Source: an uncultured bacterium (GTDB taxonomy: Bacteria > Armatimonadota > UBA5829 > DTLH01). Taken from it: 64,000 nt of DNA. Both the position numbers and the translations under genes were made by a program. The stretch lies in assembly GCA_964497515.1 (NCBI GenBank), contig CAZCCV010000009.1, positions 643 through 64,642 on the forward strand, given 5' to 3'. Shown piece after piece: positions 1-64,000 of this stretch; positions within the stretch are counted from its first letter, which is position 1; the number at the start of each line of letters is the position of its first letter. The notes under the pieces are model-generated. The model worked only from the letters and a program-made list of their open reading frames with translations, was not told the origin of the DNA and made no database searches.

Positions 1-1
1 G

Positions 2-1360
2 AAAACGACAACGTTCGAGTCGACTTCTGATGAAGAGTTCCTGCTGTTTGTCTCGACCGGCAACCAGTGCGCAAGCTCAGAGAAGACCAAGGAGTTCATC
101 GAAGCACGGAAAGCGGTAGCCCTTGAGTGGGAGAAGCGGTATGACAAACCGGAGCTTCAAGCTGCTTACGAAGGAATGTGGCGATCCGTTATCTGGAATA
201 CCATCTACGCTCCTTCGATTAAACGACCAGTGACTGTAGTATCCAGAGACTGGTGCGTCGATGGCAATTATGGAGATTTTGTGCTCTTTGAGTGGGACAC
301 TTTCTTTGCTGCACTTCAGGCAAGTACAGGCAGCAAAGAACTTGCATATAACAACGTCCGCGCAGTACTCTCCGGGATAACCGAGCGAGGTTTCGTTCCG
401 AGCATTTTCTGCGAGCTTGGAAAGAGCAGAGACAGATCTATGCTGCCGGTTGGTTCCATCATCGTTTGGAAGCTGTATGAGAAGTTCCAGGACAAAGAGT
501 TCCTGAAAGAGGTATTTCCTCAGCTCCTCGGTTGGCACAACTGGTGGATGCAGGCGCGCGATGGCAACGGCGATGGACTGCTGGAATGGGGCAGTGACAA
601 CTTCCCATCCCCACACCCACAGTGGCAGGCGTATACACTACAGGCAGCCAGGTACGAATCCGGACTCGACAACAGTCCGATGTACGACGATGTGGTGTTC
701 AACGAAGAGACCTGCACTATGGAGCTTACCGATGTCGGACTGAACTCTGCCTACGCAATGGACGGCTGGGCGCTTGCACAGATTGCTATGGCAATAGGCG
801 ATATGGTGACCGCAGAGACTCTAAGAGCAGAGCACGAAGAGATGAAAGTGCGAATCAACAAAATGCTCTGGAGTGAAGCCGATGGGATCTATCTCAACAG
901 AAGATGGAATGGCGAATTCTACAAACGACTTGCGCCGACTCTGTTCTACCCTATGACAGGCAGAGTTGCTGAACCGGAGCGAGCTGTCAGGATGGTTCGC
1001 GAGCACTTGCTGAACGATACTGAGTTCTGGGGAGAACACGTTGTGCCTAGTATTGCACGAAATGACCCGGCTTACCCAGATCAGGAATACTGGCGCGGTA
1101 GGATTTGGGGTCCGATGAACTGGCTCGTCTACGAAGGGTTGAAGGCATACAGGCTCGATGCTGCTGCAGCGTTGATGGGAGAAAAGTGCCTTAATACCTT
1201 CCTAAGTGAGTGGGTTGAGGAGTCACACGTGCACGAGAACTACAACGGAACTACCGGCGACGGAGACGATGCACGTTATTCGGAGCCTGTTTACTTCTGG
1301 GGTGGACTGCTCGCATTGATAGGACTTCTGGAAAGCCAGGTCGTAAAAGACGACGAGTAG
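2..1360 (+). CDS. glycoside hydrolase, (alpha/alpha)6-barrel clan GH-G (GH63/GH37 trehalase-like), 5' end outside window
   Basis: The frame of the listed 176..1360 ORF stays open back to position 2, so the gene enters from upstream. Motifs FEWDTFF, NGDGLLEWG, ESGLDNSPMYD and YWRGRIWGPMNWLVYEGL resemble GH63/GH37-type catalytic domains. Confidence 0.7.
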   Translation, partial: KTTTFESTSDEEFLLFVSTGNQCASSEKTKEFIEARKAVALEWEKRYDKPELQAAYEGMWRSVIWNTIYAPSIKRPVTVVSRDWCVDGNYGDFVLFEWDTFFAALQASTGSKELAYNNVRAVLSGITERGFVPSIFCELGKSRDRSMLPVGSIIVWKLYEKFQDKEFLKEVFPQLLGWHNWWMQARDGNGDGLLEWGSDNFPSPHPQWQAYTLQAARYESGLDNSPMYDDVVFNEETCTMELTDVGLNSAYAMDGWALAQIAMAIGDMVTAETLRAEHEEMKVRINKMLWSEADGIYLNRRWNGEFYKRLAPTLFYPMTGRVAEPERAVRMVREHLLNDTEFWGEHVVPSIARNDPAYPDQEYWRGRIWGPMNWLVYEGLKAYRLDAAAALMGEKCLNTFLSEWVEESHVHENYNGTTGDGDDARYSEPVYFWGGLLALIGLLESQVVKDDE

Positions 1361-1406
1361 CTTTGCAACTGCAAAGAACCAGTGGGGAGGGTGATATAGC
1401 CCTCCC
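1361..1406. terminator. two adjacent stem-loops between convergent genes
   Basis: ctttgca/tgcaaag at 1361..1376 and gggaggg-8nt-ccctccc at 1385..1406, lying 3 nt after the stop of the 1409..2443 gene. There is no strong U-tract. Confidence 0.4.
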
Positions 1407-1408
1407 TG

Positions 1409-2443
1409 CTACATTTTCAACGCTTTTTCGGCAAGTTCGATTGCAGTGACAAATACTTCCTCGGTTTGAGTTAGATCCGTAGTATAGCCTCTCCCCGATG
1501 TCGGTTGGCGCACTACCGCAATTTCCATATCCGCTTCTTTTTTCAGTTCGACAAGCTGTGATTTGAAACGTGCAAGCTTTGCTTCTTTCTTTGCATTCTT
1601 GTCGGCCGCAACACCAGTTTTGAAACCACCCGAGGGTGGCTTCTGGACTATTTCTTTGCATCTGTCGATTAGATAAAAGAGTGGCTTTGCTACCAGAATA
1701 CAGTACGTATATGGAAACTTTTTGGATTCAACGGAATTTAGAGTGGTCTGCACCTGCACACCTATGAAATCCTCATCGGAGTCCCTGAACTTGACGAGGA
1801 GCCTGCAATCCATAGGCACAGCGCCAGATTTCGTATTAGCTAACAACATCGAATAATGAAACTCCAACTGCGGCCAACTATCAGAGAGCCTGTGAATATG
1901 CATAAGCTGATTGATTCGCATGGCCAAATGAGGAGGTTGCCAAGCAACGACTCTTCCGGCAACAATCAACGGTAAAAACAGCGTAAACCCATCGATGATC
2001 AACACTTGCAGTAGCGGAGACTCATCGGGTGAGGTCAACCCAGAGTTCGGATTCAACAATCCGGTCAACAGTCGAAAGATCATCAACCCTACTACTAACA
2101 AAGCAAACAGAAAGAGACATCCACCCAAATTGGCGAGACAAGAGTTTCGAGAAATCCCTTGAGATCGCTTACTCATTTCGAGCGCAGATTCCAGTTCTTC
2201 GTATGTGACCTCACGCCACTCTTCTTTGCTCTTGAGCTTGGGTTTGTTCGATGCGTCTTTGATGCAAAGCAACAGCGCGGCAACTAAAACGAAGACCCAG
2301 CCTACGGCAAAAGACCAATCCAATTCGAAGCCAGAGACTGACTGAATGGTTATCCCAATCACTGCAGAAGCAGCAATTAGAACCATACGCACTTCGACAG
2401 ATAATGTGTTAGCTATAAGAAACTTGGGTTTCATCTCTTTCAA
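1409..2443 (-). CDS. hypothetical polytopic membrane protein, last gene of the rSAM operon
   Basis: The 344-aa ORF has about 4 hydrophobic helices in the first ~170 residues and a soluble C-terminal half. Its TTG start at 2443 overlaps the rSAM stop (TTGA); an alternative ATG lies at 2434. I recognise no family. Confidence 0.6.
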   Translation of the reverse strand: MKEMKPKFLIANTLSVEVRMVLIAASAVIGITIQSVSGFELDWSFAVGWVFVLVAALLLCIKDASNKPKLKSKEEWREVTYEELESALEMSKRSQGISRNSCLANLGGCLFLFALLVVGLMIFRLLTGLLNPNSGLTSPDESPLLQVLIIDGFTLFLPLIVAGRVVAWQPPHLAMRINQLMHIHRLSDSWPQLEFHYSMLLANTKSGAVPMDCRLLVKFRDSDEDFIGVQVQTTLNSVESKKFPYTYCILVAKPLFYLIDRCKEIVQKPPSGGFKTGVAADKNAKKEAKLARFKSQLVELKKEADMEIAVVRQPTSGRGYTTDLTQTEEVFVTAIELAEKALKM

Positions 2444-3771
2444 CTGCGTGCTGCAACCGCAACAGCCGATTCAATCTCTTTGTAACCGATAGCATCCCAA
2501 TATATCGGGCAGGCACCAGTGCAGATGTCAAAATGCCGACAGTCGCGACAGATGCGGTGAGCATACCTTTTTCCCCGCCAATAGCGGGACTTTCTGTTAT
2601 TCCAAACGCGCTGGAAGCCATCCTTCAGGATATTACCGACGTTCTTTGACAGACTGGAACACGGCAGAACTCCGCCATCTGGTGCTATCGAGAGAAGCCC
2701 ATCGCAGGCAGCGCACGACTTCCCTCCTAATCCCATAGCAACCGGATTCACAATGCAGTAGGGCGTAGGTGAATACCATAAGAACTCGACATCTGCCTCC
2801 CAAGCAGCTCGCTTCAGTTTATCGAGTAATTCAGGCATCTCAGAGTACAAGACAGTGACTCCTGTGTCCGGAGCCGTCCCGCACGGAATAACCATATTCA
2901 TCGACAGGCGTTTCAGCCCGAGTTCTTTGACAAGTCCGACAATTTCTGCGAGATGAGGCGCATTAATCCGGTTGATAGTAGTGTTGGTATGAACGTGCAA
3001 GCCGGCGTCTTTGAGCAGCGATATTCCGCGCAGGGTTCGATCGTACGAGCCGGGAGTCTGCGTAAGGGAATCGTGTATCTCGGCATTGGCACCTTCCAGA
3101 CTCACCTGTGCACTTCTGAGTCCAGCGTTTTTGAGCTGGTCTACGAGCTCCTGCGTCAGGTTATTGCCGTTAGTGATCAGATTGACTCGCATACCGAGCT
3201 CTGTTGCGTACGCGGTCAGTTCGACCAGGTCGCTTCTCAGCGTCGGTTCCCCACCCGTCCAACTGACACTCGGCACTTCTGCATCGTAACGAATGGCATC
3301 TAGAACCTGTTTCACCTCGGCTGTAGACATTTCACTACTGAAATTTCTGTCGCTTTTGGTGCAAGTGCACCCCGCGTAGCAGAACTTACAGCTAAGGTTG
3401 CAGCGATATGTGAGCGCGATTTCAGAAAGCACCGGCAGCGAGTTGTGCGGACGTGTAAATGATGTCTCTTCCACTGCTCGACGCCCTTTTCCTTCGCCCA
3501 AGCAGCCCATCACAAGAGCGCGAAGATCGCAGAAGAAGTGAAAAACGTCGGTAAGCACCTTTTCGTCTTTGGATAGTCCCTCAGACTTTTGCTCTAATAC
3601 ATCGATCAGCGAAGAACCGGCCATCATACGCCCGAGTATTGCAAGGCCAGCGGGATTCAGCTTGTACGCCTGGTTAGGAAGCAGTATCAGCAAGCTATCC
3701 CGCTCCCGGACGTATACGTATTCCGAGATGCTTTTCACAAAATCATCAGCCCAAGATACATCCACACTCAC
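2440..3771 (-). CDS. radical SAM/SPASM domain peptide-modifying enzyme with N-terminal PqqD-like RRE
   Basis: CNLSCKFC (CX3CX2C) radical SAM motif. SPASM-type C-terminus CAACDG...LPCS...CRDCRHFDICTGAC. The N-terminal ~95 aa (YVYVRERDSLLILLPNQAYKLNPAGLAILGRMMAGSSLIDVLE) resemble an RRE. I moved the start to GTG 3771, which sits 8 nt after a GGAGGT Shine-Dalgarno and overlaps the upstream TAG by 1 nt. The track start at 3909 reads through the neighbour's repeat in the wrong frame. Confidence 0.85.
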   Translation of the reverse strand: MSVDVSWADDFVKSISEYVYVRERDSLLILLPNQAYKLNPAGLAILGRMMAGSSLIDVLEQKSEGLSKDEKVLTDVFHFFCDLRALVMGCLGEGKGRRAVEETSFTRPHNSLPVLSEIALTYRCNLSCKFCYAGCTCTKSDRNFSSEMSTAEVKQVLDAIRYDAEVPSVSWTGGEPTLRSDLVELTAYATELGMRVNLITNGNNLTQELVDQLKNAGLRSAQVSLEGANAEIHDSLTQTPGSYDRTLRGISLLKDAGLHVHTNTTINRINAPHLAEIVGLVKELGLKRLSMNMVIPCGTAPDTGVTVLYSEMPELLDKLKRAAWEADVEFLWYSPTPYCIVNPVAMGLGGKSCAACDGLLSIAPDGGVLPCSSLSKNVGNILKDGFQRVWNNRKSRYWRGKRYAHRICRDCRHFDICTGACPIYWDAIGYKEIESAVAVAARS

Positions 3772-5438
3772 TAGTGCGCACCTCCGCTCACACACGCACT
3801 GTGGCAAGCTGAATGACAGGCGCTGTGGCACGCCGAATGACACGCACTGTGGCAAGCTGAATGACAAGCATCGTGGCAAGCAGTGTGAACGTAACAGGCT
3901 GAGTGACACGCATCCGAATGAATAAACGCTGAGTAACTTAGGCCAGCGCCAAAAGCGCGCTCTCCAATAGCTTTACTGATTTCGCTCGCCCTGCCCTTGC
4001 CCTCATTAGTGAATTCTCGGTACAAATGATACGCATAGAACCTGGAATAACTGTTGCCCCAAGACGTATAAGTATCATCCAAAGAACCACCGCGTTCGAC
4101 AGCTTCGAATTGTTCCTTGATCTGTTTCTTGTAGTATTCCTTTGTGGCTTCGAGATCGCAATCCCAAGCCTTAGCCTGTACTCTGTCGGTCATCTCGCGG
4201 AAGATATCCTTGATTGTGCTATCATCCAGCAAGCCTTCGTTGTGGATGGCGTTTAGCAGCATATTCTCGTACAAGCTTTCTGCAGAGATTCCAGGAGGAT
4301 AGAGTCTTTCGACCCGTATTGGATCAAGTGAAAGAACCTTTACCAAACCTCGCCTCTCCAGACTCGCGATAATCGTACCTACGATCTTGGACAGGGAAAT
4401 ATCCAGCAGAAGAGCCGCCTCAATTGGATCGAGTTCGGCAACCTTCCCTTGCTGACGGAAGCTGGAGACTTTTATGAGCGGCGGCACCCAGTCTGCATTC
4501 TCCCATCGCACTTCATCGAGTCGACTTGCAGCCTTTGAATACGTGTTCAGTTTGCGTGAGAACAGAATAAGCACGCCTACGACTACACTGAAAACAGCCA
4601 CTGCACCCGGCAAGCCCAACGGTTTGGCAGGAGTCTCAGGCATCATCGGAGCGACTGGATCAATTGGAAGATAGGGTGCATCCGGCGGCAATGTCTGTTG
4701 CTGCCCACCCTCCCCTGAAGGTGCGTCAGTTTTCAGAGTAAAATACTTCGCGTCAATATAGCACTGCAGATTGAACTTATACTGCGGAGGAACAGCATCT
4801 TTGTGGAACCGAACAGTCATATAGTAAGCGTTTTGGCTCGGCTGCCCGTAGTAGCTGATGAGGTATTCGCGGTTGACGAACTTCTCTGTCTTAAAGCCTG
4901 TCTTGTTCAGTAAGGCTTCATCGACTACTTCGCTTGCTGTTTTGATGGGATAGTGAAGATAGAGGGTATAGTGTCCTGCTGCTTGGTCGAACTGGCACGG
5001 CGCCCAATTGAGATATGCGAGCTTCCCGTCTGGCGCATCGGTGTAGCCAAGCATTCCGGCTGCCGCCAAATCTGTGCCGTAAAGGATAACGTACGTAACC
5101 TCTCCTCTTGAAACCGCAGCACCGTTCGCTAGCACAATATCGAATTGGTTGCCCAAATCAGTGATGGAGAGCTTATACTTGCGCCCACTAGAATCGACGG
5201 CATACGATTCGTCGTAGCCGAAATGTGGATATGCTCCGCTAAAACCCTGCAAGTAGAAGCCGTGAAGATCGCCGCTAAGCACTTTGTAACGGACTTTGTA
5301 GACAATTGTCGCCTTACCGTCGACGTGCGGCGATATGTCGACCTCGACCCACTTGAGTTCTACCGAGGTCGCCCAAACTGAAACACAGGAGAGCAGCAAC
5401 AAGCTGCTCAAAATCAGCACACGACGCAAGACAGACAC
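3771..5438 (-). CDS. signal-peptide/single-TM protein (DUF2207-like N-domain) with C-terminal (CHSA)n Cys/His repeat tail
   Basis: Signal peptide MSVLRRVLILSSLLLLSCVSVWA. Beta-rich N-domain with VDGKATIVYKVRYKV..LHGFY, then a Pro-rich linker, TM helix LGLPGAVAVFSVVVGVLILFS followed by RK, and a ~250-aa helical domain. The tail reads SDACHSACYVHTACHDA(CHSA)x6CVSGGAH. GTG start at 5438. Confidence 0.8.
   Translation of the reverse strand: MSVLRRVLILSSLLLLSCVSVWATSVELKWVEVDISPHVDGKATIVYKVRYKVLSGDLHGFYLQGFSGAYPHFGYDESYAVDSSGRKYKLSITDLGNQFDIVLANGAAVSRGEVTYVILYGTDLAAAGMLGYTDAPDGKLAYLNWAPCQFDQAAGHYTLYLHYPIKTASEVVDEALLNKTGFKTEKFVNREYLISYYGQPSQNAYYMTVRFHKDAVPPQYKFNLQCYIDAKYFTLKTDAPSGEGGQQQTLPPDAPYLPIDPVAPMMPETPAKPLGLPGAVAVFSVVVGVLILFSRKLNTYSKAASRLDEVRWENADWVPPLIKVSSFRQQGKVAELDPIEAALLLDISLSKIVGTIIASLERRGLVKVLSLDPIRVERLYPPGISAESLYENMLLNAIHNEGLLDDSTIKDIFREMTDRVQAKAWDCDLEATKEYYKKQIKEQFEAVERGGSLDDTYTSWGNSYSRFYAYHLYREFTNEGKGRASEISKAIGERAFGAGLSYSAFIHSDACHSACYVHTACHDACHSACHSACHSACHSACHSACHSACVSGGAH
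3792..3908 (-). repeat. coding tandem repeat, 12-nt (CXXX) unit organised as a 24-nt super-unit
   Basis: Minus-strand units are tgtcattcagct / tgccacagtgcg / tgtcattcggcg / tgccacagcgcc / tgtcattcagct / tgccacagtgcg. They are preceded by degenerate CHSA, CYVHTA and CHDA units. Confidence 0.95.
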
Positions 5439-5447
5439 AATTAGCTT

Positions 5448-5837
5448 TTATTCCCTCGAGGACTCTGTTCTAGCTCGCAGAAGATCAGCCTGAGCAGAGA
5501 TATACTGTGCAAAATCGCTTTTTGACTGAGACCACTCGGATTCACCAGGGAATGTTGAGACTACTCCCTGCCAGATAATCTGGTAGGTACGTTCCAGGCA
5601 CGGTCGAGAGTCTCCCTTTCCAGTGAACTCAAAAGTGGCTTCGATGTTTGTCGGCCGAAACACAGGCGTCGGGCCGGAGACTATCTCCGTTGCTACTCCG
5701 AGAAAAACAACGCCTAATTCTTCCACAACATCGAGGTGCTCTCTGATAGCGCGGACGACGGACGCAACAGAAAAGTCCGCAGAAGAGAAACGCATTGTAA
5801 GCAAAGAGCCATTTATGTCTCCATAAGGCATCTGCAT
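5448..5837 (-). CDS. hypothetical soluble protein, first gene of the rSAM operon
   Basis: 129-aa ORF with an AGGAGGG Shine-Dalgarno 8 nt upstream of ATG 5837. Its stop is 9 nt before the next gene. I recognise no family. Confidence 0.6.
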   Translation of the reverse strand: MQMPYGDINGSLLTMRFSSADFSVASVVRAIREHLDVVEELGVVFLGVATEIVSGPTPVFRPTNIEATFEFTGKGDSRPCLERTYQIIWQGVVSTFPGESEWSQSKSDFAQYISAQADLLRARTESSRE

Positions 5838-6015
5838 TTTGGTTGCCCTCCTAAGCAGCGTTCATTGCAAATTCACAGTCTTATTCGTCGGCACGAAGCC
5901 CGTTTCCTGCACGTCTTCGTTTGCCGTATTGATGCAGGCCGTGTGACGAGAAAACAGTTGGAAGCACGATGAACTCGATACCAATGAGTTGTGGCATTAC
6001 TGCAACGGCATCGCG

Positions 6016-7131
6016 CTACCGAAGCACCTTCTCTGTTTCTGCGTCGAAGATATGTGTTCTCGCCATCTGCAAGACAAGCGATACATCATCACCCGGTGAA
6101 CAACCGGCAATCGGTGATTCCGAATCGATTGAAGCGACCATATCGTGATTGCCGGAGTTCAGGTACATTGTGACCGTTGCTCCCATTGGCTCGACAACAT
6201 CAACCCGGGCGGAAATGGTATTGTCTTCTGTTGGCTTCGCAACTGGGCTTAGGTCTCTATCGAAGATGTCTTCTGGTCTGATGCCGAATACTATCTGTTT
6301 GCCTGCGTAGTTTGATAGGTTCTCTGACTTCTCGGCGGTAGACCTTACAGTGAAGTGCCCTGTATTCACCAAATAGCCGTTCTCATCCTCTTCTAGTGTT
6401 GCTTGAACAAAATTCATTGCCGGACTTCCGATGAACCCTGCTACGAACAGGTTCGCTGGCTTGTTGTAGAGATTAAGAGGAGTATCTACCTGTTGGATTA
6501 CACCATCTTTCATTACGACTATGCGATCGCCCATCGTCATAGCTTCTACTTGGTCGTGTGTGACATAGATCGTTGTAATCCCGAGTCGCCTGTGGAGTTT
6601 AATCAATTCGGCGCGCGTTTGCACTCGCAGTTTTGCATCCAGGTTTGAGAGAGGTTCGTCCATAAGAAAGACTGCCGGTTCGCGCACGATAGCTCTGCCG
6701 AGCGCGACCCGCTGTCGCTGCCCGCCGGAGAGTTGCTTGGGCTTGCGATGGAGGAGTTCGGCAAGTCCCAGCAGCGCCGCGGCATCTTTTACGCGCTTTT
6801 CGATCTCCGCTTTGGGGAGTTTTTTGAGTTTCAGCGCAAACGACATATTGTCGTAGACGCTCATATGCGGGTACAGAGCGTAGTTCTGAAAAACCATCGC
6901 AATGTCGCGGTCTTTCGATGAGACGTCGTTTACGAGTTGATCACCGATGTATATCTCGCCTTCGGTAGCTTCTTCGAGACCGGCGACCATCCTGAGAGCG
7001 GTAGTCTTTCCACATCCAGAGGGACCAACAAGAACCAGAAACTCCTTGTCTTTGATCTCCAGGTTCATATTGTCGACAGCGACAACGTTCTTGAATGCTT
7101 TGGTAAGGTTCTTGAGAACCACTTGCGCCAT
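6016..7131 (-). CDS. sugar ABC transporter ATP-binding protein (MalK/UgpC/MsmX type)
   Basis: Walker A GPSGCGKTT, signature LSGGQRQR, Walker B FLMDEPLS, and a MalK-type C-terminal regulatory domain. Start set at ATG 7131 (MAQVVLKNL), which has an AGGAGG Shine-Dalgarno; the 77-aa extension in the track has no support. Confidence 0.9.
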   Translation of the reverse strand: MAQVVLKNLTKAFKNVVAVDNMNLEIKDKEFLVLVGPSGCGKTTALRMVAGLEEATEGEIYIGDQLVNDVSSKDRDIAMVFQNYALYPHMSVYDNMSFALKLKKLPKAEIEKRVKDAAALLGLAELLHRKPKQLSGGQRQRVALGRAIVREPAVFLMDEPLSNLDAKLRVQTRAELIKLHRRLGITTIYVTHDQVEAMTMGDRIVVMKDGVIQQVDTPLNLYNKPANLFVAGFIGSPAMNFVQATLEEDENGYLVNTGHFTVRSTAEKSENLSNYAGKQIVFGIRPEDIFDRDLSPVAKPTEDNTISARVDVVEPMGATVTMYLNSGNHDMVASIDSESPIAGCSPGDDVSLVLQMARTHIFDAETEKVLR

Positions 7132-7399
7132 AAGTAAGCAGCCTCCTAGTTTCGGGCCTGTCCCCATATCGCCGAAACCGCTAATAAAATGAAGTGCCCT
7201 GGGACTAGGGCTGAGCCCATTATATGGCCGAGAATTTGTGGTGTCAACGGAACAAGCTGCAAACAATGAATAGTCAGAACCTTGACTATCACAATACCGA
7301 TGATCGATGATGCTGCCGGAAATCAGCCATACTGCACATCTGATGACAATTTCACCGAGCAACCTTTCTTGACCTCGTCACAGGCGGGTAGTAGAATAT

Positions 7400-10300
7400 A
7401 TGTGTTGGTCGGCAGTCTGTGCTGCCGATAATACTATGGATGATTCAGGGTTTTGGCGTCCCCCACTCTTTTGCGCCAAAGCCCTTTTGGCGCTGTACGG
7501 ATATATGGCACTTTCAGACTTGCTGCAACTAAATAGCGATCTTCCGCAGTTTCGGAGTATAGTCGACGCTCTTGAGCAGTCAAAAGCAAGCGTGCACCTC
7601 GACGGGCTTTCGAATTCCGCAAAAGGATTTGTCCTCGGGGCACTATCTAAAGAACTCGCGCACCCGATGTTCATTCTCACCTACTCCAGCGAGCAGGCAG
7701 AGCGGCTTGCTGATGATTTTGCACAGTTTGGCATTGATGACTCCGAGCTCTATGTGCTTCCTTCGTCGGATGCGTTGATCTTTGAAGAAGGCGCACCGGA
7801 TTATGGGGCGATCGGGCACCGGCTGGCTGCAATGGACGCTATATCGAGTGGACGCCAAGTTATCGTAGTTGCTCCGATAAATGGCGCTCTCAGGCGAACT
7901 ATGCCGCGACAGATGCTGCACGATTACCGCCTAGAAGCGAGCGTCGGAGAGACTCTTGTAGTAGAAGACTTCGTGAGCCGGTTAGTCGATCTCGGCTACG
8001 AACGTGTTGATGTGTGCGAGAGCCACGGCGAGTTCAGTGTGCGCGGCGGAATAATCGACCTATATCCATCGAACGAGGTTGAACCACTCAGAATTGAGCT
8101 TTTCGGAGATGACATAGAGAGCATTCGGGCGTTCGATCCAACATCACAGCGTTCTACAGACCGCCGCAAAAGAATCCTTGCTCTGCCTGCAAGAGAGGTC
8201 GTGCTGACTGCAGCAAACGCAGATTCGGCAGCCGAGTCGATACACGCAGAGATGCAGGAGCAGATCCGCAAGTTTGAAGAAGCGGATCAGTCGGAAGAGG
8301 CGGCGCGATTGGAAGCCAAGGTAGAAGATGATATCTCCAGACTGACCAACCTTGCATACTTCGATGGAATCGAAGGCTACCTGCCTTATATTTATCCTGA
8401 AGAATACTCAATACTCGACTATCTTACGCCATCGGCTATCGTAGTATTTGACGAGCCACATCAGACTGCATCTCAGTGGGAGCAGCACGAGCAAGAGATG
8501 TTGGAAGCTCTGATAAATCGTGCCGGACGTGGGCTTCTACTGGCGTCTACAAAGAGTCAGCACGTATCAGTCGACTCTGCACTGGCAAAGCTTTCGAAAT
8601 CCTGGCCGGGACTAATTCTTACGGTTCTAGATAGACCGCTACCATACGGATTGAAGGGCACAAGGCTGCACGTTGAGTCATCACCCGTTGAAACATTCGC
8701 TGGCAAAATCGATCTCTTCGTAGACCAACTGAAAACATGGAGTGCAAACAAACTGCGCGCTGTTATAGCCACTAATCAGCACGACCGAACTGTGGAATTG
8801 CTCGGCGAACACGGCATTCCGATACGGCCTAACGAGGAGCTGACAGCCAATGCGCCATCGGGCGTATATCTGATTGCATCGCAGATGCGCTCTGGATTCA
8901 AACTGCCAGAAGCAAATCTGGTTGTAGTCTCAGATTCCGAAGTCTTTGGCATTACGCGCACTCGTCGTCCAAGAAAGACCGCCAAAGAAGGTGTGCCAAT
9001 ATCAACAATCCTCGACCTCAAAGAAGGGGATTACATAGTGCACATCTCGCACGGAATCGGTGTATACCGCGGTATCGAGCAGCTTACAGTAGAAAACGTG
9101 TCGCGGGAGTATTTGCTGCTGGAATACGCGGGTGAAGACAAACTCTATGTGCCAACCGAACAGATAGACAGAGTGCAGAAGTACATAGGTGGCGAAGGAA
9201 ACACTCCGCTGGTTCACAGGCTCGGAGGCAGTGAGTGGGTTAGAGCCACAAAGCGTGTGAAGCAGGCAGTAAGAGAGATGGCTAAGGAGCTGATTGAGCT
9301 GTATGCCTGGCGTCAGGCGCTCGGCGGTTACTCGTTCAGCCCGGATACGCCTTGGCAGCAGGAGATGGAATCGGCATTTCCTTACGAAGAGACAGCCGAC
9401 CAGATTGAGGCCATTAACGATGTGAAGCGCAATCTCGAAGAGCCCAAACCGATGGATCGACTGATATGTGGTGACGTTGGCTACGGTAAGACCGAAGTTG
9501 CCGTAAGAGCCGCTTTCAAGGTAGTAAACGATGGCAAGCAGGTCGCTGTTTTGGCTCCCACAACGGTGCTGGCACAGCAGCACTGGAACACGTTCAAAGA
9601 GCGCCTGGGCGCGTTTCCGATAGGCATAGAGATGCTCTCTCGGTTCCGCACGCGCAAGGAGTCAAAAGCGGTAGTAGAGGGCTTGGAGCTCGGCACAGTT
9701 GATATTGTTATCGGCACGCACAGACTCTTCTCGAAGGACGTCAAGTTCAAGGATCTTGGACTATTGATAGTCGACGAAGAACAGCGCTTCGGCGTCAGCC
9801 ACAAAGAGCGTCTGAAGCAGTTGAAGAAGAACGTAGATGCACTCACCCTTACAGCAACGCCGATTCCAAGGACTCTGCATATGTCGCTTGCCGGCATACG
9901 CGATATGAGCGTGATTAACGATCCACCAGAGGGCAGAACACCGATTAAGACGTTTGTGCGCGAATATGACGACGAAGTAGTCCGCGAAGCGATAATCCGC
10001 GAGATTGACCGTGGTGGACAAGTATTCTTTGTACACAACAGAGTGGAAAACATCGAACACGTTGCAGAACATATCGCAAAGCTGGTGCCGTATGCGCGCG
10101 TCGATATAGGCCACGGTCAAATGGATGAAGACGATCTGGAACGGGTTATGCTCGATTTCTACGACCGGAAGTACGATGTGTTAGTCTGCACGACGATAGT
10201 CGAAAGCGGGTTGGACATTCCAAACGTCAATACAATTGTAGTGAACAACGCAGATAAAATGGGGCTCGCGCAGCTTTATCAGCTCCGAGGGAGAGTTGGC

Positions 10301-11029
10301 CGGTCAAATAAGCAGGCATACGCCTATTTGATGTACAAAGCCGACAAGTCTCTTACCGAAGTCGCGGAGAAACGACTCGAAGCGATTCGTGAGTTCACCG
10401 ATCTGGGTTCTGGCTTCAGAATCGCGCTTAGAGATTTGGAAATCCGGGGTGCGGGGAATCTATTAGGAGCTGAACAACACGGCCAGATAGCTCAAGTAGG
10501 TTTCGACCTTTACTGCCAACTGCTATCGCAGGCGGTTTCGGAGTTGAAGGGAGAGGAAGTTCAGGAGGTTCAGCTTCCACAAGTGGATCTGCCAATCGAC
10601 GCCTACATCCCTCAAGACTATATGACCGCTGAAGCGCAGAGAATATTCTTTTACAAGAAGATGGCAGCGGCGAAGACTGAAAAGGAAGTCCGTCAGATCC
10701 AGGACGAACTGGACGACCGTTTTGGCGACCCACCCAAGCAAGTATGGAATATGCTTTCGATACTGCGTATGAGAATCAGAGCGGCTGAGGTTGGTATTTC
10801 GTCGATATCTACCGACAAGCGGCAGATAATCATTCGATTTGCCCCAGGATTCAGGTTGATTCAGGAAGTGCAGCGCGAGCTTCAGCGCACACATAAGCGT
10901 CACTGGTTCCAGGGCGATAGAGTCGCGATCAACCCGGACACGCCGAGAATTGTCAATCTGGTGGAAGATATGATTGAGATTGTGGCAAAGGGGCTTAAAA
11001 CCAGTGCGAAGAAAATGCAGGTAGCTTAA
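7400..11029 (+). CDS. mfd: transcription-repair coupling factor
   Basis: UvrB-homology N-terminus, CarD-like RID (GDYIVHISHGIG), helicase motifs GDVGYGKTEVA and DEEQRFG, and a TRG/C-terminal domain. The start is uncertain; ATG 7505 (MALSDLLQL) is a plausible alternative. Confidence 0.93.
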   Translation: MCWSAVCAADNTMDDSGFWRPPLFCAKALLALYGYMALSDLLQLNSDLPQFRSIVDALEQSKASVHLDGLSNSAKGFVLGALSKELAHPMFILTYSSEQAERLADDFAQFGIDDSELYVLPSSDALIFEEGAPDYGAIGHRLAAMDAISSGRQVIVVAPINGALRRTMPRQMLHDYRLEASVGETLVVEDFVSRLVDLGYERVDVCESHGEFSVRGGIIDLYPSNEVEPLRIELFGDDIESIRAFDPTSQRSTDRRKRILALPAREVVLTAANADSAAESIHAEMQEQIRKFEEADQSEEAARLEAKVEDDISRLTNLAYFDGIEGYLPYIYPEEYSILDYLTPSAIVVFDEPHQTASQWEQHEQEMLEALINRAGRGLLLASTKSQHVSVDSALAKLSKSWPGLILTVLDRPLPYGLKGTRLHVESSPVETFAGKIDLFVDQLKTWSANKLRAVIATNQHDRTVELLGEHGIPIRPNEELTANAPSGVYLIASQMRSGFKLPEANLVVVSDSEVFGITRTRRPRKTAKEGVPISTILDLKEGDYIVHISHGIGVYRGIEQLTVENVSREYLLLEYAGEDKLYVPTEQIDRVQKYIGGEGNTPLVHRLGGSEWVRATKRVKQAVREMAKELIELYAWRQALGGYSFSPDTPWQQEMESAFPYEETADQIEAINDVKRNLEEPKPMDRLICGDVGYGKTEVAVRAAFKVVNDGKQVAVLAPTTVLAQQHWNTFKERLGAFPIGIEMLSRFRTRKESKAVVEGLELGTVDIVIGTHRLFSKDVKFKDLGLLIVDEEQRFGVSHKERLKQLKKNVDALTLTATPIPRTLHMSLAGIRDMSVINDPPEGRTPIKTFVREYDDEVVREAIIREIDRGGQVFFVHNRVENIEHVAEHIAKLVPYARVDIGHGQMDEDDLERVMLDFYDRKYDVLVCTTIVESGLDIPNVNTIVVNNADKMGLAQLYQLRGRVGRSNKQAYAYLMYKADKSLTEVAEKRLEAIREFTDLGSGFRIALRDLEIRGAGNLLGAEQHGQIAQVGFDLYCQLLSQAVSELKGEEVQEVQLPQVDLPIDAYIPQDYMTAEAQRIFFYKKMAAAKTEKEVRQIQDELDDRFGDPPKQVWNMLSILRMRIRAAEVGISSISTDKRQIIIRFAPGFRLIQEVQRELQRTHKRHWFQGDRVAINPDTPRIVNLVEDMIEIVAKGLKTSAKKMQVA

Positions 11030-11084
11030 CACGTTGAACCCTTAAGGGATCAAACTCAGCTCATAATTGGTGTTAAATGATCAG

Positions 11085-11116
11085 ATGCCTCAGCGAGTTC
11101 GCACTCGCTGAGGCAT
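11085..11116. terminator. perfect 13-bp stem-loop between convergent mfd and nuoCD
   Basis: atgcctcagcgag-ttcgca-ctcgctgaggcat. The U-tracts on both sides are weak. Confidence 0.5.
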
Positions 11117-11149
11117 TGTCACACATATACTATCTGATTGGCCGTCGAC

Positions 11150-12808
11150 CTATCGATCGATTTCCCCCAAAACAATATCGAGCGTGCCGAGAGTTGCAAC
11201 TACGTCAGCGACCTTCCAACCACGAACCATCTGCGGCAGTGCCTGTAGTGTAATAAACGAAGGCGACCTCCACTTCAGTCGGTAAGGCTTAGACCCTCCG
11301 TCGCTTACAATGTAGACTCCTAAGTCACCTCTTGAGGATTCGATGTGGTGATAAATCTCCCCGGCAGGAACCTTAAACACTGGTGGAAGCTTATAGGTGA
11401 GTTTTCCTTCTGGCAGGCCATCGATTGCTTGCTCTATGATCTTCAGGCTCTCTCTTATTTCCTTAAGTCTTACGTGATAGCGCGCCAGATTGTCGCATTC
11501 CGGACGCACAGCAACTTCGAAATCGAAGCGATCGTAAATGGAGTATGGATCTGAGCGGCGGACATCGTAGTCCACTCCAGAGCCTCTTAGCGTCGGCCCA
11601 TTGACTCCGTAGTTCACGGCATCCGAGGCAGAGATTGGCGAGACGTCGCGCATCCGCAGGATAAATATCTCGTTATAACTGAGCAGATTGTCGTACTCTG
11701 GCAGCATATCACGCTGCTGCTTGATATATTCGCGACATTTCTCGATGAAACCGTCTGGAAGATCCCGGCTCACGCCACCCGGACGGAAGTAGTTATAGGT
11801 GAGCCTAGCACCGCAGAGCATTTCGAAGAGATCGATAATAAGTTCTCGTTCGCGGAATGCGTAAATGAACGGCGTAGTAGCGCCGAGATCGAGTCCCATC
11901 GAGCCAAAGAAGATCAAGTGGCTTGCAATCCGCTGAAGCTCCATAACGATGACCCGAATATACTCAGCGCGCTCGGAGACTTCAATGCCGGCCAGTTTCT
12001 CTATAGCCTGCACATAGACCGCATTGTTCATCATCGAAGATATGTAATCGAAGCGATCCGTAAGCGGAATGAACTGTAACCACGTACGCATTTCAGCGAG
12101 CTTTTCCATTCCGCGATGCAGATATCCAACATCGGGAATGCAGTCGACTACAGTCTCGCCATTGAGCACCAATTCCAGTCGAAGGACACCGTGAGTGCTG
12201 GGGTGCTGTGGCCCCATGCTTATCTGTATCTCCTGCGTGCGCAGCCTGCCAGCTTCATCACATATCAGAGTGCCATCCGGAGCTCTGTAGCAGACTGGCC
12301 CGGGTGGAGCAGGTTCGTCACTCTCTCCAAGCACCGACCAGTCCTCCGGAAGCCAATGCATATCATCCTCGGGGATGACATAATCCTTCCGCAACGGGTG
12401 ACCCTCCCACCCATCAGGAAGGAGAATGCGCCGCAAGTCTGGGTGATCCGTAAACTGCACTCCCAGCAGGTCGAAAATCTCCCGCTCCTGCCAGTCTGCG
12501 CCTTTCCACACCGAAAAGAGCGAGCAAATCTCAGGTGTTTCTCTGTTCAGATCGGTTTTCAAGACGACTTCTCGTCCGTTTTTGAGCGAGGAAAGGTGAT
12601 AGAGGAGCTCGATTCGATCTTGATAATCCACACCTGTAATGCTTGCGGGGTAATCGATCTGGTATTCGGGGTTATCCTTCAGGAACAGGCATATTTCGAG
12701 CAGTGACTCCGGCTTGATCTTGAGCGTAAGAACACTCTCTGCCGAATCGGTACTGATAACAGCATCTGCAAACTGTTCGCCGATTGCGGCCACTGTAGTA
12801 TCACTCAT
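11150..12808 (-). CDS. nuoCD: NADH-quinone oxidoreductase fused subunit C/D
   Basis: The N-terminal ~150 aa are NuoC-like ([14 protein letters not shown]). The rest is NuoD ([21 protein letters not shown]). The start overlaps the nuoB stop. Confidence 0.93.
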
Positions 12809-13386
12809 TTGTCGGCCTCCTCAGCTTGTTTTTCCGGTTTACCAAGGATTTTGGCGCCCTTCATTCGCAGCTTCTTTTCGCGAGCCTCAGCTTTAATCTT
12901 CTCGTGAACCGTAAGACAACCGTGAAGAAGAGCCTCCGGTCTCGGAGGGCATCCGGGGATATAAACGTCGACCGGAACAATCAGATCGACACCCCTTACA
13001 ACGGCGTAAGAATCGCGGAACGGGCCGCCAGCGTTCGCGCAACTGCCCATTGCGATAACGTATCTGGGTTCAGCCATCTGCTCCCAAAGCCTGCGCACCC
13101 TCCACGCCATCTTTTTTGTAACCGTTCCGGCAACTATCATCAAATCGGCCTGACGGGGGCTGGAACGAAACATCATTCCAAACCTGTCGAAATCGTAACG
13201 GGCAGCGCCTGTTGCCATAAGCTCAATGGCACAGCAGGCGAGGCCGAACAGCATATACCAGAGCGACCCTTCACGAGCCCATCCGAGCACGTTTTCAACT
13301 GGCCCAACAACCAGACCGCCACCCGGAATCCTCTCAAAAAGCACATCTGTATGGCGCTCTATAGGGTCAACTCGCTCGATATCCAT
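12805..13386 (-). CDS. nuoB: NADH-quinone oxidoreductase subunit B
   Basis: N2 cluster ligands [15 protein letters not shown] and [11 protein letters not shown]. There is a Lys-rich C-terminal extension. Confidence 0.93.
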
Positions 13387-13419
13387 TGTGTATTTCTCCT
13401 GAAAGGAACCTGGGAAGTG

Positions 13420-13791
13420 TTACTCCCACTTGAGGACGCCTTTTTTCCAGGCGTATATAAGACCAGTTGCGAGGACGCCGATGAAGATGAACATATCGAC
13501 AATCGCAAAAATTGCCAGCGGCGTGCCCTTAAGACTGGAAAGCGCAAGCGCCCACGGCAGAACAAAGACCACTTCCACGTCGAAGATGACAAAGACCAGC
13601 ATATAAATGTAGTATCCCGGGCGGAGCTGCACCCAAGCGCTTCCCTTGGGGCGCTCACCACATTCGTAAGTGGAAGTTTTTTGTCCTACTGGATTAGATG
13701 GCCTGACCAGCCACGAAACGAACAGGGTCACAACAACGAAGCCAATGCCAACCGCGATGAACATCGCTACCCACAGATAATCAGTGGCCAT
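13420..13791 (-). CDS. nuoA: NADH-quinone oxidoreductase subunit A
   Basis: 123-aa protein with three TM helices and the YECGE motif, located upstream of nuoB. Confidence 0.88.
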   Translation of the reverse strand: MATDYLWVAMFIAVGIGFVVVTLFVSWLVRPSNPVGQKTSTYECGERPKGSAWVQLRPGYYIYMLVFVIFDVEVVFVLPWALALSSLKGTPLAIFAIVDMFIFIGVLATGLIYAWKKGVLKWE

Positions 13792-13991
13792 AGACTCTCA
13801 CTCTCGGTGTAGTCGATAATGCGCAACGCGGAAAGCCAAAAAGCAAGCCGGCCGCGCCTTAGCTATTGTATGGCATAACAGGGGTCGTGTGCAACTCCCG
13901 AGAGGAGCAGACACATTTGATGAGGCAACCGATTGGCTGAGAGCCACAGCAGATATATGTAACATAGCACCTGGTAATTATACCAGGCACG

Positions 13992-15455
13992 TCACTCGTA
14001 CTTTTCGATGTCAGCCCTAAGCGATCCAAAGACTGGAGCCATCTCGAACATATTAGTGGCATCTCCCTCGGTGAGCTTAATATGAGTGGCATCCACAAAC
14101 GATTTGTTCTGTGTGGGGTCAAACGCAACCCATTCGCCGACGAAGCTCTCAGCCCAAGCGTGGTAGTAGAAGCTGCCGTTCATATATACAAGCCCGGCTA
14201 CGATTCGAGTGGGTATGCCTGCTGCACGTGCAAGAGATGCGTACAGTATTGCATAGTCACGGCAGACGCCGGCCTTGTTTTTGAGAACATCCACCGCAGG
14301 ACGAGCAATGCCAATATCTGTCCGCGGCTTCATATTTCCATAAACCCACGACTGGATCTTTGACGCTGCTTTAAATGCCGATTTCTCTTGCCCCACTATC
14401 TGCTTTGCTTTTCCTCTTATTTCCCAGGCATCACTCTGTAGATATGTAGTAGCTTTCAGATACTCAGCAACCGCATCATCAGTAACAGGGAGTTTTGCAG
14501 ACTTAGATCCATCGAACTTACGGGCAGTTATGACGAATTCTGCAGAACGTTCGTCGCCTTTCGGCTCGAGCCATTTTGCCGTCTGGCGGTGATCGCTAAT
14601 CGCCATTCGCGGTTCGATCTTACCCGAGAGTTTCACCTTCAGCTTTTTGATAGATCTCGGGTTTGGTAAATCGATGTTTGCACGCACACCTGTCGCTACC
14701 ACGAAGTCGTCTGGAGGAGTATAGTTCTCGTCAATGCCATTTACTGCATCCTGTGCAGATTCGATCAGCATTGTCAGCCCCATATTGGCTACTGATTTGA
14801 TAATCGTTCCATCGGCAGTCTGCCAGGTAGTGACTCCACCCATACTGCCTGTAGAGCTTTTGACAGCGTATGTATTGTAGGTTTTTCCACCGACTTCCAC
14901 CTTCTCCTTGTGTAGAACCTCTGAGGTAGCAGTATCGATTGTGAGAGTCATTGGGTTGAAATAGCGTGTGGAAGTCTTCCGACCGATCTGAGGTTCTCCC
15001 GAACCTACAGCATACATCGAATCGCTTACGAGACTAACCCCCTCGGGTATCTCTACAGTCTTCTCAGATTCCCCATTTGCAGTGACAACCTTGCATTTGA
15101 TCTCACGATCGAAGTATCTGGCCTCAATCCGAGTTCGCTCACCACCTGAGGCCATATCGTAAGACTGAAAAACAGGGGTCATTTGTTGGTCTGTATATGT
15201 AGACGTGCTTATGTCCTGCTGCACTGTGGAACCGAGAAGAACCATCTTGGTTCTGATGAAACTGGTAATCTTATAGCCAGGTTTGTCCTCAAAAACCGTC
15301 GCCTCAGTCGTAATACGCATATAGCCCATCTTCTGCCCTGCCATATATACACCGAGCCACTGTTCTGAAATAGGATCAGCGGCTTGAGAAAGCAGCGGGA
15401 GAGAAACCAGGTAGAGTACGGCAGCGAACAACGGGGAAAAACTAATCTTCTTCAA
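13992..15455 (-). CDS. exported transglutaminase-like domain protein
   Basis: The C-terminal core is CRDYAILYASLARAAGIPTRIV...HAWAE...FDP (Cys-His-Asp). Start revised to TTG 15455, which has an AAGGAG Shine-Dalgarno 6 nt upstream and gives the signal peptide MKKISFSPLFAAVLYLVSLPLLSQA. The track start is 15581. Confidence 0.8.
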   Translation of the reverse strand: MKKISFSPLFAAVLYLVSLPLLSQAADPISEQWLGVYMAGQKMGYMRITTEATVFEDKPGYKITSFIRTKMVLLGSTVQQDISTSTYTDQQMTPVFQSYDMASGGERTRIEARYFDREIKCKVVTANGESEKTVEIPEGVSLVSDSMYAVGSGEPQIGRKTSTRYFNPMTLTIDTATSEVLHKEKVEVGGKTYNTYAVKSSTGSMGGVTTWQTADGTIIKSVANMGLTMLIESAQDAVNGIDENYTPPDDFVVATGVRANIDLPNPRSIKKLKVKLSGKIEPRMAISDHRQTAKWLEPKGDERSAEFVITARKFDGSKSAKLPVTDDAVAEYLKATTYLQSDAWEIRGKAKQIVGQEKSAFKAASKIQSWVYGNMKPRTDIGIARPAVDVLKNKAGVCRDYAILYASLARAAGIPTRIVAGLVYMNGSFYYHAWAESFVGEWVAFDPTQNKSFVDATHIKLTEGDATNMFEMAPVFGSLRADIEKYE

Positions 15456-15602
15456 TCGGGACTCCTTCAGAGAAAATGGTCTGAAGTATATATACCACAA
15501 AACCCACAAGTATACTGACGGTTGGCCAAACCAACCGATAAACAAAGAGCTCAAAAGGATTTTCCCCTTCGAGCCCTCCAATTGACGGTTAAAACCAGCA
15601 GT

Positions 15603-16016
15603 TTAGCGTCCTTCGCCCACCCTGATTCTGTTGATAGCTCGCTTTAGAGCTACTTCGGCGCGGGTAAAGTCTACACCCTCCTCGGCGTGCGCAAGCCATT
15701 CCTTGGCACGATGTTCGGCCTCTCTGGCACGGTCGATATCGATGTCTTCAGCCTTCTCCGCTGCATCCGATAGCGCAGTTACCCGGTTCTCCGAGACTTC
15801 CATAAACCCCTGAGTTGTAGCAATGCGAGTCTCTGAGCCATCAGCGCGCCTTACACGCATTTCTCCGATAATCAGTTCGGTTATCATCGGAGCGTGATTC
15901 GCCATTATGCCAAGATACCCCTCGGCGCCGGGTGCAACAAGCGACACCACCTGATCATCCGAAATAAGCACCTTATCTGGCGTTACAATCTCAAGAGTGA
16001 ATGTCTTTTCGGCCAT
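15603..16016 (-). CDS. atpC: F1 ATP synthase subunit epsilon
   Basis: The size, its position after atpD, and the N-terminal beta-sandwich plus helical hairpin sequence all fit epsilon. Confidence 0.9.
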   Translation of the reverse strand: MAEKTFTLEIVTPDKVLISDDQVVSLVAPGAEGYLGIMANHAPMITELIIGEMRVRRADGSETRIATTQGFMEVSENRVTALSDAAEKAEDIDIDRAREAEHRAKEWLAHAEEGVDFTRAEVALKRAINRIRVGEGR

Positions 16017-16018
16017 AG

Positions 16019-17425
<1,407 letters not shown>

Positions 17426-17574
17426 TCAACCGACAGCCAACTTCCATTGGCTTTCAGTCTGCGAATGATGGGGCTTTTCAAGACTGACACATTCGCCCTT
17501 TTCGCACAACTGATCTTATTCAAAACGATACAAAATATTAAAACAATCTGTGGTGGCTTAGCAGGGCTATCGTC

Positions 17575-18432
17575 TTATGCCAGTGCCTCTGCACCACCAA
17601 CAATCTCCAAAAGTTCCGTCGTAATCATCTCCTGACGCGCCTTATTGTATGACAGCGTCAGGTTGTCGATGACTTCGCCAGCGTTCGATGTAGCAGCAGT
17701 CATTGCAGTCATACGCGCGCCGTGTTCACTCGCTACAGCTTCGACAGCAGCCCTGAAAACCTGCGTATCCACAAAACTCGGCAGCAGTCTTGCAAACAGG
17801 CGGGTAGCATCCGGCTCGAAAATGTAATCATTCGGAGCCTCGCGATCCTCTCCACCCGGAGCTTCAATCGGCAGTATCTTCAGCGCAGTAGGCCGCTGAA
17901 CAGCAGCATTGATGAACTTGCCGTAAACGAGGTATACCGCGTCCACCTCTTTGGATGCGAACATATCCCGCACCATATTTGCCGCACCCCGAACGTCAGA
18001 AAACTGGATGTTGGAGGCTGGAAGAGACTGGCTCAACACCATCTTGTACGGCTTGCGTCTGAAAGAATTGACCGTCTCCCGGCCAATCACCAACACCTTG
18101 ACAGTAGAAGGGTGACGCCCAGCCAGAAGATCCAACGCAGCTCGCACCATATTGACGTTGTAACTGCCAGCGAGTCCGCGCTCCGCACCGATTATAATGA
18201 CTGCAATGTTCTCTTCGGGTCTGACTTCAAGCAGCGGATGCTCCACCTGAGAAGCTGCACGCGACAGACTCTCAAGCATCAAAAACATCTTGTCTGCATA
18301 CGGTCTGGCCGATTCCGCGCGTTCCTGAGCTCTTCTGAGCCTAGCCGCCGCGACCATCTTCATTGCATTAGTTATCTGCTGTATATTTTTTACGACGCGT
18401 ATACGGCGTCGAATATCTCGCATACTGGCCAT
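17575..18432 (-). CDS. atpG: F1 ATP synthase subunit gamma
   Basis: N-terminal RIRVVKNIQQITNAMKMVAAARL and C-terminal ITTELLEIVGGAEAL. Confidence 0.95.
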   Translation of the reverse strand: MASMRDIRRRIRVVKNIQQITNAMKMVAAARLRRAQERAESARPYADKMFLMLESLSRAASQVEHPLLEVRPEENIAVIIIGAERGLAGSYNVNMVRAALDLLAGRHPSTVKVLVIGRETVNSFRRKPYKMVLSQSLPASNIQFSDVRGAANMVRDMFASKEVDAVYLVYGKFINAAVQRPTALKILPIEAPGGEDREAPNDYIFEPDATRLFARLLPSFVDTQVFRAAVEAVASEHGARMTAMTAATSNAGEVIDNLTLSYNKARQEMITTELLEIVGGAEALA

Positions 18433-18435
18433 TTG

Positions 18436-19956
18436 TTACTGACCTGCCATAAACTCCGCTTTGTAGTCTGCAATCGCGCCCGCCAGAAGTTCGGCGGTTT
18501 CGTCACTGAAATCACCAGTCTTCTCGATGTTGTGGGCTACAACTGCACATTTCTCATCGACGTATGCATAAAGACCTTTTTCGAAGTCTCTGATACGCTC
18601 GTTAGGAATATCATCCAGATAGCCGTTAGTAGCAGCGTAGATGATCATTGTCTGGTTCGCAACCGGCATCGGTGAATACTGCGGCTGTTTAAGTGTCTCA
18701 ACGATCTTCGAACCTCTGTTAAGCTGTGACTGTGTAAACTTGTCGAGATCGGTAGCAAACTGTGCAAACGCCTGAAGCTCCCAATAACGAGCCAAGTCAA
18801 GTTTCAGTTTGCTTGCGACATTCTTCATCGCCTTAGTCTGCGCCTTAGAGCCAACTCGCGAAACCGACAACCCAACGTTAATCGCAGGTCGAATCCCCGA
18901 ATAGAACAGTTCGCTTTCCAGATATATCTGGCCATCGGTGATCGAAATAACATTAGTTGGAATATACGCCGAGACATCTCCCGCCTGAGTCTCGATAATA
19001 GGAAGCGCTGTAAGGCTTCCTGCGCCGAGATCATCGGAGAGTTTCGCCGCACGTTCGAGAAGTCGCGCGTGCAGATAGAATATGTCGCCGGGATATGCTT
19101 CGCGACCCGGAGGACGCCTGAGAAGCAGCGATACCTGCCTGTACGCCTGTGCGTGTTTGGAAAGATCGTCGTAGACCACCAGGGCATGCTTGCCTGTATC
19201 TCGGAACTCTTCACCTATAGCACAACCCGCATACGGTGCAATATATTGAAGGGGAGCCGGATCACTCGCCGAGGCTACAACAATGGTGGTGTATTCCATA
19301 GCACCATTTGCATTCAACACCTCAACTATTCCCGCAACAGTAGAGAGTTTCTGCCCAATTGCTACATATATGCAGTAGACGCCTTTATCCTTTTGGTTAA
19401 GGATGGCATCGATGGCTATTGCTGTTTTGCCTGTCTGTCGGTCACCGATTATGAGCTCTCTCTGCCCTCTCCCGATGGGAATCATAGAGTCAACTGCCTT
19501 AAGCCCTGTTGCGAGGGACTCGTTAACAGTCTGGCGTTCGACCACGCCGGGTGCTTTAGACTCAATATGCCGACGCTTCTCAGCGACAACGGGGCCTTTG
19601 CCGTCAAGCGGGTCACCGAGTGAGTTCACCACTCTTCCCAAGAGTGCATCGCCTACAGGAACGTCGATAATGCGTCCCGTGCGCTTAACTGTATCACCTT
19701 CCTGAATCCCTTCGTCAGGCCCCATTATGATGATACCGACGTTGTCTTCTTCGAGGTTGAGCACCATTCCCATAACACCGTTAGGGAACTCAACCAACTC
19801 GCTTGCCATTACATCCTCAAGGCCGTAGACGCGTGCAATTCCATCGCCCACTTGAAGCACGGTTCCGACACCGACTTCTTTTATCTCTTTTTTGTAAGAG
19901 GCAAGTTGTTTCTCCAGTACGTTCGTTACTTCTTCAGGCTTTATCTTCGCAGCCAT
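18436..19956 (-). CDS. atpA: F1 ATP synthase subunit alpha
   Basis: P-loop GDRQTGKT and high overall conservation. Confidence 0.97.
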
Positions 19957-20003
19957 AGGTTCTCCTCAGTCAAAAGCGCGGTAACAACTGTCTGCCGCAC
20001 TCG

Positions 20004-20546
20004 CTACTGTCTATCCAAAAACTCGTCTTTCATCCTCCTGAGATGGCCGACAATACTCCCATCCATGATAGTGTCACCGATGCGCACTATCAGACCACCA
20101 ATTATCGACGGATCCACTTCGGTAGAAAGCGTCACCTGTCGACCTGTGCGCTTTGAGAGTCTCATTTGGAGCTGCGTACCCTCGTCCTCTGTCAACTCTA
20201 CTGCGGATGTCACTTTTGCAACTACAATTCCGCGGACTTCGTTTGCCAGAGAGACAAACTCGGCCTCCGTCTCCACGATAATCTCTTCTCGCCTATTATC
20301 AATAAGCAAATACAGGTAGAAAAGCGTTATTTCGTGAATCTTGTCGGCAAAGACATCCTTCACCACATCGCGCTTTTTCTCTGTAGGGATAAGCGGCGAA
20401 ATAATAGCTTCTTTCAGCTTTGGGACACTCTCACAGGTGTAAGAAATCAGCCCCAAGTCACTTTCAACCGCGTCGATAATCCCCTGCGATTGTGCTGAGG
20501 CAAACAGCGCCGCGGCGTACCGCCTGACTATGCGCTTATCTATCAC
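20004..20546 (-). CDS. atpH: F1 ATP synthase subunit delta (OSCP)
   Basis: 180 aa with the YAAALF motif, positioned between atpF and atpA. Confidence 0.88.
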   Translation of the reverse strand: MIDKRIVRRYAAALFASAQSQGIIDAVESDLGLISYTCESVPKLKEAIISPLIPTEKKRDVVKDVFADKIHEITLFYLYLLIDNRREEIIVETEAEFVSLANEVRGIVVAKVTSAVELTEDEGTQLQMRLSKRTGRQVTLSTEVDPSIIGGLIVRIGDTIMDGSIVGHLRRMKDEFLDRQ

Positions 20547-21037
20547 TTCGATTCCTCTATTGATGAGATAAACTGGTCGATAAGCTTGCGGTGGGCAGCA
20601 TCATCCATCGACTCTTCCAGCAGCTTCGAGGACGTGCCGATAACCAGATCAGCAACATCCTGGCGAAGTGACACCAGAGTCTTTTCACGGGATCTTGCCA
20701 GTTCCTCTTCGCCACGCTGAATCACCGCTTCAGCTTTTGCTCTAGCCTCTGCAACAATCTCGTCTCGAATCGCCTGGGACTCTTTTACCGCTGCCTGGAT
20801 TCGCTCTCTGGCCTCGAGTTCAATACCAGCCAATCGACTCTCGTAGTCGCGGCGCAAACCTTCCATAGTGTCCCGCTCGCGATTGGCGGTAGCATAGGTG
20901 TCTGCTATCTCGGATTTTCTATCTTCCAGCAGTTGGCCAATAGGACCGAACAGGAACCGCTTGAAGATGAAGAGCAACAGTATGAATCCGCCAATTTGCA
21001 GGATTAAAACTTTCGGATCTATATCAAGTATATTCAC
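20543..21037 (-). CDS. atpF: Fo ATP synthase subunit b
   Basis: One N-terminal TM helix followed by a long charged coiled coil, in the expected operon position. Confidence 0.88.
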   Translation of the reverse strand: MNILDIDPKVLILQIGGFILLLFIFKRFLFGPIGQLLEDRKSEIADTYATANRERDTMEGLRRDYESRLAGIELEARERIQAAVKESQAIRDEIVAEARAKAEAVIQRGEEELARSREKTLVSLRQDVADLVIGTSSKLLEESMDDAAHRKLIDQFISSIEESK

Positions 21038-21075
21038 TTCGTGCTTCCGTTATGTTGACGAATAAGAAGAACCCT

Positions 21076-21099
21076 GGGGCGGTCGCCGTTGTCCGCCCC
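21076..21099 (-). promoter_or_regulatory. intra-operon stem-loop downstream of atpE
   Basis: ggggcgg-8nt-ccgcccc in the 76-nt atpE-atpF spacer. On the minus strand it is followed by a T-rich stretch (agggttcttcttatt). It may be an mRNA-stabilising or attenuating hairpin. Confidence 0.35.
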
Positions 21100-21113
21100 A
21101 AACCAGTCGACTA

Positions 21114-21380
21114 CTAGACCAACTTTTCGATCAGCGCAGTTGCTGAAGGTACGCCAAGGAAGAGCAGGATGAGTGCGATCAGCAGAGCGTAGATTACCAG
21201 CGACTCAATAAGAGCCAAACCGATAATCATCGCAGTCTGGATTCGTCCTGCCGCCTCCGGTTGGCGAGCGATGCCCTCAAGGGCAGCGCTGGCGGCCTTG
21301 CCTTGAGCGATTGCACCGGGAATTACCGCAATCGGCACTCCAAAACCGATTGCCAGAACCAGAGCGACTAAAAATGACAT
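21114..21380 (-). CDS. atpE: Fo ATP synthase subunit c
   Basis: 88-aa two-helix hairpin with the [13 protein letters not shown] carboxylate motif. Confidence 0.93.
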
Positions 21381-22153
21381 TAACTTTGTCCTCCTTCTTG
21401 CTGATGTGCGTGATCTTCGTGATCTCCGAGCCCCACAGCTATATATATCGAAACGAGCATCGAGAAGACTAACGCCTGCACGAAGCCCGAAAAGACCGCA
21501 AACAACAACATCGGGAACTGCAGCGGAACAAGAATATGCCCCATGACGTTGGTTACGATAAGGATGAGAATGGCGATTACCATATCCTCACCAAAGATGT
21601 TGCCAAAAAGACGGATAGTGAGCGAAAGCGGTCTGGCCAGCTCACCGATGATGTGAAGCGGGAACAGAAGTGGAGCGAGCCACAATGGCTCACCCAGGAA
21701 GTGTTTAATATAGTTTTTGAACCCCACTCCACGTATGCCGTAGTATTGCACTATGAAAAATGCAGCAATAGCCATCCCTGCAGCCGTATTGATGTTGGCC
21801 GTCGGCGATATAAAACCGGGGATAATACCAAAGATATTCATCGTTAGAATAAAGATGAATATAGTGCCGATGACAGGAGTGAACTTGCTGCCCTTGTCCT
21901 GGCCGATAATATTTCTGGTGAAGCCATCGAGGGATTGATAAACCCATTCCATCGCGGTTTGCAGACCGCCTTGAGGTATCTTTTGCAGCCGTCTTGTAGT
22001 CAGAAACGCCAGAACACCCAGAATAACAATAACGAACCACGTAACCGGAACGGCTTCGGGTATCCAACTAGGCAAAATATGATACGTATAGAGGAAGTGC
22101 AGCCAAGTACCGTGTTCCAGCCCTGCTGCCGGGCTTGCAGCCTCTCCGTGCAA
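21380..22153 (-). CDS. atpB: Fo ATP synthase subunit a
   Basis: Polytopic protein with the conserved [12 protein letters not shown] arginine motif. Confidence 0.93.
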
Positions 22154-22166
22154 AAGAAAAAACCTC

Positions 22167-22550
22167 CTATTGCCCCAAACGTTTGTTTAGCGCAATACCA
22201 ACCACTTTTAACACCATTATCGCTTGAGTCAGTATCAGTCCGACACAGAATCCGATAATGACATCTACTCGGCGTGTCAGGACCACACCGATAACAACAC
22301 TCACAACTGCAGTCAACTGGAATGCCGAGAATACAGTCAAAGATCGGCCAGATGAAATCTTTCCAGGAACAAAGACCCGTCTGACTATATAGTCAAGGCT
22401 TGCGAGCACTCCCAAACTGATAGCCGCTCCCACAGTGAACCCCAGCGCAACGAACCACTTCTGCACCGAGAGCAGCATGATAGCGACTATCGCCCACACC
22501 ACAATACTAGTTCGATAAGTGCGATGCATAAATCCTTCGTCAATATGCAT
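22167..22550 (-). CDS. atpI: ATP synthase protein I-like membrane protein
   Basis: 127 aa with 4 TM helices, immediately upstream of atpB. Confidence 0.7.
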   Translation of the reverse strand: MHIDEGFMHRTYRTSIVVWAIVAIMLLSVQKWFVALGFTVGAAISLGVLASLDYIVRRVFVPGKISSGRSLTVFSAFQLTAVVSVVIGVVLTRRVDVIIGFCVGLILTQAIMVLKVVGIALNKRLGQ

Positions 22551-22763
22551 TTAAACCTTCAGCAGCAGCTTAATCGATTCATAAAGGCCTGCAGCCAGCC
22601 CAATGAGTGTAAAAACGAAAGTCAGCCAAGGACTCGTATCAAACTTTTTGTCCAACCACAATCCGATTACCAGCCCAACGCCTACAGAGATTAGGATAAG
22701 AAACCCAATGCTCGATATCGATCCCAGCGCTCTTATCCACTCTCGATTCGAGTCCTGCCGCAT
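22551..22763 (-). CDS. atpZ: AtpZ/ATPase_gene1 family small membrane protein
   Basis: 70 aa with two TM helices, first gene of the atp operon. The sequence pattern is typical of AtpZ. Confidence 0.7.
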   Translation of the reverse strand: MRQDSNREWIRALGSISSIGFLILISVGVGLVIGLWLDKKFDTSPWLTFVFTLIGLAAGLYESIKLLLKV

Positions 22764-22889
22764 TCGGGTGCTCCCAAACCAGAATAAAAAATCAGAAGTT
22801 GACCGTAACAGACACTGAAAAAGGGCAATTGATTAGCACAACATACCACTAATCAACAATGCCCTAAGCGATACAAAAACCCGTGACAG

Positions 22890-22920
22890 ATTATAGCATA
22901 GTCCGAATCGGACATTCCAA
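22890..22920 (-). promoter_or_regulatory. candidate extended -10 promoter of the atp operon
   Basis: The minus strand reads TTGGAA, a 19-nt spacer containing TGc, then TATAAT (TGCTATAAT at 22898..22890). It lies about 125 nt upstream of atpZ. Confidence 0.35.
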
Positions 22921-22932
22921 CAGGTAATCTAC

Positions 22933-22967
22933 AACGAGGCGCCTTCACTGATGAAAGGCGCCTCGTT
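22933..22967. terminator. perfect 13-bp stem-loop between the prepilin-like gene and the atp promoter region
   Basis: aacgaggcgcctt-9nt-aaggcgcctcgtt. The T-run (cattttag) is on the plus-strand side only. It sits 25 nt downstream of the stop of the minus-strand gene 22992..23729. Confidence 0.45.
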
Positions 22968-22991
22968 CATTTTAGCAAAAACTGATAGAGT

Positions 22992-23729
22992 CTATGGTGG
23001 AACCGGGCAGAAAATGCGCTTTCCGTTCTTATACATTGCGTTATCGAACTGAAGCCCACCAGGAAGTCTTCCCGAGTGCCCGTCCAGATAAGTTATGGTA
23101 GCGTAACCACCGTGAACGTGGGTAGTCTTGTCAACGTAGCAGAAGTTTGTGTCGTTGACCAATGGATATATCGTAGGGTCAGTATTATCATCAATAACCA
23201 TTGGCAGTTTTGCCGGCTCTGAGATTAAACCGAATTTGATAGATCCGTAGTCCAATCCACCTTTGAAGTTCGGAACCAGTCCAGGGTTGTACTGTCCAAA
23301 AATGCTTCGAGTGAGGTATGCGTTGAACACTAGTGAATACTTGGGAAGTCGACCCGCACTATTTTTCATAGCAGCAGTACATCTCAGTATGCTCGACCCT
23401 GCGTTACCGCTTTTGAGGTACTTCCAAAGTGGACCGTTCATTATGTTCGTCTGACCACTGGCGTACGGATCAACACCGCCACCATCAAGCGATCCCCACC
23501 AGTTCTCGTGTGGGCCACCGCCATCGTTGTCGTCTGCATACAGCAAAATTGCCTGACCGATCTGTCTGCTATTGCTCAGACACTTTGTCTCCTGTGATTT
23601 CCGCTTGGCAGACATAAACACAGGGAACAAGATCGCGGCGAGAATGGCAATAATGGCAATTACTACTAAAAGCTCTATCAGTGTGAAGCCTTGTTTCTGC
23701 TTAACCAACTGCATTAGCCCCCTCTCCAT
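22992..23729 (-). CDS. prepilin-type N-terminal cleavage/methylation domain protein, H-X9-DG (DUF1559-like)
   Basis: [25 protein letters not shown] pilin-like N-terminus and C-terminal H-GGYATITYL-DG. An alternative start is ATG 23714 (MQLVKQKQ). Confidence 0.88.
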   Translation of the reverse strand: MERGLMQLVKQKQGFTLIELLVVIAIIAILAAILFPVFMSAKRKSQETKCLSNSRQIGQAILLYADDNDGGGPHENWWGSLDGGGVDPYASGQTNIMNGPLWKYLKSGNAGSSILRCTAAMKNSAGRLPKYSLVFNAYLTRSIFGQYNPGLVPNFKGGLDYGSIKFGLISEPAKLPMVIDDNTDPTIYPLVNDTNFCYVDKTTHVHGGYATITYLDGHSGRLPGGLQFDNAMYKNGKRIFCPVPP

Positions 23730-24010
23730 TCATTGTCACTAGCAGGGTCTTACATTACTCATTATAGGGGGGCTTTTTCGATGGTCAACCCAGATTACAC
23801 TGTTTTCGACCCTTTTCAGTAAGATTACGTGTTAATACGTACGCCAGAAGCCTGTGTTTCGATGACAGAACTGAACAGGTGCACAGGTAGCATCTTGGCT
23901 TAAGCTATTATTACCAAAACTTAGCACTATATTGCTCGATAAGTCAGAATTATGGTGGCATAATGTGATTAAATGGTCATATCAGCAAATGGATCCTTGG
24001 AGGCTCTCAA

Positions 24011-24724
24011 ATGAAAAAGCAAGGTTTTACACTGATTGAGCTGCTGGTTGTTATTGCAATAATTGCAATCCTCGCCGCAATACTCTTTCCTGTATTTATC
24101 TCGGCAAGACAGAAAGCGTGGCAGACTCAGTGCTCGTCGAACCTGAGACAGATTGGCATGGCAATGACTCAGTATATCGACGATAACGGTGGTCGCTACC
24201 CTATGTGGGTAGACTTTAGAGCAGAAGGCTACCGATGGTTCGATGCCGTGCAGAAGTATTCGAAGAGCAAACTCCTCACTCGGTGTCCCCTTTACGGTAA
24301 CAAAGACAAAAGCAAACCTGTTACTTACTGGAGAAACGTCTATACGGATTATTGGTCCAATATGTCCGGAGTTGCGCCCCCGCTTACGACAGCCATTGTC
24401 TTTCCAAGAAGCACCTGTCTGCTGATGGAAGGTCCTCCAAACCCTTCCGAATGGACTTGGTGGGGTCCACCGTTCTGTCGGACGCCTACCGACCCATCAA
24501 TCGACCCGGATTCCGACCTCATCCATTTGGGCAGAGGCAATGTGCTGTTCTGCGATGGTCATATTCAAACTCTGGATCACAACTCGTGGAAGAGTGACAG
24601 AGTCGGAACCAGCGAGGGCAATCCGCTGTTCGACCTTCCCAATAAAGGTGTACTGCCAACCGGCAACCTGGCGCGCTGGGCAGATAGAAACGACGGCAGC
24701 CATCCGTGGTTCAGAGGGGACTAA
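24011..24724 (+). CDS. prepilin-type N-terminal cleavage/methylation domain protein, H-X9-DG (DUF1559-like)
   Basis: [30 protein letters not shown]-terminal [12 protein letters not shown], and a GGAGG Shine-Dalgarno. Confidence 0.88.
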
Positions 24725-24793
24725 GAAGCAAGTCGATTGTCGAACGCGAGCATTAATGGCTCGCCCCTAGAAAAATATAATCCAAGTGGTTCT

Positions 24794-24830
24794 GAAGCGG
24801 ATCTCAAAGATAAAAGAGATCCGCTTCTTT
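24794..24830 (+). terminator. rho-independent terminator
   Basis: gaagcggatctc-10nt-gagatccgcttc followed by TTTAT, between convergent genes. Confidence 0.6.
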
Positions 24831-24840
24831 ATACAATTGG

Positions 24841-27021
24841 CTAGATAGCTGCACCAGCAAGAGAGTCTGAGGAGTTCTGTCCAGTGCTGCGCCTGTAATC
24901 GTCTGATGCAGTTCGAAAATCAATCTCTGGATAGCGCTTCCAGACATCCATCGTGAGTTTGAGAGCTCCCAAAACAAGGTCTGGACTGGATGTTCTTGTT
25001 ACGACAATCCCCACCTCCTCGGCTTTGCGCTCAACAGCACGAGCCAAAGCGGTCTGACCGATTATATGCAGGATCAACGGCAGCTCGCACTCCTTTATGG
25101 TGTGTGCTATCTTCTCCACTGCTTGAACGGGATCGGTGCCAACAGCTTTGCCATCGCTAAGTGACAGTGTAGCCCCTGGAACATGATAGCCGTAGTAGAA
25201 AACACCCGGACTGTCGAGCGTTTCTGTGGCCTTAAGAGTCTCAATGATGCCATCCAAAGTCACCGATCCTGTGAAATCGAACGGGTTCTTAGACGGATCA
25301 GCAAAGGCAGGCAGGTATCTAGCTACGGCAGAGCTAAACTCAACAGGTAGACCTTGCCGCAGTTCGATACCGACACGCTCTGCTGCATCTGCTGCAAGAA
25401 CGCCTTTGCCGCCTCCTCCAGTGAGAACAACTGCTTTTCCGCTGGCCTTTGGCAAAGTATGAAGCATCCAGATTGCAAGCCGCATTTCCTCTTCGTTTAG
25501 AGCAGCAATTGCCCCACCCTGCTTAAGTGCAGCCCTCAGTGCCTCTGCTCCACCTGTCATTCTCCCGGTATGCGAAGCAGCGCTCTCCCGACCTTTAGAA
25601 CTGACTCCTGCCGGGAGGACTATTACTGGTTTTACACTGGTAGCATTCTTCAGAGCTTTTATGAAATGGGGCCCTTCGCCTTCCTTCAACCCACCTTCTA
25701 AGTGGATAACTATCGCATCTACAGTCGGTTCATCTGCCACGCGGTTCACTATTTCTGTGAAGGTGATCCCCGAACCGTTTCCAAGAGAGAAGATCACAGC
25801 CACTGGAACGCCGTGAACTAAGTTGTACTCACAGAATGATTCGGCAGCAAGAGAACCACTTTGAGTGAAAAAAGCAAAGCTGCCGCCAGTGGCAGGATAA
25901 GCAATTCTCTTTTCATCTATGAAGAAAGTGTTATGTGATTCACTGTAGACACCAACGCAGTTTGGACCGATGTAAGGCATAGAACCCGCAGCTTTTTGCA
26001 AGTCTTCTTCCAAGCGCTTGTTTCCAGTCTCTGCAAAATCACTCGATACAATAACGGCGCCCTTGCCACCGTTTTCTCTGAACCTCTTCACGATATCCGG
26101 TGCATCGGCGGGAATTCCGGCGTATACAAGCAGGTCGCAGTCCGTCGGGACATCGTCGACAACGGGCACACGTAAACGCTTCAGGTTTTCTCTGCCTTTT
26201 TCGGTAGTCAGCATTACCCGCACATCACGCACGCTATTGGTTGCATTAGCTAGAAGCTTCATACCCACAGAATTTGGTCTGGCTGATGCTATAACTACAA
26301 ATGCACGTTTTGGCCAGACAAAAACAACAAGGCTTCTGTTTGTTTCAACCTCGGGCATAGTCCAGGGCCGACCAGTCTCAAACCTGGCATCTACAACGTG
26401 CACGCCTGAAGGTGTTGCAAAGATCGGATTAAGATCCACAGAATGAATCTCAGGGTGTTCATCCATTAGCTGCGAGACAGCCGAGACTGTAGCTGCAAGC
26501 GAGTCTATATCTGAAGGCTCCTCTCCCCGAGCGCCCATCAGTTTTTCCGACATGACGTGTTCTACTATCATCTGTTTGGCCTCATCAGTCGTGATTCTGC
26601 CTACCATAACAGATGGGGCAACAGCCTTTGCAGATATTTCGGCATACTTGCCGCCTTCGGGAGTGAAGATTATCTGAAAGCCAAAGATTGGATCTCTCTT
26701 AGCGCCAATCATCACTTCGTGCCCCGAACGACTCTCTTGTAGAACGAAACTGGCATCAGCGTGTCCGTGGGATCTGGCCGTAGCTTCCATTTTCTGCCAG
26801 GCCGAGTCGAGTTCCTCTGGGGTTGCTACTCTACTCACATATCCAAACTCTGTTTTGTGGGTTGCTTCTTCGCTGGATGAGGCGAGTTTGAGATAGTAAG
26901 CTCTGCCGTGAACGATCTGTTGTTTAGCTGTCTTAGGCGAGGCACAAAGCGCGCCTTCCAAAACGATGCCGTAATCTTGCAGAAGTTGTTTTGCGTCCAA
27001 GTGATTCAGCATTGAATACAC
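24841..27021 (-). CDS. acyl/acetyl-CoA synthetase (ADP/NDP-forming), fused beta-alpha order
   Basis: N-terminal ATP-grasp domain, then a CoA-binding domain and a succinyl-CoA-ligase-like domain containing the catalytic His motif AASHTGRMTGG. Confidence 0.85.
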   Translation of the reverse strand: MYSMLNHLDAKQLLQDYGIVLEGALCASPKTAKQQIVHGRAYYLKLASSSEEATHKTEFGYVSRVATPEELDSAWQKMEATARSHGHADASFVLQESRSGHEVMIGAKRDPIFGFQIIFTPEGGKYAEISAKAVAPSVMVGRITTDEAKQMIVEHVMSEKLMGARGEEPSDIDSLAATVSAVSQLMDEHPEIHSVDLNPIFATPSGVHVVDARFETGRPWTMPEVETNRSLVVFVWPKRAFVVIASARPNSVGMKLLANATNSVRDVRVMLTTEKGRENLKRLRVPVVDDVPTDCDLLVYAGIPADAPDIVKRFRENGGKGAVIVSSDFAETGNKRLEEDLQKAAGSMPYIGPNCVGVYSESHNTFFIDEKRIAYPATGGSFAFFTQSGSLAAESFCEYNLVHGVPVAVIFSLGNGSGITFTEIVNRVADEPTVDAIVIHLEGGLKEGEGPHFIKALKNATSVKPVIVLPAGVSSKGRESAASHTGRMTGGAEALRAALKQGGAIAALNEEEMRLAIWMLHTLPKASGKAVVLTGGGGKGVLAADAAERVGIELRQGLPVEFSSAVARYLPAFADPSKNPFDFTGSVTLDGIIETLKATETLDSPGVFYYGYHVPGATLSLSDGKAVGTDPVQAVEKIAHTIKECELPLILHIIGQTALARAVERKAEEVGIVVTRTSSPDLVLGALKLTMDVWKRYPEIDFRTASDDYRRSTGQNSSDSLAGAAI

Positions 27022-27280
27022 TTCCTCCAGTCATTCCTCATTGAATGTACTACATATTGGACAGAGAGCTCCCGGCTATACATCCGAAAACCAGGAAACC
27101 CATACATTTACTATTCTAGCACACTAATGGTCGAATTTGAGCCGATTCTTACGCCGTAAGCAACCAAATATGCCCAAGCTGCAGAATTGCTTAAGCTTCT
27201 GTGCAATGACCAGTAATGTCAAGAGAATTCCAAATATTTCCTAGCCCATTATTCCCCACCCGATTTGTCAGAAAACCCTC

Positions 27281-27309
27281 TTGACGCGGTATATATAGTA
27301 TGATAGTGT
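27281..27309 (+). promoter_or_regulatory. candidate promoter of nrdR-nrdJ
   Basis: TTGACG, a 17-nt spacer, then TAGTGT with an upstream TGa (extended -10-like). Confidence 0.3.
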
Positions 27310-27332
27310 TAGAAGTCCACGACATGTAGTAT
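27286..27332 (+). promoter_or_regulatory. two candidate NrdR boxes
   Basis: gcggtatatatagtat (27286..27301) matches 12/16 positions of the ACACTATATATAGTGT-type consensus. ccacgacatgtagtat (27317..27332) matches 11/16. The centres are 31 bp apart, which is the usual tandem spacing. Confidence 0.35.
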
Positions 27333-27346
27333 GTGGTTGGTAGTTT

Positions 27347-27829
27347 ATGAAGTGCCCTTATTGCGATCATCAAGAAGATAGAGTGCTCGATTCGAGGAGC
27401 GTTAGAGACGGAGAAGCAGTTAAACGACGCCGGGAATGTCTGCTCTGCAACCGTCGCTTCACTACTTACGAGCATATTGAAGAAATGCAGGTGATGGTTG
27501 TCAAAAAGGATCTGCGTCGGGAGCCTTTTGAAAGATCCAAAGTGCTAAGGGGGATGACCACAGCCTGCGAAAAGCGGCCAATCAGTGTCGAGACACTCGA
27601 ATCTGTAGCGGACGAAATAGAACGGAGCATAAGCGACTCTGGTAGAAGAGAAGTGAGCAGTGCAGAGATAGGCGACATGGTGATCGAGGCACTGAGACAA
27701 ATCGACCAGGTGGCCTATGTTCGATTTGCATCCGTTTACCGCCAGTTTGAGGATGTAACGCAGTTTATGGAGATCGTGGATGTTTTGGAGAGCCAGATGC
27801 GCAGTCCTTCAGATCAGGGCACTGACTGA
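27347..27829 (+). CDS. nrdR: transcriptional repressor NrdR
   Basis: N-terminal zinc ribbon MKCPYC...C..C, followed by an ATP-cone domain. Confidence 0.95.
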   Translation: MKCPYCDHQEDRVLDSRSVRDGEAVKRRRECLLCNRRFTTYEHIEEMQVMVVKKDLRREPFERSKVLRGMTTACEKRPISVETLESVADEIERSISDSGRREVSSAEIGDMVIEALRQIDQVAYVRFASVYRQFEDVTQFMEIVDVLESQMRSPSDQGTD

Positions 27830-27870
27830 AGACAACCATTTGGACGATTCGCCAGGGAGGGAAGGAAGGA

Positions 27871-30105
27871 ATGCTTACACAGAATGCGCTGACCGTACTT
27901 GAGAAGCGCTATTTGCGGAAGAGTGAAGATGGCAAGGTGGTGGAAAAGCCGAACGATCTGTTCAGTCGAGTAGCTACCTCGGTAGCAGAAGCCGAAAAAG
28001 CGTACGGCAAAACAGAGAAGGAAGTAAAGTCGATATCGCGCAGATTCTGCGATATGATATCGAACCTCGAATTCCTGCCGAACAGCCCGACTTTGATGAA
28101 CGCGGGGCGCGAGCTCGGACAGCTTTCGGCGTGCTTCGTGCTGCCCATCGGCGACTCAATGGAGAGCATCTTCGAGACAATAAAACACACTGCACTTATA
28201 CATAAAAGCGGCGGCGGCACAGGATTTGCGTTTTCACGACTCCGCCCTGCGAATGATGTCGTTGCATCGACAAACGGTGTCTCGAGTGGTCCAATAACGT
28301 TTATGGATGTGTTCAACTCTGCTACTGAAGCTATAAAGCAGGGTGGCACTCGCCGCGGCGCAAATATGGGTTGCCTCCGAATCGACCATCCTGATGTGCT
28401 GGATTTCATAACCTGCAAGAAGGACACGACGAAGCTTACTAACTTCAATATCTCCGTGCTTCTTACAGAAAAGTTTATGCAGGCTGTAGAGCAAGACAAA
28501 GACTACGACCTATTGAATCCGAGAACCGGCCAGGTAGTCAAGAGTCTTTCGGCGTCGAAAGTGTTCGATCTGATCGTCAATATGGCGTGGTCTAACGGAG
28601 AACCCGGAATTATCTTCATCGACCGGATCAATCGCGACAACCCTACACCATATATAGGCGAGATTGAATCGACAAACCCCTGCGGTGAACAACCACTGCT
28701 TCCATACGAGTCGTGTAATCTCGGTTCCATCAACCTTGCCAGGATGACCACCGTAGATGATGGACACGTAGTAATCGACTACGACCGCCTGCGACAGACA
28801 GTAAGAGACGGAGTGCGATTCCTCGACGATGTTATCGACATCAATCGCTATCCTATAGATGAAATAGCGGAAATGACTCGCGGCAATCGCAAGATCGGGT
28901 TGGGCATTATGGGATTTGCCGATCTGTTGATTCAGTTGGGCATCCCGTATGACAGCGAAGAAGGCATCCAGACGGCGGAGCAAGTGATGAGCTTCGTCTC
29001 TGAAGAGGCCAGACGGATGTCGGTTGAGCTTGCAGAGGAACGCGGAGTTTTCCCGAACTTCGAAGGAAGCATCTTCGATACTCGAGATGCAATGAAGGTC
29101 AGAAACGCGACAGTGACGACAATAGCACCAACAGGAACGTTGTCGATTATAGCTTCGTGTTCAAGTGGCATTGAGCCATTGTTCGCAGTGAGTTATGTGC
29201 GCAGGGTACTCGACGGCGCAGAGCTTATCGAAGTCAACCCGTATTTTGAGAAGATAGCTCGGGAGCGGGAGTTCTACAGCGACCGTCTGATGAAAGAGAT
29301 TGCAGAAAAGGGAAGTGTGCGCGGAATAGATGGAGTTCCGGCAGACGTGCAGAGGATTTTCGGCACAGCGCTCGATATAGCACCGGTATGGCACGTGCGC
29401 ATGCAGGCTGCGTTCCAGAGGTTTACAGATAACGCAGTCTCAAAGACGGTAAACTTCCCCGAAAGTGCAACACCTGAAGACGTTCGTGAAGTCTATATGC
29501 TGGCGTACAAAGAGGGCTGCAAGGGAGCCACCATCTATCGTTACGGAAGCAGAGACGCGCAGGTGTTGTCATTCACCAATTCAGCCTCCAATACAACAGG
29601 AACCGACTCGCCGCTAGCAGAGGTCAATCGCGCTCCGAGGCCGCGTCCGATGCGAACCTTTGGCTCGACGGAACGCATCAACACAGGTTGCGGCAATCTA
29701 TATGTGACAATCAATGAGGACGAGACCGGGCTTTGCGAAGTGTTCACCTCAATGGGCAAAGCTGGAGGATGTGCTGCCAGCCAGCTCGAAGCGATTGGAA
29801 GACTGATTTCCATTGCGCTGCGCACCGGCATAGCGCCGAGATCGTTGATTAAGCATCTGCGGGGTATCAGATGTCCATCGCCGGCTTGGGGTGCTGGCGG
29901 TTCGGTACTCTCCTGCGCAGATGCAATCGGTATTGCAATGGAGCGATATCTGAATTCGAAGGAAGTCGGAGAAGCTGGCGAAGGCATAAGCAAAATCGCA
30001 GATAAGCTCGACACCTTGATGGGAGCCTGTCCGGACTGCGGATGCGAAGTGGAGCACGAAAGCGGCTGCATAGTCTGCAGATTCTGTGGGTTCAGCAAAT
30101 GCTAA
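27871..30105 (+). CDS. nrdJ: adenosylcobalamin-dependent (class II) ribonucleotide reductase
   Basis: Conserved RNR barrel motifs (NPCGEQPL, catalytic Cys region). C-terminal Cys-rich tail CPDCGCEV...CIVCRFCGFSKC. Confidence 0.93.
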   Translation: MLTQNALTVLEKRYLRKSEDGKVVEKPNDLFSRVATSVAEAEKAYGKTEKEVKSISRRFCDMISNLEFLPNSPTLMNAGRELGQLSACFVLPIGDSMESIFETIKHTALIHKSGGGTGFAFSRLRPANDVVASTNGVSSGPITFMDVFNSATEAIKQGGTRRGANMGCLRIDHPDVLDFITCKKDTTKLTNFNISVLLTEKFMQAVEQDKDYDLLNPRTGQVVKSLSASKVFDLIVNMAWSNGEPGIIFIDRINRDNPTPYIGEIESTNPCGEQPLLPYESCNLGSINLARMTTVDDGHVVIDYDRLRQTVRDGVRFLDDVIDINRYPIDEIAEMTRGNRKIGLGIMGFADLLIQLGIPYDSEEGIQTAEQVMSFVSEEARRMSVELAEERGVFPNFEGSIFDTRDAMKVRNATVTTIAPTGTLSIIASCSSGIEPLFAVSYVRRVLDGAELIEVNPYFEKIAREREFYSDRLMKEIAEKGSVRGIDGVPADVQRIFGTALDIAPVWHVRMQAAFQRFTDNAVSKTVNFPESATPEDVREVYMLAYKEGCKGATIYRYGSRDAQVLSFTNSASNTTGTDSPLAEVNRAPRPRPMRTFGSTERINTGCGNLYVTINEDETGLCEVFTSMGKAGGCAASQLEAIGRLISIALRTGIAPRSLIKHLRGIRCPSPAWGAGGSVLSCADAIGIAMERYLNSKEVGEAGEGISKIADKLDTLMGACPDCGCEVEHESGCIVCRFCGFSKC

Positions 30106-30172
30106 AAGCTGATGGCTAGGCATGGCTCTGCTTGGGTATAACTCCTGTAAAAGTTGTTATCAAGGAGGAGCT

Positions 30173-30607
30173 ATGCCAACCAGATCAGCTCAGGCACAGT
30201 GGAAAGGCAACCTGAAACAGGGCGAGGGACAGATGAAGACCCAGAGCGGGGCGCTCGACGGAAAATTCGGATTTGGCTCGCGTTTCGAACAGTCACCGGG
30301 CACAAACCCAGAGGAATTGATTGCAGCAGCGCACGCAGGGTGCTTCAGTATGGCTCTTGCTGCAGGGCTTTCACAGGCTGGCCACGAACCGAAGTCGGTA
30401 AACACAACAGCGAAAGTGACTGTTGAGAACATCGAAGGGGGCTTCGCCATCACACGCAGCGCACTGCAAACACGTGTGGAATCGCCTGGTATGGATGACG
30501 CCACACTCCAGAAGTTTGCGCAGGAAGCAAAAGTGAACTGCCCGGTCTCCAAGGCGCTGAAGGGAGTGGAGATCACTCTCGTTGCAGAGCTTGCTGCACC
30601 TGCTTAG
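30173..30607 (+). CDS. osmC: OsmC family peroxiredoxin
   Basis: The two conserved Cys lie in AAAHAGCFSMALA and NCPVSKAL. Start set at ATG 30173, which follows a GGAGG Shine-Dalgarno. Confidence 0.88.
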   Translation: MPTRSAQAQWKGNLKQGEGQMKTQSGALDGKFGFGSRFEQSPGTNPEELIAAAHAGCFSMALAAGLSQAGHEPKSVNTTAKVTVENIEGGFAITRSALQTRVESPGMDDATLQKFAQEAKVNCPVSKALKGVEITLVAELAAPA

Positions 30608-30766
30608 CAATTGATAGACCGGCACTGAAGAATGGGCCGGAGCGTATGACCCGGCCCTGATTCTATTCATTCTGCAAGCAACAACCTTCCTAACAAAAGA
30701 AACCAACCGCGCATCGGAATCTGTGTATACTGTAACCAATGCTCTTTGGAAAAGAGAGGAGAGGTT

Positions 30767-32876
30767 ATGGACGTCAGAGGATTTTTCATCACCCTCGCAA
30801 TCTCATTGTTATGTGTCACTCTGTGGGCAAAGGATAACGCGACAGATCGGACATTCCTGTTAGAAGGTGTGCGTGAAATCGCAGCGCCCGGAGCCCCTGG
30901 ACCTCTGTGTATATCTGGAAAAGACGCTTTTGCAGTAGTCGCAGGCAAAACGGGCGATGTATTGGAACCGGTTGTCGCGGCCGCCAAAATTGGAAGCGGC
31001 AGAGTTGTGATCTTTGGGCACGACGGTTACTTCGGTGCAGAAACGCTGAAGACTGCAGACACAGGTCGGCTTATGGCAAACGCCGTGCGGTGGGCAGGTG
31101 ACAAATCGATACCCGCTGCAGCACGAATCGCAGTTCTTGACTCTCCCGAATTGTTGGCATTCCTGCAGCAAAAGGGCTTCGGTGCGCAATCTCTTAATAG
31201 GTTCAAATGGGCGGAGAATCTCAGTGATTACGACGTCCTTTGTCTATCTCCGTTCAACATGAATGACTCTGAGATTGCCTCGCTGCAGAGTTTCGTGCAG
31301 TCTGGCGGCGGACTAATTGTAAGCGGGCTCGGATGGGGCTGGCTTCAACTGAGTTCCGGCAAGACTCTGCAGAGCCTGCCCGGAAACCGACTGATTGAAC
31401 CCTTTGGTGTAATGTGGGCAGATGGTGTTCTGGAGCGTACATCAAAGAACGGTTATCTGGCAAATGCAGAGCATTTGGATTTGTGCAACGCTCATCGAGC
31501 ATTGCCGTTTGTGTTGGATTACACCGCAGAAACCGACGGCGTTTCGCCTGAACAACTTGCGCAGGCCGCATGGATTGTATCGCGAGCAGTGCTAACACTT
31601 CCCACATCCGACAAAGCAATCCTTCCGAAGCTGAACACTCTACTTGCAAAGCACGAAAGCGAACTCATCCCAACAAAAGAGAAGCCGCTCACTTCAAAGG
31701 AACCGCTGGCTAAACTACTGCTTGCAATGCAGCTAAACAGAATGATGAATACCCCTGCAAATGAAGTGATGGCACACCCTGCTGCAAGCGCCTTTCCTGG
31801 GAGCTGCCCAACTGATGAAAACAAAACGGAACGAAAGATTGCGGTAGATACATCCGTTCCGGACTGGCACAGCACCGGCATATATGCTGCCCCTGGTGAG
31901 CATTTGGAATTCCTTACGCCATCGACCGCAATTGGCAAAGGGATGCGAGTTCGGATTGGTTTATATAGAGGTACCGGAAAATTGCAACGTGGGAATCGTT
32001 GACATAGTCATCCGAGGTGGAACCGAGGCCGCTCATTATGTTCTCGGCAAGACCAGCCAAGCAGACTGGGAAAGAATCCGAACAAGCCCCGCCCCCTGGG
32101 CCGAATTGGAGACGGAGAAAATAATACTCACAGTTCCTTCGGACGTTGTGCAAGCGTTGGACGATCCGGAGGATCTGATGAAGTTCTGGGATCGGGTCTC
32201 AGACGCATGCGCTGAATTAGCTGGGTGGCCGCTCGACCGACCACGGGCGGAGCGCTACGTTACCGATATACAGATCAGCGTAGGGTATATGCATTCCGGG
32301 TATCCAATTATGACCTTCCTCGACGTTGCACCGGTGCTGGTTGATAAACCGCGTATTTTGGCGGATGGCCACGGCGGAGTGTGGGGATTCTTCCACGAGC
32401 TCGGCCACAATCACCAGTCGCCCGACTGGACGTTTGACGGAACAGTAGAGGTAACGGTGAATCTGTTTACTCTCTACGTTTACGACCAGGTTCACGGGAT
32501 AAAGGCCGAAAACCTGCGAGATTTTGATGCCGATGGCAGACGCAAACGTATCGAACCGTACCTAGCAGAAGGCGCACCCTTCGAAAAGTGGAAATCCGAT
32601 CCATTCCTTGCTCTGATTATGTACATCCAGTTGCAGGAAGTATTCGGATGGGATGCGTATAAACAGGTCTTTGCGGAGTATCGAGATCTTTCCCCATCCG
32701 AACGCCCAAGAACAGAAGAAGAGCGGCGTGACCAATGGATGGTTCGAATGTCGAGAACTGTCGGCAAGAACCTTGGTCCGTTCTTCCAGACTTGGGGCGT
32801 GCCAACTTCAAAGAATGCAAGGGATTCAATCTCTGACCTGCCAGATTGGATGCCGGAAGGGTTCCCTCAAAACTGA
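30767..32876 (+). pseudogene. secreted peptidase M60-like/TCAF-like protein, reading frame disrupted near 31953
   Basis: Two overlapping ORFs (30746..32002 and 31884..32876) together encode one architecture. That architecture is a signal peptide, an N-terminal domain, an M60-like N domain (WHSTGIYAAPGE..MRVRIG) and an M60 catalytic domain (GYMHSGYPIM, HELGHNHQ). The frame changes around cGGATTGGt. Confidence 0.65.
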
Positions 32877-32886
32877 CAGCCATTTG

Positions 32887-32913
32887 GAGGGCGACGGCGC
32901 TGCTGTCGCCCTC
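32887..32913. terminator. stem-loop between the convergent M60-like gene and prfC
   Basis: gagggcgac-9nt-gtcgccctc. Confidence 0.45.
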
Positions 32914-32922
32914 TATACTATC

Positions 32923-34557
32923 TTAGTGGCCACTTCTGGCCTTTGTCTGTGGTGCAACATCGGAAAAAGTGACGTCGGGATTCTTCTCGATAAGGCGAGA
33001 AAGCACATAGTCACTATCTGCGAGCACTACCAATTCGCCATCACAGTCCTCAACAAGGCGGCTTCCCATCGAGAGCGAGAGCTTATCCATACTCTCTTTG
33101 CTGCCTCTTAGCCAGCGAGCATACTTCATATCCATAGGCTCGAGAACTGTATCAACGGAGTACTCCCCCTTCAGGCGGTGCTGAATGACATCGAACTGAA
33201 GCCGACCAACCACCGCCACAATCGGTTCCCGCACGGCTCCTGAACCGGTGGGATAGAACACCTGCACAGCGCCTTCCTGCATAAGCTGTTCGAGACCGCC
33301 TGTGAATTTCTTTCGACTTGACGGATCCGGACATCGAAGCACAGCGAAATGTTCGGGAGCGAACCTAGGAATGCAGTCGAAGCTCACGGGGCCATTTGAA
33401 CTGACTGTATCGCCAATTGAGAAAGCTCCCGGGTTCACCAGTCCGAGAATATCCCCCGGATACGCTTCTTCCACGGTATCTCTATCTCGCGCGAAGAGCT
33501 TGTGTGGTCGCGAAAGCCGCATCTTTGTGCCAAGGCGTGAATGATGAACTTGCATATCTTTCTCGAAACGCCCCGAACATATTCTCAGAAACGCAACACT
33601 ATCACGGTGCTTCGGATCCATATTTGCCTGGATTTTGAAAACAAAGCCCGTAAAATGCGGGTAAGTCGGATCGATGGATTCATCGGCTGCCTCCCTGGGG
33701 CCGGGGTACGTACCGAATGCAAGGAAAGAGTCCAAGAACAGCTTTACGCCGAAGTTGTTCGCTGCACTTCCGAAGTAGATGGGCGTCAAGAGCCCTGCTG
33801 TGAACTGCTCTTCATCGAACTCCTCACCTGCCAGGTCAAGGAGTTCCATTTCTTCAAGAAACTGCTTGTGCGTTGTTGTATCGACAAGTGCTGCACACTC
33901 CGGAGAATCCGGCGCAGTTACAATCTCTGGAGCCTTGGTGGCTCCGTGGAAAGTACGCTCGAAGAGGTGCATTACTCCTTCGCGACGATCGTAGACGCCT
34001 TTGAATGTCTGTCCGTTTCCGAGTGGCCAATTCATTGCTATAGTTCGAATGCCGAACTCCTTTTCCACTTCGTCTAGAAGATCCAAGGGCTCACGGCTGG
34101 GTCGATCCATCTTGTTGATAAAAGTGAGTATCGGAATCCCACGCATTCGGCACACGGCGAAGAGCTTTCGGGTCTGCGGTTCAATGCCCTTCGCACCATC
34201 GATCAGCATAACGGCAGCATCTGCAGCAGTGAGTGTGCGGTATGTATCCTCGCTAAAATCCTGGTGGCCTGGAGTGTCGAGTAGATTCAATACATAACCT
34301 TCGCACTCGAATTGAAGCACAGTAGACGTTACAGAAATGCCGCGTTGTCGCTCCAGCTCCATCCAGTCTGATGTGGCGTGACGCTGATCTTTCTTTGCTC
34401 TTACGGAGCCTGCAAGGTCGACAGCTCCAGAGTAGAGCAGCAGCTTTTCGGTAAGAGTAGTCTTCCCCGCGTCCGGGTGAGAAATTATAGCAAATGTCCG
34501 ACGGCGACGTATCTCGGCGTTCAGCTCTGTTAACAATATATATGCTCCAATAATCAC
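32923..34557 (-). CDS. prfC: peptide chain release factor 3
   Basis: RRRTFAIISHPDAGKTTLTEKLL G1 motif, DTPGHQDF, and RF3-specific domains. An alternative start is TTG 34536, which has a GGAG Shine-Dalgarno. Confidence 0.95.
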   Translation of the reverse strand: MIIGAYILLTELNAEIRRRRTFAIISHPDAGKTTLTEKLLLYSGAVDLAGSVRAKKDQRHATSDWMELERQRGISVTSTVLQFECEGYVLNLLDTPGHQDFSEDTYRTLTAADAAVMLIDGAKGIEPQTRKLFAVCRMRGIPILTFINKMDRPSREPLDLLDEVEKEFGIRTIAMNWPLGNGQTFKGVYDRREGVMHLFERTFHGATKAPEIVTAPDSPECAALVDTTTHKQFLEEMELLDLAGEEFDEEQFTAGLLTPIYFGSAANNFGVKLFLDSFLAFGTYPGPREAADESIDPTYPHFTGFVFKIQANMDPKHRDSVAFLRICSGRFEKDMQVHHSRLGTKMRLSRPHKLFARDRDTVEEAYPGDILGLVNPGAFSIGDTVSSNGPVSFDCIPRFAPEHFAVLRCPDPSSRKKFTGGLEQLMQEGAVQVFYPTGSGAVREPIVAVVGRLQFDVIQHRLKGEYSVDTVLEPMDMKYARWLRGSKESMDKLSLSMGSRLVEDCDGELVVLADSDYVLSRLIEKNPDVTFSDVAPQTKARSGH

Positions 34558-34666
34558 AGAATTGCCTTCCCGAACCAGAGAGAAGGGAAGGGTGAACAGC
34601 CTATTTTATCACAAAAGCGCGAAGCCCGTTGATGAAAACACCTGTGGAAAAACTTCAAAACCGAGG

Positions 34667-34695
34667 TTGACACAGCGAAAAACCTGGTTTATACT
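34667..34695 (+). promoter_or_regulatory. near-consensus sigma70-type promoter
   Basis: TTGACA, a 17-nt spacer, then TATACT. It lies about 270 nt upstream of the PEP-CTERM gene start. Confidence 0.5.
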
Positions 34696-34970
34696 ACAGG
34701 CAGGCGAGCAAGATGGGTTGTTCTGTGTGGCTAATGACGGGAATAAACTGCCATAACACAACACAAAGTATTCTCCCGCATAGACCAAAAGCCACTCAGT
34801 AAACAAACACGCCATAGTCGCACTGTAGTACTTCGTTTTGGGACAACACATCAACTGAGACAGCCACACGTCAGTAGGTTTTGTCCTAAATCAGCATCCG
34901 AAGTGCCAAGCACTATTCGGAATTGACTGGCACAGTGCACTCAAAATGGAAGGAAGGAGAAACGAGATTG

Positions 34971-35738
34971 ATGAAAAGACTGTTTTTTGTACTGGCAGCA
35001 GCCATGCTGTTGGTCTCCGTTGGCGTTCAGGCGGACGTAGTAGAGGTAACCTACGTATTTACTGGCGCAGATCTGATTAACAACGTATTTGATGCAACCG
35101 CCCGCCACGGCGCGGATGGTTCTCTAAAGGTTTACGAAGGCATGCGCCAAATTGGCCCTGCCGAGGGAACCGCAGTTGGTGCCACATTCCTCAGCGGCAA
35201 CTACCTCACCAAGTTCAACCAGGCTTGGGACGAGGCCGTGGAGGAAGGACGAGTTCTTAGCCTTTTCCACCTGTCCGGAAACAATGGTTATGCTGGACAG
35301 TGGGGTGAAGACTACAAGCCGTTTGAGTGGGTTTCTGGAACAGCACCAGATGGTTGGGTGTTCTCGATAGAGCCGGATTCATCTCCGAACCCCGCTGCTC
35401 ATACGAGCATGATTCCTGTATGGCAGAACGAGACCGGTGGTCTGGTTCTCACAGACCCGAACCTGGCAGACGAGATATTCACCGTAACGGTTAAGTTTGA
35501 CACCGAAGATATGTGGTGGGGTAACCCGAACGACTATCTCTACGGCTGCAACACTGCGCCGAACTCCATTTACGGACTGACCATGTACTTCAATTCCTGG
35601 TTCAGCGAGCCTGGTGGAGATTACGAGAACCGATACGTTGGCAATATGTTTGCCGAGGCAGTACCAGAGCCAATGAGCCTTCTGGTTATAGCAACAGGAC
35701 TTGGTTCGCTTGTTGGCTATCGCAGATTCCGCAAGTAA
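34971..35738 (+). CDS. PEP-CTERM sorting domain-containing secreted protein
   Basis: Signal peptide MKRLFFVLAAAMLLVSVGVQA after a GGAAGGAG Shine-Dalgarno. The C-terminus is VPEPMSLLVIATGLGSLVGYRRFRK (PEP motif, TM helix, basic tail). Confidence 0.85.
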   Translation: MKRLFFVLAAAMLLVSVGVQADVVEVTYVFTGADLINNVFDATARHGADGSLKVYEGMRQIGPAEGTAVGATFLSGNYLTKFNQAWDEAVEEGRVLSLFHLSGNNGYAGQWGEDYKPFEWVSGTAPDGWVFSIEPDSSPNPAAHTSMIPVWQNETGGLVLTDPNLADEIFTVTVKFDTEDMWWGNPNDYLYGCNTAPNSIYGLTMYFNSWFSEPGGDYENRYVGNMFAEAVPEPMSLLVIATGLGSLVGYRRFRK

Positions 35739-35769
35739 GCTAGTACTATTGCTCGCTTAAGACAATCAG

Positions 35770-35800
35770 AAGCCACCTCTAACCAGAGGTGGCTTTTCTT
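35770..35800 (+). terminator. rho-independent terminator
   Basis: aagccacctct-aacc-agaggtggctt followed by TTCTT. Confidence 0.65.
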
Positions 35801-35902
35801 CAGTCTTTGCGTCCACAGTTTTCGTAGAAGTCAGCACCACATAGACTCTTTTGCAGGAGAACGGCTATGCTGTAGATAAGTGAACCCTGAAAGGAGTCTG
35901 TT

Positions 35903-37039
35903 ATGTACACACACATGAAAAGATCCACTCTACTGGTTTTGGCTCTGGTTGTTCTGGCAGCTTCCGCTTGGGCAGCACCGAACAACATTATATTGATGAT
36001 TGGTGATGGAATGGGTCTGGCGCACGTCGCCGCCGCCAGGATTGCCTCAAATGGTCCCGATGGCAGACTTGCCATAGATACGATGCCTGTCACCGGACTT
36101 GTCTGCACTCATTCTGCAAATGCAGTGGTCACCGACTCTGCTGCTTCGGGAACTGCCCTTGCATCCGGAACAAAAACCAACAATGGAATGCTGAGTATGA
36201 CTCCCGATGGCACTCGCGTGAAGACGATTTTGGAGGCAGCACGAGGCATTGCAAAGTCAACTGGGTTGGTAACAACCACCTCTATCTGCGATGCTACACC
36301 AGCGGCCTTCGCATCGCACGTTCTAAACAGAGGACAGCACCCCGAAATCGCCGGCCAACTGCTGGCATCGAGAGTCGATATACTTCTTGGGGGCGGCAGG
36401 AGTTCGTTCATCCCTAAGACTGAAGAGGGCAGCAACCGCAGCGATGAGCGCAACCTGATGACCGAGGCCAGTGCTCGAGGCTATGCAGTGGTCACGACAG
36501 CTGAAGAGTTTGCAGGCACCAAGAGCGACAAAATTCTAGGGCTTTTCGCCAAAGGAGCTCTCACCACACGAGAACCCGAGCCACCGCTATCTGACCTTGC
36601 AAAAAAAGCGATTGATGTTCTCTCTAAGAACAAAGATGGGTTCTTCCTGATGGTCGAAGGAGGCCAAATAGATATCTACGCGCACGGCAACGACGGCGAG
36701 GGAATGATCAGACAGCTTCTCGAGTTCGACAAGGCTGTAGCGCACGCCCTGGATTTCGCCAAGCGCGATGGGAATACTCTAGTTATTGTCACCGCCGACC
36801 ACGAGACCGGCGGCCTTACCCTTTTGGACGAAGAGGGAAAGATCAAGCATTCTTGGAGCACGCGGGGACACAGCGGCAGCCCTGTTCCGCTTTATGCCTT
36901 CGGACCAGGTTCTGAGCGTTTTTCTGGAATCCTAGACAACACCGATGTAAGCCGCGGGATGGCTAGTCTGTGGAGAGTGAGTATCGGCACGACCAAAACC
37001 TCCGCTATTCCCAGTCTCCTTGCAGCAACAATTCAGTAA
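35903..37039 (+). CDS. phoA: alkaline phosphatase (PhoA family), secreted
   Basis: Signal peptide. NIILMIGDGMG metal site. TDSAASGTALASG active-site Ser region. VTADHETGG. Confidence 0.88.
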   Translation: MYTHMKRSTLLVLALVVLAASAWAAPNNIILMIGDGMGLAHVAAARIASNGPDGRLAIDTMPVTGLVCTHSANAVVTDSAASGTALASGTKTNNGMLSMTPDGTRVKTILEAARGIAKSTGLVTTTSICDATPAAFASHVLNRGQHPEIAGQLLASRVDILLGGGRSSFIPKTEEGSNRSDERNLMTEASARGYAVVTTAEEFAGTKSDKILGLFAKGALTTREPEPPLSDLAKKAIDVLSKNKDGFFLMVEGGQIDIYAHGNDGEGMIRQLLEFDKAVAHALDFAKRDGNTLVIVTADHETGGLTLLDEEGKIKHSWSTRGHSGSPVPLYAFGPGSERFSGILDNTDVSRGMASLWRVSIGTTKTSAIPSLLAATIQ

Positions 37040-37115
37040 GACAGTAGCTGCCCAAATGCACAACAGGGCATAAGGCTGATTCCTCAGCCAGGTTAGTAAC
37101 GACTTGCAGAACACG

Positions 37116-37154
37116 GCAGGCCGATGGGATACATTCCCTCGGCCTGCTTGTTTT
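37116..37154 (+). terminator. rho-independent terminator
   Basis: gcaggccga-14nt-tcggcctgc followed by TTGTTTTGG. Confidence 0.65.
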
Positions 37155-37223
37155 GGCATTAATCCGGTCTTTGATTCTCAAAGCGCGCAGTGAAGGAACA
37201 ATTTCGAGATTGCACAAGTCATC

Positions 37224-37252
37224 TTGACAGGCACATCTTGATGATATATCAT
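37224..37252 (+). promoter_or_regulatory. candidate promoter of the AbrB-like/efflux operon, with the -10 inside a 12-bp palindrome
   Basis: TTGACA, a 17-nt spacer, then TATCAT. The perfect palindrome ATGATATATCAT spans 37241..37252. Confidence 0.5.
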
Positions 37253-37303
37253 TCAAATGGTTCTTATATGAAATGTATGATTTGCATGGAATCATAGAAA
37301 GAG

Positions 37304-37603
37304 GTGGTCGAAGTGAAATCGCAGGATGCACGCTCAATAGACGACAATTTCTTCGGTTCTGTCACCGTAGGTGAGCGTGGGCAAGTGGTAATACCCGCTG
37401 AAGCAAGGAAAATGCTGAGTATTCACGCAGGAGACAAGCTGCTTGTAATTGGTCATCCCTCTAGTTCGGGATTGGTTATGGCAAAGCTAGACTCAATGCG
37501 GGAATTCATCACCTCGCTTATGGAAGGGCTGAGGGAAGTGGAGGAGACCAGTCCCTCTGAAGCAGAGAATGCTGCAAGAAAGACCAAAGACGGTCAGAAC
37601 TAG
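37304..37603 (+). CDS. AbrB/MazE/SpoVT family DNA-binding protein
   Basis: Swapped-hairpin motif VTVGERGQVVIPAEARKMLSIHAGDKLLVIG. The start is GTG 37304 or GTG 37313, with a GAAAGAGGTGG Shine-Dalgarno. Confidence 0.8.
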   Translation: MVEVKSQDARSIDDNFFGSVTVGERGQVVIPAEARKMLSIHAGDKLLVIGHPSSSGLVMAKLDSMREFITSLMEGLREVEETSPSEAENAARKTKDGQN

Positions 37604-37628
37604 AAACCATCGAATATGGAGGCTGGAA

Positions 37629-39137
37629 TTGCCAGATAGAGTCATAACTCTTTGTCTTGTTGTCCTATTGGCGGTAATGACTCCTGCGGTAGGACTCAGT
37701 GAATCAAAGGAAGAACAACCGGAGAAAGCAATCGCGACGGCAACCACTTTATCCGCGCTATCCGGAATCGAACTAACCGATCCGATACTCACTATAGATG
37801 AGGCCATTGAGTTAGCGGTATCAAACAGTCCGATGATTGCAATAGCAGTGGACAATACACTTAAGGCTGAAAACCAAAGCCGCGCAGCAGCAAGAGCTGG
37901 GAAACTGCAGGTTAGTGTGCAGTCACAGTATGTGAGATTGGAACCATCTTCTACAATGTCCTTCCCTGGATCAGATGGAACGCCTATACAGATTGAAACT
38001 CGGCCATCGTCGCAGCTTACGGCTTCTGCATCGGCTGCACTGCCGATAGATATATCCCGCAGAATAGCAGTCGGTCGTGAGCTTGCCCGATTGAACATTG
38101 GCATACAGGGCTATTCCGCACAGCAGTCGCTGCAGCAGTTAATCTGCGATGTGAAAAGCGCATATTACAACGTTCTACGAGCCCAGGCGAGTGTGGGGGT
38201 TGCGCAATCTGCTATTTCGGCAGCCGAGGAACGGCTTCGCGTGTCGAAGGCGCAGTTCAATGTGGGGCTTTCACCGAAATTCGATGTTATGCAGGCTGAA
38301 GTGGACGTTGCAAACCTCAACCAGATGATGATCCAGGCTCAAAACGGTGTCGATGCGTCTAAAGGTGTGCTGAACAGACTCATCGGGCTCGACGCCAACA
38401 CGCCATTTGAGGTTGAGGAGCCGACCACAGGCACTATAGCTGCAAAGACACTTGATATTCCAGCGTTGACTCAACAAGCGCTTACAGTTAGGCCAGAGAT
38501 AATGCAATCTACGGTCGCAATTACCGCAGCCGAAAAGGGAGTGCAGTTTGCTCGGACAGAAGACAAGCCAACACTGGCTGCTTTCGTCACACCAAACTAT
38601 ACAAACAACGCCTCAGCGTTCAGTCCCGACAAGATGACCTATTCTTACGGGCTCAGCGCGACTTGGTCCATATGGAACAGCGGGGTCACTCGAGCAAATG
38701 TGGCCGTGGCTAAAAATGATTTAGATATGGCGCAACAGGGGTTGAAGGCTGCTTCACTCGGAGTGGAGCTCGATGTACGGACGAGCGCGCTGAGCGTAAT
38801 GGAAGCCTCACGCCGTGTTCAAACTGCACAATCGAATGTCGACTTAGCAAAAGAGGCGCAGAGACTATCCAACGTAAGATACAAAGAGGGTGTATCTACA
38901 CAGGTTGAGGTAAGCAGTGCCGAAGCCGCGTTGACCCAGGCTTTAAACAACCTTGTAAGCGCGCGTTACGATTATCTCACAGCAGTTGCCCAGTTGGAAC
39001 GAGCAACAGTGACACAACCAGAGTACGAGGTTTATACTCTGCCGGGAGTGCCCTCGCTGCCGACAACTGCCAAAGAGGCGAGTCGGGTTGATCTGCTGTC
39101 TGAAAAAACAATTGGGATCGAAGGAGCTGCTAAATGA
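37629..39137 (+). CDS. TolC family outer membrane efflux protein
   Basis: Two OEP repeats with long helical segments. Start revised to TTG 37629 after a GGAGG Shine-Dalgarno, giving the signal peptide MPDRVITLCLVVLLAVMTPAVG. The track start is 37569. Confidence 0.85.
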   Translation: MPDRVITLCLVVLLAVMTPAVGLSESKEEQPEKAIATATTLSALSGIELTDPILTIDEAIELAVSNSPMIAIAVDNTLKAENQSRAAARAGKLQVSVQSQYVRLEPSSTMSFPGSDGTPIQIETRPSSQLTASASAALPIDISRRIAVGRELARLNIGIQGYSAQQSLQQLICDVKSAYYNVLRAQASVGVAQSAISAAEERLRVSKAQFNVGLSPKFDVMQAEVDVANLNQMMIQAQNGVDASKGVLNRLIGLDANTPFEVEEPTTGTIAAKTLDIPALTQQALTVRPEIMQSTVAITAAEKGVQFARTEDKPTLAAFVTPNYTNNASAFSPDKMTYSYGLSATWSIWNSGVTRANVAVAKNDLDMAQQGLKAASLGVELDVRTSALSVMEASRRVQTAQSNVDLAKEAQRLSNVRYKEGVSTQVEVSSAEAALTQALNNLVSARYDYLTAVAQLERATVTQPEYEVYTLPGVPSLPTTAKEASRVDLLSEKTIGIEGAAK

Positions 39138-40609
39138 GCAGAAACAGAATTATCGCACTTTCACTGGTTATAGCGATCATAGCTGGTTTGATGGTGCTTG
39201 CAAAAAATCGAAATGTGAGGAAAGTCGCTCCCACAACGCAAGAGATTCAGGCAGATGTTGGAATTCCCATACAGACCGCACCAGTTCACTTCGGACACAT
39301 AGATGACGCTATACCAGTTACAGGCGACATCAAAGCGCTAGACAGTGTGACTCTGTCGTCTAAGATATCAGGGAAAGTAGCCACAGTATATGTCCGCGAA
39401 GGCGATGTTGTGCGCAAAGGGCAGACGGTGGCAACCCTAGATAGAAGCGATGCAGAAGCGCAACTGAGACAGGCTCAGGCCGGGCTGCAATCGGCACTGG
39501 CACGACTCTCACAGGCACAAACCAGTGCAAATGTGGTGTCTGTTCATTCTGCCGCAACAATCCAGCAGGCAAAGGCAGGGCTCGAAGCCGCGGAAGCAAC
39601 CTACGAAAAGGTTCTAAAAGGCGCACGCTCGCAGGAGCGTATGATATCGGAGAGTCAGGTAGTTACAGCAAAGGCCGGTCTGGACAACGCGCAGGCAAAC
39701 CTCAAACGTTACAAACAGCTCTTCCAAGAAGGCGCAATCGCTGCGGCACAGCTCGAAGTCAGCCAGACTCAGTATGATGTCGCTTTAGCACAGTACAACG
39801 CCGCCAAGCAGGGACTGTCGCTGGTGGAAGAAGGTGCAAGAAGTGAGGACGTTCGAGCTGCTGCCACTCAGGTTACACAGGCTAAAGAAGCCCTGAAGAC
39901 CGCAAAAGCCAACGCTGCTCAAAATGAACTTAGTAAGGAAGACATAAAGAACGCCAAAGCCGGCGTAGCCCAGGCTGAAGCACAGGTAGCGCTGGCACAG
40001 GAGCAATTAAACAATACAAGCATCGTATCTTCGATCAATGGCATCATTTCGAAACGGATGACTGAGCCAGGCCAGATGGCTTCGCCTGGTGCCCCGCTGA
40101 TGGAAGCTGTCGATTTAAACAGCGTGTTTTTCCAGGCTAACGTATCCGAAACGTTGCTTGCACGCGTGAAACCTTCGCAGGTGGTGACTGTAATCGTAGA
40201 TGCCTATTCGGACAGAGTATTCTCCGGCAAAGTTGAAAAAATCTATCCGACCACCACTGGAGGCGCAAGAAGCTTCGATATTCGAGTGAATGTGCCGAAC
40301 CAGAACAACGAATTGAAACCGGGAATGTTTGCCAGAGGATCGATTATTACATCGGTCAATGGTGGGGCGATGCTCATACCGGTAGATGCTATCGAAGAAC
40401 GAAACGGAGAGAGCATCGTCTTTGTGTTGAAAGGCAATACGGTAAAGAAACGTATTGTCACCAAAGGAATGACAAACACCGATTTTGTTGAAGTGCTTCC
40501 TCCAACGCATCTGAACCCGGGAGACGCAGTCGTAATATCGGGTCATGAGAACTTGGAAGATGGGTCGAAGGTATATGTGCCCGGCGCTACAGAGAAGGCA
40601 CTCCGGTAG
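39134..40609 (+). CDS. efflux RND transporter periplasmic adaptor (MFP/HlyD family), long coiled-coil
   Basis: N-terminal TM anchor, lipoyl-like and beta-barrel segments, and an extended Ala/Gln-rich hairpin. ATGA overlap with the upstream gene. Confidence 0.88.
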   Translation: MSRNRIIALSLVIAIIAGLMVLAKNRNVRKVAPTTQEIQADVGIPIQTAPVHFGHIDDAIPVTGDIKALDSVTLSSKISGKVATVYVREGDVVRKGQTVATLDRSDAEAQLRQAQAGLQSALARLSQAQTSANVVSVHSAATIQQAKAGLEAAEATYEKVLKGARSQERMISESQVVTAKAGLDNAQANLKRYKQLFQEGAIAAAQLEVSQTQYDVALAQYNAAKQGLSLVEEGARSEDVRAAATQVTQAKEALKTAKANAAQNELSKEDIKNAKAGVAQAEAQVALAQEQLNNTSIVSSINGIISKRMTEPGQMASPGAPLMEAVDLNSVFFQANVSETLLARVKPSQVVTVIVDAYSDRVFSGKVEKIYPTTTGGARSFDIRVNVPNQNNELKPGMFARGSIITSVNGGAMLIPVDAIEERNGESIVFVLKGNTVKKRIVTKGMTNTDFVEVLPPTHLNPGDAVVISGHENLEDGSKVYVPGATEKALR

Positions 40610-40621
40610 AGGTTTCAATAT

Positions 40622-43600
40622 ATGTGGTTAACTGATGTAAGCATAAAGCGTCCAGTCTTCATTATTATGGTGGTGCTGGCGCTGATTGTTCTTGGGGTTA
40701 GGTCTCAGCAGACTATGCAGACAGAGCTGACTCCAAAAATGGACTTCCCGTTCATTGCGATCATCACGGCTTATCCTGGTGCAGGGCCTCAGGAGATTGA
40801 GACTCTTGTTTCCAAACCTACTGAAGAAGCAGTTGGCTCAACACCCGGACTTAAGAATCTGACGTCCGTATCTCAGGATGGCATTTCGCTGGTTGGTCTG
40901 GAGTTTGAGCTCGAAACCGATATCGAAACGGCCGCTGCTGACGTAAGAGACAAACTCGCTGTGATTAAGGGAACTCTGCCGAAAGATATAATCGATCCAA
41001 TCATTTACAAGGCAGATATTAGCGCGCAGCCAGTCATCACGCTGGCAATGGAAAGCAATTTGTCTAGCAGGGATCAGAGGATTCTTGCGGACAAAATGAT
41101 CAAAGACTCACTGGCAAAAGTGAAAGGTGTCGCAGCAGTCTCTGTAAACGGAGGTGCGGAGCGAGAGGTTACGGTATCAATTGATCGGGACAGGCTGCAA
41201 GCCTACGGACTTTCGATAGATCAAGTAGCTGGTGCTCTAAGTGCAGAAAACCTGAATGTTCCTTCGGGTTCGATAAAAGAAGGACCTGAGGGTGCATCGT
41301 CGAGAGACTATGCCGTTAGAACCGTTGGAGAGTTCCGAAATGCGGATGAAATCGGCAACATACGGCTGAAACTGCGTGGTGCAAGTCCATTTGGGGGCGC
41401 AGACACTGTCCGACTGGGCGATATAGCTACAGTGAAAGACACAGTGAAAGACCCGGACAGGCTCACCCGTCTAAACGGCGTGGACGCGGTGACCATGGCG
41501 GTTCAGAAACAGTCGGACGCCAACATTGTTGAAGTTGTCGACGGGGTGAAGAAGCAACTGGCGGAGCTAAACGGCCACACAGACCCGAAAACGAAGCAGC
41601 ATATTCGAGGTGTCTTACCGGAGGGCACCAAGATCATCGTGGCGACAGACGACTCGACGTTTGTAAAAGACTCATTGCGAGACGTAAAGCGATCGCTCTT
41701 AGAAGGAATCCTGCTGGTTGTTATAATCGTATTCCTGTTCCTGCACTCAGGCAGGGCGACACTAATAGTTGCGCTCGCAATCCCGACTTCTATTGTGGCG
41801 ACGTTCATACCAATAACAGTGTTCGGGTTTTCGATCAACGTCATGACAATGCTTGGGCTTTCACTGTGTGTAGGCATTCTTGTAGACGACTCGATTGTTG
41901 TGCTTGAGAACATCGAAAGGCACTTGCGAAAAGGCGAGTGTCCGAAAGAAGCTGCATTGAATGGAAGATCGGAGATAGGTCTGGCAGCAGTTACAATTAC
42001 ACTCGTTGACGTGGTGGTATTTGTACCAATTGCATTTATGGGCGGCATAGTCGGACAGTTCTTCCGACAGTTCGGAATTACCGTTGCCACAGCAACGCTG
42101 TTCTCGCTGTTTATGTCTTTTACACTGACGCCGATGCTTTCGTCGCGCTGGCTGAAGTCCAAGGAACAGGAAGAAGCGGATATTGCCAGGACATCTGGAA
42201 GTATCTTCACCAGAATATCGCAAGGGTTTGAAAGGTTCTACTCGAAGCTCGATGTACGATACCGTGGGGTGCTGCACTGGGCTCTCGACAACCGATTCCT
42301 GACAATTATGATAGGCATCGTAACCCTTCTGATGATCCTCGGAATGGTAACGCCCGGGATTGGAGAGTCTGCAGGGCACGCGGCTCAGGGATCCAAGCAC
42401 TCCATACCTTTGAGAATTGTCATAATGGTGCTCTGCGCGATCCCGCTTATAATAGCGGCAGTCATCAACCCGAAGAGTCGAAGATTGGCTTTGGGTTATC
42501 TGGTAGTAGCCGTTTTCCTGCTTGCGACTATCAAGTTCCCTCTTGGATTTGAGTTCATGCCAGACGTCGACCGAGGCGAGTTTTCTGTATCGATAGAACT
42601 GCCTGCGGGGCGTGGTCTGGGGGCTTCAGATCGCATAGCTCGACAGGTTGAAAACTATCTGAAAGATATTGAGGGCATGGAATACTACATGACCACCGTA
42701 GGAGCATCGAGCGCCGGACATTTCGCTGCCGGCTCCACCGGCTCTCAGTATGCTCAGATTAGTGTCAGCTTGAAAGATCGTGGCAAAGAGCGCCAGAAGA
42801 GAATCAATGATGTTGTGAGCGAACTCAACGAAAAGACTGCCCTCATTCCTGGCGCAAAGATCCGCATTGCCACAAGTGGTATGGCATCTATGGGCGGACA
42901 ACCTATCCAGATGGAAATAACAGGGTCTAACGAGGATGAGCTGGTGCGGATTGCACATCAAATCGAAGAGACTGTTAAAGTCATCCCAGGAGTTATGGAC
43001 GTCAAGAACTCGTGGGAAATCGGCAAACCTGAACTCCGAGTGACGGTCGATAGACTTCGAGCAGCCGACGTAGGAATAAGCGTCGGGCAGATTGGTAGTG
43101 CGCTTAGAACCTCGATAGAGGGCAACACCGATGCAAAGCTTAGAGACCGAGGTGACGAGTACGATATTCGGGTTCAGCTTGCGAAAGTGGACAGACACAA
43201 CTCTGCGGATGTGGGCAACATACTCGTTGGCAACAACAATGGTACGCCCGTATATCTAAGAGATGTAGCGAAAATCGACTTGGAACCCGCTCCGAACAAG
43301 GTTGAACGAAAGAATCGACAGAGATTAATAGTAGTCGGAGCAAACTTTCAGGACGGTTACACCTTAGGCAACGTACAACAGGAAATCTCTAAGGAAATCG
43401 CAGGCATTCCACTTGGCTCTTCGCAAGTAAAACCTGGTGGACAAAGCGAGATGATGATAGAGAGCTTCGGCTACCTGATAGGTGCGATGATACTGGCAAT
43501 TGTGCTGGTGTATATGCTTATGGGTGCGCTGTTCGAATCGTTCGTCACCCCGCTTGTCATTATGTTGAGTCTGCCTCAGGCTCTCGTTGGGGCTCTGCTC

Positions 43601-44074
43601 GCGATAATCATAACGGGCAAATCGCTTTCGATCGTGACTATGATCGGGTTTATTATGCTGATTGGTCTCGTATCGAAGAACGCTATTCTGCTTGTAGACT
43701 ACACGAACACCCTACGCAGCAGAGGAATGAAGCGGAATGATGCTGTGTTGGAAGCAGGACCTACAAGGCTCCGACCTATTCTGATGACTACGTTTGCTAT
43801 GGTCGGAGGTATGACGCCAACGGCAATAGCAATGTCAAGAGGCTCCGAGATGCGTGCCCCTATGGCAATTGCTGTTATTGGAGGATTGATACTCTCAACT
43901 CTGCTGACGCTCTTAGTCATCCCGACGGCGTACACCGTTGTGGACGACGTCTGGGAGTGGTTGAGGCGACTCTTCGGTTATAGGGATTCGCCTGAGAACC
44001 TTGCAGAAGGCCACGAAAGCGACAGTATGGCGCTGGAGCCCTCGGTTCTGGATGGCGACGGCAGAAAACCGTAG
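40622..44074 (+). CDS. efflux RND transporter permease (AcrB/HAE-type)
   Basis: 1150 aa with AcrB-like TM and porter domain organisation (FPFIAIIT.., DDSIVVLENIERH, FMPDVDRGEF). Confidence 0.93.
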   Translation: MWLTDVSIKRPVFIIMVVLALIVLGVRSQQTMQTELTPKMDFPFIAIITAYPGAGPQEIETLVSKPTEEAVGSTPGLKNLTSVSQDGISLVGLEFELETDIETAAADVRDKLAVIKGTLPKDIIDPIIYKADISAQPVITLAMESNLSSRDQRILADKMIKDSLAKVKGVAAVSVNGGAEREVTVSIDRDRLQAYGLSIDQVAGALSAENLNVPSGSIKEGPEGASSRDYAVRTVGEFRNADEIGNIRLKLRGASPFGGADTVRLGDIATVKDTVKDPDRLTRLNGVDAVTMAVQKQSDANIVEVVDGVKKQLAELNGHTDPKTKQHIRGVLPEGTKIIVATDDSTFVKDSLRDVKRSLLEGILLVVIIVFLFLHSGRATLIVALAIPTSIVATFIPITVFGFSINVMTMLGLSLCVGILVDDSIVVLENIERHLRKGECPKEAALNGRSEIGLAAVTITLVDVVVFVPIAFMGGIVGQFFRQFGITVATATLFSLFMSFTLTPMLSSRWLKSKEQEEADIARTSGSIFTRISQGFERFYSKLDVRYRGVLHWALDNRFLTIMIGIVTLLMILGMVTPGIGESAGHAAQGSKHSIPLRIVIMVLCAIPLIIAAVINPKSRRLALGYLVVAVFLLATIKFPLGFEFMPDVDRGEFSVSIELPAGRGLGASDRIARQVENYLKDIEGMEYYMTTVGASSAGHFAAGSTGSQYAQISVSLKDRGKERQKRINDVVSELNEKTALIPGAKIRIATSGMASMGGQPIQMEITGSNEDELVRIAHQIEETVKVIPGVMDVKNSWEIGKPELRVTVDRLRAADVGISVGQIGSALRTSIEGNTDAKLRDRGDEYDIRVQLAKVDRHNSADVGNILVGNNNGTPVYLRDVAKIDLEPAPNKVERKNRQRLIVVGANFQDGYTLGNVQQEISKEIAGIPLGSSQVKPGGQSEMMIESFGYLIGAMILAIVLVYMLMGALFESFVTPLVIMLSLPQALVGALLAIIITGKSLSIVTMIGFIMLIGLVSKNAILLVDYTNTLRSRGMKRNDAVLEAGPTRLRPILMTTFAMVGGMTPTAIAMSRGSEMRAPMAIAVIGGLILSTLLTLLVIPTAYTVVDDVWEWLRRLFGYRDSPENLAEGHESDSMALEPSVLDGDGRKP

Positions 44075-44091
44075 ATTCCGAGTAATGAAAG

Positions 44092-44130
44092 ACGGTGTGG
44101 GTTAATGGTAAGACCCGCACCGTTTTTTTT
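44092..44130 (+). terminator. rho-independent terminator
   Basis: acggtgtgggt-10nt-acccgcaccgt followed by a run of 8 T. Confidence 0.85.
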
Positions 44131-44209
44131 GTACCCCTAATACTAGTCCACGGATCGATTTCTTCGCACTTGGCGAAAGACAGCATCGTCGAGAATCCGG
44201 GATTCTGCT

Positions 44210-44239
44210 TTGACTTCTGCCTTGTTTCTCCCGTAAAAT
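44210..44239 (+). promoter_or_regulatory. candidate promoter of the dapA-like gene
   Basis: TTGACT, an 18-nt spacer, then TAAAAT, about 30 nt upstream of the ATG. Confidence 0.4.
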
Positions 44240-44270
44240 GTAGTCCGAGAATCGAAGTGCGGAGGAAAAA

Positions 44271-45317
44271 ATGAAGTTCGAAGGCACATTTACAGCGATA
44301 GTGACCCCTATGCTCCCTGATGGGGCGGTTGATTGGGACGGATTCAAAAAGAATGTTGAGTTCCAGATTGAGCAGGATATCACTGGGATTGTTCCGGCAG
44401 GCACGACTGGGGAATCCCCCACTCTTAACTGGGAAGATCACAACGCAGTAGTTGAGCGAACAATTGAGTTTGCTGCAGGCAGATGTCCGATTATTGCTGG
44501 GGCAGGCAGCAACTCCACCGATGAAAGCCTGGAAAATGCCACACACGCTGTACGTGCGGGTGCTGCAGCACTTCTGATGGTCGATTGCTACTACAATGGG
44601 CCTTCATCACTCGAAATGAGAGACCATTACTACTCCGCAATAGCCAAAATACTTCCAGACGTCCATATTATCCCGTATGTCATACCAGGAAGAACCGGAA
44701 CTGCCCTTACTGTAGAAGACTTGGCAATACTCTACGCTGCACATTCGAAAATAGCGACGGTGAAGGAAGCTACTGGCGACCTCGAGCGAATGAAGCGCAC
44801 GCGCGAGCTTTGCGGAGATGACTTCTCGATACTCTCTGGCGACGATGATCTGACGTTTAAGATGCTCTCCGACCCACAAATAAGGGCAAACGGAGTTATA
44901 TCGGTTATGTCGAACGTCGCACCAAAGGCTTGCAGTGAGATGGTCAGGCTTGCACTAGCAGGCGATGTAGCGGGGGCAGAAAGACTCCATAAGGCGCTTG
45001 CGCCGCTGTTCGGCATAGTGACGGTGAAGGTCGAAAACGAGCGCACACTGCCAAACGGGGAAACCGTAACACTAACCGACAGGTATCGCAACCCTTCGGC
45101 GATCAAAACACTGATGGACGGGCTTGGAATGCCGTCCGGTCCGTGCCGCCCGCCGCTTGGAAAGATGACTCAGGCAGGTATTGATGTAGTCCGCCAGGCT
45201 GCAAAACAAGTCTGGACCAACAACCCGGAGATTCTGTCGCCGATTGCAGACTTCTACGGTGTAGACGTCCAGGCCAGACTAAACGATGATGCACTCTGGC
45301 ATTCACTCTCGGAATAG
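44271..45317 (+). CDS. dapA: 4-hydroxy-tetrahydrodipicolinate synthase family protein (long form)
   Basis: GTTGES, CYYNGP, PGRTG and the Schiff-base Lys in TVKEATGD. It has a ~25-aa insertion and a C-terminal extension relative to canonical ~290-aa DapA. Confidence 0.65.
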   Translation: MKFEGTFTAIVTPMLPDGAVDWDGFKKNVEFQIEQDITGIVPAGTTGESPTLNWEDHNAVVERTIEFAAGRCPIIAGAGSNSTDESLENATHAVRAGAAALLMVDCYYNGPSSLEMRDHYYSAIAKILPDVHIIPYVIPGRTGTALTVEDLAILYAAHSKIATVKEATGDLERMKRTRELCGDDFSILSGDDDLTFKMLSDPQIRANGVISVMSNVAPKACSEMVRLALAGDVAGAERLHKALAPLFGIVTVKVENERTLPNGETVTLTDRYRNPSAIKTLMDGLGMPSGPCRPPLGKMTQAGIDVVRQAAKQVWTNNPEILSPIADFYGVDVQARLNDDALWHSLSE

Positions 45318-45352
45318 AAGCCGGCATCGAACTCTGTTAACTCTTGTTTGGA

Positions 45353-45399
45353 AAGCATTTGCTCGCTCCGAAGGCCGAAAACCGGGCGAGCAAATGCTT
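45353..45399. terminator. 14-bp stem-loop between convergent genes
   Basis: aagcatttgctcgc-19nt-gcgagcaaatgctt. Confidence 0.5.
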
Positions 45400-45416
45400 C
45401 TTACGTTACCTCACCA

Positions 45417-45890
45417 CTACAACCACGTCGAAATACCGCATTCCGGGCACTCCAACTGAGCGAGTTGGAGCGCTGTGAGTAGCCTCTCTTGATTCGGCAA
45501 ATGAGCATCGTCGGACGACAAACTCGTCATACGCACTTCACCGAAACGATCAGCTACAAATACCGCCGGAACCTCGGTTGAGTATAAGCTAAGCACGCTG
45601 CCTTCGGGATCGGCGAGCACTGGGAATGGCAGAGAACGGGCGTGGGCAATCTCTCGAACTCTGTCGTCTGTCCCCTCCCCTATTGCCAGGATTTCCGCAT
45701 CTGCGGATTTGTATTCGTCGTATCTGCTCGCAAGCGCGCTTAGAAAGTCGTTGCACTTACTGCAATCTGTTCCGAAGAATACGAGCACAAGGCTCTGCTT
45801 ACCTTTGTAAGTGTAGATGTCGATAGAACCTCCGGTTACCGATTCAAGCTGGAAGCTTTTCAGCATATCGCGTTCTTTCAACAGTTCCAT
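45417..45890 (-). CDS. thioredoxin-fold redoxin (AhpC/TSA-like) protein
   Basis: VLVFFGTDCSKCNDF CXXC motif. Start revised to ATG 45890 with a GGAGAG Shine-Dalgarno; the track start is 45977. Confidence 0.75.
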   Translation of the reverse strand: MELLKERDMLKSFQLESVTGGSIDIYTYKGKQSLVLVFFGTDCSKCNDFLSALASRYDEYKSADAEILAIGEGTDDRVREIAHARSLPFPVLADPEGSVLSLYSTEVPAVFVADRFGEVRMTSLSSDDAHLPNQERLLTALQLAQLECPECGISTWL

Positions 45891-46003
45891 TGCATACTCT
45901 CCATATCTCTGTTTTGGTGATCGAGCCTCACAATAGTCTTTACCCTGTTTGCATAGCAGCGTACTCTGCGGTAACATGAAGTATCTTGTTAGGAGGGCAG
46001 CCT

Positions 46004-46729
46004 ATGACACACCAAGAGATGGTCGAGCGATTTATGGATGCGTTGGGACTCGATACCCAACCAGTAGCAGTATACTACACAGAAGACATACCTGAAGATG
46101 CTACACTTGGCGGGTGTGAAGATGAGTATTTCTGCACCATCAAAGGTGTAGAAATGGCTAAACAAGGCACGACAATTGCCATCGACGGTCTGCACCCTGG
46201 ATGTATGGGAGCAAGCTTCTCACTTGGCTGGTCGAAAGAGTTCCGCCCGGGATTCGAGCATTTCCTTTCTCACAATGAATCCGGAGAGGGAGAGCGTTAC
46301 AAGAAGACCCCGGAGCTTGCAAAAGCCTTTATAGAAAAGCGGAAGTTCGTGCCCGCAAACGGGCGATACTGCATTTTTCAACAACTGAGAAGCCTTCCTG
46401 AGACGCTGACTCCGGAGGTGGTCATCTTTGCAGCAGACTCTGTAGGAACAAGCGGGCTGCACTGCCTCGCCAACTATGGCAGAGCTGATGCTGCAGTAAT
46501 TGCACCATTTACTGCCGGGTGTGGGAGTATCGTGAGCGAACCCCGAGCACAGGCAGCAGAAGCCGAACCGAAGGCAGTTCTTGGCATGTTTGACCCATCA
46601 GCACGACTATTTGCAGACGAACGACACCTTACCTTCTCCGTTCCGTGGTCCATGTCCATTGAGATGCTCGAGAATATTCCGGGCAGCTTCCTTGAAATAG
46701 AACCCTGGACTAAGGTTCGCAAGTCTTAA
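46004..46729 (+). CDS. DUF169 domain-containing protein
   Basis: The N-terminal pattern LGLDTQPVAVYY and the overall length are typical of DUF169. ATG 46004 follows an AGGAGGG Shine-Dalgarno. Confidence 0.7.
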   Translation: MTHQEMVERFMDALGLDTQPVAVYYTEDIPEDATLGGCEDEYFCTIKGVEMAKQGTTIAIDGLHPGCMGASFSLGWSKEFRPGFEHFLSHNESGEGERYKKTPELAKAFIEKRKFVPANGRYCIFQQLRSLPETLTPEVVIFAADSVGTSGLHCLANYGRADAAVIAPFTAGCGSIVSEPRAQAAEAEPKAVLGMFDPSARLFADERHLTFSVPWSMSIEMLENIPGSFLEIEPWTKVRKS

Positions 46730-46789
46730 GCTGAAGCGCGTGTATTACACGTCGTAAACATGCCCTTCTGAAAACAATACTGCCCATTC

Positions 46790-46828
46790 GCAGACGGCGT
46801 CGCGCGATTGTTTGGCGCCGTCTGCTTT
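46790..46828 (+). terminator. rho-independent terminator
   Basis: gcagacggcg-16nt-cgccgtctgc followed by TTTCA. Confidence 0.55.
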
Positions 46829-47055
46829 CAGGTTCTTCACAAAACTCGACCAGTCGACCTTCACCAGGAAACTCTCACGAATCCTTCTGCGCCTCTACAT
46901 TGCCATCAGCATAGAGTCACTAACAAAGAGTAATGACGCTCATTCTTTGTAGCTGACTTCGAGTTATACGCGGACGAACGTGTGAACTCATCCGCAGTTC
47001 CCAGCAGACTGAGCCTATGGTAACATTATGTATACGTTCGGTTGGAGGATTGTTG

Positions 47056-47766
47056 GTGAACAAATTCCAGGAATACCAGACTAAAGCGCTGGCAGTATTG
47101 CAGAAGATTGTTGAGACTCAGGGTGAAGCCATCGAAGCTGCGGCAGAATTGGTGGCACAGCATATTGCAAACGACGGGATACTATACATCCTGGGAAGCG
47201 GGCATTCGCTGATCACAGCTTTGGAGTCATCGGGACGAGCCGGTGGGATGGTGCCGATAGATATTATCTTCGACAAGACCTTTGGCAAAATCGAGAGGCT
47301 CCCCGGCTACGCTGAATACCTGTTGAAGGACTATCCGGAGATCGAGAATGGCCTCGTGATAGTGGTATCCAATTCTGGCCGCAACTCGCTGCCGGTGGAA
47401 GTGGCTCTTGAGAGCAAGAAGCGAGGAGCAAAGGTGATCAGTCTCACATCGCTCGCGCACACGAAGTCTGTAACGAGCCGTCACCCCAGCGGTAAGAGAG
47501 TCTTTGAAATCGCCGATGTAGTAGTAGACAACTGCTGCGAAGTCGGAGATGCAGCAGTAGAAATCGACGGTCTGCCTGGAAAAGTGGGAGCTACATCGTC
47601 GGTGGCTTGCACGTTTATCATCAACTCCATACTTGCACAGGCGACTGAAAACCTTGTAAGGATGGGCATAACGCCGCCAGTGCTAATCAGTGCAAATCTG
47701 GATGGAAGCGATGAGCATAACGACAGGCTGCGCGCACAGTATAGAGGAAGAATCCGCGGGCTGTGA
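47056..47766 (+). CDS. SIS domain-containing protein (UPF0309-like)
   Basis: ILGSGHS and VVSNSGRN SIS motifs. GTG 47056 follows a GGAGGA Shine-Dalgarno; the track start is 47017. Confidence 0.75.
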   Translation: MNKFQEYQTKALAVLQKIVETQGEAIEAAAELVAQHIANDGILYILGSGHSLITALESSGRAGGMVPIDIIFDKTFGKIERLPGYAEYLLKDYPEIENGLVIVVSNSGRNSLPVEVALESKKRGAKVISLTSLAHTKSVTSRHPSGKRVFEIADVVVDNCCEVGDAAVEIDGLPGKVGATSSVACTFIINSILAQATENLVRMGITPPVLISANLDGSDEHNDRLRAQYRGRIRGL

Positions 47767-47788
47767 ATTGTAGCGGTATGCAAAAGCA

Positions 47789-47818
47789 TTGCTCTAGCAA
47801 TCAGTAATGTGGTAAACT
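47789..47818 (+). promoter_or_regulatory. candidate extended -10 promoter of rpsB-tsf
   Basis: TTGCTC, an 18-nt spacer ending in TGg, then TAAACT. It is followed by a ~110-nt GC-rich leader. Confidence 0.35.
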
Positions 47819-47929
47819 AATAGGGTTTAATATCACGCACCGCATCTGGATCGGTAGTCGGGGTGCCCTGCTGGGTCGACGCCGGGATGATGGAGCGGGA
47901 GGATACAACTACAGGAGGAAAATCGGAAT

Positions 47930-48772
47930 TTGGCATCAATCACAATGAAAGAACTTCTGGAGGCTGGAGTACACTTCGGCCACCAGACCCGCAGATGGAA
48001 CCCAAAGATGAAACGGTACATCTACGGGGGACGCAACGGAATCTACATCATCGATCTGCATCAGACCCTCAAACTCTTTGAGGAGGCTCGCCAGTTCATC
48101 CAGGACGTAGCATCGCAGGGGGAAGTTGTCCTGTTTGTTGGAACAAAGAAGCAGGCGCAGGAAGCGGTTGAGGATGCGGCAAAACGCTGCGGAATGTACT
48201 ACGTCAACCAGCGCTGGCTTGGAGGAATGCTTACCAACCTGGTGACCATTCGCACGAGAATAGCTCGACTGAATGAGCTGAAGAAGATGGAGACCGATGG
48301 TGTTTTCGAGCAGCTTCCGAAGAAAGAGGCGGCTCTTCTGCGTGAGGAATACAACAAGCTCGAGAGATTCTTGAGCGGCATAAAGGATATGCCTAAGCTT
48401 CCTGGCGCGATTTTTATAGTGGACCTCAAGAAGGAGCGCATAGCCCTTGCAGAGGCCAGAAAGCTTGAAATCCCGGTGGTAGCTATAGTCGATACGAACT
48501 GCGACCCGGATGAGGTTGATTATGTAATCCCCGGCAATGATGACGCCATCCGCGCCATCAAGCTGATTTCAAACAAGCTAGCAGATGCAATTCTCGAAGT
48601 CCGACAGGTTGAAGCCGAAGGCGAGGACATAGAGATAGACGCTGAGGCTGAAGCCGGTGCTGAAGTGGAAGCCGAAGCCGAAAAAGAGAAGCCGGAAGTT
48701 GAAGTCGAGGCGTTTCAGGAAGAGTCTAGCCCGGAGCCAGAGGCAGCCGAAGAGACTCCCGCAACTGAATAA
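47930..48772 (+). CDS. rpsB: 30S ribosomal protein S2 with acidic C-terminal extension
   Basis: [25 protein letters not shown] start at 47930, or ATG at 47945. The tail is rich in Glu/Ala. Confidence 0.96.
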
Positions 48773-48887
48773 TCCCGACGGCACTCGCCCGCCGGAGTAA
48801 TGGAAACAAGAATTACCCAATTGCGCAAGGCGACAACGTCCTGCGCATCACCACATATAGCGCGCCACAGGCGCTTTGGAGGCATTA

Positions 48888-49487
48888 ATGGAAATAACAG
48901 CCAAGATGGTCAAGGAATTGAGAGACAAGACCGGCGCCGGTATGATGGACTGCAAACAGGCGCTCGGGGAGACCAAAGGCGATTTTGATAAGGCGGTAAA
49001 TCTTCTTCGACAGAAGGGCGTAGCAGTAGCAGCAAAAAGAGAGACTCGATGTGCAACCGAGGGAATCATCGGCAGCTACATCCACACTGGTGGCAAGATC
49101 GGCGTTATGGTCGAACTCGGCTGTGAAACAGACTTCGTCGCAAAGACCGATGAGTTCCAGAACCTTGCGAAAGATATCGCTATGCAGCTTGCCTGGGGGA
49201 GCCCGAAGTATCTGACCCGAGAGGATGTCCCAGCCGAAGAGATAGAGCAGGAGCGCCAGGTTCATCGCCAGTGGGCCATCAAGGAAGGTAAACCCGAAAA
49301 GGCAATCGAAAATATTGTAAACGGCAGAATGGAGCGGTTCTATGAGGATACTTGCCTTATGGATCAGCCGTTCATCCGAGATGCAGACGTTAAAATCGGC
49401 GACCTGGTCAACGAGGTTATGGGCAAGCTGGGCGAGAAAATTGCCATCCAGCGATTCGTCCGATACCGAGTTGGAGAGCAGGAGTAG
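48888..49487 (+). CDS. tsf: elongation factor Ts (short form)
   Basis: [27 protein letters not shown]-like N-terminus. ATG 48888 follows a GGAGG Shine-Dalgarno. Confidence 0.95.
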
Positions 49488-49495
49488 ATAGATCC

Positions 49496-50224
49496 ATGAG
49501 CGATAGGCCGCGTTTTAGTCGTGTACTCCTGAAACTGTCGGGGCAGGTGTTTGCTGGCAGCGACAACAGTGGTATCTCATTCGAGACTGTCGCGGCTATC
49601 GCACAGGATATCAAGGAGCTTAAAGACGCTGGTATCGATATTGCAGTAGTCGTGGGTGGTGGAAACATCATCCGCGGCCACTCTGCTGAAGCAGCGGGAA
49701 TGGATAGAGCGAGCGCTGACTATATGGGAATGCTCGCGACGGTGATCAATTCGCTTGCATTGCAAGATGCGCTCGAGAAGCTAGGCATTGAAACCAGAGT
49801 ACAGACAGCGATTAATATGTCGGAAGTGGCTGAACCGTTCATTCGCAGAAAAGCCCTTCGACATATGGAGAAGAGCAGAATCGTAATTTTGGCAGCCGGA
49901 ACCGGAAACCCATTTTTCACTACTGATACAGCAGCAGCGCTTCGGGCGCTCGAAATCAAGGCGGACGCTGTGCTTAAGGCCACAAATGTAGACGGCGTTT
50001 ACGACAAAGACCCAAACAAATACCCTGACGCACAGATATACCGCGAGCTAGGCTATCTCGAAGCTATAAACAAAAACCTGGGAGTTATGGATCTTACAGC
50101 GTTTGCACTCTGCAAAGCGCACAACATCCCGATTGTCGTGTTCAACATCACCGAACGGGGCAATATAAGGCGTGCCGCGTCGAGTGATTCAATAGGAACG
50201 ATTGTTGGAGGTAAAATCGAGTGA
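49496..50224 (+). CDS. pyrH: UMP kinase
   Basis: [18 protein letters not shown] and [16 protein letters not shown] motifs. Confidence 0.96.
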
Positions 50225-50778
50225 TACCTGAGATAATCAAGGACACCGAGCATAGAATGACCAGGACTGTGGAAGCCGCTCAACACGATTTCTCGACGAT
50301 CCGTACAGGGCGAGCAAATCCACTGATTCTCGAAGGAGTACAGGTAGATTGCTACGGCAGCAAGATGCCTATCAATCAACTGGCGACTATCTCCGCACCG
50401 GAGCCGAGACTACTTGTAATCGCCCCTTGGGACAAGAGCACCATACCCGCCATCGAAAAAGCCATCACCAACTCAGACGTCGGAATGACGCCGCAGAACG
50501 ATGGCAATGTGGTGAGATTGAACGTGCCTTACCTTACCGAAGAGCGGCGCAAAGAGATGATCAAAATGCTACACAAGAAGGCCGAAGAGCACAAGGTAGC
50601 AGTTCGAAATGTCCGCAGAGACGCAAATGAGCAGCTAAAGGATCTTGAAAAGAAACACGAGATCTCTGAAGACAACAACAAACGAGGCCAGGAACAGGTA
50701 CAAAAACTGACCGACAAGTACATCGAGCAGATCGACAAGCTTTCTCAGACAAAGGAAGCTGAATTGATGGAAGTCTAA
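50221..50778 (+). CDS. frr: ribosome recycling factor
   Basis: [13 protein letters not shown] and [14 protein letters not shown] motifs. GTG start overlaps the pyrH stop. Confidence 0.96.
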
Positions 50779-50802
50779 GAATCAACCATTTGTTGGTTAG
50801 CG

Positions 50803-50841
50803 GCCGTCAGTCGGAATTAAACAGTCTGACTGGCGGCTTTT
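50803..50841 (+). terminator. rho-independent terminator after frr
   Basis: gccgtcagtc-15nt-gactggcggc (one G-U pair) followed by TTTTCT. Confidence 0.65.
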
Positions 50842-50860
50842 CTAATAAGAGGATCGCTAA

Positions 50861-51589
50861 GTGAGCAATCAGTCTGAAACAAAGTGCGCGCCAAAACACG
50901 TAGCAGTAATAATGGATGGCAATGGACGTTGGGCAACCAGACGCGGGCTGGAACGCATTGAAGGGCATTTCCAGGGATACCGGGCGTTGAAGCGATTCGT
51001 GGAATTCGCACCCGATTTCGGAATAGAAATCGTTACCGCGTACGGATTTTCAACGGAAAACTGGCACCGCCCCAAAGAAGAGACAGACGCGCTGATGCAA
51101 CTAATTGCGGAAGCTGCCCATCGTGAAGCTGAAAGCCTGCACGAGCAAGGCGTAAAAATGATAATAAGTGGGCGACTGTCGGAACTCCCTGAGCATACCA
51201 GAATCGCGCTCTCTCACGATATGGAGCTCACAAAGGACAATACGAAACTCACTCTAAACCTCGCTATAAACTACGGTGGGCGGGCTGAAATAGCCGACGC
51301 TGCTAAGGCGATTGCGCGACGAGTCGAAAATGGAGAGATCGACCCTGAATCGGTGGATGAGGAGCTTTTCGCAGCGCATCTCTATGCCCCTGGGCTCCCC
51401 GACCCCGACCTGCTGATACGCACTGCAAACGAGATGAGAATAAGCAATTTTCTGCTGTGGGAGATCGCCTACAGCGAGATATACGTTACAGAAAAGCTAT
51501 GGCCCGACTTTGACAGTGATGAATTGGCCAAAGCGATCGAGGTTTATCAGGGTAGAACGCGGAAGTTCGGAACGGTAGTTGAACAATGA
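50861..51589 (+). CDS. uppS: isoprenyl transferase (undecaprenyl diphosphate synthase)
   Basis: HVAVIMDGNGRWA, FSTENWHRP and RISNFLLWE motifs. Confidence 0.95.
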   Translation: MSNQSETKCAPKHVAVIMDGNGRWATRRGLERIEGHFQGYRALKRFVEFAPDFGIEIVTAYGFSTENWHRPKEETDALMQLIAEAAHREAESLHEQGVKMIISGRLSELPEHTRIALSHDMELTKDNTKLTLNLAINYGGRAEIADAAKAIARRVENGEIDPESVDEELFAAHLYAPGLPDPDLLIRTANEMRISNFLLWEIAYSEIYVTEKLWPDFDSDELAKAIEVYQGRTRKFGTVVEQ

Positions 51590-52761
51590 AGAAGCGAATA
51601 TCTGTGCTGGGATCAACTGGATCGATCGGAACGCAGGTGCTGGATGTAGCCGAACGATTGCCCGAAAGCATTGAAATAACAGCACTCGCAGCGCACTCAA
51701 ATGTTAAACTGTTGGCAGAGCAGGCGCTGAAGTTTCAGCCAAAACTGGTAACAATTGGTAAGACAGAGCTTGAGAAGGAACTGAAGGAACTGCTGGCAGG
51801 CACTGATACCGAGGTAACATCCGGAGACGAAGGCTGGCTAAGAGCAGCGACAGAGCAGGATGCCGACCAAGTTGTCGTTTCGGTGGCGGGGACTCCAGGA
51901 CTTCTTCCGACACTGGCAGCGATCGACGCAGGCAAAGAGATAGCACTTGCCAGCAAAGAGGTGCTAGTCTGTGCTGGCGAAATTGTGAGTGCGCGAGCTG
52001 CTGAGAAGGGTGTAAATATCCTTCCCATCGACAGCGAACATTCCGCAATATTCCAATGTCTGAATGGCGAAAATGCCAAATCGATAGAGAAGCTATACCT
52101 TACCGCCTCAGGCGGCCCATTTCGCAATGTATCAAGCGAGGAAATGGCAAAAGTTACACCTGCGCGCGCCCTTGACCACCCTACGTGGCGAATGGGTCGA
52201 AAGGTTACGATAGACTCGGCAACACTGATGAACAAGGGTCTGGAAATAATCGAGGCGCGATGGTTGTTTGGCGTTGAAGCAAACGATATTGAGGTGGTCG
52301 TCCATCCTAAGAGCATCGTGCACTCTATGGTAATGTTTAGAGACGGCTCAGTAATCGCACAACTCGGATTGCCAGATATGAGGCTACCGATTCAATATGC
52401 TCTTCTTTATCCTGAAAGGTATGACTCACGACTGCCGCGGGTAGATATTCTAGAGGTAGGTTCGCTTGAGTTCTTTCCACCGGACTATACGAAGTTTCCG
52501 GCGCTCGAATTGGCTCGGGCAGCCGTAAATGCTGGCGGAACGATGCCTGCCGTTATGAATGCGGCTGATGAGGTCGCAGTAGGATTATTTTTGACCGGAA
52601 AAACCGGTTTTCTTGACATAGCAAAGCTGGTAGAACGCACAATGCAGTCCCATAACCCAGTGCAGCAACCTTCGCTGGAAGATATTCTGGCGGCAGACGC
52701 TTGGGCAAGGGAGACTACGCGAAGCTTTGTTGGAGGAACGGATAATGGCTCATATATTTAA
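51586..52761 (+). CDS. dxr: 1-deoxy-D-xylulose 5-phosphate reductoisomerase
   Basis: GSTGSIGTQ, PIDSEHSAIFQC and HPTWRMG motifs. Confidence 0.96.
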   Translation: MKKRISVLGSTGSIGTQVLDVAERLPESIEITALAAHSNVKLLAEQALKFQPKLVTIGKTELEKELKELLAGTDTEVTSGDEGWLRAATEQDADQVVVSVAGTPGLLPTLAAIDAGKEIALASKEVLVCAGEIVSARAAEKGVNILPIDSEHSAIFQCLNGENAKSIEKLYLTASGGPFRNVSSEEMAKVTPARALDHPTWRMGRKVTIDSATLMNKGLEIIEARWLFGVEANDIEVVVHPKSIVHSMVMFRDGSVIAQLGLPDMRLPIQYALLYPERYDSRLPRVDILEVGSLEFFPPDYTKFPALELARAAVNAGGTMPAVMNAADEVAVGLFLTGKTGFLDIAKLVERTMQSHNPVQQPSLEDILAADAWARETTRSFVGGTDNGSYI

Positions 52762-53845
52762 TACCGCTGTAGTATTTGCCGTGGTACTTGGCGTCCTTGT
52801 AGTTGTCCATGAGCTTGGTCACTATTGGATGGCAAAACGAGTAGGTATGAAGGTTCACGAGTTTGCATTCGGATTCGGGCCGAGAATTGCAGGACTGTTC
52901 AAACGTGGCGATACACAGTTCAACGTCAGAGCGATTCCTCTGGGAGGATTTGTGAGCATTGCCGGAATGGATCCAAACGAGGAGAACATGGAGGGAGGTT
53001 TCAACTCGAAGCCAATCTCTGCGAGAGCCCTGGTAATTCTAGCAGGCCCAGTTATGAGCCTGTTACTTGGATATGTGGTTTTCCTGTTGATTGGGTTTGT
53101 TTGGGGATTTCCTACAGATAGAACACTGGTTGCACAGGTCGAACCTAACAGTCCGGCACAGAGATCTGGACTTTGCAAGGGTGACGTTATCTATGGGCTG
53201 AATGGCAAACATCTTGACACAGAGCAACTGGTAAAAGCCATCCATGAGAGTCCTGAAAAAGAAGCAGTCCTGCTGGTTCAAAGAAATGGTAAAGAGATCA
53301 CCATCAAAGCCACTCCTGAACTGAAACCTAATCCCATTCTTGAACAGGTGACCCCGGAAAAGCGTGCAGAACTACTACGTGATCCAGAGTTCAACAGAAA
53401 TGTGGGTTTGCTGGGATTCAAACCAGCATCGCAACTGGAACGAACCAGTGTAATCATGTCGATCATGAAAGGCACAATACAGAGCTACGAGGCAGCTCGA
53501 GCGATAATCCTCACCTTCGCAAGTTGGTCGAAAGTAAAAGAGGGTGTTGGCGGAATCGTGGCGATTGCGTACGTAACAAACGATATGGTGAAAGCCGGCA
53601 CAAGAGCAGTATTTGTTGAATTGGCACTACTGTCGGTTATGCTGGGGATTCTCAATCTGGTTCCTTGGCCTGTGCTCGACGGTGGACATATTCTGTATCT
53701 GATCATCGAAAAGATACGTGGCAAGAAGATGAGAGCTGAAAACTGGTATGCAATCCAGTTGGCTGGGATGGGCGTGCTGATCTTCCTGGCGATTCTTCTG
53801 GTATATGTAGATATTTCCAGAATCGCCGGTGGGAAGTTCTTCTAA
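52745..53845 (+). CDS. rseP: RIP metalloprotease RseP (M50 site-2 protease)
   Basis: HELGHYWMAK, a single PDZ domain, and NLVPWPVLDGGH. ATG 52745 follows a GGAGGA Shine-Dalgarno. Confidence 0.92.
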   Translation: MAHIFNTAVVFAVVLGVLVVVHELGHYWMAKRVGMKVHEFAFGFGPRIAGLFKRGDTQFNVRAIPLGGFVSIAGMDPNEENMEGGFNSKPISARALVILAGPVMSLLLGYVVFLLIGFVWGFPTDRTLVAQVEPNSPAQRSGLCKGDVIYGLNGKHLDTEQLVKAIHESPEKEAVLLVQRNGKEITIKATPELKPNPILEQVTPEKRAELLRDPEFNRNVGLLGFKPASQLERTSVIMSIMKGTIQSYEAARAIILTFASWSKVKEGVGGIVAIAYVTNDMVKAGTRAVFVELALLSVMLGILNLVPWPVLDGGHILYLIIEKIRGKKMRAENWYAIQLAGMGVLIFLAILLVYVDISRIAGGKFF

Positions 53846-53852
53846 TAGGGAT

Positions 53853-54911
53853 ATGCAGCGAAAACAGACCAGACCAGTGAGAGTCGGAAGCGTTATAATC
53901 GGCGGTGATGCCCCGATTGCAATTCAGTCGATGACCACAACCGACACGCGCGACGTGGCATCTACGGTGGCGCAGATTCATCAACTTGAGAATGCCGGGT
54001 GTGAAATCGTCCGTGTGGCAGTTCCTGATGAGGCCGCTGCAGCAGCTCTGGGAGATATCAAGCGCCAGATTCACATTCCTCTGGTCGCCGACATCCACTT
54101 CAATCATCAGTTCGCACTAACCGCGCTAAAGGCCGGCGTAGATAAACTTCGCATCAACCCGGGAAATATCGGCTCACGCGACCGGGTAGAGGCTGTAGCA
54201 TCGGCAGCCGCAGAGCGCAATGTGCCTATTAGGATCGGCGCTAATGTGGGCTCGATAGACAAAAAGCGGTATGGTGAACCCTCACCTGAGACCCTCGCAG
54301 CAAGTGCTCTCGACCAAGTGAAAATACTGGAGGATGTAGGGTTCGAGGATATTGTTTTATCGCTTAAGGCGTTCGACGTGCCGCTCACGGTTGAAGCATA
54401 TCGAATCGTCTCTCAAGCCGTCCCCTACCCGCTTCATCTCGGCATAACCGAATCTGGTTTGCCTTGGGAGGGAACGATACGGTCTGCTGTAGGAATCGGA
54501 GCACTGCTTGCGGAAGGAATTGGGGACACTCTGCGGGTATCGTTGACAGGTGATCCGATTGAAGAAGTAATCGTTGGAGCCGAGATTCTCTCTGCACTAA
54601 ATTTGCGGTCGAAGCCATACACTATAGTGTCGTGTCCGACGTGTGGTCGGTGCGAGATCGACCTGAAAGAGATAGCCAATGAGGTCAGACAGCGGCTTGC
54701 ACAAACGCCACCATCACGCCCGATGAAAATTGCGGTTATGGGGTGCGTTGTAAACGGTCCCGGAGAAGCCGAGATGGCCGATGTGGGAATAGCGGGTGGA
54801 GCTGGAATCGGTCTGATCTTCGCTAGAGGCAAGATGCTGCGCAGGGTGCCCGAAACCCAGTTGGTAGATGAGTTAATGAAGGAAATCAAAGAGATTGAGC
54901 ATAATACGTAA
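53853..54911 (+). CDS. ispG: 4-hydroxy-3-methylbut-2-en-1-yl diphosphate synthase
   Basis: PIAIQSMT, RINPGNIG, and the CPTCGRC..GCVVNGPGE cluster ligands. The start is probably ATG 53853. Confidence 0.95.
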   Translation: MQRKQTRPVRVGSVIIGGDAPIAIQSMTTTDTRDVASTVAQIHQLENAGCEIVRVAVPDEAAAAALGDIKRQIHIPLVADIHFNHQFALTALKAGVDKLRINPGNIGSRDRVEAVASAAAERNVPIRIGANVGSIDKKRYGEPSPETLAASALDQVKILEDVGFEDIVLSLKAFDVPLTVEAYRIVSQAVPYPLHLGITESGLPWEGTIRSAVGIGALLAEGIGDTLRVSLTGDPIEEVIVGAEILSALNLRSKPYTIVSCPTCGRCEIDLKEIANEVRQRLAQTPPSRPMKIAVMGCVVNGPGEAEMADVGIAGGAGIGLIFARGKMLRRVPETQLVDELMKEIKEIEHNT

Positions 54912-55350
54912 GGCAAGAGTTGAAGACGTAGCGGTAATGCAGAAGCTCGTAAACGGTTTTGCGGACCGCGGCGAGATGCTGTATCGGTCGCTAAATGATA
55001 TATATGAAAACATCAGAGACTACAACATAGTTGAAGTGAACGGTGAAATCGTAGGCTGCTGTGCGCTGCACGTTAGCTGGGGTGACCTAGCAGAAATCAA
55101 GTCGCTGGCTGTTGCCGAAGAGTTCCACGGTCAGGGATGGGGCAAGATGCTAATCGAGAAGTGTATCGAGGAAGCTCGTGAACTCGGTGTGCCGCAAGTC
55201 TTTGCGCTGACTTACAGGCCCACTTTCTTCGAACGCATGGGTTTCAGCAGAATAGATAAGAACGATTTACCACGCAAGATATGGTCTGAGTGCATCAACT
55301 GCCCAAAGTATCCGGACTGCGGCGAAGAAGCGTTGACAAGAGACGTTTAA
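54895..55350 (+). CDS. GNAT family N-acetyltransferase (short ArgA-like)
   Basis: The acetyl-CoA motif is FHGQGWGKML. The C-terminus is similar to short N-acetylglutamate synthase-like GNATs. Confidence 0.8.
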   Translation: MSIIRKARVEDVAVMQKLVNGFADRGEMLYRSLNDIYENIRDYNIVEVNGEIVGCCALHVSWGDLAEIKSLAVAEEFHGQGWGKMLIEKCIEEARELGVPQVFALTYRPTFFERMGFSRIDKNDLPRKIWSECINCPKYPDCGEEALTRDV

Positions 55351-55441
55351 GCAGGAATGGATTCCTTTCTCTTGATATCGCTTGACAATGGCTGCCGGCA
55401 AGAAGATCGGTAAGGCGCCTTTCAGCGCAGTAGAGAGTGAA

Positions 55442-55936
55442 ATGAAATACTACTTTGCTACAGTAGAGACCCCTATTGGTTGGCTGACAGTTATCGGAAG
55501 CAACGATAAACTGGTCGAAATCAACTGGCCAAAGCCCACTAAAGAGGCCGCACTGGCCGAGATTTCCAGGGATATGACCGAGTCGAAGGAAAAACTAGGC
55601 GAACTCGTGAATCGCCTGCGTCTCTATTTCAATGGGGAGCGTGTAGATTTCTCGGATGTAGGTGTTTCTTTCGACCATATGGGCGCGTTTGAGCAGCGAG
55701 TACTCCGAGAGACAATGAAGATTCCATACGGTAGGCTTACTACCTATGGAGCGCTGGCGGTTGCGGCAGGATCGCCTAGGGCAGCAAGGGCGGTTGGAAA
55801 CACTATGCGCAAGAACCCGCTTCCGATCGTAGTGCCCTGCCACAGGGTGGTGCACAGCGACGGAGGTCTCGGCGGCTATGCCGGCGGGCTGCATATTAAG
55901 CGTATGTTACTTGATCTGGAGGGTGCAAGTCTGTGA
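55442..55936 (+). CDS. ogt: methylated-DNA--protein-cysteine methyltransferase
   Basis: Active-site IVVPCHRVV and an N-terminal TPIGWL domain. The start is uncertain (ATG 55442 versus the track start 55382). Confidence 0.88.
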   Translation: MKYYFATVETPIGWLTVIGSNDKLVEINWPKPTKEAALAEISRDMTESKEKLGELVNRLRLYFNGERVDFSDVGVSFDHMGAFEQRVLRETMKIPYGRLTTYGALAVAAGSPRAARAVGNTMRKNPLPIVVPCHRVVHSDGGLGGYAGGLHIKRMLLDLEGASL

Positions 55937-56328
55937 ATGTGCTTGTCAGGTGGATAGTTGCGGCGATTGCCGTTTGGCTTGCTGTGTGGCTGGGCGATAA
56001 GATAGGGATCGGGCTCGAATGGATGGGCTTCGGCAAAGCGTTGATCTTTGTGCTGGTACTTGCACTGTTAAATACCCTTGTTCGCCCAATAGTGCTGATT
56101 CTGATTAATCTGTTCGCAATGCCACTGAACTGCCTTACAATGGGGCTGTTTGGATTAGTGTCTGCGCTGATTTTGAACGTGCTGTTCTTCTGGTGGGCGG
56201 CCAACCTGACCGGTGGGCTTAAAGTGGATGGCTTCCTGGCAGCATTTTTCGGATCGGTAGTCGTCAGTGTGGCAAGCGGTGCCATTAGCGGCCTTGCCTG
56301 CAAAGCAACGCAACCAAGAGAGAATTAG
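55933..56328 (+). CDS. phage holin family 4 (YvlD-like) membrane protein
   Basis: 131 aa with 4 TM helices and a pattern like PF04020 (LLNTLVRPIVLIL). GTG start after a GGAGGGTG Shine-Dalgarno. Confidence 0.7.
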   Translation: MNVLVRWIVAAIAVWLAVWLGDKIGIGLEWMGFGKALIFVLVLALLNTLVRPIVLILINLFAMPLNCLTMGLFGLVSALILNVLFFWWAANLTGGLKVDGFLAAFFGSVVVSVASGAISGLACKATQPREN

Positions 56329-57218
56329 TGAAAACAGAGAGACAGCTTGTAGTCGTAACAGGGATGTCTGGGGCGGGAAAGACTCTCGCGATCCGCACTT
56401 TTGAGGATCTCAACTATTTCTGCATCGACAATCTTCCGCCGGATCTACTTACAAACGTAGTAAACCTGTGGAAGAAATCCGGAGCCAGCTTAGAGGATCT
56501 GGCCATAGTAGTAGACATTCGCACCGGGCAGTTCTTTGGTGACTTCCTGGAAGCATATCAGGAACTCGCCATCACCAGTGTGGAAGGCTATGGGCGTGCG
56601 AAAATTCTGTTTCTGGACGCCTCCGATCCGGTGTTGATACGCCGTTTCAAAGAGACCAGAAGAAAACACCCGCTCGTGAACGAATCGAGAGGGATTCTCG
56701 ATAGTATCAAAGAAGAGCGCAGACTCCTCGCTGACATCAAAGAGAAAGCCGACAAAATCGTCGACACATCTAACCTCGAACCAGAGGGGCTGCGAAGGGA
56801 GATCCGACAGTATTTCGGCCAGAAGGACGTGCAGCAGGGGATGGTCATAACTGTTGCATCTTTCGGCTACAAGTATGGAATACCTCTCGACGCCGACCTT
56901 GTATTTGATGTGCGATTTTTGGCAAACCCATATTGGGTGGAGAGTCTGTCTAAACTGGATGGAACTCACCAGGAAGTGCGGCACTATGTGTTGTCGGATC
57001 CGCTTACAGAGCCGCTTATGGAGCGACTCTCTAACCTGGTAGAGTTCTCGATTCCTCAGTATGAAAAAGAGGGCAAGGCGTATCTGACGATAGCTATCGG
57101 CTGCACCGGCGGCAGACACAGGTCGGTGGTTGTTGCAAGTGAACTGGCTAGATATCTGGATGTCAGAGGTTTTCGGGTGGTAGTAGAGCACAGGGACTGC
57201 CCTAAGGACAACCGCTGA
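56328..57218 (+). CDS. rapZ: RNase adapter protein RapZ (YvcJ)
   Basis: P-loop GMSGAGKT, C-terminal GCTGGRHRSV. GTG start overlaps the upstream TAG. Confidence 0.93.
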   Translation: MKTERQLVVVTGMSGAGKTLAIRTFEDLNYFCIDNLPPDLLTNVVNLWKKSGASLEDLAIVVDIRTGQFFGDFLEAYQELAITSVEGYGRAKILFLDASDPVLIRRFKETRRKHPLVNESRGILDSIKEERRLLADIKEKADKIVDTSNLEPEGLRREIRQYFGQKDVQQGMVITVASFGYKYGIPLDADLVFDVRFLANPYWVESLSKLDGTHQEVRHYVLSDPLTEPLMERLSNLVEFSIPQYEKEGKAYLTIAIGCTGGRHRSVVVASELARYLDVRGFRVVVEHRDCPKDNR

Positions 57219-57237
57219 GAGCGGCTCGATAGACATT

Positions 57238-58524
57238 ATGTGGAGTTCCATCAAATGGCTGTACCCGGGTATGCGGGTCAAACGATGGCTGCTGCTGGTT
57301 CCGGTTGGAGCCTTTGCCATAGTTGTGGGGGTAGCGTTACTTGCTAATGTAGCGGTAATTGACTATCTGGATTCTATCGCCCGTTTTTCGTTGACTCATT
57401 TCGGACTGAACCTCAGACAGCCGGCAGCGTTGTTGACTATCAGTATCGCGCTGATGCTGCTCGGACTGCTTCTTATATTCGTCGCACTTAGGCAGGTAAT
57501 CCGCTCGATAGTGAGTGTTGTAGACCCTGAAGCACGCGACCAGTTAGCAAACGTCATCTTCAAGAAGCGCTATCTAGCTCAGGGGCGGCGCATAGTTGTG
57601 ATAGGCGGCGGAACGGGTCTTTCCACGATGCTAAGAGGTCTCAAGCAGTACTCCAGCAACATCACGGCAATAGTCGCTGTAACTGACGATGGTGGGAGTT
57701 CTGGCGTGCTGCGACGTGAACTCGGCGTGTTGCCACCTGGCGATATTCGCAACTGCATAGTCGCACTCGCTGACGAGGAACCTCTTATGACCGAACTGTT
57801 GCAGTATCGGTTCAATGGAGGCACTGGCTCGCTGCAAGGGCACTCTTTTGGAAACCTCCTGATTGCAGCGATGACCAATATAACTGGCGATTTCGAGCGT
57901 GCCGTCACAGAAACGAGTAATATCCTGGCTATCAGAGGGCGAGTGCTGCCAGCAACCACTGATAATGTTCAACTCCACGCCGAGCTGGCAGATGGCTCGC
58001 TTGTAGATGGTGAGACTAGTATTGTAGAATCTGGCAAACCTATCCGACATATATTTATGACGCCAGCCGATGCAAAACCGCTGGATGAAGCTATAGATGC
58101 TGTTCTTTATGCCGATGTAATCGTTATAGGACCCGGAAGCGTTTACACTAGTGTAGTGCCTCCGCTGCTCGTAAAAGGCGTTGTCGATGCGATTGCAGAA
58201 TCGGGTGCCGCCAAGATATATGTATGCAACGTGATGACCCAGCCTGGTGAGACAGATGGCTTCACAGCTTCGGAGCACGTAAGCGCAGTTGCGAATCATT
58301 GCAGCAAAAAGATATTCAATTATGTTCTTGTTAACCGACAGATACCCAGGCCGGACTTGCTCGACAAGTACCGCGAGACTAATGCAGAACTCGTGCTGCC
58401 TGACACCGACAAGATCAAAGATATGGGCTATAGAGCGATTGTAGGTGATTTCATCAGCCAGACGGACGTGGTTCGCCACGATCCCGAGCAGCTTGCTAGT
58501 GCTATCATCAAGTTGATTGACTAG
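57238..58524 (+). CDS. yvcK: gluconeogenesis factor YvcK (CofD-like), with N-terminal 2-TM extension
   Basis: VVIGGGTGLSTMLRGLK and VTDDGGSSG motifs. The first ~115 residues contain two hydrophobic helices. Confidence 0.9.
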   Translation: MWSSIKWLYPGMRVKRWLLLVPVGAFAIVVGVALLANVAVIDYLDSIARFSLTHFGLNLRQPAALLTISIALMLLGLLLIFVALRQVIRSIVSVVDPEARDQLANVIFKKRYLAQGRRIVVIGGGTGLSTMLRGLKQYSSNITAIVAVTDDGGSSGVLRRELGVLPPGDIRNCIVALADEEPLMTELLQYRFNGGTGSLQGHSFGNLLIAAMTNITGDFERAVTETSNILAIRGRVLPATTDNVQLHAELADGSLVDGETSIVESGKPIRHIFMTPADAKPLDEAIDAVLYADVIVIGPGSVYTSVVPPLLVKGVVDAIAESGAAKIYVCNVMTQPGETDGFTASEHVSAVANHCSKKIFNYVLVNRQIPRPDLLDKYRETNAELVLPDTDKIKDMGYRAIVGDFISQTDVVRHDPEQLASAIIKLID

Positions 58525-58563
58525 CGGCTTTACAGTTTCTCTTATGAGCTCTACACTATTGTT

Positions 58564-59157
58564 ATGACTCGACTAATACTAGCTTCAGCTTCACCGAGGC
58601 GGAAGGAACTGCTCGCGCTGATATGCAGTCAGTATGAAGTAGCCCCATCCAAGTTCGATGAAGGGCAGGTCAGCGATAGTCTTGATCCAGAGGAACGCGT
58701 GCTGCAATTGGCAAAAGAAAAGGCCTGTGAAGTCGCCGACAGCATTACCGATGGTATAGTGATCGGAGCTGATACCGTGGTTGCAATCGACGGTCAGATA
58801 CTGGGCAAACCGGCAGATGAAGCCGATGCCAGAAGGATGCTCCGACTGCTATCCGGAAGAATACACAAGGTATATACCGGCGTATGCGTAATAGCAGTGG
58901 AAAACGACTATTGTCGCGAGATATTAGATACTGAGTGCACGGAAGTCTCTTTCTCTGAGTTATCGGACGATGTGATCGACCGTTATATATCGACTGGCGA
59001 GCCGCTCGACAAGGCGGGAGGATATGCAATACAGGGTAAGGGCAGCGTCCTGATAAAGGGGATAAATGGGTGTTATTTCAACGTTGTTGGCCTCCCCATT
59101 TACAGGCTCGCGCAGCTTTTGGAAGACATAGGTGTGGAAACGCTGGACTGCGATTGA
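58564..59157 (+). CDS. maf: Maf family nucleoside triphosphate pyrophosphatase
   Basis: LILASASPRRKELL and DKAGGYAIQG motifs. Confidence 0.93.
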   Translation: MTRLILASASPRRKELLALICSQYEVAPSKFDEGQVSDSLDPEERVLQLAKEKACEVADSITDGIVIGADTVVAIDGQILGKPADEADARRMLRLLSGRIHKVYTGVCVIAVENDYCREILDTECTEVSFSELSDDVIDRYISTGEPLDKAGGYAIQGKGSVLIKGINGCYFNVVGLPIYRLAQLLEDIGVETLDCD

Positions 59158-59273
59158 TTTCATTGCACACAATAGCCCAGTCATTGTATTGCGCAATATC
59201 TCAATTAGAATTGTAATATAATGACTATTATTTCGACGCTAACTGAACCGAAAAACAGAGAGGAAGTGATAAG

Positions 59274-60761
59274 ATGGGTACACGAGTATACTTGCTGGCA
59301 ATCGCTTTTGTCCTAATTTTTGCTGCTATTGTTGTTGCTGCATCCTCAGGGACGAGCTTCCGAAAAGGAATCGAACACTACCGAAATGGCGATTTGGTGT
59401 CGGCTACCATCGAGCTTAAGCAGGCTGTGGATACCGATCCACGCAACGCCTCTGCACAAAGCTGGCTGGGATTTGTATTGCTGAAGCAAAACAGAAATGC
59501 AGACGCTGTTGCACATCTCCAGATTGCATCGGAGCTTGCGCCGAAAGACGCTGACGTATGGACCAACCTCGGCTCAGCTTATTTGATTATAGGCGAAAAC
59601 GAAAAGGCCGTTAAGGCTTATGAAGAGGCCAACGCACTTCGTCCAAATTCGGGTGATACAAAGTACAATCTGGCCAATGCCTATCGCCGTGTCGGCAGGC
59701 TATCTGACGCCGAGAGAGTGTTTGCGGAAGCAGCCACAGCCAAACCGACGGACGTGAACATCCTGAACAACCTTGGGATAACACTTCAGGAACTATCGAA
59801 GATAGATGAGGCTATAGCTGTCTTCAGAAGAGCACTGGAAATCGATCCCGATAACACGACAATTCTGACCAACCTGGGCAGTGCACTGCAGGTGAAGGGT
59901 GACAAAGCCGGTGCAAAGAAGGCTTTCAGCAGGCTTTTGGAGCTTGATAGTTCCAACTATTATGCGTATACATCACTCGGAAAGGTTCTGGCTGATGAGG
60001 GAAACACCGATGCTGCCATTGAGCAGTACAGAAAGGCCGCCGAATCAAAACCCGACCAATTTACGGCCAACTACGATCTTGGAGTGCTCCACAGCAGAAT
60101 CGGCAACCATAAAGAGGCTGTAGAGGCTTTCTCTTCTGCAAACAAAATCAAGCCGAACGACATCAATACAATGATCAATTTGGGATGGTCGTTGTTCAAA
60201 TCTGGACGAGTTACCGATGCCATCAACCAGCTCAATCTGGTGATTGATCTGGAGCCAGGCAACCTTGACGTGCACACCAGACTGGCGATTATCTATACTA
60301 CCGAGCTTGAGACGGTTTCGGATGCGACTCTGAAACAGAACTACACCAAGAACGCCATAACTGAATGGGGACACGTATCTCAGATAGATCCGTCGAATGT
60401 GGCGGCTTTCGTCAATATGGCTAATATGTATCTGGACACTAACCAGCACGAAAAGGCTGCCGAAAACTACAGTGCAGCTTTGGAGATCGAACCCAATAAC
60501 CCGCAGGCAGGATTGGGGCTGGGGCTGGTGTATGTAGCTCAGGGAGAACTCGATAAGGCGATAACCCAATACCGGGCGCTAATTAAGACAAATCCGAGTC
60601 TGGCTTCCGCTCACAACAACTTGGGTGTTGCATTGGAGAAGAATGGTCAGGTAGAAGAAGCGAAAGAACACTATCGAAAGGCATTGACGCTCGACCCGAA
60701 TTACTCTGATGCCAAATACAATCTGGAACGATTGAGTCATACAGACAAGCCGAATGGATAA
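59274..60761 (+). CDS. tetratricopeptide repeat protein with N-terminal membrane anchor
   Basis: About 12 TPR units (pattern W..LG..Y...G....A...Y..AL...P) following a TM helix. Confidence 0.85.
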   Translation: MGTRVYLLAIAFVLIFAAIVVAASSGTSFRKGIEHYRNGDLVSATIELKQAVDTDPRNASAQSWLGFVLLKQNRNADAVAHLQIASELAPKDADVWTNLGSAYLIIGENEKAVKAYEEANALRPNSGDTKYNLANAYRRVGRLSDAERVFAEAATAKPTDVNILNNLGITLQELSKIDEAIAVFRRALEIDPDNTTILTNLGSALQVKGDKAGAKKAFSRLLELDSSNYYAYTSLGKVLADEGNTDAAIEQYRKAAESKPDQFTANYDLGVLHSRIGNHKEAVEAFSSANKIKPNDINTMINLGWSLFKSGRVTDAINQLNLVIDLEPGNLDVHTRLAIIYTTELETVSDATLKQNYTKNAITEWGHVSQIDPSNVAAFVNMANMYLDTNQHEKAAENYSAALEIEPNNPQAGLGLGLVYVAQGELDKAITQYRALIKTNPSLASAHNNLGVALEKNGQVEEAKEHYRKALTLDPNYSDAKYNLERLSHTDKPNG

Positions 60762-60770
60762 CACACAGTC

Positions 60771-61640
60771 TTGAAGTCGATAGGACTGATTATTAACCCC
60801 CAGAAAAAAGGGGCTTTGGAGCTTGGCGAGGAACTGTCAAACTGGCTAGGCTCGCGAGGCATAAAGACTCTTGTCGAAGATGAACCGGCTAAGCTGATGA
60901 ACAGGTCAGACCTGGCCGCCAAATCTGACGAAGTCTATTCCACGGATATGGTCGTCGTGTTAGGCGGCGACGGGACGATTCTGAGGGCTGCCCGAACCGC
61001 TGGGCCAAAAGGCACACCGATGTTAGGAGTGCACCTTGGCCAATATGGTTTCATCACTGAGATATATCCGCCGGACGCGAAAGATGCTCTGGAGCGGGTG
61101 TTAGAAGGTGACTACCAGATCAGCGAGCGAATGATGCTCCAAGCCAATCTGTATCGCGGCAGCGAAGTGATCTATAGCGCGGCTGCGCTCAACGATATTG
61201 TAGTCTCGAAGGGGCCATTCGCGCGACTGCTGAACCTGCACACTTTCGTAGATGAAAAACCCATTGCTGTCTATGCAGCCGACGGCATCATTGTATCGAG
61301 TCCCACGGGATCGACGGCATATTCGCTATCGGCAGGTGGACCGGTTATCAATCCAAATGTTGAGGTGATGATGATCATCCCCATCTGCCCGCACACACTG
61401 AATGCACGGTCGTTGGTGATACCCGACGAAGAAAGCGTGCAGATTGTAGGTGAGTGCAGCGATGATGAACACGAAATGATGCTGACAGTCGACGGTCAGT
61501 TAGGGTATAGTATGGAATGCTTCGATCGAGTCGACATTCGCCGCGCTGAGTATACGGCAAAAATCGTCTCTTGGAACCCCATGGGCTTTTACGACAAAAT
61601 CCAGCGGAGGCTGAAATGGGGAGAGAGGTTCAGCACGTAA
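60771..61640 (+). CDS. nadK: NAD(+) kinase
   Basis: GGDGT motif (VVVLGGDGTILRA) and GSTAYSLSAGGP. Confidence 0.93.
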   Translation: MKSIGLIINPQKKGALELGEELSNWLGSRGIKTLVEDEPAKLMNRSDLAAKSDEVYSTDMVVVLGGDGTILRAARTAGPKGTPMLGVHLGQYGFITEIYPPDAKDALERVLEGDYQISERMMLQANLYRGSEVIYSAAALNDIVVSKGPFARLLNLHTFVDEKPIAVYAADGIIVSSPTGSTAYSLSAGGPVINPNVEVMMIIPICPHTLNARSLVIPDEESVQIVGECSDDEHEMMLTVDGQLGYSMECFDRVDIRRAEYTAKIVSWNPMGFYDKIQRRLKWGERFST

Positions 61641-61670
61641 CTCTGGATTAGAGATTTCGGATTCCAGGAC

Positions 61671-63359
61671 ATGCTATCGCACATACAGATCAGGAACTTT
61701 GCGCTGATCGACGATCTCAGCCTGCAACTCGAAGAGGGTTTTAGCGTGCTTACAGGAGAGACAGGCGCAGGGAAATCCATCATAATTGACGCCATCACAG
61801 CGGTTCTTGGGGAACGGCTTTCGGCAGATATGATCCGCACTGGAGCCGATCGTGCGACTGTCGAAGCATCGTTCGACGTTTCAACTAATAGTGCCACGCA
61901 GGCAAAAGCTGCTGAACTAGGCATAGAAATAGAAGATGGGCAGATACTGATCTCACGCGAACTTTTCCAAGGCGGCAAAACACAGGGAAGAATCAACGGG
62001 CGACTGTCGACTATCTCTATGCTGAAAGACCTCACATCCGGGATGATCGACATACACGGTCAGCACGAGCACCAATCGCTCCTCTCTGTCGAACAACACC
62101 TCGAAATCATCGACCAATGGTGCGGAGAATCGGTGACGGAACTCAGAGGCAAAGTGAAGAATTTGCACACTGAGTTGCGGTCGCTGAACTCGGAGCTTGA
62201 ACAACTGAAGAGCGATGAGCGTGAGCGCGCGAGACTTCTTGATCTTTATGAGTTCCAGCGCACGGAAATCAGCAGTGCAAATCTGAGTCCGGGAGAAGAT
62301 GAAGAGCTCCTTCTGGTACGCTCCAGGCTGGCAAACGCGGAACGACTGCGCGAGCTTGCGTGCGGTGTGTACTCTGCAATAAACGGCAGTGAAGGTATTG
62401 AAGGCGGAGCTACCGATATGCTCTCTGCTGCTCTTGTGCAACTGAAGGCTATGGCCGAAGTTGATGAGTCGTTGGCAACTACAGTTCAGGATCTGGAAAC
62501 GGCCTTGTATGCTGCAGAGCAAGCACAATCGGCAGTGCTGACATATCGCGACAGAGTGGAATCCGACCCGTCAGAACTGGAAAGCGTCGAAGACAGGCTG
62601 GATCTGATTAGAACCTTAAAACGCAAGTATGGCGACACAATTGAGGAGATAATCCTCTACGGCAAAAACGTGGCTGCCAAGACGAACGACCTCACCCATA
62701 GCGAGGAGAGGGCTGCCGAGCTCCTTGAAAAGATCGAAAACGTTCAGGACAAAATGCTGGGATCTGCACGCAGGCTTTCTGATGAAAGAAAGGCCGGAGC
62801 GAGCAAGTTCGCTGAAGCGGTGAAAGAGCAGCTAAATGATCTTGCTATGGAAAACACCCAATTTGATGTATCATTTGAAGAAGTATCGCCCAGCGAAAAA
62901 GGTATAGACTCTGCTGAGTTCGTAATATCGCCAAACCCGGGGGAACCGCTGAAACCTTTGGCGAAGATAGCATCAGGTGGTGAGATATCTCGAGTAATGC
63001 TGGCGCTAAAGACTGTAATGGCCGGCGCTGACGCAGTTCCTACACTCATCTTCGATGAGATAGATACCGGAATCGGAGGAAGAACGGCGCAAGTGCTTGG
63101 GCAAAAGCTGCAGGCAGTAGCACAAACAGCACAGGTTCTTTGCGTGACTCATCTACCGCAGATAGCAAGCTGCGCGGACATCCACTATTCTGTAGAAAAG
63201 ACGGTCGAAAATGGAAGGACTGTAGTTCGAATCAACCGAATGGAAGGCGACGGAAGGGTTGAGGAGACCGCACGAATGTTGAGCGGTTCTGAACAGAGCG
63301 TAGCCGCAATCGAACACGCCAAGGATATGCTGGCTGCAGCCGGCCACTATACCCCATAG
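61671..63359 (+). CDS. recN: DNA repair protein RecN
   Basis: Walker A GETGAGKS, a long coiled coil, and C-terminal SGGEISRVMLALK..LIFDEIDTGIGG. Confidence 0.96.
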   Translation: MLSHIQIRNFALIDDLSLQLEEGFSVLTGETGAGKSIIIDAITAVLGERLSADMIRTGADRATVEASFDVSTNSATQAKAAELGIEIEDGQILISRELFQGGKTQGRINGRLSTISMLKDLTSGMIDIHGQHEHQSLLSVEQHLEIIDQWCGESVTELRGKVKNLHTELRSLNSELEQLKSDERERARLLDLYEFQRTEISSANLSPGEDEELLLVRSRLANAERLRELACGVYSAINGSEGIEGGATDMLSAALVQLKAMAEVDESLATTVQDLETALYAAEQAQSAVLTYRDRVESDPSELESVEDRLDLIRTLKRKYGDTIEEIILYGKNVAAKTNDLTHSEERAAELLEKIENVQDKMLGSARRLSDERKAGASKFAEAVKEQLNDLAMENTQFDVSFEEVSPSEKGIDSAEFVISPNPGEPLKPLAKIASGGEISRVMLALKTVMAGADAVPTLIFDEIDTGIGGRTAQVLGQKLQAVAQTAQVLCVTHLPQIASCADIHYSVEKTVENGRTVVRINRMEGDGRVEETARMLSGSEQSVAAIEHAKDMLAAAGHYTP

Positions 63360-63368
63360 CCAACGATC

Positions 63369-64000
63369 TTGAATGTAACCGGCACCCTGAGACTTGATAA
63401 ACGGACAAAGAACCTAGCCACGCGATTGCGGCCTGGAGAGATCGCGCTCATCGACCACGATGACATCGATTCAGTAGCCGCACAGATGCTGATAGAGCGG
63501 CGCGTGGCTGCAGTAGTCAACGCCGGAAAATCCACTTCTGGCAGATATCCGAACCGCGGGCCACAGATGCTGCTTGAAGCTGGCATACCGATTCTCGATG
63601 CAGTTGGACGCGAAGTATTCGACCAACTCCACGAAGGAGATAGCGTAAGCGTCGTAGATGGTGAGATGCTATCGGATGGAATTGTCGTATGTGCCGGCAC
63701 TGAGCTTACAATTGAGCTTGCAAAGGAACTGCTGGAAGAGTCGAAGCTGAACCTGGACACTGAGCTTGAGAGCTTCGCTCAAAACACTCTAGCATACGTG
63801 GTAAATGAAAAGTCTATTCTGTTCGATGATACCAACCTGCCTGCTGTAGATACACGAATAGCCGGGCGGCACGTGCTGATTGTGGTGCGAGGCGAAGATT
63901 ATAAGGACGACCTTACAAGCCTTAGATCATACATACATGAAATGAAGCCGGTGCTGGTAGCAGTGGACGGAGGAGCTGATGCCCTTCTGGAAATGGGGCT
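63369..64000 (+). CDS. steA: putative cytokinetic ring protein SteA, 3' end outside window
   Basis: This gene is not in the ORF track because it has no stop inside the window. My translation from TTG 63369 gives LNVTGTLRLDKRTKNLATRLRPGEIALIDHDDIDSVAAQMLIERRVAAVVNAGKSTSGRYPNRGPQMLLEAGIPILD...GRHVLIVVRG...VAVDGGADALLEMG. That matches the SteA pattern (RTK..RLRPGDIAVIDH.DLD, SGRYPN.GP, GVDGGADAL). Confidence 0.8.
   Translation, partial: MNVTGTLRLDKRTKNLATRLRPGEIALIDHDDIDSVAAQMLIERRVAAVVNAGKSTSGRYPNRGPQMLLEAGIPILDAVGREVFDQLHEGDSVSVVDGEMLSDGIVVCAGTELTIELAKELLEESKLNLDTELESFAQNTLAYVVNEKSILFDDTNLPAVDTRIAGRHVLIVVRGEDYKDDLTSLRSYIHEMKPVLVAVDGGADALLEMG

Follow-up and report, generated by a model that had tools for sequence, protein, structure and literature searches.

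A candidate protein-tail modification system: a conserved radical SAM/SPASM enzyme encoded beside a membrane protein with a Cys/His-repeat tail

Here, we ask what a radical SAM enzyme does next to a large membrane protein that ends in a run of Cys-His-Ser-Ala repeats, an arrangement found in the window (the whole stretch of DNA analysed, 64,000 nucleotides of contig CAZCCV010000009.1 from an uncultured armatimonadotal bacterium). A preliminary description, made without database searches, proposed that the enzyme modifies the tail of its neighbour. In our assessment, it probably does, but this is inferred from gene linkage, with neither mass nor structural data at hand; the interpretation is supported, the modification itself still being an inference. 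Such a modification would probably be of an undescribed kind, with both its chemistry and its function not established.

All the genes concerned lie on the minus strand. The ORF for p129 (5448..5837; 129 aa, ATG start), with a Shine-Dalgarno sequence, AGGAGGG, read directly 8 nt 5′ of the ATG (5846..5852), is separated by a 9-nt gap (aagctaatt) from that of the tail protein, p555 (3771..5438; 555 aa, GTG start). The latter overlaps the enzyme ORF (2440..3771; 443 aa, GTG start) in TAGTG, the last base of the TAG stop doubling as the first of the enzyme GTG, and the enzyme gene in turn overlaps that for p344 (1409..2443; 344 aa, TTG start) at TTGA. Directly 3′ of the p344 stop codon, a GC-rich stem-loop with a 7-bp stem and an 8-nt loop, GGGAGGG-ctatatca-CCCTCCC, was read at 1385..1406 of the same strand, facing a convergent plus-strand ORF that ends at 1360. 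The stem-loop likely marks the end of the operon; for want of a T-run close behind it, it was missed by a simple terminator scan. The ORFs, overlaps, Shine-Dalgarno sequence, stem-loop and tail composition given in the preliminary description all held on re-reading of the sequence, and so did its start of the enzyme, the point at which the orthologues also begin. The ORF listing places this start further 5′, at GTG 3909, yielding 489 aa, but we rejected this form, given that the 46 added residues are tail repeats in another reading frame and that the orthologues start later. For p344, initiation at the ATG (2434) three codons into the ORF, instead of at the TTG, is possible and gives the 341-aa form present in a public protein collection (P0126).

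Is the juxtaposition of enzyme and tail protein conserved? We surveyed the loci of the enzyme's 80 nearest genomic relatives (42–67% identity, about 20 phyla), the check that had been suggested being whether a Cys-X3 tail protein is always found upstream. The answer supports the original proposal: in 77 of the 78 informative loci, a DUF2207-like bitopic protein ending in (CH[S/D/G]A)7–8-CVSGG is encoded directly upstream in the same orientation, the median gap being 6 nt, and in every one of these 77 loci the tail ends a homologous protein of 500–600 aa. The single exception, L073 from Cloacimonetes, has the enzyme and p344 without an adjoining tail protein. Downstream of the enzyme, p344 is found in 75 of the 80 loci (median gap -4 nt), whereas p129 homologues directly precede the tail protein in only 15, from Armatimonadota, WOR-3, Riflebacteria and relatives, with a mean column identity of 68% where present. 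The conserved cassette consists of three genes in the order tail protein, enzyme, p344; of the two partners singled out initially, p344 belongs to this core and p129 is a lineage-restricted accessory outside it. Across the 80 loci, the cassette has no conserved neighbour that encodes a protease, a transporter or a further tailoring enzyme, and none of its components is assigned to an NCBIfam or Pfam family. In about 8 loci, among them that of an Elusimicrobiaceae MAG (L023), the cassette is followed by NifU/NifS genes, and one genome encodes an Rrf2 regulator, a ferredoxin and Hcp nearby; such Fe-S neighbours are lineage-specific.

The tail itself (residues 508–555; 3774..3917, minus strand), the presumed substrate or "core" of the enzyme, was delimited in the preliminary description as SDACHSACYVHTA..., beginning at residue 508. 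Its reading of the p555 C-terminus, SDA-CHSA-CYVHTA-CHDA-(CHSA)x6-CVSGGAH, and its count of 10 Cys and 10 His in 48 residues are confirmed. The tail is the most conserved segment of the p555 family, with the consensus [A/V]-(C-H-[S/D/G]-A)7–8-C-V-S-G-G and an invariant CVSGG[A/S]H C-terminus. The final seven CHxA units and the CVS are in register across 77 loci, with C, H and A invariant or nearly so, and the number of contiguous units is all but fixed, at 7 or 8 in 74 of the 77 loci (7 in 54, 8 in 20, 9 in 2 and 5 in 1). The variable position, X2, is occupied by S (436 cases), D (92), G (30), A (2) or N (1), with position-specific preferences, namely, D in the first unit and, in one clade, G in the last two; being variable (S/D/G), it cannot serve as a universal side-chain acceptor. 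The codons, too, are a synonymous mixture, with TGT and TGC for Cys, CAC and CAT for His, and Ser drawn from both the TCN and AGY boxes. Because of this mixture, and because the same in-register tail recurs in 77 other loci, the tail cannot be attributed to chance or DNA slippage; it is conserved at the amino acid level, through synonymous codons.

Judged from sequence alone, p555 is a bitopic membrane protein and a distant, divergent relative of DUF2207. Hydropathy and charge distribution indicate a signal/anchor (residues 7–25), an extracytoplasmic domain (26–273), a transmembrane helix (274–292) and a cytoplasmic domain (293–507) followed by the Cys/His tail; the tail is predicted by this model to be cytoplasmic, that is, in the same compartment as the enzyme. 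The Pfam DUF2207 N-terminal domain is matched by 22 of 53 members of the p555 family (best E 1.1e-6) and DUF2207_C by 2 of 53; for p555 of the window itself there is no Pfam match, and no solved relative was found by sequence. Between a conserved WDCD...YY motif and the tail lies a variable Tyr/Trp/His-rich linker (residues 429–507; 3918..4154, minus strand). Measured in 52 loci, the region between the WDCD motif and the first contiguous CHxA unit comprises 75–113 poorly conserved residues with a Y+W+H content of 17.6%, against 7.9% in the remainder of p555, and in its richest run of 20 residues a median of 10 are Tyr, Trp or His (these statistics span window residues 429–520 and hence include the first 13 residues of the tail). 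There is no conserved leader-like segment directly before the tail, the linker there being variable. The earlier view that a CXXX core sits here on a large membrane protein rather than on a small peptide is supported, its role as a substrate being inferred.

The enzyme consists of three parts, a PqqD-like RiPP recognition element (RRE), a radical SAM core and a full SPASM domain, the architecture originally proposed and now borne out by Pfam, the NCBIfam SPASM model, an AlphaFold2 model and Foldseek. Pfam places Radical_SAM at residues 120–265 and SPASM at residues 353–411, and the SPASM model TIGR04085 scores 49 bits (cut-off 27). The CX3CX2C cluster motif, CNLSCKFC (3379..3402, minus strand), was identified from the sequence and the ortholog alignment; its C124, C128 and C131 are invariant in 85 orthologues, and C135 and C137, shortly after it, are near-invariant (more than 120 full-length orthologues share at least 51% identity). 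The SPASM region (2497..2757, minus strand) contains eight Cys columns invariant in orthologues (C339, C353, C356, C371, C408, C411, C417 and C421), which, by inference from sequence alone, suffice for full ligation of two auxiliary [4Fe-4S] clusters; within it, CRDCRHFDICTGAC fits CX2CX5CX3C, and a CX9GX4C motif can also be read. The AlphaFold2 model (pLDDT 92.2) matches SuiB best over its full length (Foldseek E 1.8e-17, 448 columns), followed by SkfB, BlsE, PqqE and anSME, and a sequence search of the PDB returned SkfB and PqqE as the best matches. The nearest solved relatives of the enzyme are the peptide maturases SuiB, SkfB, PqqE and CteB. Conversely, its top-scoring NCBIfam models are those of tetrapyrrole enzymes, not peptide maturases, with AhbD at 164 bits (cut-off 500) and NirJ2 at 140 bits, ahead of PqqE (121 bits) and the mycofactocin maturase (112 bits); no curated NCBIfam family cut-off is reached, all matches falling far below the thresholds.

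The RRE (residues 1–100; 3472..3771, minus strand) rests on predicted structure and sub-threshold HMM matches, and on this basis the PqqD-like N-terminus noted at the outset holds. The N-terminal 110 residues are modelled as beta3-alpha3 (H7–15, E19–22, E27–30, E34–37, H40–50, H55–62, H70–87). The isolated N-terminus matches TIGR03859 PqqD with E 2.8e-5 (23.9 bits, cut-off 46), and Pfam PqqD scores 13.2 on the window enzyme (threshold 23.4) while matching 28 of 43 N-termini of the enzyme family; the first plausible PDB match of the profile is the lasso-peptide RRE TfuB1 (E 0.088). RREs bind peptide at beta3 and alpha3. The invariant or near-invariant residues of this domain fall around beta3 (P32, N33, N39) and in alpha3 (F79, F80, C81, D82, R84), which we count in favour of peptide binding.

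The partner proteins remain without a family: p344 has no family assignment, and p129, a soluble protein, has no Pfam, NCBIfam or PADLOC match. p344 has four transmembrane helices (18–36, 43–61, 108–126 and 144–165), with the N-terminus inside, and a conserved cytoplasmic alpha/beta domain (166–344) that carries polar invariant residues.

We propose that the cassette is a protein-modification system, an explanation that, taken as a whole, we favour by a modest margin. Under this proposal, the DUF2207-like membrane protein would present its C-terminal 260 residues to the cytoplasm, where the enzyme would dock on it via the PqqD-like domain and work along the tail, the 5′-deoxyadenosyl radical taking one hydrogen per repeat. 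One small intramolecular ring would form in each repeat, with a loss of 2 Da each and 7–8 rings per tail, and the product would remain joined to the membrane protein as a rigid, cross-linked Cys/His array at the inner membrane face. p344, anchored by its four helices, probably holds the enzyme or the tail in place at the membrane, or positions it there. How many crosslinks form and of what type, what p344 does and what the system serves for in the cell are all inferred. Provided that the tail is modified, our first choice of chemistry, which could as readily prove wrong as right, is a thioether between the Cys sulfur and a carbon of a neighbouring residue, of the sactionine or ranthionine type, like that made by PapB on tandem CX3D, which would leave the His free as metal ligands. 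Chemistries other than a thioether are plausible, H-x-A being known, too, as a motif for His-Ala cyclophanes; with the tail modified, such a cyclophane is the weaker prospect, with some other chemistry not far behind it.

The alternative that best survives is a triceptide-type modification, which remains possible: in each H-[S/D/G]-A unit, a bond would join His C2 to the beta-carbon of the Ala at the second position after it, to give 7–8 imidazole cyclophanes, and the invariant Cys would remain free and could, for example, ligate a metal or a cluster. In its favour, H and A of the tail are invariant and the residue between them varies, the expected aromatic-X2-X3 pattern; triceptide precursors often bear several tandem motifs; and the triceptide synthase ChlB is among both the structural and the sequence matches of the enzyme. 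However, SuiB, SkfB and PqqE all match better than ChlB (Foldseek E 1.7e-10, hmmsearch 28 bits), and no triceptide-family NCBIfam model scores well; HxsC is absent from the best 25 for the window enzyme, and its 61.7 bits (cut-off 267.9) were obtained with the L070 orthologue alone. Furthermore, the invariance of the Cys would need a separate explanation.

Less likely, the tail is an unmodified metal- or iron-sulfur-binding element, its eight Cys set at even intervals and accompanied by seven or eight His, and the enzyme acts on a tetrapyrrole, a lipid or another small molecule, with the tail protein as scaffold, electron partner or regulator. This reading can draw on the AhbD and NirJ-type scores, on the lipid-modifying GDGT-MAS among the PDB matches, on C-H-S-A-C-H being readable as overlapping CX3CH motifs, on the Fe-S-related genes found near some cassettes, and on both enzyme partners being membrane proteins. 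Against it, the enzyme has a PqqD-like domain with binding-groove residues conserved across phyla, and AhbD, NirJ and Tes are not known to have such a peptide-recognition domain; the tetrapyrrole-family scores are all far below cut-off; the Fe-S neighbours are confined to particular lineages; and ordinary metal-binding tails are not kept residue for residue, including the Ala, with a fixed repeat number in about 20 phyla.

It is very unlikely that the tail is crosslinked and then cut off as a peptide natural product or cofactor, as with PQQ and mycofactocin, the large membrane protein being only a carrier or leader. The better family matches do include PqqE and the mycofactocin maturase, the invariant CVSGG[A/S]H may recall the conserved C-termini of cofactor precursors, and core peptides that end large proteins exist in other RiPP classes, such as the borosins. 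However, the 80 loci lack a conserved adjacent protease, transporter or tailoring gene, and the conserved carrier includes an ectodomain and a folded cytoplasmic domain, which a mere leader would not need. Finally, repetitive DNA does yield spurious Cys-rich ORFs in other frames, but a low-complexity or slippage artefact, or a p555 ORF that is not a real gene, is all but excluded and refuted by the comparative data, with the repeat in frame, in register and synonymously varied at the end of a homologous 500–600-aa protein in 77 loci from about 20 phyla.

How does the proposed tail modification compare with known systems? With the streptide maturase SuiB and with CteB, SkfB and PqqE plus PqqD, the enzyme has in common the RRE, the radical SAM core and the two-auxiliary-cluster SPASM domain, at only 16–23% identity; their substrates, however, are small leader-core peptides, usually cleaved and exported, whereas here the substrate is presumed to be the tail of a membrane protein, and, unlike those systems, the cassette has no linked protease or exporter. 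PapB of the freyrasin ranthipeptide system likewise acts on tandem short Cys motifs, a single radical SAM/SPASM enzyme making one small Cys-Asp thioether ring per motif (PMC9413430, PMC10739248), but its acceptor is Asp or Glu at +4, a position held in the tail by the next Cys, with no conserved acidic residue in the unit, and NF047865 (PapB) scores 82.7 bits on the enzyme (cut-off 340). The triceptide synthases HaaB and HtkB act on tandem His-X-Ala and His-X-Lys, HaaB linking His C2 to Ala C-beta on HAA (PMC11499958), comparable to the H-[S/D/G]-A of the tail with its invariant H and A; their substrates are small peptides, whereas each tail unit also bears an invariant Cys, and we found no evidence placing the enzyme in the HaaB/HtkB clades. 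The name of the ACGX system implies four-residue Ala-Cys-Gly-X repeats beside a radical SAM/SPASM enzyme. Judging by this name, the register is that of the Ala-Cys-His-X of the tail, with the enzyme scoring 106 bits against TIGR04340 (cut-off 400). As for the tail protein, DUF2207 proteins (PF09972/PF20990), whose only reported phenotype concerns stress and biofilm in S. mutans (PMC10457818), have the same layout of signal sequence, outside domain, membrane span and cytoplasmic part; p555 differs in its single central membrane helix and its Cys/His tail.

The Cxxx-repeat targets of radical SAM enzymes, a family defined in silico only, likewise place a Cys at every fourth residue of a C-terminus beside such an enzyme. 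The family named in the preliminary description does exist, as TIGR04117 and PF27846 (tSAM_targ_Cxxx_rpt); the accession suggested there, TIGR04115, was not confirmed and is absent from the best 25 NCBIfam matches of the enzyme. The tail scores 15.7 bits against TIGR04117 (cut-off 50), aligned to profile positions 60–97 of 98, and the precomputed Pfam match of PF27846 on a homologue (P0001) is "faint", a resemblance, not membership. The Cxxx-repeat protein has roughly 98 residues and is listed as a paralogous family, whereas here the repeats end a 555-aa DUF2207-like membrane protein and are distinguished by the strict C-H-x-A unit, the fixed repeat number, the spread over about 20 phyla and the presence of a third conserved membrane partner.

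The comparative evidence supports a candidate tail-modification system in which an RRE-radical SAM-SPASM enzyme (RRE, PqqD-like RiPP recognition element) is encoded next to a membrane protein ending in a Cys/His-rich repeat, the modification itself being inferred. The system is widespread and, within the literature searched, undescribed; both its chemistry and its function are open.

The linkage between the genes was assessed by comparison of genomic loci. A collection of 5.8 billion proteins contains more than 120 full-length orthologues of the 443-aa enzyme with at least 51% identity. With one genome taken per species, 342 relatives were confirmed, and the best 80 loci, 42-67% identical, were fetched and assigned to lineages by their record titles. 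These lineages are Armatimonadota, Abditibacteriota, Lentisphaerae, Kiritimatiellae, Sumerlaeota, Planctomycetota, Spirochaetes, Elusimicrobia, WOR-3, Omnitrophota, Nitrospiraceae, Auribacterota, Hydrogenedentes, Gammaproteobacteria (Sedimenticola), Verrucomicrobia, Riflebacteria, Thermoleophilia, Bacteroidales, Gemmatimonadales, Calditrichaceae, Desulfobulbus alkaliphilus DSM 24258, and Cloacimonetes. The same-strand ORF directly upstream of the enzyme ends with (CH[S/D/G]A)n-CVS[G/S]G.. in 77 of the 78 informative loci (three of the 80 lack the tail protein, two of these being cut at the enzyme start). The sole informative exception, locus L073 of a Cloacimonetes MAG (NBMB01000001.1, 7466-10322), encodes the enzyme and p344, the 344-aa membrane partner, without a tail protein; the position upstream is taken by a gene for a 151-aa multi-helix membrane protein devoid of Cys repeats, and no repeat of the four-residue CHxA tail unit was found in any frame of the whole 17-kb locus. 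Searches of the 80 loci with the window proteins using phmmer recovered the tail protein in 77, p344 in 75, and the 129-aa protein p129 in 15. The median gap is 6 nt between the tail protein and enzyme genes and -4 nt between the enzyme and p344 genes, and no other recurring gene family, protease or transporter included, was detected within 4 kb in these loci. The locus counts and the neighbour survey therefore define a core of three genes, those for the tail protein, the enzyme, and p344.

Beyond this core, the cassette seems to carry lineage-specific fourth members. In Armatimonadota, p129 holds its position upstream of the tail protein, and in 9 loci (the first listed being L027:868-1422, from an Elusimicrobia MAG) a 184-aa multi-helix membrane protein is encoded directly upstream of the tail protein. 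In about 8 loci (first listed member L023:2509-4690, from an Elusimicrobiaceae MAG), p344 is immediately followed by genes for NifU-like and NifS-like (cysteine desulfurase) proteins, a lineage-specific link to Fe-S assembly. Just upstream of the cassette at L081:728-3632 (the genome of locus L006, OW818698.1), genes for an Rrf2-family regulator, a poly-ferredoxin, and a hybrid-cluster protein (Prismane) are arranged divergently; they are not conserved neighbours of the cassette in other loci. Neither the Fe-S assembly nor the Rrf2/Hcp neighbours were retained as members of the system, both being lineage-specific. The full three-gene cassette is also present in Desulfobulbus alkaliphilus DSM 24258 (L070; NZ_JAFFQC010000005.1, 2169-6426), the only cultured, named strain with a full cassette among the 80 fetched loci and a potential host for experiments.

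In the window, four ORFs lie on the minus strand, at exactly the coordinates assigned to them in a preliminary description made from the sequence alone. The ORF for p129 (5837..5448, 129 aa) starts with ATG, 8 nt after the Shine-Dalgarno sequence AGGAGGG (5852..5846, minus strand), and is followed, across a 9-nt gap, by the GTG-initiated ORF of the 555-aa tail protein, p555 (5438..3771). The TAG stop of p555 ends in the G that opens the GTG start of the enzyme ORF (3771..2440, 443 aa), which in turn overlaps the p344 ORF (2443..1409, 344 aa) in TTGA; an ATG three codons inside the latter gives the 341-aa form found in the public protein collection (P0126). After the p344 stop comes a GC-rich, 7-bp stem-loop (1406..1385), opposite a convergent ORF ending at 1360. 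The enzyme start proposed in the preliminary description also held, orthologues beginning at the same position; a 489-aa extended version from a mechanical ORF list was rejected, the extra residues being tail repeats read out of frame. Such spurious extensions, Cys-rich or Leu/Ser-rich and located in other frames and on the opposite strand, arise from the tail repeats in the window (3771-3909) as well as at L007:7890-9407, L058:7340-8287, and L078:7583-8092, so that gene callers may mis-start the enzyme gene. The flanks (176-1360, 6016-7362, and 7400-11029) look unrelated to the cassette, judged from translations only, and hold a convergent glycoside-hydrolase-like ORF, an ABC-transporter ATPase of the MalK/UgpC type, and a 1209-aa transcription-repair coupling factor (Mfd-like).

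The window p555 ends with SDA-CHSA-CYVHTA-CHDA-(CHSA)x6-CVSGGAH, a stretch of 48 residues containing 10 Cys and 10 His, and the tail is the best-conserved segment of the p555 family. With the closing CVS as anchor of the alignment, the seven C-terminal CHxA units of the 77 tails fell in register, with C, H, and A invariant or nearly so (76-77 of 77), and the C-terminal array showed eight Cys at exact i+4 spacing. The remaining position of the unit, X2, is D in the first unit in 53 of the 77 loci, S in the central units in 74-76, and G in the last two units in 13-17, where it is accompanied by a CVSSGH ending. Contiguous units number 7 in 54 loci, 8 in 20, 9 in two, and 5 in one. Both Cys codons (TGC 318, TGT 243) and both His codons (CAC 309, CAT 252) are used, and Ser codons come from the TCN and AGY boxes alike, the window's own tail included. 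Because the codons are mixed, we infer that selection acts on the amino-acid sequence and that the array is old and fixed in length; DNA slippage or a low-complexity artefact was rejected on the grounds of the synonymous codons and the register maintained across phyla.

Hydropathy of p555 shows an N-terminal signal/anchor at residues 7-25 with RR just before it, a hydrophilic domain of 248 residues, one strong transmembrane helix (274-292) followed by SRKLNTYSKAASR, and a C-terminal part of 263 residues. By the positive-inside rule, the tail is predicted to be cytoplasmic and, therefore, reachable by the enzyme. The Pfam DUF2207 N-terminal domain (PF09972) is matched by 22 of 53 family members at E up to 1 (best 1.1e-6) and DUF2207_C by 2 of 53; the window p555 itself has no DUF2207 match in Pfam. 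Conservation also marks the segments W312..DW.PP.I..S.FR..GK...L...EA and K.AWDCD.EAT..YY (residues 422-437). The 75-113 residues that separate the WDCD motif from the first contiguous CHxA unit are only weakly conserved in sequence, and their Tyr/Trp/His content is 17.6%, compared to 7.9% for the remainder of the protein, the richest stretch of 20 residues holding a median of 10 of them (52 loci); in this linker, then, composition is conserved and sequence is not. In the window, the variable linker spans 3918-4154 (residues 429-507), and its counterparts in other phyla read, for example, YYWGGYYHHHHRDYN or WYHWYYGNLNYFNYRYHYH.

The N-terminal 110 residues of the enzyme had no match in the scan of the entire protein. 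On its own, the N-terminus matched TIGR03859 (PqqD) below threshold (E 2.8e-5, 23.9 bits, cut-off 46); Pfam PqqD was matched by 28 of 43 family N-termini at E up to 10 (best 1.3e-4), and the lasso-peptide PqqD chaperone model by other family members. In a profile search of the PDB, the first meaningful match was the lasso RRE TfuB1 (E 0.088), a 26-residue match to HIV protease that dominated this search being judged spurious. The structural model, not a solved structure, predicts an RRE topology of three strands and three helices, with helix 7-15, strands 19-22, 27-30, and 34-37, and helices 40-50, 55-62, and 70-87. The most conserved N-terminal residues lie beside beta3 (P32, N33, N39) and in alpha3 (F79, F80, C81, D82, R84), which we take, from established RRE structures, to be the peptide-binding groove.

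Downstream of the RRE, Pfam identifies Radical_SAM at residues 120-265 (103.8 bits) and SPASM at residues 353-411 (39 bits vs 21.5), the latter also detected by TIGR04085 (49 bits, cut-off 27). In the alignment of 85 orthologues, C124, C128, and C131 of the CX3CX2C radical SAM cluster motif are invariant, as are eight Cys of the SPASM region (C339, C353, C356, C371, C408, C411, C417, and C421), in motifs that include CX9GX4C and CX2CX5CX3C; two auxiliary [4Fe-4S] clusters could therefore be fully ligated. Four further Cys that are near-invariant, C81, C90, C135, and C137 (window 3472-3771 and 3361-3378), lie outside the three canonical cluster motifs, the first two in or after RRE helix alpha3 and the others immediately after CX3CX2C (CYAGCxC). 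The AlphaFold2 model built from 85 sequences (mean pLDDT 92.2) alternates beta and alpha elements with pLDDT above 90, as in a partial TIM barrel, and a Foldseek search of the PDB placed SuiB on top (E 1.8e-17) over 448 aligned columns, that is, at full length, followed by SkfB, BlsE, PqqE, and anSME. Although 92 radical SAM families of NCBIfam were matched, none came close to its cut-off: the tetrapyrrole models AhbD, NirJ2, and NirJ scored 164, 140, and 133 bits against cut-offs of 500, 500, and 515, TIGR04133 scored 131, PqqE 121, the mycofactocin maturase 112, the ACGX-system enzyme 106, and PapB (NF047865) 82.7 against 340. We conclude that the enzyme is an RRE-radical SAM-SPASM protein of the peptide-maturase type, with a fold predicted by modelling, that falls outside every curated family. 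Pfam, NCBIfam, and PADLOC gave only generic radical SAM/viperin similarity for the enzyme, and an anti-phage defence system was rejected, PADLOC having no matches beyond this viperin-like similarity.

The third core protein, p344, is predicted to cross the membrane with four helices, its N-terminus lying inside, and to end in a cytoplasmic domain of 179 residues. An exhaustive HMMER search of 1.84 billion representatives yielded 303 clusters at 50% identity, all of about 310-350 aa, so the family is compact and has a single architecture. Its AlphaFold2 model (pLDDT 93.5) combines the helices with an alpha/beta domain that contains a long antiparallel sheet and the invariant polar residues P210, Q232, N236, Y245, Y247, and R312. 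Foldseek found nothing significant with this model, and a peptide-binding, chaperone-like domain is a possibility that we regard as a weak lead only. By comparison, p129 is soluble, with 68% mean column identity where present, and has neither a family nor a structural match. For the three partners of the enzyme, Pfam, NCBIfam, and PADLOC returned nothing, and PDB profile searches with the partner families gave nothing usable. A word-indexed protein search recovered just 5 tail-protein and 4 p344 homologues, and the two families were gathered from the genome loci and the exhaustive representative search instead.

Set against these results, the preliminary description held as a whole. The RRE, radical SAM, and SPASM assignments of the enzyme stand, the first on sub-threshold matches and a predicted fold, as does the adjacency of a Cys-repeat protein to orthologous enzymes; the 555-aa membrane protein was confirmed and gained a probable kinship to DUF2207 through its family members; and the inclusion of p129 held in part, this protein being accessory. 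The accession TIGR04115, given there for a Cxxx-repeat maturase, is unverified: it is absent from the best 25 NCBIfam matches of the whole enzyme, of its SPASM part, and of the L070 orthologue, and therefore scores below 79, 14, and 62 bits, respectively. One paper terms TIGR04115 only 'a peptide maturation domain'. As to the chemistry, a cyclophane has to be added as an alternative to a thioether.

What, then, does the enzyme act upon? We lean towards the tail as its substrate, crosslinked unit by unit, with the caveat that covalent modification is inferred and that there are no mass data. This reading rests on the following evidence: the enzyme has a conserved peptide-recognition domain and the gene for the tail protein is almost always adjacent; the most conserved part of p555 is a short Cys/His repeat predicted to lie on the enzyme's side of the membrane; and all positions of the unit but X2, the Ala included, are fixed, as is the number of units. 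Together, these features are more readily explained by an enzyme substrate that yields a defined product than by a generic metal-binding tail. In the proposed mechanism, the enzyme would introduce one ring per unit, and two chemistries have precedent. Thioethers that join the sulfur of Cys to a nearby carbon are made by PapB on tandem motifs (PMC9413430, PMC10739248); the CX3(D/E) motif of the PapB type is absent from the tail, whose unit lacks a conserved acidic acceptor. HaaB forms His-C2 to Ala-C-beta cyclophanes on H-x-A, as proven on HAA (PMC11499958), and the tail carries 7-8 tandem H-[S/D/G]-A units, which are aromatic-X2-X3 motifs. By analogy, either bond would cost 2 Da per unit. The finished product probably remains on the membrane protein because no protease or exporter is linked, and its function could possibly be metal binding, a redox relay, or signalling tied to the outside domain.

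Among the alternatives, the one that survives best, although we consider it unlikely, is that the tail is an unmodified metal or Fe-S tail and the enzyme acts on a small molecule. In its favour are the best family scores, those of AhbD and NirJ, and the Fe-S neighbours in some lineages; against it stand the RRE of the enzyme and the residue-level invariance of the tail. A cleaved precursor of a peptide or cofactor is less plausible still, given the lack of processing genes and the conservation of the carrier protein. That the pattern is an artefact is excluded by the comparative data.

Returning to the tail as a substrate of the enzyme, a bolder reading is conceivable, namely, that a protein-derived cofactor is made on a membrane protein by a housekeeping-type modification in about 20 phyla. 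In this scenario, the cytoplasmic (CHxA)7-8 tail would be converted into a covalently laddered Cys/His array, with, for example, His-Ala cyclophanes or thioether rings alternating with free ligands; this array would coordinate a defined set of metal ions or Fe-S units. Coupled to the extracytoplasmic DUF2207-like domain, and with participation of the Tyr/Trp/His-rich linker, it would serve as a redox or metal-sensing/relay module. If so, it would be the first case of an RRE-dependent RiPP-type maturase with a product that stays in a membrane protein permanently, and the pattern of crosslinks might be hitherto unknown.

To our knowledge, almost no RRE-radical SAM-SPASM enzymes are known beyond the makers of small secreted peptides or peptide-derived cofactors. 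In the present cassette, machinery of this kind is linked, across about 20 phyla, to the predicted cytoplasmic end of a conserved membrane protein, without an associated protease or exporter, which suggests that a membrane protein undergoes a widespread post-translational modification that has so far escaped notice. DUF2207-type proteins, the function of which is unknown, would gain their first concrete biochemical handle, and the prediction is directly testable because the tail is short, invariant, and repetitive. Whichever bond is formed, an enzyme that crosslinks a four-residue unit repeat by repeat would also be of interest to peptide engineers.

The 8 million full texts searched contain no description of the motif, of Cxxx or ACGX repeats in this setting, or of DUF2207 combined with radical SAM. 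A classical RiPP cluster has a short leader-core precursor and a linked peptidase or exporter, and the cassette does not conform to this layout, its putative precursor being a 555-aa membrane protein. Of the triceptide synthases, ChlB is only a mid-rank match of the enzyme. SuiB, the streptide maturase, has the same RRE-radical SAM-SPASM architecture. Among described concepts, the closest is the in-silico 'Cys-Xaa-Xaa-Xaa repeat radical SAM target protein' (TIGR04117; PF27846, tSAM_targ_Cxxx_rpt). The isolated tail aligns to the repeat part of TIGR04117 at 15.7 bits, short of the cut-off of 50, full-length tail proteins reach 11-13 bits, and a precomputed Pfam match of a homologue to PF27846 is flagged 'faint'. 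As in that system, Cys recurs at every fourth residue of a C-terminal array, and the cassette would work like an RRE-radical SAM-SPASM maturase acting on such a target, without belonging to the named families. What sets it apart is that the putative substrate is the tail of a conserved membrane protein, that a third membrane partner is conserved with it, and that it is spread so widely among phyla.

What the first reader, a model, noticed from the sequence alone, without database searches (positions are those of the whole stretch)
3771..5438. Putative substrate is a full-length exported/TM protein whose Cys/His tail is predicted to be cytoplasmic
Seen in sequence: a signal peptide (…SCVSVWA), a ~230-aa beta-rich domain, a Pro-rich linker (PPDAPYLPIDPVAPMMPETPAKP), one TM helix followed by RK, a ~250-aa helical domain containing LDPIEAALLLD…IIASLERRGLVKV, and then the CXXX tail. 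Inference: the positive-inside rule places the tail in the cytoplasm, where a cytosolic rSAM enzyme could reach it. The N-domain and the winged-helix-like segment remind me of DUF2207 proteins, which often end in low-complexity Gly-rich tails; that is memory, not a search result. An alternative reading is that the tail is a Zn/Cu/Ni or Fe-S binding module and the rSAM matures or loads it.
Basis: partly seen in the sequence, partly recalled or inferred. Interest (0 to 1): 0.6.

Follow-up and report, generated by a model that had tools for sequence, protein, structure and literature searches.

The report
Membrane protein with radical-SAM-targeted Cys-His tail
A 555-residue membrane protein ends in a strictly periodic Cys-His-x-Ala tail that is almost identical across more than ten bacterial phyla and is nearly always followed by its own radical SAM enzyme, which suggests an undescribed enzyme-modified membrane protein whose chemistry and role are unknown.

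Summary
Window 3771-5438 (-) encodes a 555-aa protein with these parts: a signal-peptide-like N-terminus, a beta-sandwich ectodomain, a Pro-rich linker, one TM helix followed by RK, a roughly 215-aa mostly helical cytoplasmic domain, and a tail of (C-H-x-A)7-C-V-S-G-G-A-H.

Its stop codon overlaps the start of a radical SAM/SPASM gene. That gene in turn overlaps an uncharacterised 4-TM gene.

I recovered 62 related loci from Armatimonadota, Planctomycetota, Omnitrophota, Elusimicrobia, Acidobacteriota and other phyla. The tail is 94% identical across them, against about 38% for the rest of the protein, and many of its codons differ synonymously. In 55 of 56 loci with enough sequence, the radical SAM gene lies directly downstream.

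A sister family carries a homologous cytoplasmic domain but a ...CACACACAGCACACAGGGR tail. It also has a homologous radical SAM gene downstream in 48 of 52 loci.

The N-domain is a divergent DUF2207 N-domain with a ribophorin-I/Ost1-like fold. The cytoplasmic domain is weakly TIGR04222-like. The tail weakly matches TIGR04117, the "CXXX-repeat radical SAM target". No curated family claims any of these proteins.

Best reading: the tail is a cytoplasmic, built-in substrate that the enzyme modifies unit by unit, probably at Cys. The chemistry is untested. I class it as a new variant of a known kind.

The parts
5448..5837 (-). Upstream 129-aa soluble protein of unknown family. It ends 9 nt before the target gene's start.
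   Evidence: ORF. No Pfam or NCBIfam hit. Conserved directly upstream of the target in 21 related loci, including the short-form loci L002 and L005. Absent in L001 and in most non-Armatimonadota loci.
3771..5438 (-). Target protein, 555 aa: a type I membrane protein that ends in the Cys-His repeat tail.
   Evidence: ORF. 62 related loci. Alignments A1, A2 and A8.
5367..5438 (-). Signal-peptide-like N-terminus (residues 1-24; MSVLRR / hydrophobic core / VWA|T).
   Evidence: Read directly. Hydrophobic peak at 8-26 with Kyte-Doolittle 2.03. A comparable N-terminus occurs in 56 of 60 homologues. No SignalP-type tool was available.
4734..5366 (-). Extracytoplasmic beta-sandwich domain (residues 25-235). 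It is a divergent DUF2207 N-domain with a ribophorin-I/Ost1-like and M1-aminopeptidase N-domain-like fold.
4620..4733 (-). Low-complexity Pro-rich linker (residues 236-273).
   Evidence: Sequence. pLDDT below 50. Variable in length and sequence among homologues.
4557..4619 (-). Single transmembrane helix (residues 274-294), followed by R295-K296.
   Evidence: Kyte-Doolittle peak of 2.51. AF2 helix at 277-309. K/R immediately follows the TM segment in nearly all of 60 homologues.
3909..4556 (-). Cytoplasmic domain (residues 295-510). It contains the W-x4-W-x-PP-I-x-V-x2-[FY]-R-x2-GK motif, a helix-helix-hairpin (336-378), a helical region with the WDCDLEATK motif, and the pre-tail motif [YF]-x2-F-x2-S.
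3774..3908 (-). Cys-His tail (residues 511-555): C-H-S-A-C-Y-V-H-T-A followed by (C-H-x-A)7-C-V-S-G-G-A-H.
   Evidence: Weak match to TIGR04117 'Cys-Xaa-Xaa-Xaa repeat radical SAM target' (15 bits against a cut-off of 50; 17 of 58 members). Precomputed faint PF27846 hit on P0001 and P0002.
2440..3771 (-). Radical SAM/SPASM enzyme, about 443 aa. Its GTG start shares a base with the target's TAG stop. It has an N-terminal extension of about 115 aa that may be PqqD-like.
   Evidence: Overlap read. Pfam Radical_SAM 103 bits and SPASM 38.8 bits. CX3CX2C and CX2CX5CX3C present in 56 of 56 orthologues. No curated NCBIfam family reached; best is AhbD at 163 bits against a cut-off of 500. Closest solved structures are PqqE, SkfB, BlsE and CteB. 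PqqD match only at E=0.12.
1409..2443 (-). Third gene: a 344-aa protein with four predicted TM helices and a C-terminal soluble domain of about 180 aa, family unknown. Its start overlaps the rSAM stop by 4 nt.
   Evidence: ORF. Conserved downstream of the rSAM gene in about 50 loci. No Pfam, NCBIfam or PDB sequence match. The AF2 model is unusable at pLDDT 44. Absent from the CA-tail sister family.

Best explanation
The four genes at 5837-1409 (-) form one translationally coupled operon.

The 555-aa protein is inserted in the membrane with its DUF2207/ribophorin-I-like beta-sandwich outside the cell. It crosses the membrane once. Its last roughly 260 residues lie in the cytoplasm.

The final 45 residues are a built-in, RiPP-like 'core': seven or eight C-H-x-A units closed by C-V-S-G-G. 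The cytoplasmic radical SAM/SPASM enzyme encoded immediately downstream recognises the conserved segment in front of the tail, probably through its N-terminal PqqD-like domain. It then modifies the repeat units one after another.

The reaction is most likely centred on cysteine. Thioether cross-links of the sactipeptide/ranthipeptide/QhpD type are the best precedent. The modified tail stays attached to the membrane protein as a structured, possibly metal-binding, cytoplasmic module.

**Shown:** gene order and overlaps, domain architecture, conservation, synteny, and enzyme class.

**Inferred:** topology, substrate status, recognition mode, chemistry, and physiological role.
For: **Operon structure.** The target's stop overlaps the rSAM start, and the rSAM stop overlaps the third gene's start.

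**Synteny.** Target, then rSAM, then the 4-TM gene is conserved across more than 10 phyla. The rSAM gene is directly downstream in 55 of 56 loci.

**Co-variation.** The short form in L002 lacks the cytoplasmic domain, the tail and the rSAM gene together.

**Sister family.** A related family has a homologous cytoplasmic domain, with profile E-values of 1e-13 to 1e-9, and a different periodic Cys tail. It carries a homologous rSAM gene (33-37% identity) downstream in 48 of 52 loci.

**Selection on the tail.** The tail is under strong purifying selection. It is 93.6% identical at the amino-acid level, and 56% of the conserved codons differ synonymously. The copy number is fixed at 8 Cys in 44 of 60 members and 9 Cys in 15 of 60.

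**Enzyme class.** The enzyme is a full SPASM protein: CX3CX2C plus CX2CX5CX3C in 56 of 56 orthologues. Its nearest solved relatives are peptide-modifying enzymes: PqqE, SkfB and CteB.

**Tail similarity.** The tail weakly matches the curated 'Cys-Xaa-Xaa-Xaa repeat radical SAM target' model.

**Precedents from the literature.** SPASM enzymes form Cys thioethers on repeated motifs; freyrasin has six Cys-Asp bridges. QhpD does the same on a protein subunit (review PMC8326336).

**Topology heuristics.**
Against: - Nothing here demonstrates a modification.
- The PqqD-like assignment of the enzyme's N-terminus is not significant: Pfam E=0.12 and TfuB1 E=0.45.
- One CHxA locus (L056) and 4 of 52 CA-tail loci have no rSAM gene within 6-8 kb.
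- The positive-inside bias around the TM helix is modest across the family. Mean K+R is 2.07 before the helix and 3.0 after, and the bias is reversed in 13 of 60 members.
- A second hydrophobic stretch at 342-360 scores 1.78 on Kyte-Doolittle.
- The AF2 model has low confidence beyond the ectodomain, and the tail is at pLDDT about 30.
- The only residues invariant in both tail types are Cys and Ala, which fits no characterised donor-acceptor motif.
- The top NCBIfam hits are tetrapyrrole-modifying enzymes (AhbD, NirJ) rather than thioether synthases, although all lie far below their cut-offs.
Confidence: 0.6

Rival explanations
1. The tail is an unmodified metal-binding module for Zn, Cu(I), Ni or Fe-S, using Cys-His pairs spaced four residues apart. 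The neighbouring rSAM/SPASM protein does something else, for example loading or maturing a metal or cofactor site, or acting on a different substrate.
For: Cys and His are invariant at fixed spacing and in a near-fixed number. The terminal His is nearly invariant. One member weakly hits the Ni-binding HpnL model at E 0.015. From general knowledge, CXXXC motifs on helices bind Cu(I) in Csp-type copper storage proteins.
Against: The sister family keeps the rSAM partner but has no His in its CACACA tail. SPASM enzymes adjacent to repeat-bearing Cys-rich sequences are, where characterised, maturases of those sequences. The tight translational coupling and 55/56 synteny point to a direct enzyme-substrate pair. 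Metal binding and modification are not mutually exclusive.
Confidence: 0.15
2. The tail is a genuine RiPP core that is cut off and released or exported after modification. The 510-residue membrane protein would act as an oversized leader or scaffold, and the 4-TM third gene as the exporter or protease.
For: The repeat lies at the extreme C-terminus behind a conserved [YF]-x2-F-x2-S motif, the usual leader-core order. A membrane protein of unknown function is co-conserved. From general knowledge, large leader proteins are known, such as NHLP leaders and borosin or BURP-type fusions.
Against: The operon contains no recognisable protease, ABC exporter or immunity gene. The third gene is absent from the CA-tail sister family. 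The tail is almost identical across more than 10 phyla, whereas secreted bioactive cores usually diversify. The ectodomain and TM helix are conserved along with the tail.
Confidence: 0.08
3. The tail is extracytoplasmic. Either the hydrophobic stretch at 342-360 is a second TM helix, or the N-terminus is not a cleaved signal peptide. The tail would then resemble the Cys-rich tails of TIGR04222 proteins, which Leprevost et al. predicted to be periplasmic.
For: Kyte-Doolittle 1.78 for residues 342-360. Weak TIGR04222 similarity. Published models of TIGR04222 proteins place their tails in the periplasm (PMC12452194). The positive-inside bias is reversed in 13 of 60 members.
Against: Conserved E340, D346 and P348 and the flanking MERKG motif break the stretch into helices of 7 and 14 residues. 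It sits inside a conserved helix-helix-hairpin unit. The rSAM enzyme has no signal peptide or TM segment; its maximum Kyte-Doolittle score is 1.41. It also needs SAM and a cytoplasmic reductant. A run of 10 reduced Cys is more plausible in the cytoplasm.
Confidence: 0.07
4. The overlapping C-x3-C-H motifs are covalent attachment sites for a tetrapyrrole or other cofactor, installed or processed by an AhbD/NirJ-like radical SAM enzyme.
For: C-H-S-A-C-H reads as CX3CH, a rare variant of the CXXCH haem c motif (read plus general knowledge). The best NCBIfam hits of both rSAM enzymes are AhbD, NirJ and NirJ2.
Against: Those hits are 130-165 bits against cut-offs of 500-650, and PqqE-type and other maturases score similarly. 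The CA-tail sister family has the same enzyme type and no His. The last Cys is followed by Val rather than His. To my knowledge there is no precedent for rSAM-dependent haem attachment or for multi-haem sites on the cytoplasmic face.
Confidence: 0.04

Closest known systems
TIGR04117 / PF27846 'Cys-Xaa-Xaa-Xaa repeat radical SAM target protein' (Syntrophobacter paralogues; a curated family with no published chemistry that I could find)
   Same: The C-terminal region has Cys at every fourth residue. It lies next to a radical SAM enzyme. The model aligns to the tail: positions 47-97 of 98. Precomputed hits are faint.
   Different: Scores are 10-15 bits for the window tail and the three homologues shown against a cut-off of 50; the strongest family member reached E 4.5e-5. 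Judging by the 98-position model, that family is small, about 98 aa. Here the repeat is the tail of a 555-aa type I membrane protein, has an invariant His after each Cys and an invariant Ala before it, and has a near-fixed copy number.
TIGR04222 domain-containing membrane proteins with Cys-rich low-complexity C-terminal tails, proposed as substrates of MNIO enzymes (Leprevost et al. 2025, PMC12452194)
   Same: These are genuine membrane proteins, not short peptides. A conserved domain is followed by a Cys-rich low-complexity tail, and the gene is linked to a RiPP-type maturase. There is weak HMM similarity of the cytoplasmic domain: 6 of 58 members, and P0084 at 24.5 bits.
   Different: The partner enzyme here is a radical SAM/SPASM protein, not an MNIO (DUF692) enzyme. 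All scores fall below the cut-off of 43. The published TIGR04222 tails are Ser/Gly-rich, irregular and predicted periplasmic, and those proteins lack signal peptides. Here the tail is strictly periodic and predicted cytoplasmic, behind a signal peptide, an ectodomain and one TM helix.
Ranthipeptide/sactipeptide systems and QhpD (PapB/freyrasin, CteB/SCIFF, thuricin CD TrnC/D, QhpD-QhpC)
   Same: A SPASM radical SAM enzyme acts on Cys-rich, often repeated, motifs. QhpD modifies a protein subunit in the cytoplasm. CteB, SkfB and PqqE are among the closest solved relatives of the window enzyme.
   Different: The window enzyme is not a member of any of these curated families; PapB scores 82 bits against a cut-off of 340 and SkfB 88 against 300. 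There is no Asp, Asn or Thr acceptor at a fixed position; position 3 varies among S, D and G. The substrate is a membrane protein tail. The product is unknown.
DUF2207 (PF09972 N-terminal domain) membrane proteins
   Same: An N-terminal extracytoplasmic beta domain is followed by a membrane anchor. PF09972 hits 15 of 58 family members, with a best E-value of 1.2e-7, and P0005 scores above the gathering cut-off.
   Different: The window protein itself gives no hit even at E<=10. DUF2207_C (PF20990) is not matched. No link between DUF2207 and radical SAM enzymes was found in the searched literature.
ACGX-repeat peptide / TIGR04340 rSAM_ACGX system (a curated but uncharacterised family; the peptide pattern is recalled from memory)
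   Same: An Ala-Cys-x-x four-residue repeat is paired with a SPASM radical SAM enzyme. The window enzyme hits TIGR04340 at 105.7 bits.
   Different: The hit is far below the cut-off of 400. By recollection the ACGX targets are short peptides with Gly rather than His after Cys. I did not test the peptide family here.

Membership tests
DUF2207 (Pfam PF09972, N-terminal domain) | HMM match at or above the gathering score of 24.4 bits | tested here: inconclusive
   The window protein gives no hit at E<=10. Homologue P0005 scores 28.2 bits, P0001 24.1 and P0002 19.8. 15 of 58 family members hit at E<=0.01, with a best of 1.2e-7. Homology is therefore transitive and at family level only.
DUF2207 (Pfam PF20990, C-terminal domain) | HMM match to the DUF2207_C membrane region | tested here: not met
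   No hit for the target or its C-terminal half at E<=10. 0 of 58 members hit.
TIGR04117 / PF27846 CXXX-repeat radical SAM target | HMM score at or above the curated cut-off of 50 bits | tested here: not met
   The tail alone scores 15.1 bits at E 0.019. 17 of 58 members hit at E<=0.1, with a best of 4.5e-5. Precomputed PF27846 hits are only 'faint'.
TIGR04117 / PF27846 CXXX-repeat radical SAM target | Cys at every fourth residue near the C-terminus, encoded next to a radical SAM gene | tested here: met
   There are 8 Cys at period 4. The rSAM gene overlaps the target's stop codon. It is directly downstream in 55 of 56 loci.
TIGR04222 domain-containing membrane protein | HMM score at or above the curated cut-off of 43 bits | tested here: not met
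   The window protein gives no hit. 6 of 58 members hit at E<=0.1, with a best of 7.5e-4. The CA-tail relative P0084 scores 24.5 bits.
Radical SAM / SPASM maturase (the neighbouring enzyme) | Radical_SAM and SPASM Pfam domains above gathering scores, plus the CX3CX2C and CX2CX5CX3C cysteine motifs | tested here: met
   PF04055 scores 103.4 bits (cut-off 29.5) and PF13186 38.8 bits (cut-off 21.5). Both motifs are present in 56 of 56 orthologues.
Any curated NCBIfam radical SAM equivalog (AhbD, NirJ, PqqE, MftC, PapB, SkfB, ACGX, GeoRSP and others) | Score at or above the family's curated cut-off | tested here: not met
   The best is AhbD at 163.5 bits against a cut-off of 500. All 25 listed families are far below their cut-offs. 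The same holds for the CA-family enzyme.
RiPP recognition element (PqqD-like domain) in the enzyme's N-terminus | Significant match to PF05402 or to a solved RRE | tested here: inconclusive
   PqqD matches at E 0.12 and 13.1 bits against a cut-off of 23.4. A profile search of PDB sequences finds TfuB1 at E 0.45. The conserved LLIxxPNxAYKLN...G pattern is compatible with an RRE but does not prove one.
Type I (N-out, C-in) single-pass membrane protein | Cleavable signal peptide, exactly one TM helix, and a positive-inside flank | tested here: met
   This rests on heuristics only. Hydrophobic peaks lie at 8-26 and 274-292, and RK follows the TM helix. The window protein has 1 K/R in the 15 residues before the TM helix and 4 in the 15 after. 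AF2 models a single long TM helix. SignalP and DeepTMHMM were not available.
Sactipeptide/ranthipeptide-type thioether product | Cys-S to C-alpha, C-beta or C-gamma thioether bridges in the mature product | not testable with these tools
   This needs MS/MS or NMR of the modified tail.
c-type haem attachment site | CXXCH motif in an extracytoplasmic protein | tested here: not met
   Only CX3CH spacing is present. The last Cys is followed by Val, and the tail is predicted cytoplasmic.

The most novel reading that the evidence does not exclude
These proteins, together with the CACACA-tailed sister family, define a new and phylogenetically broad class of post-translationally modified integral membrane proteins. 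In this class a dedicated radical SAM/SPASM enzyme converts a genetically encoded, fixed-length periodic cysteine tail on the cytoplasmic face into a new covalent structure. That structure could be a ladder of cross-links or a linear array of metal or cofactor sites. It would couple an extracellular ribophorin-I-like sensor domain to a cytoplasmic redox or metal signal. The chemistry would not be any of the thioether, C-C or C-O types described so far.
Probability: 0.2. Interest if true: 0.85.

Novelty: new variant of a known kind. Interest (0 to 1): 0.62.

Why it matters
Nearly all radical SAM/SPASM maturases studied so far act on short secreted peptides. Here the apparent substrate is the cytoplasmic tail of a conserved membrane protein.

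The family is found in at least ten phyla, mostly uncultivated: Armatimonadota, Planctomycetota (including Kuenenia), Omnitrophota, Elusimicrobia, Acidobacteriota, Nitrospirota, Spirochaetota and others.

A repeat that looks like low-complexity sequence is in fact one of the most strongly conserved parts of the protein. A sister family with a different periodic Cys tail and a homologous enzyme shows that the theme is general.

With the MNIO/TIGR04222 proposal, this points to a recurring design: a membrane protein, a conserved domain, a Cys-rich tail and a dedicated maturase.

It provides a well-defined target of about 45 residues and a partner enzyme for discovering new radical SAM chemistry. 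It may also give the DUF2207-like and TIGR04222-like proteins a first functional handle.

Tried and rejected
**Homologue searches**
- Two word-indexed homologue searches, one with the full protein and one with a 58-sequence tail-less profile, each returned the same 5 proteins. The family was reached instead through the genome-contig scan and the representative-library profile search.
- The identical copy of the third gene (P0155) could not be traced to a contig, so I did not identify the source genome. Its nearest relatives are Armatimonadota MAGs.

**Structure and fold**
- The afdb50 fold library was unavailable.
- The structure prediction for the third gene used only 2 sequences and gave pLDDT 44, so I did not use it.

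**Signals in the DNA**
- The promoter and terminator scan was no better than shuffled sequence.

**Literature**
- Searches for 'CXXX repeat' with radical SAM, for DUF2207 with radical SAM, and for the peptide strings ACHSACHS, CHSACHSA and ACHDACHS found nothing relevant.
- Haft & Basu 2011 could not be opened under the PMC id I tried.

**Readings I rejected**
- The 489-aa reading of the rSAM ORF (2440-3909) has a first 46 residues that are just the repeat read in another frame. Orthologues start at or just after the target's stop codon.
- I rejected a lipoprotein reading of the N-terminus. LLSC is a poor lipobox, and the Cys is not conserved.

Full report
**1. Observation**

All the quoted sequence features are present.
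- The N-terminus is MSVLRRVLILSSLLLLSCVSVWA|TS.
- The Pro-rich linker is PPDAPYLPIDPVAPMMPETPAKP.
- One strongly hydrophobic segment, LGLPGAVAVFSVVVGVLILFS, is followed by RK.
- The LDPIEAALLLD...IIASLERRGLVKV segment is present.
- The tail is SDACHSACYVHTACHDACHS(ACHS)5ACVSGGAH.

At the DNA level the tail is a 24-nt periodic array at 3792-3881. TGT/TGC, CAT/CAC and TCN/AGY codons alternate within it. It is the only period-4 Cys run in the window, and the neighbouring ORF is the only large ORF with a CX3CX2C motif.

**2. Anatomy**

An AlphaFold2 model was built from the only six sequences the tool would accept. Its mean pLDDT is 59. It gives the following picture.
- Residues 25-229 form a confident beta-sandwich (pLDDT 70-88).
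- The linker is disordered.
- A long helix at 277-309 spans the hydrophobic segment.
- Residues 338-378 form a helix-helix-beta-hairpin unit.
- Further helices run to about residue 494.
- The tail is helical but at about pLDDT 30, which is not informative.

**3. Operon**

Four minus-strand genes are tightly packed.
- A 129-aa soluble protein (5448-5837) ends 9 nt before the target.
- The target's TAG stop shares its G with the GTG start of a radical SAM/SPASM gene (2440-3771).
- That gene's stop overlaps the start of a 344-aa protein with four predicted TM helices (1409-2443).

The enzyme has Radical_SAM and SPASM domains above Pfam thresholds. The canonical CX3CX2C and CX2CX5CX3C motifs are present in 56 of 56 orthologues. 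It reaches no curated NCBIfam family; the best is AhbD at 163 bits against a cut-off of 500. Its closest solved relatives are PqqE, SkfB, BlsE and CteB.

Its first roughly 115 residues are well conserved (W-[VI]-D...LLIxxPNxAYKLN...G). They resemble a PqqD-type recognition domain only at non-significant levels: Pfam E 0.12 and TfuB1 E 0.45. The 129-aa and 344-aa proteins match no family.

**4. The family**

The word-indexed protein database held only five homologues. A scan of one genome per species found 62 loci.
- The closest, at 52-61% identity, are Armatimonadota MAGs. That is probably the window's own phylum.
- The others are from Planctomycetota (including Kuenenia), Omnitrophota, Elusimicrobia, Acidobacteriota/Aminicenantes, Nitrospiraceae, Spirochaetes, WOR-3, Hydrogenedentota, Firestonebacteria, Fischerbacteria and a Clostridia MAG.

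In 60 complete orthologues the tail is (C-H-x-A) repeated 7-8 times, followed by C-V-S-[GS]-G-(A)-H.
- C is conserved at 433/433 positions, H at 430/433 and A at 433/433.
- x is S, D or G in 428 of 433 units, with N or A in the remaining five.
- There are 8 Cys in the run in 44 of 60 members and 9 in 15 of 60.

Mean pairwise identity of the tail is 93.6%, against about 38% for the rest of the protein. At the same time, 56% of the conserved tail codons differ synonymously. The 'low-complexity' tail is therefore one of the most constrained parts of the protein.

**5. Linkage to the enzyme**

Target, then rSAM, then the 4-TM gene is conserved almost everywhere. Of 56 tail-bearing genes with at least 1.5 kb of downstream sequence, 55 have the rSAM gene directly downstream. 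The exception is L056, where a MetH-like gene follows.

Two homologues are natural short forms that stop just after the FRQxGK motif. The one with downstream sequence, L002, is followed by a TPR gene and has no rSAM gene. So the cytoplasmic domain, the tail and the enzyme come and go together, on a sample of one.

**6. A sister family**

I searched a profile of the cytoplasmic domain alone against 1.84 billion representatives. It found 331 proteins at E<=1e-3. Besides CHxA tails, many end in ...GGGGCACACACAGCACACAGGGR, and a few in ACVHDACHSACVH-type tails.

The CA-tail proteins have the same architecture: a signal-peptide-like N-terminus, a beta-rich ectodomain, one TM helix, and a homologous cytoplasmic domain with the motif GLTAVEAAxLLExPL...KKG. 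In 80 metagenomic loci, 48 of 52 with enough sequence have a homologous rSAM/SPASM gene downstream, at 33-37% identity to the window enzyme. They have no homologue of the 4-TM gene.

The tail type therefore does not distinguish rSAM-linked from rSAM-free proteins. Both periodic Cys tails come with the enzyme. The residues common to both tails are Cys and Ala.

**7. Relation to known families**

- *DUF2207.* The window protein gives no Pfam hit even at E<=10. However, 15 of 58 family members hit the DUF2207 N-domain, with a best E-value of 1.2e-7, and P0005 exceeds the gathering score. The ectodomain is thus a divergent DUF2207 N-domain. DUF2207_C is not matched.
- *TIGR04222.* The cytoplasmic domain weakly matches TIGR04222 in 6 of 58 members, and in P0084 at 24.5 bits against a cut-off of 43. 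Leprevost et al. (PMC12452194) proposed that subsets of TIGR04222 membrane proteins, with irregular Cys-rich Ser/Gly tails predicted to be periplasmic, are substrates of MNIO enzymes. This is the closest published concept, but it involves a different enzyme class and a different predicted compartment.
- *TIGR04117.* The tail weakly matches TIGR04117, 'Cys-Xaa-Xaa-Xaa repeat radical SAM target protein'. The score is 15 bits against a cut-off of 50, with 17 of 58 members hitting. The database had precomputed faint PF27846 hits.
- *Literature.* No paper in the searched library mentions the motif or links DUF2207 to radical SAM enzymes.

**8. Topology**

No dedicated predictor was available. The evidence is as follows.
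- A signal-peptide-like N-terminus is present in 56 of 60 members, with a basic n-region, a hydrophobic core and a small-x-small site.
- There is one dominant hydrophobic peak, at 274-292 with Kyte-Doolittle 2.51. K/R follows it immediately in nearly all members.
- The window protein has 1 K/R in the 15 residues before the TM helix and 4 in the 15 after. The family means are 2.07 and 3.0, which is a modest bias, reversed in 13 of 60 members.
- A second hydrophobic stretch at 342-360 (Kyte-Doolittle 1.78) contains conserved E340, D346 and P348, and is followed by MERKG. It is modelled as two short helices of a helix-helix-hairpin unit, so it is unlikely to span the membrane.
- The enzyme has no signal peptide or TM segment.

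An N-out/C-in topology with a cytoplasmic tail is the best reading, at roughly 85% confidence.

**9. Mechanism**

I think the tail is a built-in substrate that the cytoplasmic SPASM enzyme modifies unit by unit and that stays attached to the membrane protein. The enzyme would be guided by the conserved pre-tail segment ([YF]-x2-F-x2-S; F505 and C511 are nearly invariant).

For the chemistry, the best precedents are Cys thioether bridges made by SPASM enzymes on repeated motifs. Examples are freyrasin with six Cys-Asp bridges, thuricin CD with Cys at i, i+4 and i+8, SCIFF, and QhpD acting on a protein subunit. Nothing here identifies the acceptor, and the invariant His has no role in those precedents.

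The rival readings are:
- an unmodified or additionally metal-binding Cys/His module;
- a released RiPP;
- an extracytoplasmic tail;
- a cofactor (CX3CH haem-like) attachment site.

The CA-tail sister family argues against any His-dependent explanation for the enzyme's role, because it lacks His but keeps the enzyme.

**10. Verdict**

The system belongs to a known kind: a radical SAM/SPASM maturase with a Cys-repeat target, and separately a Cys-tailed membrane protein with a dedicated maturase. In that sense it is a new, uncurated variant. It is broadly distributed, has an unusually rigid repeat, and the apparent substrate is a membrane protein. Its chemistry and physiological role remain open.

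Noticed in passing
L068-L147 (e.g. L072 5941-7575 target, 7895-9226 rSAM): A sister family of membrane proteins has the same architecture but a ...GGGGCACACACAGCACACAGGGR tail. A homologous rSAM/SPASM gene lies downstream in 48 of 52 loci.
   Followed up: partly
L072 5516-5947: In the one CA-tail locus I read in full (L072), the gene upstream of the target encodes a small membrane protein with a C-terminal zinc-ribbon (CEKCG...CPYCG). L138 shows a similar C-terminal CPYC-containing ORF upstream. This differs from the 129-aa soluble protein upstream in the window.
   Followed up: no
L002 1528-2619; L005 1072-2058: These are natural short forms of the target that end right after the FRQxGK motif, with no cytoplasmic domain or tail. 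They keep the upstream 129-aa gene. L002 is followed by a TPR gene instead of the rSAM gene.
   Followed up: partly
L015 10870-12900: In one Armatimonadota-like genome the rSAM gene is truncated at about residue 400. Two extra ORFs of 268 and 227 aa sit between it and the 4-TM gene. This looks like a mobile-element insertion.
   Followed up: no
L107 4055-5905 and 5950-7656: Two tandem CA-tail paralogues have no rSAM gene within 6 kb downstream. An ion-channel-like gene follows instead.
   Followed up: no
L056 913-4346: This Aminicenantes locus has a perfect CHSA tail but no rSAM gene within 8 kb. A 605-aa homocysteine-methyltransferase/MetH-like gene follows directly.
   Followed up: no
window 2440-3909 (-) and 3569-3925 (+): The ORF finder extends the rSAM ORF 46 codons upstream and also lists a 118-aa plus-strand ORF across the repeat. 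Both are alternative-frame readings of the periodic DNA (for example LSFSLPQCVSFGVPQR), not genes.
   Followed up: yes
[not shown]
   Followed up: partly
window 176-1360 (+), 6016-7362 (-), 7400-11029 (+), 11150-12808 (-): The flanking genes look like ordinary housekeeping genes. They are an MGH1/GH63-like glycoside hydrolase convergent with the operon (Pfam), and, read by eye from the translations rather than searched, a MalK/UgpC-like ABC ATPase with a dubious N-terminal extension, Mfd, and a fused NuoC-NuoD.
   Followed up: no
window 1409-2443 (-): A protein 100% identical to the third gene (P0155, NCBI, on a 78.6-kb contig) exists in the protein database. Its contig could not be retrieved, so the source genome stays unidentified.
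   Followed up: partly

Follow-up and report, generated by a model that had tools for sequence, protein, structure and literature searches.

The window analysed here, a 64,000-nucleotide stretch of DNA, encodes a 555-residue protein that ends in a tandem array of Cys-His-Ser-Ala (CHSA) units, the codons of which alternate from one unit to the next without altering the peptide. This raises two questions: what such a tail does, and how the alternation arose. The original prediction held that the tail is functional rather than a low-complexity accident, that the array grew by duplication of an eight-codon unit under purifying selection for the peptide, and that the alternation might reduce slippage. 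The features of the tail-bearing gene are as follows.

3771..5438, minus strand: tail-bearing gene, 555 aa (open reading frame, hydropathy, AF2 model, Foldseek, 560 cluster representatives)
5367..5438, minus strand: predicted N-terminal signal peptide, approximately residues 1-24 (hydrophobic stretch 1-28; model helix 2-17)
4527..4613, minus strand: single transmembrane (TM) helix, residues ~276-304 (hydropathy and AF2 model)
3774..3908, minus strand: whole Cys/His tail, residues 511-555, near-invariant in ~60 homologues
3795..3866, minus strand: residues 525-548, six perfect CHSA units in which TGT/TGC, CAT/CAC and TCN/AGY alternate strictly (codon table and TRF)

The translation of 3771..5438 on the minus strand ends ...SDACHSACYVHTACHDA(CHSA)x6CVSGGAH, followed by the stop codon. 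In full, the tail reads CHSA CYVHTA CHDA (CHSA)x6 CVSGGAH and contains 10 Cys and 10 His, with the Cys residues spaced at four-residue intervals apart from a single six-residue unit. Preceding it are, in order, the signal peptide, an extracytoplasmic beta-sandwich, the TM helix and a winged-helix-like or helical region, although the AF2 model, built from six sequences, is mediocre (pLDDT 60) and of low confidence in the tail. As the protein has a signal peptide, a single TM helix and an RK pair directly after that helix, the positive-inside rule would put the last ~250 residues, tail included, in the cytoplasm, the same compartment as the enzyme encoded downstream. Pfam returned no match to the window's 555-residue protein, and the tail protein reached no family in the Pfam and NCBIfam searches; a precomputed match to PF09972 (DUF2207) exists on one homologue fragment (P0005).

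Homologues were collected through a genome scan and an exhaustive HMM search; a word-indexed protein search yielded five, whether or not the tail was included. Around 60 genomes, spread over 12 or more mostly uncultivated phyla, carry the cassette. Outside the tail the protein bodies are 28-61% identical, and the closest relatives found by a metagenome scan were at only 55-60%. By contrast, the tails of the 42 seven-unit homologues are 96.7% identical in amino acid sequence, while 63% of the codons for identical residues differ. Across homologues, the Cys, His and Ala of each unit are invariant and the remaining position is S, D, G, N or A; every tail terminates in CVSGGAH or CVSSGH immediately before the stop codon. 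In the wider family, the number of units ranges from 2 to 10, is often odd and has a mode of about 7-8. A tail that is ~97% identical with 63% of its codons changed, attached to bodies of 28-61% identity, is to judge from these comparisons functional and under strong purifying selection. Hence both of the original proposals on this point hold: the peptide is selected, with pN of 0 and pS of 0.86 between the 24-nt copies within the array (4/4 differences synonymous; P=0.0014), and the tail is no accident, its peptide scarcely varying across 12 or more phyla in which its synonymous sites are saturated.

The tail gene is the first in a compact, conserved gene cluster.

2440..3771, minus strand: radical SAM/SPASM enzyme (rSAM), 443 aa, adjoining the tail gene (PF04055 103.8 bits, PF13186 39 bits)
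3781..3785, minus strand: GGAGG Shine-Dalgarno sequence of the rSAM gene, inside tail codons Gly552/Gly553 (GGA GGT)
3427..3771, minus strand: predicted PqqD-like (RRE-type) N-terminal domain of rSAM, residues 1-115
3379..3402, minus strand: CX3CX2C radical-SAM cluster motif (C124, C128, C131)
2509..2757, minus strand: SPASM Cys set for auxiliary Fe-S clusters (C339, C353, C356, C371, C408, C411, C417, C421)
1409..2443, minus strand: p344, the conserved third gene, a 344-aa membrane protein with ~4 hydrophobic helices and a soluble C-terminal domain
5448..5837, minus strand: p129, a conserved upstream 129-aa protein, present only in the CVSGGAH-type sub-clade

The GTG start codon of rSAM at 3771 shares one nucleotide with the TAG stop codon of the tail gene (TAGTG), and the same arrangement of stop, start and Shine-Dalgarno sequence, as in AGCGGAGG...TGATG, recurs in many homologues; rSAM is translationally coupled to the tail gene. 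The original prediction did not mention this maturase gene immediately downstream. The order of tail gene, rSAM/SPASM and p344 is preserved at all loci for which downstream sequence was available except L054, where the tail protein is present but the 6 kb downstream contain no rSAM. At 10 Elusimicrobia loci the cassette is followed by a gene for a NifU-like Fe-S scaffold; beyond this gene and one for a 190-aa membrane protein, likewise specific to that clade, the search for further conserved neighbours turned up only antisense junk ORFs. Neither p344 nor p129 belongs to a family in Pfam or NCBIfam, and PDB profile searches with them gave nothing meaningful.

The 443-residue enzyme can be assigned on its sequence to the radical SAM superfamily, with a SPASM domain, since it exceeds the gathering scores of both PF04055 (29.5) and PF13186 (21.5). 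Its N-terminal domain scores 13.3 bits against PF05402 (E=0.11; gathering score 23.4 bits); of the 35 orthologous N-terminal domains, 18 match this family, with a best E of 8.2e-5, and no second family recurs. Against NCBIfam models rSAM falls below every curated cut-off. The highest of these scores are to AhbD/NirJ tetrapyrrole models (TIGR04545, 164 bits; TIGR04055, 140 bits; TIGR04051, 132.8 bits), far from the equivalog cut-offs of 500-515 bits, and the nearest solved structures include the peptide maturases PqqE, SkfB (6efn) and CteB (5wgg). A defence-system identity was rejected, as PADLOC gave generic viperin-core similarity only. No experiment or paper joining this rSAM to this tail was found in the literature.

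With moderate confidence, we read the tail as a cytoplasmic 'core peptide' embedded in a larger protein and modified by the coupled rSAM/SPASM enzyme, the alternation of its codons being a by-product of copying. That the neighbouring enzyme probably modifies the tail is suggested by the near-invariance of the tail, the coupling of the genes, the CX3CX2C motif and SPASM cysteines, the PqqD-like domain and the peptide-maturase relatives of rSAM. The PqqD-like domain would most likely dock immediately before the array, on a [YF]xx[FY]x-S segment, after which the (Ala-Cys-His-x) units would be modified one by one, with Cys as the reactive residue; by analogy with other Cys-rich SPASM substrates, a first guess at the chemistry would be sulfur-to-carbon (thioether-type) cross-links. 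As neither a protease nor an exporter is encoded in the cassette, the modified tail would stay part of the membrane protein. Several observations run against the tail being a substrate: rSAM scores highest against AhbD/NirJ rather than a peptide maturase, the PqqD match of the window's own enzyme is below threshold (13.3 versus 23.4 bits), L054 keeps its tail protein with no rSAM nearby, a membrane-anchored 'leader' of 500 residues is atypical of RiPP-like systems, and a ladder of Cys and His might simply bind metals with no covalent modification.

This last idea can be developed into the strongest of the alternatives, in which the tail serves to bind metal or Fe-S clusters, adjacent pairs of units (C-H-x-A-C-H) form Cys2His2-type sites, the eight-residue period is functional rather than historical, and rSAM either has another substrate or itself uses or loads the tail. 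The invariance of Cys, His and Ala, against five alternatives (S, D, G, N and A) at x, would fit such a role, as would the retention of a modal length of 7-8 units, the two-unit period at the protein level (identity of x at lag 2, z=+3.7), the NifU-like gene and the occurrence at L054 of a tail protein with no adjacent rSAM. However, the near-obligate adjacency of the two genes, their translational coupling and the RRE-like domain of rSAM point instead to a peptide substrate; the often odd unit numbers, from 2 to 10, poorly fit obligatory pairs; and a single clade accounts for the NifU linkage. We therefore regard a purely metal-binding tail as unlikely, with the caveat that the two functions are not exclusive, as a modified tail could bind metal as well.

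The second question concerns the codons. The original prediction was placed at 3792..3908, a span bounded on the minus strand by the first and last Cys codons of the tail. Reading the minus strand again from 3866 to 3795 gave the codons originally listed: TGT CAT TCA GCT / TGC CAC AGT GCG / TGT CAT TCG GCG for units 1-3 and TGC CAC AGC GCC / TGT CAT TCA GCT / TGC CAC AGT GCG for units 4-6. As had been claimed, units 1-2 are an exact duplicate of units 5-6, and the middle pair varies at four third positions only, all of the differences being synonymous. The alternation of Cys codons extends over nine consecutive Cys codons (residues 515-549), and TRF detected a period of 24 with 3.8 copies at 3792..3881. 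A repeat search found copies at 3792 and 3840, spaced by 48 nt, that are identical over their first 27 nt.

3840..3866, minus strand: 27-nt exact direct repeat, copy 1 (units 1-2 and the next TGT)
3792..3818, minus strand: 27-nt exact direct repeat, copy 2 (units 5-6 and the next TGT; p=0.0005 versus synonymous shuffles)

Perfect alternation had a probability of ~0.03 for Cys, and again ~0.03 for His, in within-array shuffles, while the joint alternation of Cys, His and Ser class has a probability of ~1e-5 under a model of independent codon choice at family codon frequencies. The exact in-register 24-nt repeat of the window has p=0.0005 among synonymous shuffles. The repeat search found no inverted repeats.

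Across the family, in-register repeats beyond those expected from synonymous shuffles (p<0.01) occur only in the window, L016, L042 and L054, mostly at lag 24; L030 resembles these arrays in its 24-nt register, L007 carries an independent 36-nt in-register repeat, and the closest relatives of the window lack its codon pattern. The alternation is best read as the trace of internal 24-base copying, not as a selected feature, for which the 27-nt repeat at lag 48 (p=0.0005), the independent repeats in L016, L042, L054 and L007 and the absence of the pattern from the closest relatives provide evidence. A 24-nt, two-unit segment would have been copied within the array in this lineage, through duplication or gene conversion, bringing the TGT-CAT-TCN / TGC-CAC-AGY super-unit along with it, while selection would have kept the peptide and held the number of units near the family mode. 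The originally proposed duplication of an eight-codon unit accords with the 24-nt register shared by the window, L016, L042 and L054, and with the two-unit period also visible in the protein (CHDA/CHSA). The accompanying claim that the array grew stands only in part: variation in unit number from 2 to 10 across the family means that arrays grow and shrink, but the window has the modal seven units, like relatives without its pattern, so conversion or replacement is more likely than net growth to account for its own copying event. The best reading overall is a lineage-specific duplication or gene conversion in a 24-nt register, with array length held near the mode of 7-8 units.

A further reading, going back to the original suggestion of reduced slippage, is that selection itself maintains the alternation, which breaks up perfect 12-nt tandem repeats and would thereby lower replication slippage where length matters. 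Consistent with this, identical codons in adjacent units are deficient in the uncollapsed family set (z=-5.8 over all columns; Cys -2.9, His -3.0, Ser class -3.7), significant in-register homogenisation is found at lags of 24, 36 and 48 but never 12, and identical adjacent 12-nt units are no commoner than in shuffles (13 observed versus 13.0). Yet once related arrays are collapsed the deficit declines to z=-3.0 over all columns and -2.2 for Cys, His and Ala, then to -1.6 for these three residues when the window is also excluded, with sign tests near 50:50 (16/29). Furthermore, most arrays do not alternate, several contain identical adjacent units, and the window's own 27-nt exact repeat, 48 nt apart, is a good substrate for slippage or deletion. 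Because Cys and His each have a single tRNA, alternating their codons should bring no gain in translation. As a general rule, therefore, alternation selected against slippage is not supported, the column-wise and collapsed tests leaving a weak, lineage-driven signal, and a selective origin is improbable. It counts against a pure copy-event model, though, that the uncollapsed deficit is not fully explained by it.

Finally, the repeat has virtually no prospect of being a low-complexity accident, an assembly artefact or the product of another reading frame: although overlapping ORFs exist (a 118-aa plus-strand ORF at 3569..3925 and a 489-aa extended reading of rSAM, the mechanically called ORF running through the tail to 3909), these comparisons already refute such readings, given that the CHSA frame is kept in amino acids with mostly third-position variation following it in ~60 assemblies from at least 12 phyla, that the same tail of the same length recurs in more than 40 independent assemblies, that tails end uniformly, that no rSAM orthologue begins before the stop codon of the tail gene, and that the tail mRNA folds no more stably than shuffles (z=+1.2). 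For annotation, it follows that the rSAM ORF can be over-extended through the repeat in another frame.

Taken alone, the codon pattern is a small curiosity, albeit a clean example of concerted evolution in a very short coding repeat with a strongly constrained peptide. Of wider interest are the three or four linked genes found in ~60 genomes, none of which reaches a curated-family cut-off apart from the generic radical-SAM/SPASM Pfam domains, and which encode a tail whose conservation hardly any other stretch of these proteins matches. Tentatively, the tail protein, rSAM/SPASM enzyme and 4-TM protein might together constitute an undescribed cross-phylum system, in which a modification ladder on the length-constrained (Ala-Cys-His-x)7-10 tail of a transmembrane protein would form a new type of protein-embedded RiPP-like cofactor, or a metal or redox module, on the cytoplasmic side of a receptor-like protein exposed at the surface. 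If the tail is indeed the substrate, radical-SAM 'peptide' maturation would extend to the C-terminus of a full-length membrane protein, and the repeated identical sites would make the tail a simple test substrate for finding the chemistry.

The closest known relatives of such a system are the Cys-Xaa-Xaa-Xaa repeat radical-SAM targets, an uncharacterised family; no curated family fits. TIGR04117 ('Syntroph_Cxxx') and PF27846 ('tSAM_targ_Cxxx_rpt') likewise describe C-terminal tandem units of four residues, beginning with Cys, encoded beside a radical SAM/SPASM enzyme, and TIGR04117 is the only family that the tail matches at all, weakly: the tail alone scores 15.1 bits and the whole protein 10.7 bits, against a cut-off of 50, such that it is not a member. 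Matches to PF27846 were faint, precomputed and on homologues only, the local Pfam scan of the window protein giving none. To our knowledge, the TIGR04117 family is defined only bioinformatically. Its profile covers 98 positions, whereas the array described here ends a 555-residue protein with a signal peptide and TM helix and, unlike TIGR04117, consists of A-C-H-x units with a fixed CVSGGAH or CVSSGH end. The target of the ACGX system, composed of tandem Ala-Cys-Gly-Xaa units, shares the four-residue A-C-x-x logic, and rSAM scores 106.2 bits against TIGR04340 (cut-off 400), but here His replaces Gly, the target is a membrane protein, and the tail has no match to the ACGX peptide models at E<=10.

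SPASM enzymes that act on Cys in proteins that keep their modification are exemplified by the anaerobic sulfatase-maturing enzyme and by QhpD acting on QhpC. These differ in having other recognition motifs and no repeat array, and their models are not among the 25 best matches listed for rSAM. Cys-rich substrates are paired with SPASM enzymes, as here, in the PapB (freyrasin), Tte1186/CteB (SCIFF ranthipeptides) and SkfB (sactipeptide) systems, although those substrates are short leader-core peptides rather than a long membrane protein; rSAM does not reach the cut-offs of the models for PapB (NF047865, 82.7 versus 340 bits), StsB (NF045574, 90.7 versus 625) or SkfB (TIGR04403, 88.7 versus 300). 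In the thioether-forming PapB and Tte1186, the substrate Cys binds an auxiliary cluster (PMC10177961). In the TvgA/TvgB system, an rSAM/SPASM enzyme iteratively modifies a tandem four-residue motif, TVGG, towards the C-terminus of its precursor (PMC9062424). This system differs in acting on a small peptide precursor, in forming a C-C bond at Val rather than targeting a Cys/His motif, in having a peptidase and transporter in its cluster, and in sharing no sequence relation with the tail; nevertheless, this poly-cyclopropylglycine system is the best experimental precedent for repeated action on a short repeat.

The Cys/His-rich tail, (Ala-Cys-His-x)n, forms the C-terminus of a 555 aa membrane protein ending ...SDACHSACYVHTACHDA(CHSA)x6CVSGGAH*, the gene for which lies alongside that of a radical SAM/SPASM enzyme (rSAM). 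The relevant features, all on the reverse strand, are as follows.

5448..5837 (-): p129, 129 aa, preceding the tail gene
3771..5438 (-): gene of the 555 aa tail protein (ORF translation)
N-terminus of the tail protein (-): signal peptide
Tail protein residues about 25-229 (-): beta-sandwich domain (predicted structure, moderate confidence)
Tail protein residues about 276-304 (-): single TM helix, followed by RK
Roughly 250-residue C-terminal part of the tail protein (-): winged-helix-like region and helices, with the Cys/His tail at the end
3866..3795 (-): six perfect CHSA units (codon reading of the translation)
3769-3790 (-): last codons of the tail gene, those of Gly552/Gly553 containing the GGAGG Shine-Dalgarno of the rSAM gene
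2440..3771 (-): rSAM/SPASM gene, 443 aa, its GTG start overlapping the tail-gene TAG stop by one base
1409..2443 (-): p344, 344 aa, about four hydrophobic helices, following the rSAM gene

The original prediction of alternating synonymous codons along the CHSA array was confirmed. Units one and five read TGT CAT TCA GCT and units two and six TGC CAC AGT GCG, such that the first and last pairs are identical in every codon; the middle pair, TGT CAT TCG GCG and TGC CAC AGC GCC, differs at four third positions, all four silent. TRF assigned the array a period of 24 nt with 3.8 copies, and a repeat search found two copies, beginning at 3792 and 3840, with 27 identical nt in common. The perfect alternation of Cys codons has p ~0.03 in within-array shuffles, as does that of His codons, each taken alone; joint alternation of the Cys, His and Ser codon classes has a probability of ~1e-5 under independent codon choice, and the exact in-register repeat a p value of 0.0005 against synonymous shuffles. 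The even-numbered units reading TGC CAC AGT GCG (window 3795-3866 (-)) contain the odd palindrome CACAGTG, at which no significant hairpins or inverted repeats were found.

A word-indexed protein search returned only five homologues. Scanning GTDB species genomes by pattern gave 62 loci, and an exhaustive HMM search 560 cluster representatives at E<=1e-3. The closest of the 62 loci are in Armatimonadota (52-61% identity), making this the probable phylum of the window; others are in Planctomycetota (including Kuenenia), Omnitrophota, Elusimicrobiota, Acidobacteriota, Aminicenantes, WOR-3, Nitrospirota, Spirochaetota, Hydrogenedentota, Firestonebacteria, Fischerbacteria and one Clostridia MAG. 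Comparing orthologues, as had been suggested, recovered the same kind of tail in every complete homologue, ...ACHDA(CH[SDGN]A)nCVSGGAH* or ...CVSSGH*, with Cys, His and Ala invariant and S, D, G, N or A as the third residue. The codon pattern of the window is absent from its closest relatives (L015, L006, L004/5, L066 and L067). Across 87 complete tails, the number of units ranges from 2 to 10. There is a strong mode, 48 arrays having 7 units and 20 having 8. The anticipated conservation of the peptide was borne out: against 42 seven-unit arrays, that of the window is 96.7% identical at the amino acid level, with a different codon at 63% of the identical residues, and identity over the protein bodies is only 28-61%. 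Divergent tails include that of P0110, in which a few CHxA units precede a terminal CDSCHSS-type repeat; P0002, with CPSA units having Pro for His; and P0025, ending ...CHSACHSAWHSARP, where a frameshift or truncation is possible.

Strict 24 nt periodicity is not family-wide. It was found in the window, L016 (WOR-3), L030 (Acidobacteriota) and L042 and L054 (Aminicenantes), in Cys codons only at L010, L025/26/28 and L060, and in His codons only in some Elusimicrobia, the codons and phases varying among lineages. When 61 distinct arrays were pooled and compared with shuffles, identical codons were depleted between adjacent units (607 observed vs 685 expected, z=-5.8) and enriched two units apart (z=+2.7), at which lag there were 27 identical 12 nt units vs 11.9 expected (z=4.8). 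Since these arrays come from related loci, they were collapsed to 30 clusters, among which the adjacent-unit deficit was z=-3.0 for all columns and -2.2 for Cys, His and Ala; without the window, the latter was z=-1.6, with sign tests near 50:50. The suggestion that alternation may lower slippage is not supported as a general rule. Long exact in-register repeats exceeded synonymous shuffles in 4/61 arrays at p<0.01 and 7/61 at p<0.05, mostly at lags of 24 or 48 nt and once at 36; none of the 61 had a significant one at lag 12. A two-unit period is also found at the protein level, as in the (CHDA-CHSA)n of P0001, P0006, P0010 and P0022; X-residue identity is elevated at lag 2 (z=+3.7), and Ser is encoded by AGY in the window at those positions where L001 has AGC. 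Some arrays of the L007, L017 and L019 set instead have a three-unit (36 nt) period: Ser codons in L019 run (AGC TCG TCG)x2, L007 has a 23 nt exact repeat at lag 36, and P0016 exhibits S-D-S periodicity in its protein sequence.

In our reading, segments that are multiples of 12 nt, with a preference for 24 nt, have repeatedly been duplicated or gene-converted within individual lineages, while the peptide encoded by the array is under strong constraint and its length is kept near a mode. The TGT/TGC and CAT/CAC alternation would have hitch-hiked with the copied two-unit super-unit. The 8-codon duplication unit originally proposed is partly supported, as a preferred 24 nt register in a minority of arrays; a 36 nt register also occurs. 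Selection against perfect 12 nt tandems might alternatively maintain the alternation, and would be compatible with the absence of lag-12 homogenisation; however, it is neither needed for the pattern nor general across the family, and we consider it quite unlikely.

The order tail protein, rSAM/SPASM, p344 is kept in all loci with downstream sequence, L054 excepted. At this locus (L054:913-4346, an Aminicenantes MAG), the tail protein of which has a strictly 24 nt-periodic array, no radical SAM gene was found within 6 kb downstream of the tail gene, a homocysteine methyltransferase/MTHFR-like fusion being present instead. Profile searches of Pfam, NCBIfam and PDB gave no match for p344 or p129, the latter being restricted to the CVSGGAH sub-clade and highly conserved (mean column identity 69% over 19 orthologues). 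In ten Elusimicrobia loci (L029:10291-11125, L031, L032, L035, L037, L041, L043, L044, L049 and L064), a NifU-like Fe-S scaffold gene directly follows that of the p344 homologue, and the tail gene is immediately preceded by one for a ~190 aa membrane protein; as both are clade-specific, this may be mere synteny. The flanks of the window (176-1360 (+), 6016-7362 (-) and 7400-11029 (+)) look like housekeeping genes from their translations: a glycoside-hydrolase-like ORF, a MalK/UgpC-type ABC ATPase and the Mfd transcription-repair coupling factor. Across 15 loci, the ABC ATPase ORFs group into a single similarity cluster; as one or more of them sit on the opposite side of the cassette, this does not establish linkage.

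The final tail codons, AGC GGA GGT GCG CAC TAG, hold the GGAGG of the downstream gene, and because a AGCGGAGG...TGATG arrangement recurs at this junction in many homologues, constraint on the conserved 'SGG' may come from the peptide and the RBS alike. A 489 aa mechanical rSAM ORF (2440-3909 (-)) was rejected as an over-extension through the tail in another frame; given its 46 extra upstream codons across the CHSA array (MSLSLLRSHCLPRC...), the rSAM start is open to mis-annotation by gene callers. The enzyme has a CX3CX2C cluster motif (C124/128/131) and a complete SPASM Cys set, and among solved structures it is closest to PqqE, SkfB, BlsE and CteB. Its first ~115 residues resemble PqqD, a RiPP recognition element (RRE); for the enzyme of the window this resemblance is weak (E=0.11), but PF05402 is matched by 18/35 orthologues, with a best E of 8.2e-5, and is the only family to recur. 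Foldseek matched the moderate-confidence beta-sandwich model of the tail protein to the ribophorin I/OST1 luminal domain and the N-domain of M1 aminopeptidases, and the positive-inside rule predicts a cytoplasmic location for the tail.

Taken with the tight linkage, translational coupling, RRE-like domain and Cys-centred repeat, this location makes the tail most likely the substrate of rSAM, which would modify its units iteratively. Supporting precedents are TvgB, which modifies a TVGG repeat again and again (PMC9062424), and the thioether-forming SPASM enzymes PapB and Tte1186, in which an auxiliary cluster is bound by the substrate Cys (PMC10177961). By analogy, thioether cross-linking of the tail Cys would be a first guess, though not one assignable by homology. 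Comparison of neighbouring genes across homologous loci found no protease or exporter in the cassette, and the modified tail therefore probably remains on the membrane protein. As the leading alternative, the Cys/His ladder would serve to bind metal or Fe-S clusters, perhaps as Cys2His2 pairs, which would yield an 8-residue functional period; we judge this improbable, although it and a role as rSAM substrate are not mutually exclusive.

Taken by itself, the codon alternation is of modest interest, the conserved cassette being the more valuable lead. No description of the tail/rSAM system was found in the literature open to searching, and we rate it a variant of a kind of system itself uncharacterised. 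The enzyme fails every NCBIfam equivalog cut-off and reaches no curated one, the best being AhbD (164 vs 500 bits), with peptide maturase models scoring 83-121 bits, below cut-off. The tail touches a single family, TIGR04117/PF27846, 'Cys-Xaa-Xaa-Xaa repeat radical SAM target' (15 bits vs a cut-off of 50), and faint precomputed PF27846 matches are present on homologues. The system in the window works alike but is not a member of that family, its target being a 555 aa membrane protein whose repeat unit is A-C-H-x and whose terminus is fixed.
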